From Candidatus Thorarchaeota archaeon (lineage in GTDB: Archaea; Asgardarchaeota; Thorarchaeia; Thorarchaeales; Thorarchaeaceae), in NCBI GenBank assembly GCA_019057475.1, contig DXJO01000051.1, positions 1 through 18,814 of the forward strand: DNA of 18,814 bases, read 5' to 3'. The translations under genes and the position numbers were made by a program. This document shows, piece by piece, positions 1-18,814 of the stretch (its first letter is position 1; the number at the start of each line of letters is the position of its first letter). The notes under the pieces are model-generated. The model saw only the letters and a program-made list of their open reading frames with translations. It did no database searches and was not told the DNA's origin.

Positions 1-155
1 ATACGGAAACCCAGGGAGAGTCGACTAGATTGTTCCTCCGATATGTTTGCACGAAGTGTGATGACGCAACTGAGGCTGAAGAGGACAGCGAGAGATACAG
101 GCTCCGCCTATGCAAGAAGTGTTTTGCAGGAGATGTGCCGCGCAACCGGTGCTGA
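1..155 (+). CDS. 3' end of a zinc-ribbon (CxxC...CxxC) protein, truncated by the window edge; not in the ORF track
   Basis: Frame starting at base 3 is open to TGA at 153-155 and reads TETQGESTRLFLRYVCTKCDDATEAEEDSERYRLRLCKKCFAGDVPRNRC*, with two CxxC pairs. Confidence 0.7.
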   Translation, partial: TETQGESTRLFLRYVCTKCDDATEAEEDSERYRLRLCKKCFAGDVPRNRC

Positions 156-199
156 GTTCTGCACATGGAATGTGCTAGCCTACCAAATCACGACTAAGC

Positions 200-208
200 A
201 CTTAAAGC
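200..208 (+). promoter_or_regulatory. Putative archaeal TATA box for the V4R gene
   Basis: CTTAAAG about 40 nt upstream of ATG 247; a similar CTTAAAA lies upstream of the 7515 gene. Confidence 0.35.
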
Positions 209-246
209 CTGCATTCGTTGACTCTCAAGCATTGAGCGAGATTTGA

Positions 247-798
247 ATGTCGAAGCAAGAGGATGTCATACCTTGGTGGCAAGGGTCCCTCGGAAAGAAA
301 CAGCTCATGTCTGCTTTCTTCTCCAAGACATGGAATAAGCTCGGCAATAGAATTACTGCGATGTGTCCAGACCACGCTCGTGACCTCTATTATTCTGCTG
401 GCCGCTTGGCCGGGGTGGAGGCACAAATGGAGTACTTCAAGATTGGAAAACGGAAGCCTCCTAGCCATTTCAAGGGCGTCGTCGAGTTGATAAAGATGGC
501 TCTTGAACGGCTCATCGTTCCTTTTGGTGATATCAAGATTGCTAAGTTACAAAAACTGTGGCAAGACGAAGAGGCAATATTCGAGATCGGGGATAACCCA
601 TATACAGCCGGGCATGAGAGCGAGGAGCCATCCTGCTATTTCCTGAAAGGATTCATTGAGGCTGTCTTCGAGTACATTACAGCCTTCAACCGTACCGAGT
701 ACGAGAAGTTGATGGTAGAAGAGGAGACCTGCATGTCAGCAGGCGGCAAATCCTGCACATTCAAGATCACCCGTGTTTCACCGCGCTGGTTGTCATGA
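247..798 (+). CDS. V4R (4-vinyl reductase) domain protein
   Basis: LYYSAGRLAG helix, PSCYFLKGFIEAVF, and C-terminal VEEETCMSAGGKSCTFKI match the V4R pattern (C...E-x2-C...G...C-x-F). Confidence 0.85.
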   Translation: MSKQEDVIPWWQGSLGKKQLMSAFFSKTWNKLGNRITAMCPDHARDLYYSAGRLAGVEAQMEYFKIGKRKPPSHFKGVVELIKMALERLIVPFGDIKIAKLQKLWQDEEAIFEIGDNPYTAGHESEEPSCYFLKGFIEAVFEYITAFNRTEYEKLMVEEETCMSAGGKSCTFKITRVSPRWLS

Positions 799-816
799 TT
801 CCGTCTGTCGTCACCG

Positions 817-873
817 TTCATTGTAGGTTGAACTAATGATACGCTACTTTAGTACTTAGTTTGTAGCAGGGAA
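817..873. repeat. 57-bp intergenic direct repeat, copy 1
   Basis: TTCATTGTAGGTTGAACTAATGATACGCTACTTTAGTACTTAGTTTGTAGCAGGGAA; ungapped 51/57 match to 3815-3871. Confidence 0.95.
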
Positions 874-1065
874 CCCACAAGACCCTCGAAGAGGGCGTGT
901 CTATTAGAGCACCCCCATGAATCTCATGACCATCCACGACTTATCACTCTAACAACACCCTTACTGACCGTCCTTGACTGCGCGTTCTGCTTCAACATGA
1001 CTCGAGCCGTCCACTGACCGACCAATGTGCCTGACCTCCTTTCTCGTCAGCCCTCTCCCTCTGGA

Positions 1066-1821
1066 CTAACTCTGCAATCTCAGGTCAAGAATATCGCACT
1101 CGACGTTGAACTCTATGTCCGCACGGTTCCTTTGTCGGTTGATGTGGTCATAGAACTCTTCATATGTTCCATAGCCAAACACACTCTCGGATGAGGATCT
1201 GGCTTCGTATTGCCAACCAGTCCTTTCTACCACGTTGAGGTCGGGGGTGTCAAAGTAAACACCTCCAGAGAAGCCATCCGGAACTGAGATGTCTAGAATG
1301 CATTCACCGCATCTGATAGTGCCTCCTATGTTGAAACCAACCTCTTCAGTCACGGTCAGTGTGAGCATACCTGAGGCGAAGTAGTCGAAAGTCTGATTCT
1401 GCGTCAAAACCCCATCATAGATGATACTCGAGTTGCAGTTCCAACACCTGAATACATACACCGAATACGCCGCGGGTCCGACAGTGATATTAAGCGATCT
1501 CACTCTCTGGGTCGTAGAGATGTCCACCCCAGCAGCCTCCGGACCTACGGTAAGCCTGTCAAACGGGTCAGCACTCCAAATTGGAACCGGGTTGTAATAC
1601 TCAATATCCATCGAGTACAAGAGTGCAGGGTCCTCACTGAACAGGATTGTGAGGTTACAGTCGCTAATTTCATGTAACAGAAGCTGGAATTTGGAAATCC
1701 CAACTGAGATTGGTTTCTCAAAATAGTATCTGGTGTCTGCCATTAAAATGACCACTCCCACTGCAGCCATGCTCACCAGCACTACTCCAGTCACGGCAAT
1801 TGCAGCAGTCCTTCGTTTCAT
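1066..1821 (-). CDS. N-terminally membrane-anchored/secreted hypothetical protein (beta-rich ectodomain)
   Basis: MKRR followed by a hydrophobic helix, then a 220-aa acidic beta-strand-like region with N-x-S/T sequons. Confidence 0.8.
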   Translation of the reverse strand: MKRRTAAIAVTGVVLVSMAAVGVVILMADTRYYFEKPISVGISKFQLLLHEISDCNLTILFSEDPALLYSMDIEYYNPVPIWSADPFDRLTVGPEAAGVDISTTQRVRSLNITVGPAAYSVYVFRCWNCNSSIIYDGVLTQNQTFDYFASGMLTLTVTEEVGFNIGGTIRCGECILDISVPDGFSGGVYFDTPDLNVVERTGWQYEARSSSESVFGYGTYEEFYDHINRQRNRADIEFNVECDILDLRLQS

Positions 1822-1889
1822 CCAGGCATCACACTACTTCTCTGCAACTGGAATCGATCGACTATCGTTCGCAGTCCAGCATCATTAGG

Positions 1890-2123
1890 ATGGAAGAACT
1901 TGCTGTTCAACTTTTCCCTTCATCTTCTTGCTCTAGTACCTACGGCGGTCTTGTGTTTGGAGTATGCGCCTTCATGCTCTTTGCAAGTGTGGGTCATCAC
2001 TACTTCCTAAGAATAGTCGAGGCCAAATGGCGTAAGAGAAGAAGACGGCGCAAGACGAAGATTGTGCTCAACCCTGAAGAGAGAGAGCTTCGGCAGTGGG
2101 CAACAAGAAAGATTGACGATTAA
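1890..2123 (+). CDS. Small single-TM membrane protein with basic cytoplasmic tail
   Basis: From ATG 1890: hydrophobic GGLVFGVCAFMLFASV segment followed by KWRKRRRRRK (positive-inside pattern). The start and whether the gene is complete are uncertain. Confidence 0.5.
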   Translation: MEELAVQLFPSSSCSSTYGGLVFGVCAFMLFASVGHHYFLRIVEAKWRKRRRRRKTKIVLNPEERELRQWATRKIDD

Positions 2124-2159
2124 GACTTTAGAGCGTAGGTCGCATCGACCGCGCGGAGT

Positions 2160-2230
2160 TGAAAAAACAAAATGAATGAAACCGATAACGAAAGAAAATG
2201 CGTGGGAGGATGAGCTAATCACATCCTCCC
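2160..2230 (-). terminator. Hairpin plus T-rich tract downstream of the 2239 gene
   Basis: Perfect 9-bp inverted repeat GGGAGGATG (2204-2212) / CATCCTCCC (2222-2230), followed on the minus strand by TTTTCTTT...TTTTGTTTTTT. Confidence 0.6.
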
Positions 2231-2238
2231 TTGATTGA

Positions 2239-3174
2239 TCACCAGAACTCCTGGGAAACAACTCCTGATCTAGATTCAAGGTCCTTGTAAAGCACTGCTG
2301 CAAAGACATAGTTAATTGCGCTGAAGAGGAGCGAACTGATGAGTACCGAAACGTACAACACGAGGGCTGGGTCATAGAAAACAAGAGGAACTAGCAGCCA
2401 CTCGAGCACTAATGCGATGACTACCAACGGGATGACCAGTAGAATCTGGCCGCCGAAGATGTGCCAGAAGTTACCTGTTGTCAGCTCCCATGCCCTCTTC
2501 ACCGAATCGATTGCACCCAAGTCCTCAGCGACAACGACTGCGCTAGTAGGACTCAGTCTTATACTGAAGTAGAGAGCCACGATAAGTCCAATCCAGATGA
2601 GAGGAAGGGCCATCAGTGTCATGATTAGGGCGGAAGAATCAACGGAAAACAAAGCATAAAAAAGGAAATACGTACCAGGGGCCGACGATCCGGAGACAAT
2701 CAATGCAAGAAGAAACTGCGCTACAATCATAGTAGATAACCTACTGAATGCAAACGAGAGACTTGTTCCCACATCAGCTTGGTGAGAGCCATAGTCATCA
2801 AGTGCGAATTTAATGCCGCCTCCAGCAAGCACAGCATTTACAACCATGCCCACGACAGTTAGCACAATTGCGATGATGATTATCTCAATAGCCATGGCTG
2901 TTGGAGCGGTAACGAATAATCCCATCAATGTGTTGATAATGTCTGCGCCTACGTAAATCAATAGGTCGAATGCAAGCGTACCGTAAAGCGCATAGAACAC
3001 CGCGAGTTGAAGCAGACTGAATGTAACTCCAATGAGGCCAACAATCAGAATATAGCTCGGTAGCTTCCGCACCCATACTTTCAACGTTCTCGTTACAAGG
3101 CCCAATGCGCTAACCATGAAGTCTTGTTCGGGGGGTGCAGAGGGCTCAAGTCCTAGTCCATCGTCGATTTCCAT
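2239..3174 (-). CDS. Multi-pass membrane protein resembling the GPDPase-membrane/DUF975-like family
   Basis: About 6-7 TM helices with the family-like motifs LSPTSAVVVAEDLGAIDSVKRAWELTTGNFWHIFG and AVLYKDLE. Start moved to ATG 3174 (MEIDD), which has GAAGGA upstream and TTATAA at 3215-3220. Confidence 0.8.
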   Translation of the reverse strand: MEIDDGLGLEPSAPPEQDFMVSALGLVTRTLKVWVRKLPSYILIVGLIGVTFSLLQLAVFYALYGTLAFDLLIYVGADIINTLMGLFVTAPTAMAIEIIIIAIVLTVVGMVVNAVLAGGGIKFALDDYGSHQADVGTSLSFAFSRLSTMIVAQFLLALIVSGSSAPGTYFLFYALFSVDSSALIMTLMALPLIWIGLIVALYFSIRLSPTSAVVVAEDLGAIDSVKRAWELTTGNFWHIFGGQILLVIPLVVIALVLEWLLVPLVFYDPALVLYVSVLISSLLFSAINYVFAAVLYKDLESRSGVVSQEFW

Positions 3175-3267
3175 CAATAGTCCTTCTAAGTGATTTTGAT
3201 GCCGAGGTGTAATCTTATAATATCTCCGCACTGAGTAGGGCAGAGGGGCGGAGTACGCGACAAGCAA

Positions 3268-3541
3268 TCATGCAGGTTTCGGCCGGGCGTCGAAGATCTC
3301 CATGAATTTCATGCCTCTTGCCTTTTCAAGAAGCTCCTCGAAGGCAATGATGACAACTTTCGGAGTGATTTCTGTGCTCTTCTTCGTGATGGAGGCGCCC
3401 CTCATGAATCAATGAGGTGAGGTCTGAATTGACGGCAGCCTTTGGAGCTACATGGAGGTTTAGCACGTCCATGCTATACGGATCATTCATGTCCTTCTTT
3501 GCCACCTCTATCTGGATGAGTTTGTGCGCTGTATCACGCTC
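3268..3541 (-). pseudogene. Frameshifted, 5'-truncated gene remnant of unknown family
   Basis: ERDTAHKLIQIEVAKKDMNDPYSMDVLNLHVAPKAAVNSDLTSLIHEG joins ASITKKSTEITPKVVIIAFEELLEKARGMKFMEIFDARPKPA* if one base is removed from the C4 run at 3398-3401. An in-frame TGA lies just upstream. Confidence 0.45.
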
Positions 3542-3559
3542 TCAAAAGATAAGAGAATG

Positions 3560-3776
3560 AAGTGAGCAGGAAACAAGAGTTTCGCGATTGGCTTCAGGGC
3601 CAGAAGGAAGGAAGATTGAACTTTTTGTGCCCTCTTATGCTCGTCCAGCTAATACCTGCAGACACAAACTCCTATCAAAAACAACGAGTTCTTATCCCTT
3701 GGTGATTGAGATACAGACAACTTTTCCAGTGGTGAACAGACTTATTATACAACTCTTACGAGTTTTCGAGATTCAT
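3560..3776 (-). pseudogene. Possible heavily degraded TPR-like gene
   Basis: ATG 3776 lies about 22 nt after a minus-strand TTTTATA (3798-3804). Broken frames give MNLENS*ELYNKSVHHWK and SQSPRDKNSLFLIGVCVCRY*LDEHKRAQKV, which resemble a TPR by eye only. Confidence 0.2.
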
Positions 3777-3814
3777 CAGGCGGAGAATTGTGAACTGTAT
3801 AAAATCGTGTGCAA

Positions 3815-3871
3815 TTCATTGTAGGTTGGACTAATGATATGCTTCTTTACTACTTAGTTTGTGGTAGGGAA
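3815..3871. repeat. 57-bp intergenic direct repeat, copy 2
   Basis: TTCATTGTAGGTTGGACTAATGATATGCTTCTTTACTACTTAGTTTGTGGTAGGGAA; 6 substitutions relative to 817-873, same orientation. Confidence 0.95.
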
Positions 3872-4072
3872 GGAGTGAGGGGGCTACCACTGGGAGGGAT
3901 GTGGGGGGCTTCGGTTGATGAAACGCCAAGAGGAGGTCTATGCCAAGCATCAAGACGAACAACGAGGTATGCCGTGAAGGTGTATTGTTCTCCCTCACCT
4001 AGGCGAGTCTAGAATCTGGAGTTAAGGGGGACCGGGTCAATCATGTGAATAATACAGTTGCCAGTGGAGATC

Positions 4073-4690
4073 CTAATCCAGTCGCCAGGTGTTCTTAGGT
4101 TGATCTGAAGGCCTCAATCTTGTCCAGAGAAGATACAATCCAAGAGGGAATATAACAACAAGAACTGGCCCGACCAAGAACCAAGGGAACTCTGATGCAT
4201 CAACAAGATTTGGCCGGCTGTAGAGAATCATTAAGGGGTACACCGATGACACGGACATATTGCCAAGGGTATCATTCGCAAAGAGCTGGACATCAAACAA
4301 GGTTTCCGTTTGGCTGACGTTGACTGTGAACCGACCATGGTAGGTGTTTCCCTCGCCTGGTGGTAGTAGACTCATTGATCGATTCGTCCAGCTAGTTTCA
4401 TTAGCACGCTTATAGCTCAACCAGACCGCGTCCACGCCATCAGGATCGTAGACATCTACATCTACTGATGGAGTGCACTGACTGTAAAATGTGGCCGTCC
4501 GGCGTGTACTATAATTTCCAAATACTGGTCCTTCGCTTGAATCCGAAACAAATGTACTCTGGCAATCATTCAGGTCTGGCATGTCACACACGACGAGTGT
4601 CTGTGGGATTACTAGAAGAATGAACACTAGAAAGACTATGCGACCATTCAAACAGTCACAACAGAGTCTGAAGGAGTACTTTGTCATCAT
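4073..4690 (-). CDS. Cell-surface protein: signal/TM, Ig-like beta-sandwich, C-terminal TM anchor
   Basis: Motifs GPVF, DPDGVDAVWLSY, WTNRSM and FANDTLGN, with C-terminal anchor FPWFLVGPVLVVIFPLGLYLLW-RLR. ATG-ATG at 4690/4687 follows the stop at 4693. Confidence 0.85.
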   Translation of the reverse strand: MMTKYSFRLCCDCLNGRIVFLVFILLVIPQTLVVCDMPDLNDCQSTFVSDSSEGPVFGNYSTRRTATFYSQCTPSVDVDVYDPDGVDAVWLSYKRANETSWTNRSMSLLPPGEGNTYHGRFTVNVSQTETLFDVQLFANDTLGNMSVSSVYPLMILYSRPNLVDASEFPWFLVGPVLVVIFPLGLYLLWTRLRPSDQPKNTWRLD

Positions 4691-4692
4691 AG

Positions 4693-5004
4693 CTACCAGC
4701 TGTTCCAACTGTACCTGAACGTGATTAAGGTCGGATGAAGCTGAAGTTCCTGCTCCCAGTCAGCCGACCAAGCATCACGAAATCCCAGCAGTAGATATAC
4801 TGTTGAATCGGTGAGATATGTGTTTCTCATCCCATTCTGTACTGCCCATTGTCCGTGGCAGCAAAACCATCCGGTTGAGGGTGATGCCGCTTCGAACCAA
4901 GCGAAATAATACTGTGAAGGAGATGAGGATCTACTGGAAATGATAACCATTCTGACATTATCTACGGATGATGCTGTTGCTTCACTATTGCAAGACCACG
5001 AGGT
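4693..5004 (-). pseudogene. C-terminal fragment of a probable extracellular protein (5' part missing)
   Basis: Frame is open from 5004 (after TAA) to a stop 2 nt before the next ATG, an operon-like spacing. It is W/Y/S-rich and beta-like (VDNVRMVIISSRSSSPSQYYFAWFE...TVYLLLGFRDAWSADWEQ) with no signal peptide or promoter space. Confidence 0.45.
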
Positions 5005-5007
5005 TTA

Positions 5008-5598
5008 ATGGAGAGTCACACATATTCTAGAATGGTGGATGTGATGGCAAGGATCTCCTTGTTGAGGATGACCGTTCTCACTTGGGTCATCCTGATGTGT
5101 GTCTCTCCTATGTGGACCAAAGAGCCACAATACTTTCTCAGGTCCTGCCATGCACTGAGCAACGGTCAGGGACCCATATTTTTAAGCTATGTAGATTCCT
5201 ATGCAGATGGATTCTCTCCTGAAACCATTATCACCTTCACAGTTGAAGATCCAGATGGAGTCGAAACTGTCATAGCCTCATACAGAAACCGGACTGAGGA
5301 TCAATGGTCTAACATCACCATGCAGGACATGGATGAGAACTCAACAAGGTCTCGTTATGCGGCCTACCTTCATATCGAAGTCCCTGAACCCGGAGTCTAT
5401 ATCTGGGATATCCGGTACGTGGCCAACGACACACTCGGTTATAGTAGTGTTTCTGATGTCATTCAGCACTCTTACGCATGGAACTGACCGGACCCCGACC
5501 CGACTCCCGTAATCATGCTGGCCTTCATTGGAGTGGGAATATTGATGGTGGTAATTGGTGTTGTTATGAAACGAGGTGTGTTGCGGCCCAAGAGTTGA
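5008..5598 (+). CDS. Cell-surface protein paralogous to 4073-4690, interrupted by an in-frame TGA at 5485-5487 (readthrough or pseudogene)
   Basis: Shares GPIF, DPDGVETVIASY, WSNITM and VANDTLG with the paralog. The same frame continues past TGA as PDPDPTPVIMLAFIGVGILMVVIGVVMKRGVLRPKS* (linker, TM, basic tail). The start may be ATG 5044. Confidence 0.8.
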
Positions 5599-5604
5599 CA
5601 AAAA

Positions 5605-5640
5605 CAAGAGGACTAGTCTGCATGCGCTGGACTGCTCTTG
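5605..5640. terminator. Stem-loop between convergent genes
   Basis: Outer stem CAAGAG (5605-5610) / CTCTTG (5635-5640) and inner stem AGTC/GACT, between the stops at 5598 (+) and 5662 (-). Confidence 0.4.
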
Positions 5641-5661
5641 GAACCTCTGGGCTTTAATGTA

Positions 5662-6000
5662 CTACTCAAGTCTGCTGATTCGACGCGCGATGCCCGAAAC
5701 TAGGGCCAATCCAAGAAACAAGCCCGTCAACAATGGCCCCAGGAACACCCCACACGTAATGATCGGGGGGACGATCCCGGGCGAGTCCAATGAAATGCAC
5801 CATGCAAAAGCATTCCCCCATACAATGATGAATAGGGCGACTCCGAAGGCAAGAGTGGAAACTGAAGCAAGGTCGAAACCGTTGTGCTGCATTTTTCGTT
5901 TTAGGAATCCAACGGGTATGCCAATGGTGCAAGCTGTCATTACTGCTAGTGCCAGAATCATGGCAAGCAGTGCTGGAAGTACGATAGTCGTCACAACCAC
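5662..6000 (-). CDS. Small 3-TM membrane protein, possibly frameshifted near its 5' end
   Basis: Three hydrophobic segments separated by basic loops. An upstream ATG at 6028 (MTYLHKVSM) is out of frame across a TGTGTG run. Confidence 0.6.
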   Translation of the reverse strand: MVVTTIVLPALLAMILALAVMTACTIGIPVGFLKRKMQHNGFDLASVSTLAFGVALFIIVWGNAFAWCISLDSPGIVPPIITCGVFLGPLLTGLFLGLALVSGIARRISRLE

Positions 6001-6208
6001 ACATACTGACCTTGTGAAGATATGTCATTTGTGCCGCAGACGTCAGCCTTCTGCACACGCGGCGGCAGCAGGGTGATGTGTGCAAGAACATGCGGGGGAA
6101 ATCGACCCAGTTAGCTTCTTCGCGGCTTGCAGTCCGACATTCTATACAATCTCCACTGGCCCGTGACGTTGAAGCTTGTCAAACCTAATATGCTCACAAT
6201 GAGTAGCT

Positions 6209-7282
6209 ATGAGGGATGTGGCGAAGGTGTCATCGAATCAGACAGCAAAGATATTCGTCGCAGTAATCATGGTCATGGCAATTGCATCCGTCGTCTTCCT
6301 AATGACAGTCCTTGACGACACGCCGCCCGGGGGTGACACGACAACGATTGAGGGGGACACATATACGCAACATCCTCCTATCACTCTCAGGAGCAACACT
6401 GAATTTGCAAATCAGGCCGCTGAAGAAGGCTGGGAAGGTAATGGCACATCAAGCAACCCGTATCTGATTGAGAATCTCTGGATTAGAAGCGATGCAGAAT
6501 GCTTAGACATCTCAGATACCACAGTCCACTTCGTCGTAAGGAACTGCTTCTTGAGTTCCACACCTGAGTTGAGTGCAGACTGTGCGGCTATTTCGATATG
6601 CAATTCTTCGAATGCGCATCTGGAATCATGTATTGTACACTCTAATGATGATGGTATGCAGTTTTTCCTCTCCCGTGAATGTACTATCCATAACTGTACC
6701 ATCGAAGCATTATGTGCTGGTGTAAACGCCACGGAATCTCACGATCTCCGTTTTGAGAACAGCGACATACGCAACTGTACCTATGGTGCTACTATCATTG
6801 GCAGCCCGGGTGTTAATCTCTCCCAAAACAGGGTCTGTCACAACGAATGGGGTGTGCTAGCACAGTTCTCTGACTCCTGCACGTTGTGGAACAACACCAT
6901 CTCAGAGAATCAGGAAGGAGTTGACCTGCAAATCCTTTGCGCAAACTGGTCTATCCGAAACAATACAGTGTTGAACAACACGGGTGTAGGCATTAGGCTT
7001 GGTGAACAGACGGGAAACATCTCATTGGTTTGCAATCGCCTTGGTTGGAATGAAATGAGCAATGCTATAGATGATGGACTAGACAACAAATGGGATGATG
7101 GAGTGAATCAGGGCAACTACTGGAGCGACTATGATAGCACCGGAGTCCACCTAGTCCCGGGATCAGCTGGGAGTGTAGACCATTATCCTCTTCTTCTGGA
7201 AGAATCCAATGACACCACTGTTTCGGCAGCTTGGCTTCAGTCGCTCAAAGCCGGCAAACACTGGCACGATACCAGTACATGA
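6209..7282 (+). CDS. Membrane-anchored right-handed parallel beta-helix (NosD/PbH1-like) surface protein
   Basis: N-terminal TM, GNGTSSNPYLIENLWI cap, repeated NNTISEN/NNTVLNN rungs, and the C-terminal cap GNYWSDY...DHYPL. Confidence 0.9.
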   Translation: MRDVAKVSSNQTAKIFVAVIMVMAIASVVFLMTVLDDTPPGGDTTTIEGDTYTQHPPITLRSNTEFANQAAEEGWEGNGTSSNPYLIENLWIRSDAECLDISDTTVHFVVRNCFLSSTPELSADCAAISICNSSNAHLESCIVHSNDDGMQFFLSRECTIHNCTIEALCAGVNATESHDLRFENSDIRNCTYGATIIGSPGVNLSQNRVCHNEWGVLAQFSDSCTLWNNTISENQEGVDLQILCANWSIRNNTVLNNTGVGIRLGEQTGNISLVCNRLGWNEMSNAIDDGLDNKWDDGVNQGNYWSDYDSTGVHLVPGSAGSVDHYPLLLEESNDTTVSAAWLQSLKAGKHWHDTST

Positions 7283-7514
7283 TGTGTCACGATGGATGAG
7301 GCTGGCAATCAAACCAGATGTGCCATCTTCTTCCTTGACTCACACGCATGTGTCACCGAATCTAGAAACTGTGCTGACTCATTAGTTCTGACTTCTATCC
7401 ACGTATTTGTATCCTGACGCTGCCTGAAAACTGTACTAGGCAGAGAAAAGACTGCTTAAAACGTAGAATCAAATACGCTTCGGGTGCAGGTATAGGGCAG
7501 TAGCGTGTTCCACA

Positions 7515-8573
7515 ATGAGGTTGGGCAGATCAGGTTTCCTTCTCGTGTTCCTTCTAATACTATTCGTTTCTGCGGGGATCTTTGTACCTGCCTATACATA
7601 CATGATAACACGAGCTGATGCTTCGCAGATTCAGCTACCGGGGCAACCTGTGAATGAAACTGCGTTCAGCATTCTGGTCAGTCCGGAACCGGACAGTGCC
7701 ATCTTTAGGGGGAACTGGTCAACGGAGAGCCTCAGACCGTATGTGCTGAGCTACACCCCAATGGCGACTAACTTGATTAGTCAGGAAGAAGCAGTGAACA
7801 TTTCGGGGGAATTTATCCCTGCTCACTATTGGGAGTTCTTGGAATACATGCATTGGGCAGAATTGAATCCAAATCTACCTGAATGGACTATTCGATTCAC
7901 GAGTCACGTTGACGACACGGGCGGCTACGACGGACTTGTGGTACTGACCTCCGTTAATGCTTTCACTGGTCGCGTTATTCGCTATCATGTGCACTGGGAT
8001 GAGAAAGTTGATCCTGAGCTTCTTGCGCCTCCAATTGAACCAGATGGAAATCCAGGAAATCGTTCGATAATAGAAACCAGACTAGTCCAGTTTCTTGATG
8101 CCTACGGGTATTCTCTTTCTGAGGAGATGAGATTGATTGAGACCCACGCTTGGCCCAATGAAACCCATGCTGCCTCGTATAGCTTCAAGATTGCGATGCC
8201 GGTAGGCCTTGTGCTGCCTGATGAAGCAATCCAAGGGGTTGAGGCTCGGGTGGATGCTATTACAGGAGAAGTCTTGGACTTCAGCTACTTGTGTGTGGAG
8301 ATTCCTGAGTTGTCAATCGGTGGAGTCATCAATCCAGATGTTGCTTACGACTACATGATAGCAGGCGCGAGTCCTTGGTCTTCTATAGGTAAAGCAGAGT
8401 ATATTGGAGCATTTCTTCGTCTGAGGCTGATTGAGAGCACCCACTATGCCATTAGACTCCAACTCGTATGGACATTACAGCTTAAGGGAACTGACGAGGG
8501 ATGGCTGTGGGAAGTGCATAGAGATGCGTTTGATGGAGGCAGGCCGATTCCGAACCCGCACATTGTTTTTTGA
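7515..8573 (+). CDS. Secreted/anchored protein with PepSY-like repeats
   Basis: N-terminal hydrophobic helix and three PepSY-like termini: VNAFTGRVI, VDAITGEVL and LVW...RDAFDG. Confidence 0.75.
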   Translation: MRLGRSGFLLVFLLILFVSAGIFVPAYTYMITRADASQIQLPGQPVNETAFSILVSPEPDSAIFRGNWSTESLRPYVLSYTPMATNLISQEEAVNISGEFIPAHYWEFLEYMHWAELNPNLPEWTIRFTSHVDDTGGYDGLVVLTSVNAFTGRVIRYHVHWDEKVDPELLAPPIEPDGNPGNRSIIETRLVQFLDAYGYSLSEEMRLIETHAWPNETHAASYSFKIAMPVGLVLPDEAIQGVEARVDAITGEVLDFSYLCVEIPELSIGGVINPDVAYDYMIAGASPWSSIGKAEYIGAFLRLRLIESTHYAIRLQLVWTLQLKGTDEGWLWEVHRDAFDGGRPIPNPHIVF

Positions 8574-8643
8574 CATAAACCATTGAAACAGAAACAGCTG
8601 TCATTGCACCTCGTAACTTGGCATGGGCAAAATGAAACAATAG

Positions 8644-9078
8644 CGAGCCAGCTCCTACTGGTTCATTACTGCCGCGGACTTGTCAGGAGCGTGTTTGAAT
8701 GCGTTATTCATGCTGAAAGTAATGCTCGAGCCTCTGGGGATCACACACTGGGTCCTTGCTCCAGACTACGCTCTCCTCCTCTTTATGCCCCTTGTGATTC
8801 TACTGTATGGAATATGCATGTTCGTTTTCTCCAGATCATAGGTCTAGGAATCCGATACGTCGTCTGCTTCAACCCAGGGAGTGGATATCTCGGACGAAGG
8901 TCGAGAGGGCCGTCAAACGGGGAATTATGAGAGCCGATAATCCGGTTACTCGAAAGTTGACTTTCAAGGAAATAGGATATCTTACCTGGTTTCTAGTCCT
9001 GCGAATGGTATGGCAACTTACGGAAATATCTACGGAAAACGTTGGGGCCATGGACACAGGCTTGAAACAAGAAAGGTC
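8644..9078 (+). pseudogene. Degraded membrane-protein gene
   Basis: Frame 8644-8841 encodes hydrophobic LNALFMLKVMLEPLGITHWVLAPDYALLLFMPLVILLYGICMFVFSRS*. A shifted frame continues RNPIRRLLQPREWISRTKVERAVKRG...GYLTWFLVLRMVW up to the thiI junction. Confidence 0.4.
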
Positions 9079-9525
9079 GGGGGTCTTGATTCTCCTATTG
9101 CAGCCTATAAGATGATGAAGAGGGGATGCATCCCAGTCTTTCTTCATTTCGATAATGTTCCATATGGGGATGAATCAACTCGAAACCTGGCAATCAGGCA
9201 AGCAAAGAAACTCGTTGAATACATTCACGGTTATGAAATCAAGATGTGTATTGTACCACATGGTGATGATTTGACTGAAGTGCTTAGACATGCACCGCGA
9301 AAAATGACATGTATCTTCTGCAGAAGGAATATGTACAGATTAGCTGAGGAAGTGGCCCTTCTAGAAAATGCTGATGCGATTGTGACCGGTGAGATCATTG
9401 GAGAACAAGCCTCTCAGACAACTCGGAATCTTCTTGCAGAGGAAAGTGCGATATGTGAGATTCCCATCATCAGACCCTGCATAGGAGATGACAAGGTTGA
9501 GATAGAGAAGATGGCTATGAAGATC
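9079..9525 (+). pseudogene. thiI: Internal fragment of tRNA 4-thiouridine(8) synthase ThiI (PP-loop domain only)
   Basis: GGLDSPIAAYKMMKRG..VFLHF, TCIFCRRNMYRLAE, AIVTGEIIGEQASQT and PIIRPCIGDDKVEIEKMAMKI are ThiI motifs. The THUMP domain, the first Ser of SGGxDS and the C-terminus from GTY onward are absent. Confidence 0.9.
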
Positions 9526-10860
9526 TCATTCATTACTAGACACTCCAATGTTACCTGATGAGTCAGATGCCATCACAGTAATGGCATAGATGTCACTGGC
9601 ATTGAATACTACTCTTCCATAAGTATTATTCGACCAGAACGTTGGATTCACTATCCTATCAAAGTCAAAGGACCCAATGTCAGTAACGATTGTCATGTTG
9701 ACATCACAGACTGTTCCATGAAAGTCTGATACCTCGAACAGAACTAATACTCCTTCTGTTGTGTATGTGATGTGGATTCCTGAAATTACTGGGCCGGTGG
9801 TGTCTACGACCCTCTGAGTGGTGATCTCTATGATCTGACCTCTTGGTGTTGAGTTCAACAGTAGGTATTTACCACTGGAGTTCTCGACAATCTTGTGTGG
9901 TATTATTCTCCCATCATCAAGGACTGCCAGATTATCCCAATCTCTTGGAATCTCCACTCTGTATGTCACTGGAACGGGATAACGTGAGATGTTAAGTTCA
10001 GGTGCTACGGTCTTGAATTTTATATTCTCAGAGTAGGTATGATAGTCCTCTATGACCGTGTGATCTCTCACAACTTGATATGCTATAGCCTCACCCCATG
10101 TAGTGAGCCACAGATTGTCATGTTCAGCAATCTTTGACAGTTCTTTCTCGAACTGCTCTCTCTCTCGTGCATTGAACCATCCACTGTGCCCATAGCACTT
10201 GTACGCTCGGTGGCCCTCATTATTCAACATCTCCTCGAATGAGATCGTTAACCGGTCAACTACATCACCAGTGATTCCATTACATGTTGGAGCCGAGTGT
10301 AGGCAGCAGCTGCGACTAGTGATGGGCCATGCTCCACGATTTGTTTTTTCAGAACCAATACCCCGCCCTACATCAAAGTAGTTGGGAATGATTGAGTCTG
10401 ATTCACTACTATGCGAACCAAATGGATATGCGAATACTATGGGTGTATAACCATACAGCCTCTCTATGTCATTGATGCTCTGGCCCAACAGCAATTCAAT
10501 GCGGCTGCTGTTTAGCCTTGCGAAGTGCAGGTGTTCAGATGAATGTGATTGAATATCATGTCCTCTGAACAACATGTCCAACCCCCAGAACACGCTATCA
10601 TTGAGCCGACCTGTGACTGCGAATGATGTATGCCTGAAGCCGAACTCATCTTCAATGAAAGAGAATCTGAGATCATCCATCTCATCGTCCCAACCCAGCA
10701 TGAAGGCATGCTGATGATCGTCACGGAAGACGGTCACTACAGGTGGCAAGATTGATGATTCGACCCAATGATGGTCACAGATTATTGCTAGATTGCTGCT
10801 CAGTCCAATGAATAGACTGATGGTGAGGATCAATACCTGATAGAGCCACTTACGTTTCAT
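9526..10860 (-). CDS. Secreted polysaccharide deacetylase (CE4/NodB family) with C-terminal beta-sandwich domains
   Basis: Signal peptide; CE4-type motifs LGWDD, GHDIQSHSSEH, FAYPFG, YGH and LWLTT; C-terminal DTTGPVI...ASDSSGN Ig-like module. Confidence 0.85.
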   Translation of the reverse strand: MKRKWLYQVLILTISLFIGLSSNLAIICDHHWVESSILPPVVTVFRDDHQHAFMLGWDDEMDDLRFSFIEDEFGFRHTSFAVTGRLNDSVFWGLDMLFRGHDIQSHSSEHLHFARLNSSRIELLLGQSINDIERLYGYTPIVFAYPFGSHSSESDSIIPNYFDVGRGIGSEKTNRGAWPITSRSCCLHSAPTCNGITGDVVDRLTISFEEMLNNEGHRAYKCYGHSGWFNAREREQFEKELSKIAEHDNLWLTTWGEAIAYQVVRDHTVIEDYHTYSENIKFKTVAPELNISRYPVPVTYRVEIPRDWDNLAVLDDGRIIPHKIVENSSGKYLLLNSTPRGQIIEITTQRVVDTTGPVISGIHITYTTEGVLVLFEVSDFHGTVCDVNMTIVTDIGSFDFDRIVNPTFWSNNTYGRVVFNASDIYAITVMASDSSGNIGVSSNE

Positions 10861-10883
10861 TCAAGTAATATTTCTCCCATCGC

Positions 10884-10913
10884 TTATAAATTATCTAACA
10901 CATAATTTGTGTT
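10884..10913 (-). promoter_or_regulatory. TATA box with adjacent palindrome upstream of the deacetylase
   Basis: Minus-strand TTTATAA (10884-10890) about 24 nt before ATG 10860, consistent with a leaderless transcript; AACACA-N5-TGTGTT at 10897-10913. Confidence 0.55.
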
Positions 10914-10915
10914 GA

Positions 10916-11048
10916 CCATATTATCTTCCATGTGCGAATTTCTATCGTACCCCCAACTACGGTGTCTATAACGATCCAGACAGGGACCGTATCTACCGGA
11001 TTTTCCATCCGTTTGAGAAAAGGGATGACAAGATTGTGTGGGGCGAGA
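10916..11048 (+). pseudogene. Short orphan coding fragment abutting alkA
   Basis: Start-less open frame PYYLPCANFYRTPNYGVYNDPDRDRIYRIFHPFEKRDDKIVWGE looks protein-like and is in a different frame from alkA. Confidence 0.3.
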
Positions 11049-11585
11049 ATGGAACTAGAGCCTACGATGGCCCCGCCATTCGAGATGCTCATAAGATCAA
11101 TTGTCTACCAGCAGTTGTCAGGAAAAGCGGCACGAACAATCCACGACCGAATGCTCGAGCTCATTGGCAACCTGACACCAAAGTCCGTTCTCGCGAAGAC
11201 ACAAGAAGAGCTCCGAAGCGTGGGTCTTTCAAGGCAGAAGGCGTCCTACCTCCGCAACATAGCTGAAGCGTTCGACAAGAATGGATTCCTTGAGAAGTAC
11301 AAGAAAACAGAATCACTTGACGGATTATCATCGGATGAGATCGTCAAGCTCTTTGTTGACATCAAGGGCGTAGGCGAGTGGACCGTGCAGATGTACCTGA
11401 TATTCGCGCTCGGGCGACTCGATGTGCTGGCTCCAAATGACCTTGGTGTACGCAAGGGGGTCATGAAGCTCTACGAGATGGAGGAGATGCCAACCCCGAA
11501 ACAGGTCAAAAATCTAGCTGAGAAGTGGCATCCCTTGGAGACCGTTGGCACAGTTCTTGCTTGCCTTATGACCTTAATAGAATAA
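11049..11585 (+). CDS. alkA: DNA-3-methyladenine glycosylase (AlkA/HhH-GPD family), probably 5'-truncated
   Basis: PFEMLIRSIVYQQLSGKAARTI, LRSVGLSRQKASY, HhH IKGVGEWTVQMYLIF..GRLDV...DLGV with the catalytic Asp, and WHP. The usual N-terminal helices are missing, and the terminal consensus Trp is Cys (TGC 11562-11564). Confidence 0.85.
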   Translation: MELEPTMAPPFEMLIRSIVYQQLSGKAARTIHDRMLELIGNLTPKSVLAKTQEELRSVGLSRQKASYLRNIAEAFDKNGFLEKYKKTESLDGLSSDEIVKLFVDIKGVGEWTVQMYLIFALGRLDVLAPNDLGVRKGVMKLYEMEEMPTPKQVKNLAEKWHPLETVGTVLACLMTLIE

Positions 11586-11616
11586 TGGATGCCAACGCGC
11601 AACGGTTCTTGTGTGG

Positions 11617-11859
11617 CTACTCACTCTCTTGGTATTCACTCTCGTTTCTGGCCTCTATCAACTGCCGCTGGTGCACACGAATCATTCGAATTGAGAACAG
11701 AAGTCCCGCACCACCCGCTACAACGCCGATGAGCCAGAGATCACTTGCCCAGGGATGTGAGAAGAGATTCGTGAGTATGTATACATTCAGCGAGAAGAAG
11801 AAGATGGCAAATGTGATTAGAAGCGCTGAGAACGACCATGGCATCTTCACTTGACTCAT
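11617..11859 (-). CDS. Small 2-TM membrane protein (80 aa)
   Basis: From ATG 11859 (MSQVKMPWSFSALL...): two TM helices and a charged tail; TATAATT about 30 nt upstream on the minus strand. Confidence 0.7.
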   Translation of the reverse strand: MSQVKMPWSFSALLITFAIFFFSLNVYILTNLFSHPWASDLWLIGVVAGGAGLLFSIRMIRVHQRQLIEARNESEYQESE

Positions 11860-11939
11860 GAGGCTCACAGCCCATTCTCTGAAGAGCGAATTATAGACCT
11901 TGTCCAAGGCTGCGCAGAGTGAGGTATGAAGACGTAGGT

Positions 11940-12833
11940 CTACTGGGTCTCAGAGGTATCGTTGAGAAATTCATCAGTATTTAGTGAACTGATCAGGATA
12001 CCCTCTGATGTCACCTTCAAGACCACACGCCGACCTATGTTTGCCAATCTACGAACGGTCTCCGGAATCACCATACGTCCTTTCGCATCAATCTCGGTTA
12101 TGTCACCGTACAGAGTGTGACGCTGACCCTCGATGAGACCATCTCTGATGTGAAGGATCCTGTCGGCGTAGGATGACACTCTTGGGTTATGGGTCACGTT
12201 TACGATGGTCGTGTCGAACTCACGGTTGCTAATCCTTAGTGCGTTCATGACCATCTCGGTGGTTTCGGTGTCAAGCTCGCCGGTTACCTCGTCAGCTAGG
12301 AGAAGCTCAGGCTTATTGGCCAGAGCCACGCATATTGCGACTCTTTGATTCTCGCCACCGGACATTTGATGGGGCTTGTGATTCATCCTATGCTGCATCT
12401 CGAAGGTTGTGAGAAGCATCTTGGCTCTCTCGTCTGAGGCTCCTTTGGGTGCTCCTGCCAACCTCATGGGCAGCTTGACATTCTTCAATGCGTTCAGGCC
12501 TGGCACCAAGTTCCCTGTCTGCCAGACAAATCCGACCTTCTGTCTGCGATACATCATAGACCGCTTGTCGTCGAGAAGCGTGAGGCTATGTCCGTCGAAG
12601 AGTATCTGTCCTGCGGTAGGCTTGTCAAGGGCACCTATCATCTTCAGGAGCGTGGACTTGCCGGATCCGCTTGGTCCTATAATGGACAGGAATTCCCCTC
12701 TCTTGACTTCAAAGTCCATACCGCGAAGAGCAATGATTTCTTTCATCCCTCGCTTGTAAACCTTCATCAGGTCTCGCACAACGACTTTATTCTCCATCGC
12801 GATTTTTTCTAGGTCTTCTGTCATGATTCTCAC
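11940..12833 (-). CDS. ABC ATPase of the LolD/MacB/FtsE type with a C-terminal AbrB/MraZ/SpoVT-like domain
   Basis: Walker A GPSGSGKST, signature MSGGENQR, Walker B LLLADE, H-loop VTH, and tail ITEIDAKGRMVIPETVRRLANIGRRVVLKVTSEGILI. Start overlaps the upstream stop (GTGA). Confidence 0.95.
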   Translation of the reverse strand: MRIMTEDLEKIAMENKVVVRDLMKVYKRGMKEIIALRGMDFEVKRGEFLSIIGPSGSGKSTLLKMIGALDKPTAGQILFDGHSLTLLDDKRSMMYRRQKVGFVWQTGNLVPGLNALKNVKLPMRLAGAPKGASDERAKMLLTTFEMQHRMNHKPHQMSGGENQRVAICVALANKPELLLADEVTGELDTETTEMVMNALRISNREFDTTIVNVTHNPRVSSYADRILHIRDGLIEGQRHTLYGDITEIDAKGRMVIPETVRRLANIGRRVVLKVTSEGILISSLNTDEFLNDTSETQ

Positions 12834-15655
12834 TCCACATATTGAATTTCTTCTGCGATGTTACGACTAAGATTCCTACGTGCAACTACGTAGGTCGTGA
12901 CCAGCGCAAAAAGGAAACTGGCACCCAGGATTGCTGTTAGCAGCAACCAGGGAACTCCCAAGATTACTGGTAATCGAGACCAACTGAGTGTCGAAGCCAT
13001 GCCGATATAGGCCAAGGGCATGTTGATCACAAGTGCAGTAAGGGCTAAGCCAATTCCTGCGCCGATTCCCGCACCGATAAGGACTCCAAATGTTGTATCG
13101 GCAAGAACAGCCAATGCAAGATTGCTTGATTGTTCGCCCAATGCTCTCAAGACTGAAAGCTGTTTTCTCATCTTTCTCACCCGCACAGCTGCAACTATAG
13201 TCATACCTGCTGTGAGGTATATGAGAGTGAAGAGCACGTTTAGTGTGTAGACACCGTATAGCGACTGTGCTGCCTTGGAATCTAGTGCTTCATCAATATC
13301 ATCCAGTGGTGTTTTCACGCTTGCGAAGCTATTGGGTGATATCGCGTGCAGGTCCGAAATCGCTTTCGTGTAGTTGTAACCGTCTTGAAGTTTAACAAAG
13401 AATTTCGTCACATGAGTTGTGTTAAGGCAGCTGTGAGCGTAATCCAAATCGATTATGATGAAATTCTGAGCCCTAGGGTCCCCTGGGAGATAGGTTGTAG
13501 CTCCTTGGTCGCTAGAAGCCATTACATCAACGATTGTGCAATCAGTCACATTATTCCACGCTGGACCCCTGATACTGAGCGTAATCTGGTCCGAGAAGAC
13601 TGGCACTGGCATCCCAAAAAGGCCGGTTAGATAGTGGTTGATGGGCTTAAAGGATGTAACAACATTGGTGTTTTCCACTGATAGCAATGGGATTGACACT
13701 TGAGGTGTGTTGTATAACGTGAAGTATGGCAACATGAATGCAGACTGTACCCATTCTTCCGGCTGCACTGCGATTACGTTGATGGATTCGTTAGCATATT
13801 CTCTGGATCCCCAACGACTCGTATAGTAGTATGCGGCGTATGCATTGAACTCAAGAGCAGCGCTTGAGTGTTCCACCCCTTCGATACTGGAGATGTTCTC
13901 CAGCATATCCAGAGTCACATTCTCAAGACCTGTCTTGACATCGATGACAACGTCTGCCCCGTCCTGAAACATGTAGAGGTCCGTCATGTGATTGTAGCCG
14001 GTAGTGGCGGAAATTGAGGCAAAGATGCCCGCTGCGAACACCATCGCAATGAACATGGTTCCCATCGCTTCGCTCTTCTTGAAGAGTCTAACAGTTCTTG
14101 CCATTATACGGACTCCCACTGTCAGTCGCGATTTCTCCATCTTTTCCAGGAATCCTGCCTTGATTCTTGATGTTGGACGTGACATCAAACGTGCCAGAGC
14201 TATCGTGAAGATTCCAAGAAGCGGTGCTGCGATCATCATGTATGCCATGTAAGATCCTATGTAGAATCCCCCAAAGGACACCATGATGAGGAGTGGCATC
14301 AGAACATAACCTGACAACGCTAATGCGAGTAATTCAATTACGGGATTACCCAACTCTTCAGCTTCAGCAAGGACCTCCCGCTCAATAACACTGTGCGCTT
14401 CAGTCGGCGTCATCAGAAGAGCTCTGACGGCTGCAGGTAATGCAACTATCAGCCCGACAATGAATGAGAACATGAAGACAATAACCACAGCTGTAGGCTG
14501 CAGCAGAATGGTTATGTCCGCAAGCTGGGTCAAGTCAAAGACCATGAGTATTCGTACAGTGCTAGAAAGAAGTGCAGCAAGAGCTCCCGTGAGGACCGCT
14601 CCTAAACTGCCAACAATGCCTGTGATAATCGCGCTGCTAAGAACCCACGTGAACGCTTGCCACCCTGATGCTCCTCTTGTCTTGAGCATCCCTATGTCTT
14701 TTCTCCGTTCATCAGCCAAAAGGTTGGAGTTATACTGAATGAGCATTATGCCCATCACAATGCTTGGGATGGAAAACGCGAGAGCGATAGCCCTCATTGA
14801 AGTGCTCCACATGGCATACTCATAAACTCCCTCGAGTAGTCCAAATCGTCCCACCATCACATAGGGAAGAGCCCTATTCTCAATTGTCTTTCTCAGGTTA
14901 TTCAGGTTTTCAAGAGCTTGTGTGGGGTCTGAAGCAATCACAGCGGTGTGATCCAGAACAACCCAGATTTTCTCTTCAACGGCGTTCCATCCAGAATATC
15001 CGCGACTTCCGAAGACATCATCAATACCTTGGCGAGTTGTGATTACACGCAGAGTTGTGTCCTCTGGTTGGTTCCAGATGATCTGTTCGAAGAATATATG
15101 GGACACGAACGTACTGGCTATTCGTAGACTATGGTTGGTCCAAATCTCAGTGCCATTGTCATCCCAGACCCAGTGTGATATTGTGTAGTTGTCACCGATT
15201 TCAAGCTCCCTGTCGATTAATGTTGTATGTTCCACGTAGCATGTATCATCTGTGAGGACAGGAGCTCCTTCATCCAACTCAATGGCTTGACTGAATGTTG
15301 TGAAGAATGACTGGTTGACGCCGAGGTATGTGTTCCTCCAGTATCTCTCGTTTTCATATATCATCCAAGAGTAATCGTTCACGACAGCAATGGTTTCTTG
15401 CTCAAGCACAGCTTCCTGTTCTGACACCATTTGTTCTATCTCTTCCATGCTGATGTCATTTTGCGCATAGAATGGATTGGTGAAGTGAATCTCCATGTCA
15501 ACCTCTACGTCGCTAGTTATGTCTGCGAAAACATACGGTCCTGCGGCGTCCATGTAGAAGAGAATCCCACCTAGGACTCCTGCAGAAAGGGAAAATACCA
15601 GCAGCGTTGTGAGTAGCTGAGGACCTCTGGATGCTAGGCGTGACAGTAGGAACAT
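12830..15655 (-). CDS. FtsX/MacB-like ABC permease (two FtsX repeats, 941 aa)
   Basis: ERRKDIGMLKTRGAS and KMRKQLSVLRALG FtsX motifs, GADV, two large extracellular loops. True start is ATG 15655, overlapping the upstream TAA (TAATG). Confidence 0.92.
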   Translation of the reverse strand: MFLLSRLASRGPQLLTTLLVFSLSAGVLGGILFYMDAAGPYVFADITSDVEVDMEIHFTNPFYAQNDISMEEIEQMVSEQEAVLEQETIAVVNDYSWMIYENERYWRNTYLGVNQSFFTTFSQAIELDEGAPVLTDDTCYVEHTTLIDRELEIGDNYTISHWVWDDNGTEIWTNHSLRIASTFVSHIFFEQIIWNQPEDTTLRVITTRQGIDDVFGSRGYSGWNAVEEKIWVVLDHTAVIASDPTQALENLNNLRKTIENRALPYVMVGRFGLLEGVYEYAMWSTSMRAIALAFSIPSIVMGIMLIQYNSNLLADERRKDIGMLKTRGASGWQAFTWVLSSAIITGIVGSLGAVLTGALAALLSSTVRILMVFDLTQLADITILLQPTAVVIVFMFSFIVGLIVALPAAVRALLMTPTEAHSVIEREVLAEAEELGNPVIELLALALSGYVLMPLLIMVSFGGFYIGSYMAYMMIAAPLLGIFTIALARLMSRPTSRIKAGFLEKMEKSRLTVGVRIMARTVRLFKKSEAMGTMFIAMVFAAGIFASISATTGYNHMTDLYMFQDGADVVIDVKTGLENVTLDMLENISSIEGVEHSSAALEFNAYAAYYYTSRWGSREYANESINVIAVQPEEWVQSAFMLPYFTLYNTPQVSIPLLSVENTNVVTSFKPINHYLTGLFGMPVPVFSDQITLSIRGPAWNNVTDCTIVDVMASSDQGATTYLPGDPRAQNFIIIDLDYAHSCLNTTHVTKFFVKLQDGYNYTKAISDLHAISPNSFASVKTPLDDIDEALDSKAAQSLYGVYTLNVLFTLIYLTAGMTIVAAVRVRKMRKQLSVLRALGEQSSNLALAVLADTTFGVLIGAGIGAGIGLALTALVINMPLAYIGMASTLSWSRLPVILGVPWLLLTAILGASFLFALVTTYVVARRNLSRNIAEEIQYVE

Positions 15656-18420
15656 TAGACATCGCCCCCGTAGGGTCCAGACTCTGCCCACGATGCATTC
15701 AGCGCTTCAGAAAGGCTCACTCTCGAACTGAGGAATGCGATTGCAAGTACGAATACAAGTATGGATGCCAAAAAGAAGACAACAATCGTTACAAGCGTAA
15801 GCCACGGAATTACTGCAAAGATGGGGACGGGGAATATGTAATTGGTGACTCGATAGGTCAGTAAAGTATTCATTATCATGAGCGGTCCATATCCGATCAA
15901 TAATCCCGTACTGATAATGGCCAAGACAAGCATCTCGGCACCTTGCGCCTTGACCACCTGGCCTGAGCTAGCCCCCATCGCCCGCAGCAATGCAATCTCC
16001 CTTTTCCTGGCTCTGAAGCCTTCTACTGCGTAGACGGTGAATGCACCGAATATGATTCCTACCATAACAACAGTGAGCATCGTATCCACTGCACGGTCCA
16101 TCTGGTAGGCTGTCATACCCAAGTACTCACTTACTTCATTTGACACGGACGCCCAGTCATCATCACCAACTACCAAATCTCCCCCGGAGCGGAGGATGTC
16201 TTCCACTAGGATTGTATCATTTACGCTGTCAATCGTCCTAACGCAGTAAACATTGCGGGCGTCTTGCTCAAGGTCAATTAGAGAAACTACATACTCGCGG
16301 TTGACCCACAAGGTTTCCGCGCCTACAGTTTGAAGCCCCCAATAGTCATGGCTGGTCGATTGCAACAGGTTGTTGGAGAGTCCTTCTGCAACACCTATTA
16401 TCGTAAATACCATGGTTTCTGAAACGTCTGAAATTGAGGTGGCTGCTCGAAGAGTGTCACCAACCGACACCTCATATTCGACTGCGATGTCATTTGAAAT
16501 GATTGCTCCAGCAAGTGTGAGCTGAAGCTCTTTGAGCATATCACCCATGTCTGACTCGTTCAAGGATTGCCCGAACTGATCGTACCCGACCTCCAGATAC
16601 TCTAGAGGGTTCATTGCTACCGCATAGACTCTGCCGCCTGTGGCCGAAAGATATAGTCTGGCCACTGAAACCAAGGTTCCAGTTTGAGTCAGTTCGTGAT
16701 TCGTGACATTCTCAATGAAATCGTTCCAGTCAGGGAGCGCGAACTCGTCCAGTCGGAATGTGACATCAGCCCCAAACGCGAACCTTGCGTGATTCATCTT
16801 GGTTAGCGGTATTGATGCTCCAATAACTGCATTATTCCACGCTAGGCTCATGGCCAAGACAAGCACGAGAGCGGCCGGTCCAGCTGAGGATGCTTCCTTT
16901 CCAATTCTTCTGATACCTACAATTGCGGGAATCTCGCCCACAACTCTTTGGAACGCTCGTGATATGAGATTCGCTCCTCGTCTCATACCTTTGATTGCAA
17001 GGCTAGCAACAGAGAGGAAGAGGGCCAAAGGGGCAACGGACAAGATTATTGCTAGGATTGGATCGTTCTGTACGGCGGTCCCACCCATATAGAGGGCTAC
17101 TAGCAGAAGCGAAGTAAGAGCAGCAACTAGAACATCCCATTTGACTATCGTGAGCCCTTTCACGATATTGGCAAGTTTGCTTGCTTTTTCCTCGTCTGAT
17201 TTCTTAGTGGAATAGACTGAGCGGTAGACTATGAATGTACTGACTGGCAAGCCTGCACCGATGACTAGAGACATCATAATCGACTCGATTGAAATGAGGA
17301 ATGGTTCTGTCCAAAGAAGAGAGAAATCAAACTCGAAGAACCCTGTAGCTGCCATAGCTACTCTGCTGACGACGGCACCTACTCCTAGGCCCACAAACGA
17401 ACTGAGGATTGAGAGTCCCACTGTTTCCCTAAATTCAATGCTTTCAATCTTCGCTTTGGCTGCTCCTCTTGAGATTAACATGTTTGACTCGAATCGTCTC
17501 TCGTTGATGTTGTGCCTGATTGCCAGAAATACCACCATGCCGGCAAGAACCACGACTCCCGCAGCTCTCAGAACCTGCGTCAATCTCATTATGAACTGCC
17601 ATGACATGAAGCCCATTATAGCATTTGAGAGACGCCCACTGACCCAGTATCGTGACCATCGGTTAGGGCTTGGATACGTGGGGTCAAGGGCTCTGATACT
17701 CTCTTCGATGCCTGCGACGTACGCTAAGGATCCTCTTGCATCAAATGGGGTGATACCTATTCTGTCAATATCAACGTGAACCTCGGTTTCTTTCCATTCC
17801 GCCCATACAATGTCAGGGTGTACGACTCCGATGCCAGAAATACTACCATATGGATTGTAGTAGGGTTCATTCGGGTCATAGTCACTACCCACATATACGC
17901 CAACAACTGTGACGGGCTTCCCTACCCGTCCAAACTCACCCCACTCTTCAGTCAGGTTCACAATGGAGCCGATGTCGACCTCAAGATGCTCATAGGTAAA
18001 CCGCGCGAGAGCAATCTCTGATGCATTGTTGGGGAAGCGTCCAACCTCGAGAATGAATACATCCGGAAAGGTGTTCAGATAGTCGCTTGTGGGTGAAAGC
18101 AGCATACCCCACCATTCAAGCAGATCGTAGCCCCCACCAACAAAGAGTACGCCATGTCGATAGTCGATGGCGGCTGCCTTCTCAACTCCTGGTATGCCAC
18201 GTATATTATCGAGCTGATTCGCAACCCCATCTCCGCCAACGGTCATAGCGATGGGCCCGATATCGATGATGCTATTCCATTCATTAACAGAGTAGGAGTC
18301 AACATAAACTGAAATGCCCATGACCATGGCAGATGCCAACAGGAAACACAGTAGCGTTACGGCCTTGCGCGGCAGGCTGTGGAATGCCTGATATCCGACG
18401 GGAACAGCAGCCATCTCCAT
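15655..18420 (-). CDS. FtsX/MacB-like ABC permease (two FtsX repeats)
   Basis: ERRFESNMLISRGA and RKREIALLRAMGAS motifs, FGADV. SD GGAGGA lies upstream and its spacing favours ATG 18414. Confidence 0.92.
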   Translation of the reverse strand: MEMAAVPVGYQAFHSLPRKAVTLLCFLLASAMVMGISVYVDSYSVNEWNSIIDIGPIAMTVGGDGVANQLDNIRGIPGVEKAAAIDYRHGVLFVGGGYDLLEWWGMLLSPTSDYLNTFPDVFILEVGRFPNNASEIALARFTYEHLEVDIGSIVNLTEEWGEFGRVGKPVTVVGVYVGSDYDPNEPYYNPYGSISGIGVVHPDIVWAEWKETEVHVDIDRIGITPFDARGSLAYVAGIEESIRALDPTYPSPNRWSRYWVSGRLSNAIMGFMSWQFIMRLTQVLRAAGVVVLAGMVVFLAIRHNINERRFESNMLISRGAAKAKIESIEFRETVGLSILSSFVGLGVGAVVSRVAMAATGFFEFDFSLLWTEPFLISIESIMMSLVIGAGLPVSTFIVYRSVYSTKKSDEEKASKLANIVKGLTIVKWDVLVAALTSLLLVALYMGGTAVQNDPILAIILSVAPLALFLSVASLAIKGMRRGANLISRAFQRVVGEIPAIVGIRRIGKEASSAGPAALVLVLAMSLAWNNAVIGASIPLTKMNHARFAFGADVTFRLDEFALPDWNDFIENVTNHELTQTGTLVSVARLYLSATGGRVYAVAMNPLEYLEVGYDQFGQSLNESDMGDMLKELQLTLAGAIISNDIAVEYEVSVGDTLRAATSISDVSETMVFTIIGVAEGLSNNLLQSTSHDYWGLQTVGAETLWVNREYVVSLIDLEQDARNVYCVRTIDSVNDTILVEDILRSGGDLVVGDDDWASVSNEVSEYLGMTAYQMDRAVDTMLTVVMVGIIFGAFTVYAVEGFRARKREIALLRAMGASSGQVVKAQGAEMLVLAIISTGLLIGYGPLMIMNTLLTYRVTNYIFPVPIFAVIPWLTLVTIVVFFLASILVFVLAIAFLSSRVSLSEALNASWAESGPYGGDV

Positions 18421-18425
18421 TCCTC

Positions 18426-18814
18426 CTACACGACGCCCTCTACCTGTCCGTCTCGCATCTTGTAGACCTTGTCCATCTGCTTGCCTACATCCGGGTCGTG
18501 GGTCACCACAATCAGCGTGCCGCCCTCGCCCTTCGTCAGGTCTATCAGAATTTTCATGATGTCTTCGCCGGTTTGCTGATCCAGATCTCCCGTTGGCTCA
18601 TCCGCGAGCACAACAACGGAGCTTGCAGCCCCCTCGGGCTTGGCGAGAGCACGGGCAATTGCCACACGTTGCTGTTCTCCTCCTGAGAGCTCGTCCGGTC
18701 TGTGTTCAGCTCTATCTGTGAGACCTACGAGTCCGATAAGATGGTCTACTCGTTCCTTTCTGGCGGTTTCCTCCACTCCTGCGATGAGCAATGGGAGCTC
18801 AACATTCTCATACG
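18426..18814 (-). CDS. ABC ATPase (LolD/MacB type), 5' part outside the window
   Basis: YENVELPLLIAG...LSGGEQQRVAIARALA...VVLADEPTGDLD...IVVTHD; frame is open to the window edge. Confidence 0.95.
   Translation of the reverse strand, partial: YENVELPLLIAGVEETARKERVDHLIGLVGLTDRAEHRPDELSGGEQQRVAIARALAKPEGAASSVVVLADEPTGDLDQQTGEDIMKILIDLTKGEGGTLIVVTHDPDVGKQMDKVYKMRDGQVEGVV

Follow-up and report, generated by a model that had tools for sequence, protein, structure and literature searches.

Two copies of a 57-bp repeat (R57) stand at positions 817-873 and 3815-3871 of the 18,814-nucleotide stretch of Thorarchaeota DNA analysed here (the window), in direct orientation and 2998 bp apart. The question raised by this arrangement is whether R57 is the recombination site of an undescribed cassette system, as the first-pass annotation had proposed for the genes lying between the copies, or whether it belongs to something else, a MITE-like element having been named as another option. 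Most of the underlying observations were reproduced, the exception being the dyad, which is shorter than described. The two copies are identical at 51 of 57 positions with no gap (E-value of 1.6e-15 for one copy against the other in a BLAST search within the 3.3-Mb genome), their flanks are unrelated to each other and no target-site duplication (TSD) is visible. Copy 1 does lie between two convergent genes (Table 1).

Extent and distribution of the R57 repeat

R57 is not confined to the window, as it might have been: five clear copies and one decayed copy are present in the genome, and at least six further copies were found in three other Thorarchaeota genomes. JGI metagenome contigs, when scanned for the exact pattern, gave 0 matches, and some of the 'copies' of R57 that lie on small contigs may be alleles of another strain binned together with this one. 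The three full copies outside the window in the same genome (C40:4565, C10:443 and C49:10906; C denotes contigs and G genomes, the present genome being G000) have both a conserved module upstream (U2) and another downstream (D'). Window copy 1 retains D' only and window copy 2 retains U2 only. The length of 57 bp is thus the part common to the two window copies, because each of them has only one conserved neighbour.

In the related genomes the R57 units have a sharp start, ACC^GTTCATTG (the caret marks the boundary here and below), beside unrelated flanks, and run on into D'. The boundary (A/G)CC^GTTCAT is found in six copies, namely window copy 1, C59, C176 and C172 of G005, and C5 and C129 of G001; these six have five different flanks, one of which is common to G005:C59 and G001:C129. 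Both R57 and D' are also seen broken at GGGAA. In four of the five copies in the genome the terminal GG is altered and U2 adjoins R57, an arrangement that a simple insertion model does not predict. The region is non-coding, as had been stated: the 78-aa ORF at 3588-3824, part of which lies over copy 2, is interrupted by a frameshift or a stop in the other copies, and the frame of the 78-81-aa ORFs of U1, U2 and R57 is not conserved between copies.

The window itself is a patchwork, with segments that are approximately 90% identical to other contigs, and R57 marks just two of its many module boundaries. The expectation that the repeats would sit at synteny breakpoints was borne out, and the breaks in question are those of a mosaic of surface and membrane genes. 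The two copies physically bracket a 3-kb gene block; however, three more full copies exist and the block was not found elsewhere as a unit. The module that does recur has a counterpart with 88% identity at G001:C215:796-2638; there, a 192-nt miniature element comes next in place of R57. Beyond the tip that abuts U2, three different element bodies are found. The 251-aa ORF has no Pfam match and no DNA-level paralogue, and neither an Rfam scan of the window (E≤1) nor ARAGORN, run for tRNAs, gave a match.

Table 1. Positions of R57, its neighbouring modules and the adjacent genes in the window
Feature	Positions	Strand	Remarks
V4R-domain gene	247..798	+	last bases and 3' flank are the would-be 'guide' beside the copy 1 tip
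R57 copy 1 with ACCG junction	813..873	-	minus-strand end ...GTTCAACCTACAATGAACGG^T is the conserved right-end (RE) tip
D' module (CCCACAAGACCCTCGAAGAGGGCGTGTCT, 5-bp GAA-loop hairpin)	874..902	-	follows R57 in 9/10 copies, three genomes
Type-B extension of D, direct repeats of form CTTMCACTGACCRTCC	903..1034	-	modular, breakpoint near 926
251-aa ORF, N-terminal hydrophobic anchor	1066..1821	-	not in the recurrent module
Recurrent module: 342-aa polytopic membrane-protein gene (2239-3267), U1, U2 and first 20 nt of the RE tip	2004..3834	-	
U1 module	3652..3732	.	common to C10, C12, C11 and relatives; travels with the 342-aa gene
U2 module (...AATTGTGAACTGTATAAAA plus 10-12 variable nt)	3733..3814	.	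directly abuts the RE tip in every genomic copy
R57 copy 2	3815..3871	-	truncated at GGGAA, without D'; tip ...CAATGAA^TTG versus ...CAATGAACGG^T

The right-end tip and its link to TnpB-like elements

Read on the opposite strand, the first 20 bases of R57 are a conserved right-end tip, ...TACAATGAACGG^T, which is also carried by four large genes like that of the RNA-guided nuclease TnpB (three intact, one truncated) and by about 17 miniature elements. The last 20 nt of the R57 minus strand (GTCCAACYTACAATGAACGG^T) are, indeed, the RE tip of the TnpB-like elements on C42, C39, C53 and C54, and the 24-mer at 813-836 has matches at some 15 other element termini of the genome. When up to 2 mismatches are allowed, the 15-mer motif GTTCATTGTAGGTTG has 29 occurrences, compared with about six expected by our own arithmetic, and 23 of the 29 are at element termini. 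The remnant of a known IS end had been mentioned as a possible outcome, and the sequence does carry the end of the TnpB-type IS family of this genome.

The four TnpB-like ORFs end ...HADxNAAxNI...SAVPGRT, which is followed by ...ACAATGAACGG^T. Their products (711-766 aa) match Pfam PF07282 and, at a score below the cutoff, also NCBIfam guided_TnpB, and the large N-terminal part has no Pfam match. Homologues number more than 200 and, where the source names a taxon, almost all are from Thorarchaeota. Otherwise unrelated elements share this conserved tip. The remaining 37 nt of R57, together with D', match no TnpB gene 3' end in the genome, leaving the terminal 20 nt as the sole link. Since only these 20 nt are held in common, the tail is the part most likely to be recognised by transposition or guide-RNA machinery.

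A conserved structure with compensatory changes ending at the right end, the criterion applied for an omega-RNA, is present in the TnpB and miniature-element ends but not in R57. In the former, compensatory changes occur in 5 of 12 pairs and the structure is followed by an unpaired conserved tail, which R57 also has. For ten R57+D' copies the covariation term from RNAalifold was +0.52, with 0 compensatory pairs, and the minimum-energy folds of either strand are no better than those of shuffled sequences (z of -0.6 to -0.8 for copy 1). The small RNA family that the first-pass annotation also listed gains no support from the pairing, though R57 may still be one. The inverted arms of about 11 bp described previously shrink to a 5-bp stem, ACTAA with TTAGT, 19 nt apart, that pairs in all copies while the inner positions of the proposed arms are unpaired. 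The 5-bp stem beside the tail is kept in all ten R57 copies, and its sole change, U-A to U.G, is tolerated on the minus strand only. Taken together with a crossing helix that may form on the minus strand, the dyad is 92.7% paired, again with no covariation.

Two further classes were considered by eye. AATGATA resembles the C box of a C/D-box sRNA; no D box (CUGA) is present at a suitable distance, and this assignment was rejected. GTTGRAC fits the GTTRRRY half-site of attC and there is no RYYYAAC partner, in agreement with the first-pass annotation that the attC consensus is not matched; an attC site was discounted because one half-site in 57 nt is close to chance expectation.

Insertion sites, candidate enzymes and competing explanations

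Two 192-nt elements, whose junction is GG^...GAACGG^T, have empty sites in G001, G004 and G005. The sequence is ...GG(G)^T... where the site is empty and GG^GTTGC...GAACGG^T where it is occupied; the target of the miniature elements is (G)GG^T, and neither a duplication nor inverted repeats accompany their insertion. The IS607 rule of insertion at GG without TSD or terminal inverted repeats (TIR) holds here. It extends to the copy 1 unit at 813-1034, which occupies most of the 267-bp gap between the convergent genes and is flanked on the plus strand by CC on both sides (GG on the minus strand). An R57 end borders an insertion of several kb at G005:C172, the opposite end of which is a 192-type left end, and the corresponding site is empty in this genome at G000:C19:74254. 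One and the same flank junction carries an R57 unit in both G005 and G001, and in G000:C7 it carries a 192-nt element. At G005:C59 a 9.5-kb mosaic array ends in the R57 tip, and the D part of the R57 unit is itself mosaic. The V4R flank and the gene at 1066-1821 have no orthologue of ≥85% identity in five relatives, and it is for lack of an orthologue of the V4R flank that the window locus offers no empty site. An empty site was also sought for a D-only copy on C51; its flanking sequence proved to be mosaic in the relatives. An origin of copy 2 by entry of R57 into a D'-only element at GGG^T was rejected: the predicted junction is GG^TTCCC and copy 2 shows CC^TTCCC.

The genome has no Y1 TnpA (Y1_Tnp) and no Cas1. 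Of its two Resolvase matches, one (C19) is beside a 709-aa TnpB-like ORF. This resolvase was rejected as the missing transposase, as BLASTP shows no relationship of the neighbouring ORF to the proteins of C42, C53 and C54, and the ends differ. Eight matches to PF00589 (Phage_integrase) were found, none of them on C33, C10 or C49, or within 10 kb of any R57 copy.

R57 does not represent a novel recombination site of a 3-kb gene cassette, nor do its copies in the window form the opposite ends of a single cassette. A tyrosine-recombinase core site (dif-, att- or attC-like) within an integron-like cassette system would suit the direct-orientation copies around a gene block and the mosaic gene content nearby, yet the inverted arms measure 5 bp against about 11, no integrase gene is found on the contigs just named or near C40:4.5 kb, and the empty sites of related elements keep only GG^T, with no core site. 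Moreover, it is evident from the flanks that either window copy represents half of a longer unit, and only 2004-3834 recurs, in other contexts. This origin for R57, the original proposal, is accordingly very hard to credit. A cargo transposon is a less remote prospect, albeit an unlikely one. In such a model window 814-3814 would be one unit, with R57 and D as its right end and U2 as its left end, and the unit next to it, inserted head to tail, would have copy 2 as its right end, in arrays that shuffle membrane and surface genes between strains. U2 always abuts the RE tip, and its ...GTGTGCAA resembles the left-end tip ...GTTTGCAAC, a likeness that nevertheless spans only about 10 nt. The insertion in G005 at the site empty in G000:C19 has the same order (R57, D', cargo, the 342-aa gene, U1 and U2, then the next element) and is bounded exactly by ACC^G and ACC^C; the array at G005:C59 and the position of the block genes, on the strand that tnpB has in autonomous elements, also fit. 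Set against this, the junction of U2 with the tip lacks the GG expected from a clean IS607-type tandem insertion, the segment that recurs has neither R57 nor D at its other side, and the window locus has no empty site.

Two further explanations are both judged improbable, somewhat more so than the cargo transposon. If U2 were a promoter, with its TATA box about 21 nt upstream of the repeat, then R57-D' would be the start of a plus-strand transcript, either an operon leader or a regulatory RNA. TATAAAA is indeed at a fixed distance from the repeat in a conserved-variable-conserved pattern typical of archaeal promoters, and on C40 and C49 an ABC transporter operon follows U2-R57-D' after about 70 nt on the same strand. 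Window copy 1 and the copies of the relatives, however, have no U2 or TATA box upstream; the gene after window copy 2 is convergent rather than on the plus strand, U2 also precedes 192-nt elements in the antisense direction, and G001:C5 has ABC genes behind R57 with no U2. Alternatively, the copies may be inert scars, decayed fragments with no present function that segmental duplication and homologous recombination have scattered over paralogous intergenic regions. The patchwork of ~90%-identical segments, the breaks at GGGAA in R57 and D' and the missing terminal GG of copy 2 would all be expected of such remnants; the sharp, identical boundary beside unrelated flanks in six to ten copies, the retention of the tip across elements otherwise unrelated and the insertion polymorphism at one R57 end would not.

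Proposed identity and comparison with known systems

The reading preferred here, to which a probability of about 0.6 is attached, is that R57 is the outermost right-end module of short, protein-less mobile elements, restricted to this clade and related to the large-TnpB ISs of Thorarchaeota. The MITE-like option of the first-pass annotation is to that extent supported. The R57+D' units would be approximately 90-220 bp in length. Their RE tip may act as a cis-acting site, at the terminal GG of which a transposase supplied in trans would exchange strands. Transcribed from the minus strand, the tip could form the 3' tail of an omega-RNA-like RNA, with the adjacent flank as its guide, and TnpB made elsewhere in the genome might then re-cut the emptied site and so favour retention. 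Copy 1 (813-1034) would represent a complete unit situated between the convergent gene pair. Copy 2 appears to be a fragment fused to U2; its terminal GG is lost and it is therefore probably immobile.

If this right-end assignment is correct, a candidate 'new cassette recombination system' is replaced by an end module of TnpB-associated mobile DNA, and a second, sequence-unrelated body joins that of the miniature elements already known from the large TnpB family of Thorarchaeota. The repeats lie within a strongly mosaic region of secreted and membrane-protein genes and, were the cargo model true, would help to explain the exchange of such genes in Asgard archaea. A wider and likewise unlikely proposal is that Thorarchaeota shuffle surface and membrane modules as cargo between R57-type right ends and U2- or 192-type left ends, with GG insertions giving rise to integrase-free, strain-variable arrays whose junctions are policed by tail-guided large TnpB nucleases.

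Among known systems, integron attC sites and chromosomal cassette arrays share with R57 the placing of direct repeats between short, strain-variable gene modules; unlike attC, R57 lacks an integrase, an R''/R' pair and an imperfect palindrome as large as that of attC. TnpB transposons have protein-less derivatives, which reportedly include the palindrome-associated transposable elements (PATEs) of IS200/IS605 and mini-elements that consist of the omega-RNA only. Like these, the Thorarchaeota miniature elements are short and non-coding, keep transposon ends and a guide-RNA-encoding right end, and are present in many strain-polymorphic copies. The R57 units differ in that the R57 body is unrelated to the autonomous omega-RNA scaffold, shows no covariation and is often fused to U2, and, with respect to the IS200/IS605 PATEs, in that the genome has no Y1 TnpA.

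Downstream of tnpB in the aCas1-TnpB loci of Asgard archaea, variable sequence separates a conserved T from a GTTCAC... motif (Altae-Tran et al. 2023, PMC10691335). R57 copies linked to U2 have a similar order on their minus strand, with the tip, some 19-20 variable nt and a conserved GTTCAC(A)TTTT, a likeness resting on a 6-nt motif; unlike those loci, they have no adjacent tnpB gene and their genome no Cas1. In the IS607 family, which encodes a serine-recombinase TnpA and TnpB, the target is GG, GG is present at the tips, and there is neither TSD nor TIR (Chen et al. 2018, eLife, PMC6188088). The Thorarchaeota elements depart from this family in having no linked serine transposase and in their TnpB-like proteins, which at 711-766 aa score below the NCBIfam TnpB cutoffs, and the R57 unit departs further in sharing only its last 20 nt with the TnpB elements. 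What they have in common with IS607 (PMC6188088) is the absence of TIR and TSD, a (G)GG target, GG at both tips, short repeated motifs near the ends and a TnpB gene that reads towards the right end.

Copy number and extent of the repeated unit

The direct 57-bp repeat proposed in the first-pass annotation was confirmed: its copies at 817-873 and 3815-3871 (R57) are identical at 51 of 57 positions, gap-free and in the same orientation, and the E-value of the second copy against the whole 3.34-Mb assembly (1.6e-15) excludes chance. Copy 1 does lie, as claimed, between two convergent genes, the V4R-domain and 251-aa ORFs. The dyad symmetry described for the repeat holds for the 5-bp ACTAA/TTAGT pairs; the remaining arm positions are unpaired, leaving a weak dyad, and R57 folds no better than shuffled sequence on either strand.

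The window is the complete 18.8-kb contig C33 of a genome (G000) that is 96% complete. The genome-wide count suggested earlier returned, beyond the window pair, three clear copies (C40:4565, C10:443 and C49:10906, five in all) and a decayed one (C21:106459-106523). On C40, C10 and C49, R57 sits between an upstream module, U2 (...AATGTGAACTGTATAAAA, then 10-12 variable nt), and a downstream module, D' (CCCACAAGACCCTCGAAGAGGGCGTGTCT); C10:617-245 is collinear with window 3652-3871 and then 819-1019. Since copy 1 in the window retains D' without U2, and copy 2 retains U2 without D', the 57 bp are what two units with different truncations have in common. The related genomes G001 and G005 contain five more copies, all of which begin ACC^GTTCATTG (^ marks a junction) after unrelated flanks and continue through D'. 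In exact-pattern scans the R57 motif was found in only three Thorarchaeota MAGs among species-representative genomes, and in none of the JGI metagenome contigs. Window 926-1034 contains direct repeats of the type CTTMCACTGACCRTCC, two or three in number, which are present also in the C49, C51, C21 and G005 copies.

Coordinates of ORFs and of related segments
Feature	Coordinates	Remarks
V4R-domain ORF	window 247-798	convergent with 1066-1821; domain match
251-aa ORF	window 1066-1821	hydrophobic anchor at N terminus; convergent with 247-798
342-aa polytopic membrane protein	window 2239-3267	inside block between R57 copies
Segment related to C12	window 2004-3771	
Segment related to C40	window 4011-4844	
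Segment related to C49	window 4977-5609	
Segment related to C21	window 6137-7289	
Segment related to C55	window 12333-18814	whole 6482-bp contig
Large TnpB-like ORF	C42:185750-187888	
Large TnpB-like ORF	C53:6986-9286	
Large TnpB-like ORF	C54:171708-173867	
Large TnpB-like ORF	C39:68846-69748	truncated

A right-end tip shared with TnpB-type elements

About 15 loci elsewhere in the genome start with the same ~24 nt as copy 1. Of these, 13 belong to a family of protein-less 192-nt miniature elements with sharp ends, and others form a second miniature subfamily. The same motif lies just beyond the stop codon of an opposite-strand ORF on C42, C39, C53 and C54. The C-termini of these ORFs read ...C..C...HADxNAAxNI...SAVPGRT, and the three that are not truncated encode 711-766 aa, unusually large for a TnpB-like family. 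The proteins carry a Cas12f1-like TNB domain, with NCBIfam guided_TnpB and Cas12f2 matches below cutoffs; RuvC/TNB models match only the C-terminal ~230 aa, and the N-terminal ~450 aa have no Pfam match. Over 200 homologues were found, and the sources giving a taxon name are almost all Thorarchaeota.

The location of the motif 3' of opposite-strand TnpB-like ORFs shows that R57, on its plus strand, starts with the reverse complement of the tip at which a TnpB insertion sequence ends on the right, ...GTCCAAC(C/T)TACAATGAACGG^T. With up to two mismatches the tip 15-mer occurs 29 times, against ~6 expected by our own arithmetic from sequence space, and 23 of the 29 are at recognisable element ends. 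On the tnpB strand, TnpB and miniature right ends fold into two hairpins, with compensatory changes in 5 of 12 pairs, followed 3' by a conserved unpaired ~17-nt tail; this tail is the only ground R57 shares with them. In the 192-nt family (e.g. L027:329-520), a strong TATA-like box in the left half, CTTTATATAG, precedes the right-end tip by ~110 nt on the tnpB strand; with it, protein-less elements could express their own guide RNA.

On the best-supported reading, R57 serves as right-end module in a family of non-autonomous, TnpB-associated (IS607-like) elements that is confined to a narrow clade of Thorarchaeota. The MITE-like option raised at first pass is supported. The tyrosine-recombinase cassette also raised there is unsupported, and the suggested search for a neighbouring integrase placed none of the genome's eight tyrosine-recombinase genes near any R57 copy.

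The nature of U2 admits several readings. Its copies, all eight in this genome and in G001, adjoin a right-end tip. The common 20 nt lead into three different element bodies, and in these tips the terminal CGG is replaced by TTG, CTG, CAG or CCG. The conserved-variable-conserved pattern at the junction would suit an archaeal promoter that drives plus-strand transcription into R57; an ABC transporter operon comes next in C40 and C49. The same pattern fits a minus-strand RNA tail, a 19-20-nt guide and a T-run, and in this it is reminiscent of a stretch reported 3' of Asgard aCas1-TnpB genes (PMC10691335). If, as a third reading, two elements met here head to tail, a GG would be expected at the junction, where it is absent.

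The 3-kb block within a mosaic contig

The block between the two copies, previously suggested as a possible mobilised cassette, does not recur as a whole. What recurs, at 88-90% identity in C12, G001:C215 and G005:C172, is window 2004-3834, made up of the 342-aa gene, the modules U1 and U2, and 20 nt from the start of a tip, with shorter matches elsewhere at 80-84%; the 251-aa gene has no counterpart in any genome searched. In G001, a 192-nt element takes the place of R57 copy 2 behind the module with the 342-aa gene.

The contig is a patchwork of segments ~90% (88-93%) identical to parts of C12, C40, C49, C21, C38 and C55, contigs that are often small. Either surface-protein genes are widely duplicated as paralogous segments, or the MAG bin also contains a second strain, which may account for part of the pattern. 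ORFs with right-handed beta-helix/NosD and PepSY/YcdB-like domains (window 6209-7282 and 7515-8573) fit a region with many secreted or surface proteins. Both ends of the contig (window 1-131 and 18688-18814) match the termini of further contigs (C32, C16, C11, C22, C43; C29) at 97-100% identity, so that the assembly is broken here at repeats. A 9.5-kb array in G005 (C59:1-9563) comprises gene modules 84-94% identical to scattered G000 pieces (C21, C49, C33), with D-type repeats (D' plus its extension) between some of them, and terminates in an R57 tip that borders conserved chromosomal sequence.

Insertion sites and comparison with IS607-family elements

In G005:C172 the flank ...ACTACC^GTTCATTG leads into R57 and D'; the site is uninterrupted in G000 (C19:74254, ...ACTACC^CTTCTTC), and on the opposite side of the insertion (G005:C122) lies a 192-type left end, ...GTTACTACC^CTTCTTC. 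The arrangement in G001:C215 is the same. Moreover, a single flank junction holds an R57 unit in G005:C59 and G001:C129 and a 192-nt element in G000:C7. Judged from these junctions, R57 ends appear to behave like element ends. Such ends might also carry cargo genes and build cassette arrays, a possibility with which the G005 insertion and the C59 array are compatible.

For the window locus, no empty site could be found among five relatives, because the V4R flank is without a close orthologue in them. Window 813-1034 has CC on either side (GG when read on the minus strand) and takes up 221 of the 267 bp that separate the stop codons of the two convergent genes, as a small insertion would. In four genomes of the genus (G000:C45:55533-55723 and orthologous sites in G001:C66, G004:C64 and G005:C1), an older, ~82% identical 192-nt element adjoins the paralogue of the V4R gene in the window.

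Neither Y1 TnpA nor Cas1 was found in the genome. One of its two resolvase-type genes (C19:34772-35434) lies upstream of a 709-aa TnpB-like ORF, and the pair (C19:31885-35434) is IS607-like in this composition. By BLASTP this ORF is unrelated to the large TnpB-like family of C42, C53 and C54, and it may be inactive, as its RuvC-III motif reads HHNAA in place of HADxNAA. The direct repeats at window 926-1034 resemble the short direct repeats near IS607-family ends.

Two of the 192-nt elements have clean empty sites in related genomes (CTATTAAGGG^TGCCCG and CCTAGTGG(A)^TAGTATT), the occupied sites reading ...GG^GTTGCAAAC...CAATGAACGG^T.... Inverted repeats are absent, and apart from an ambiguous GG nothing is duplicated. 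The 192-nt elements are thus mobile and obey IS607 rules. Chen et al. 2018 (PMC6188088) report that IS607-family serine-transposase elements insert into a (G)GG target, carry GG at each tip and lack both TSD and TIR, and the insertion pattern of the 192-nt elements is exactly this one.
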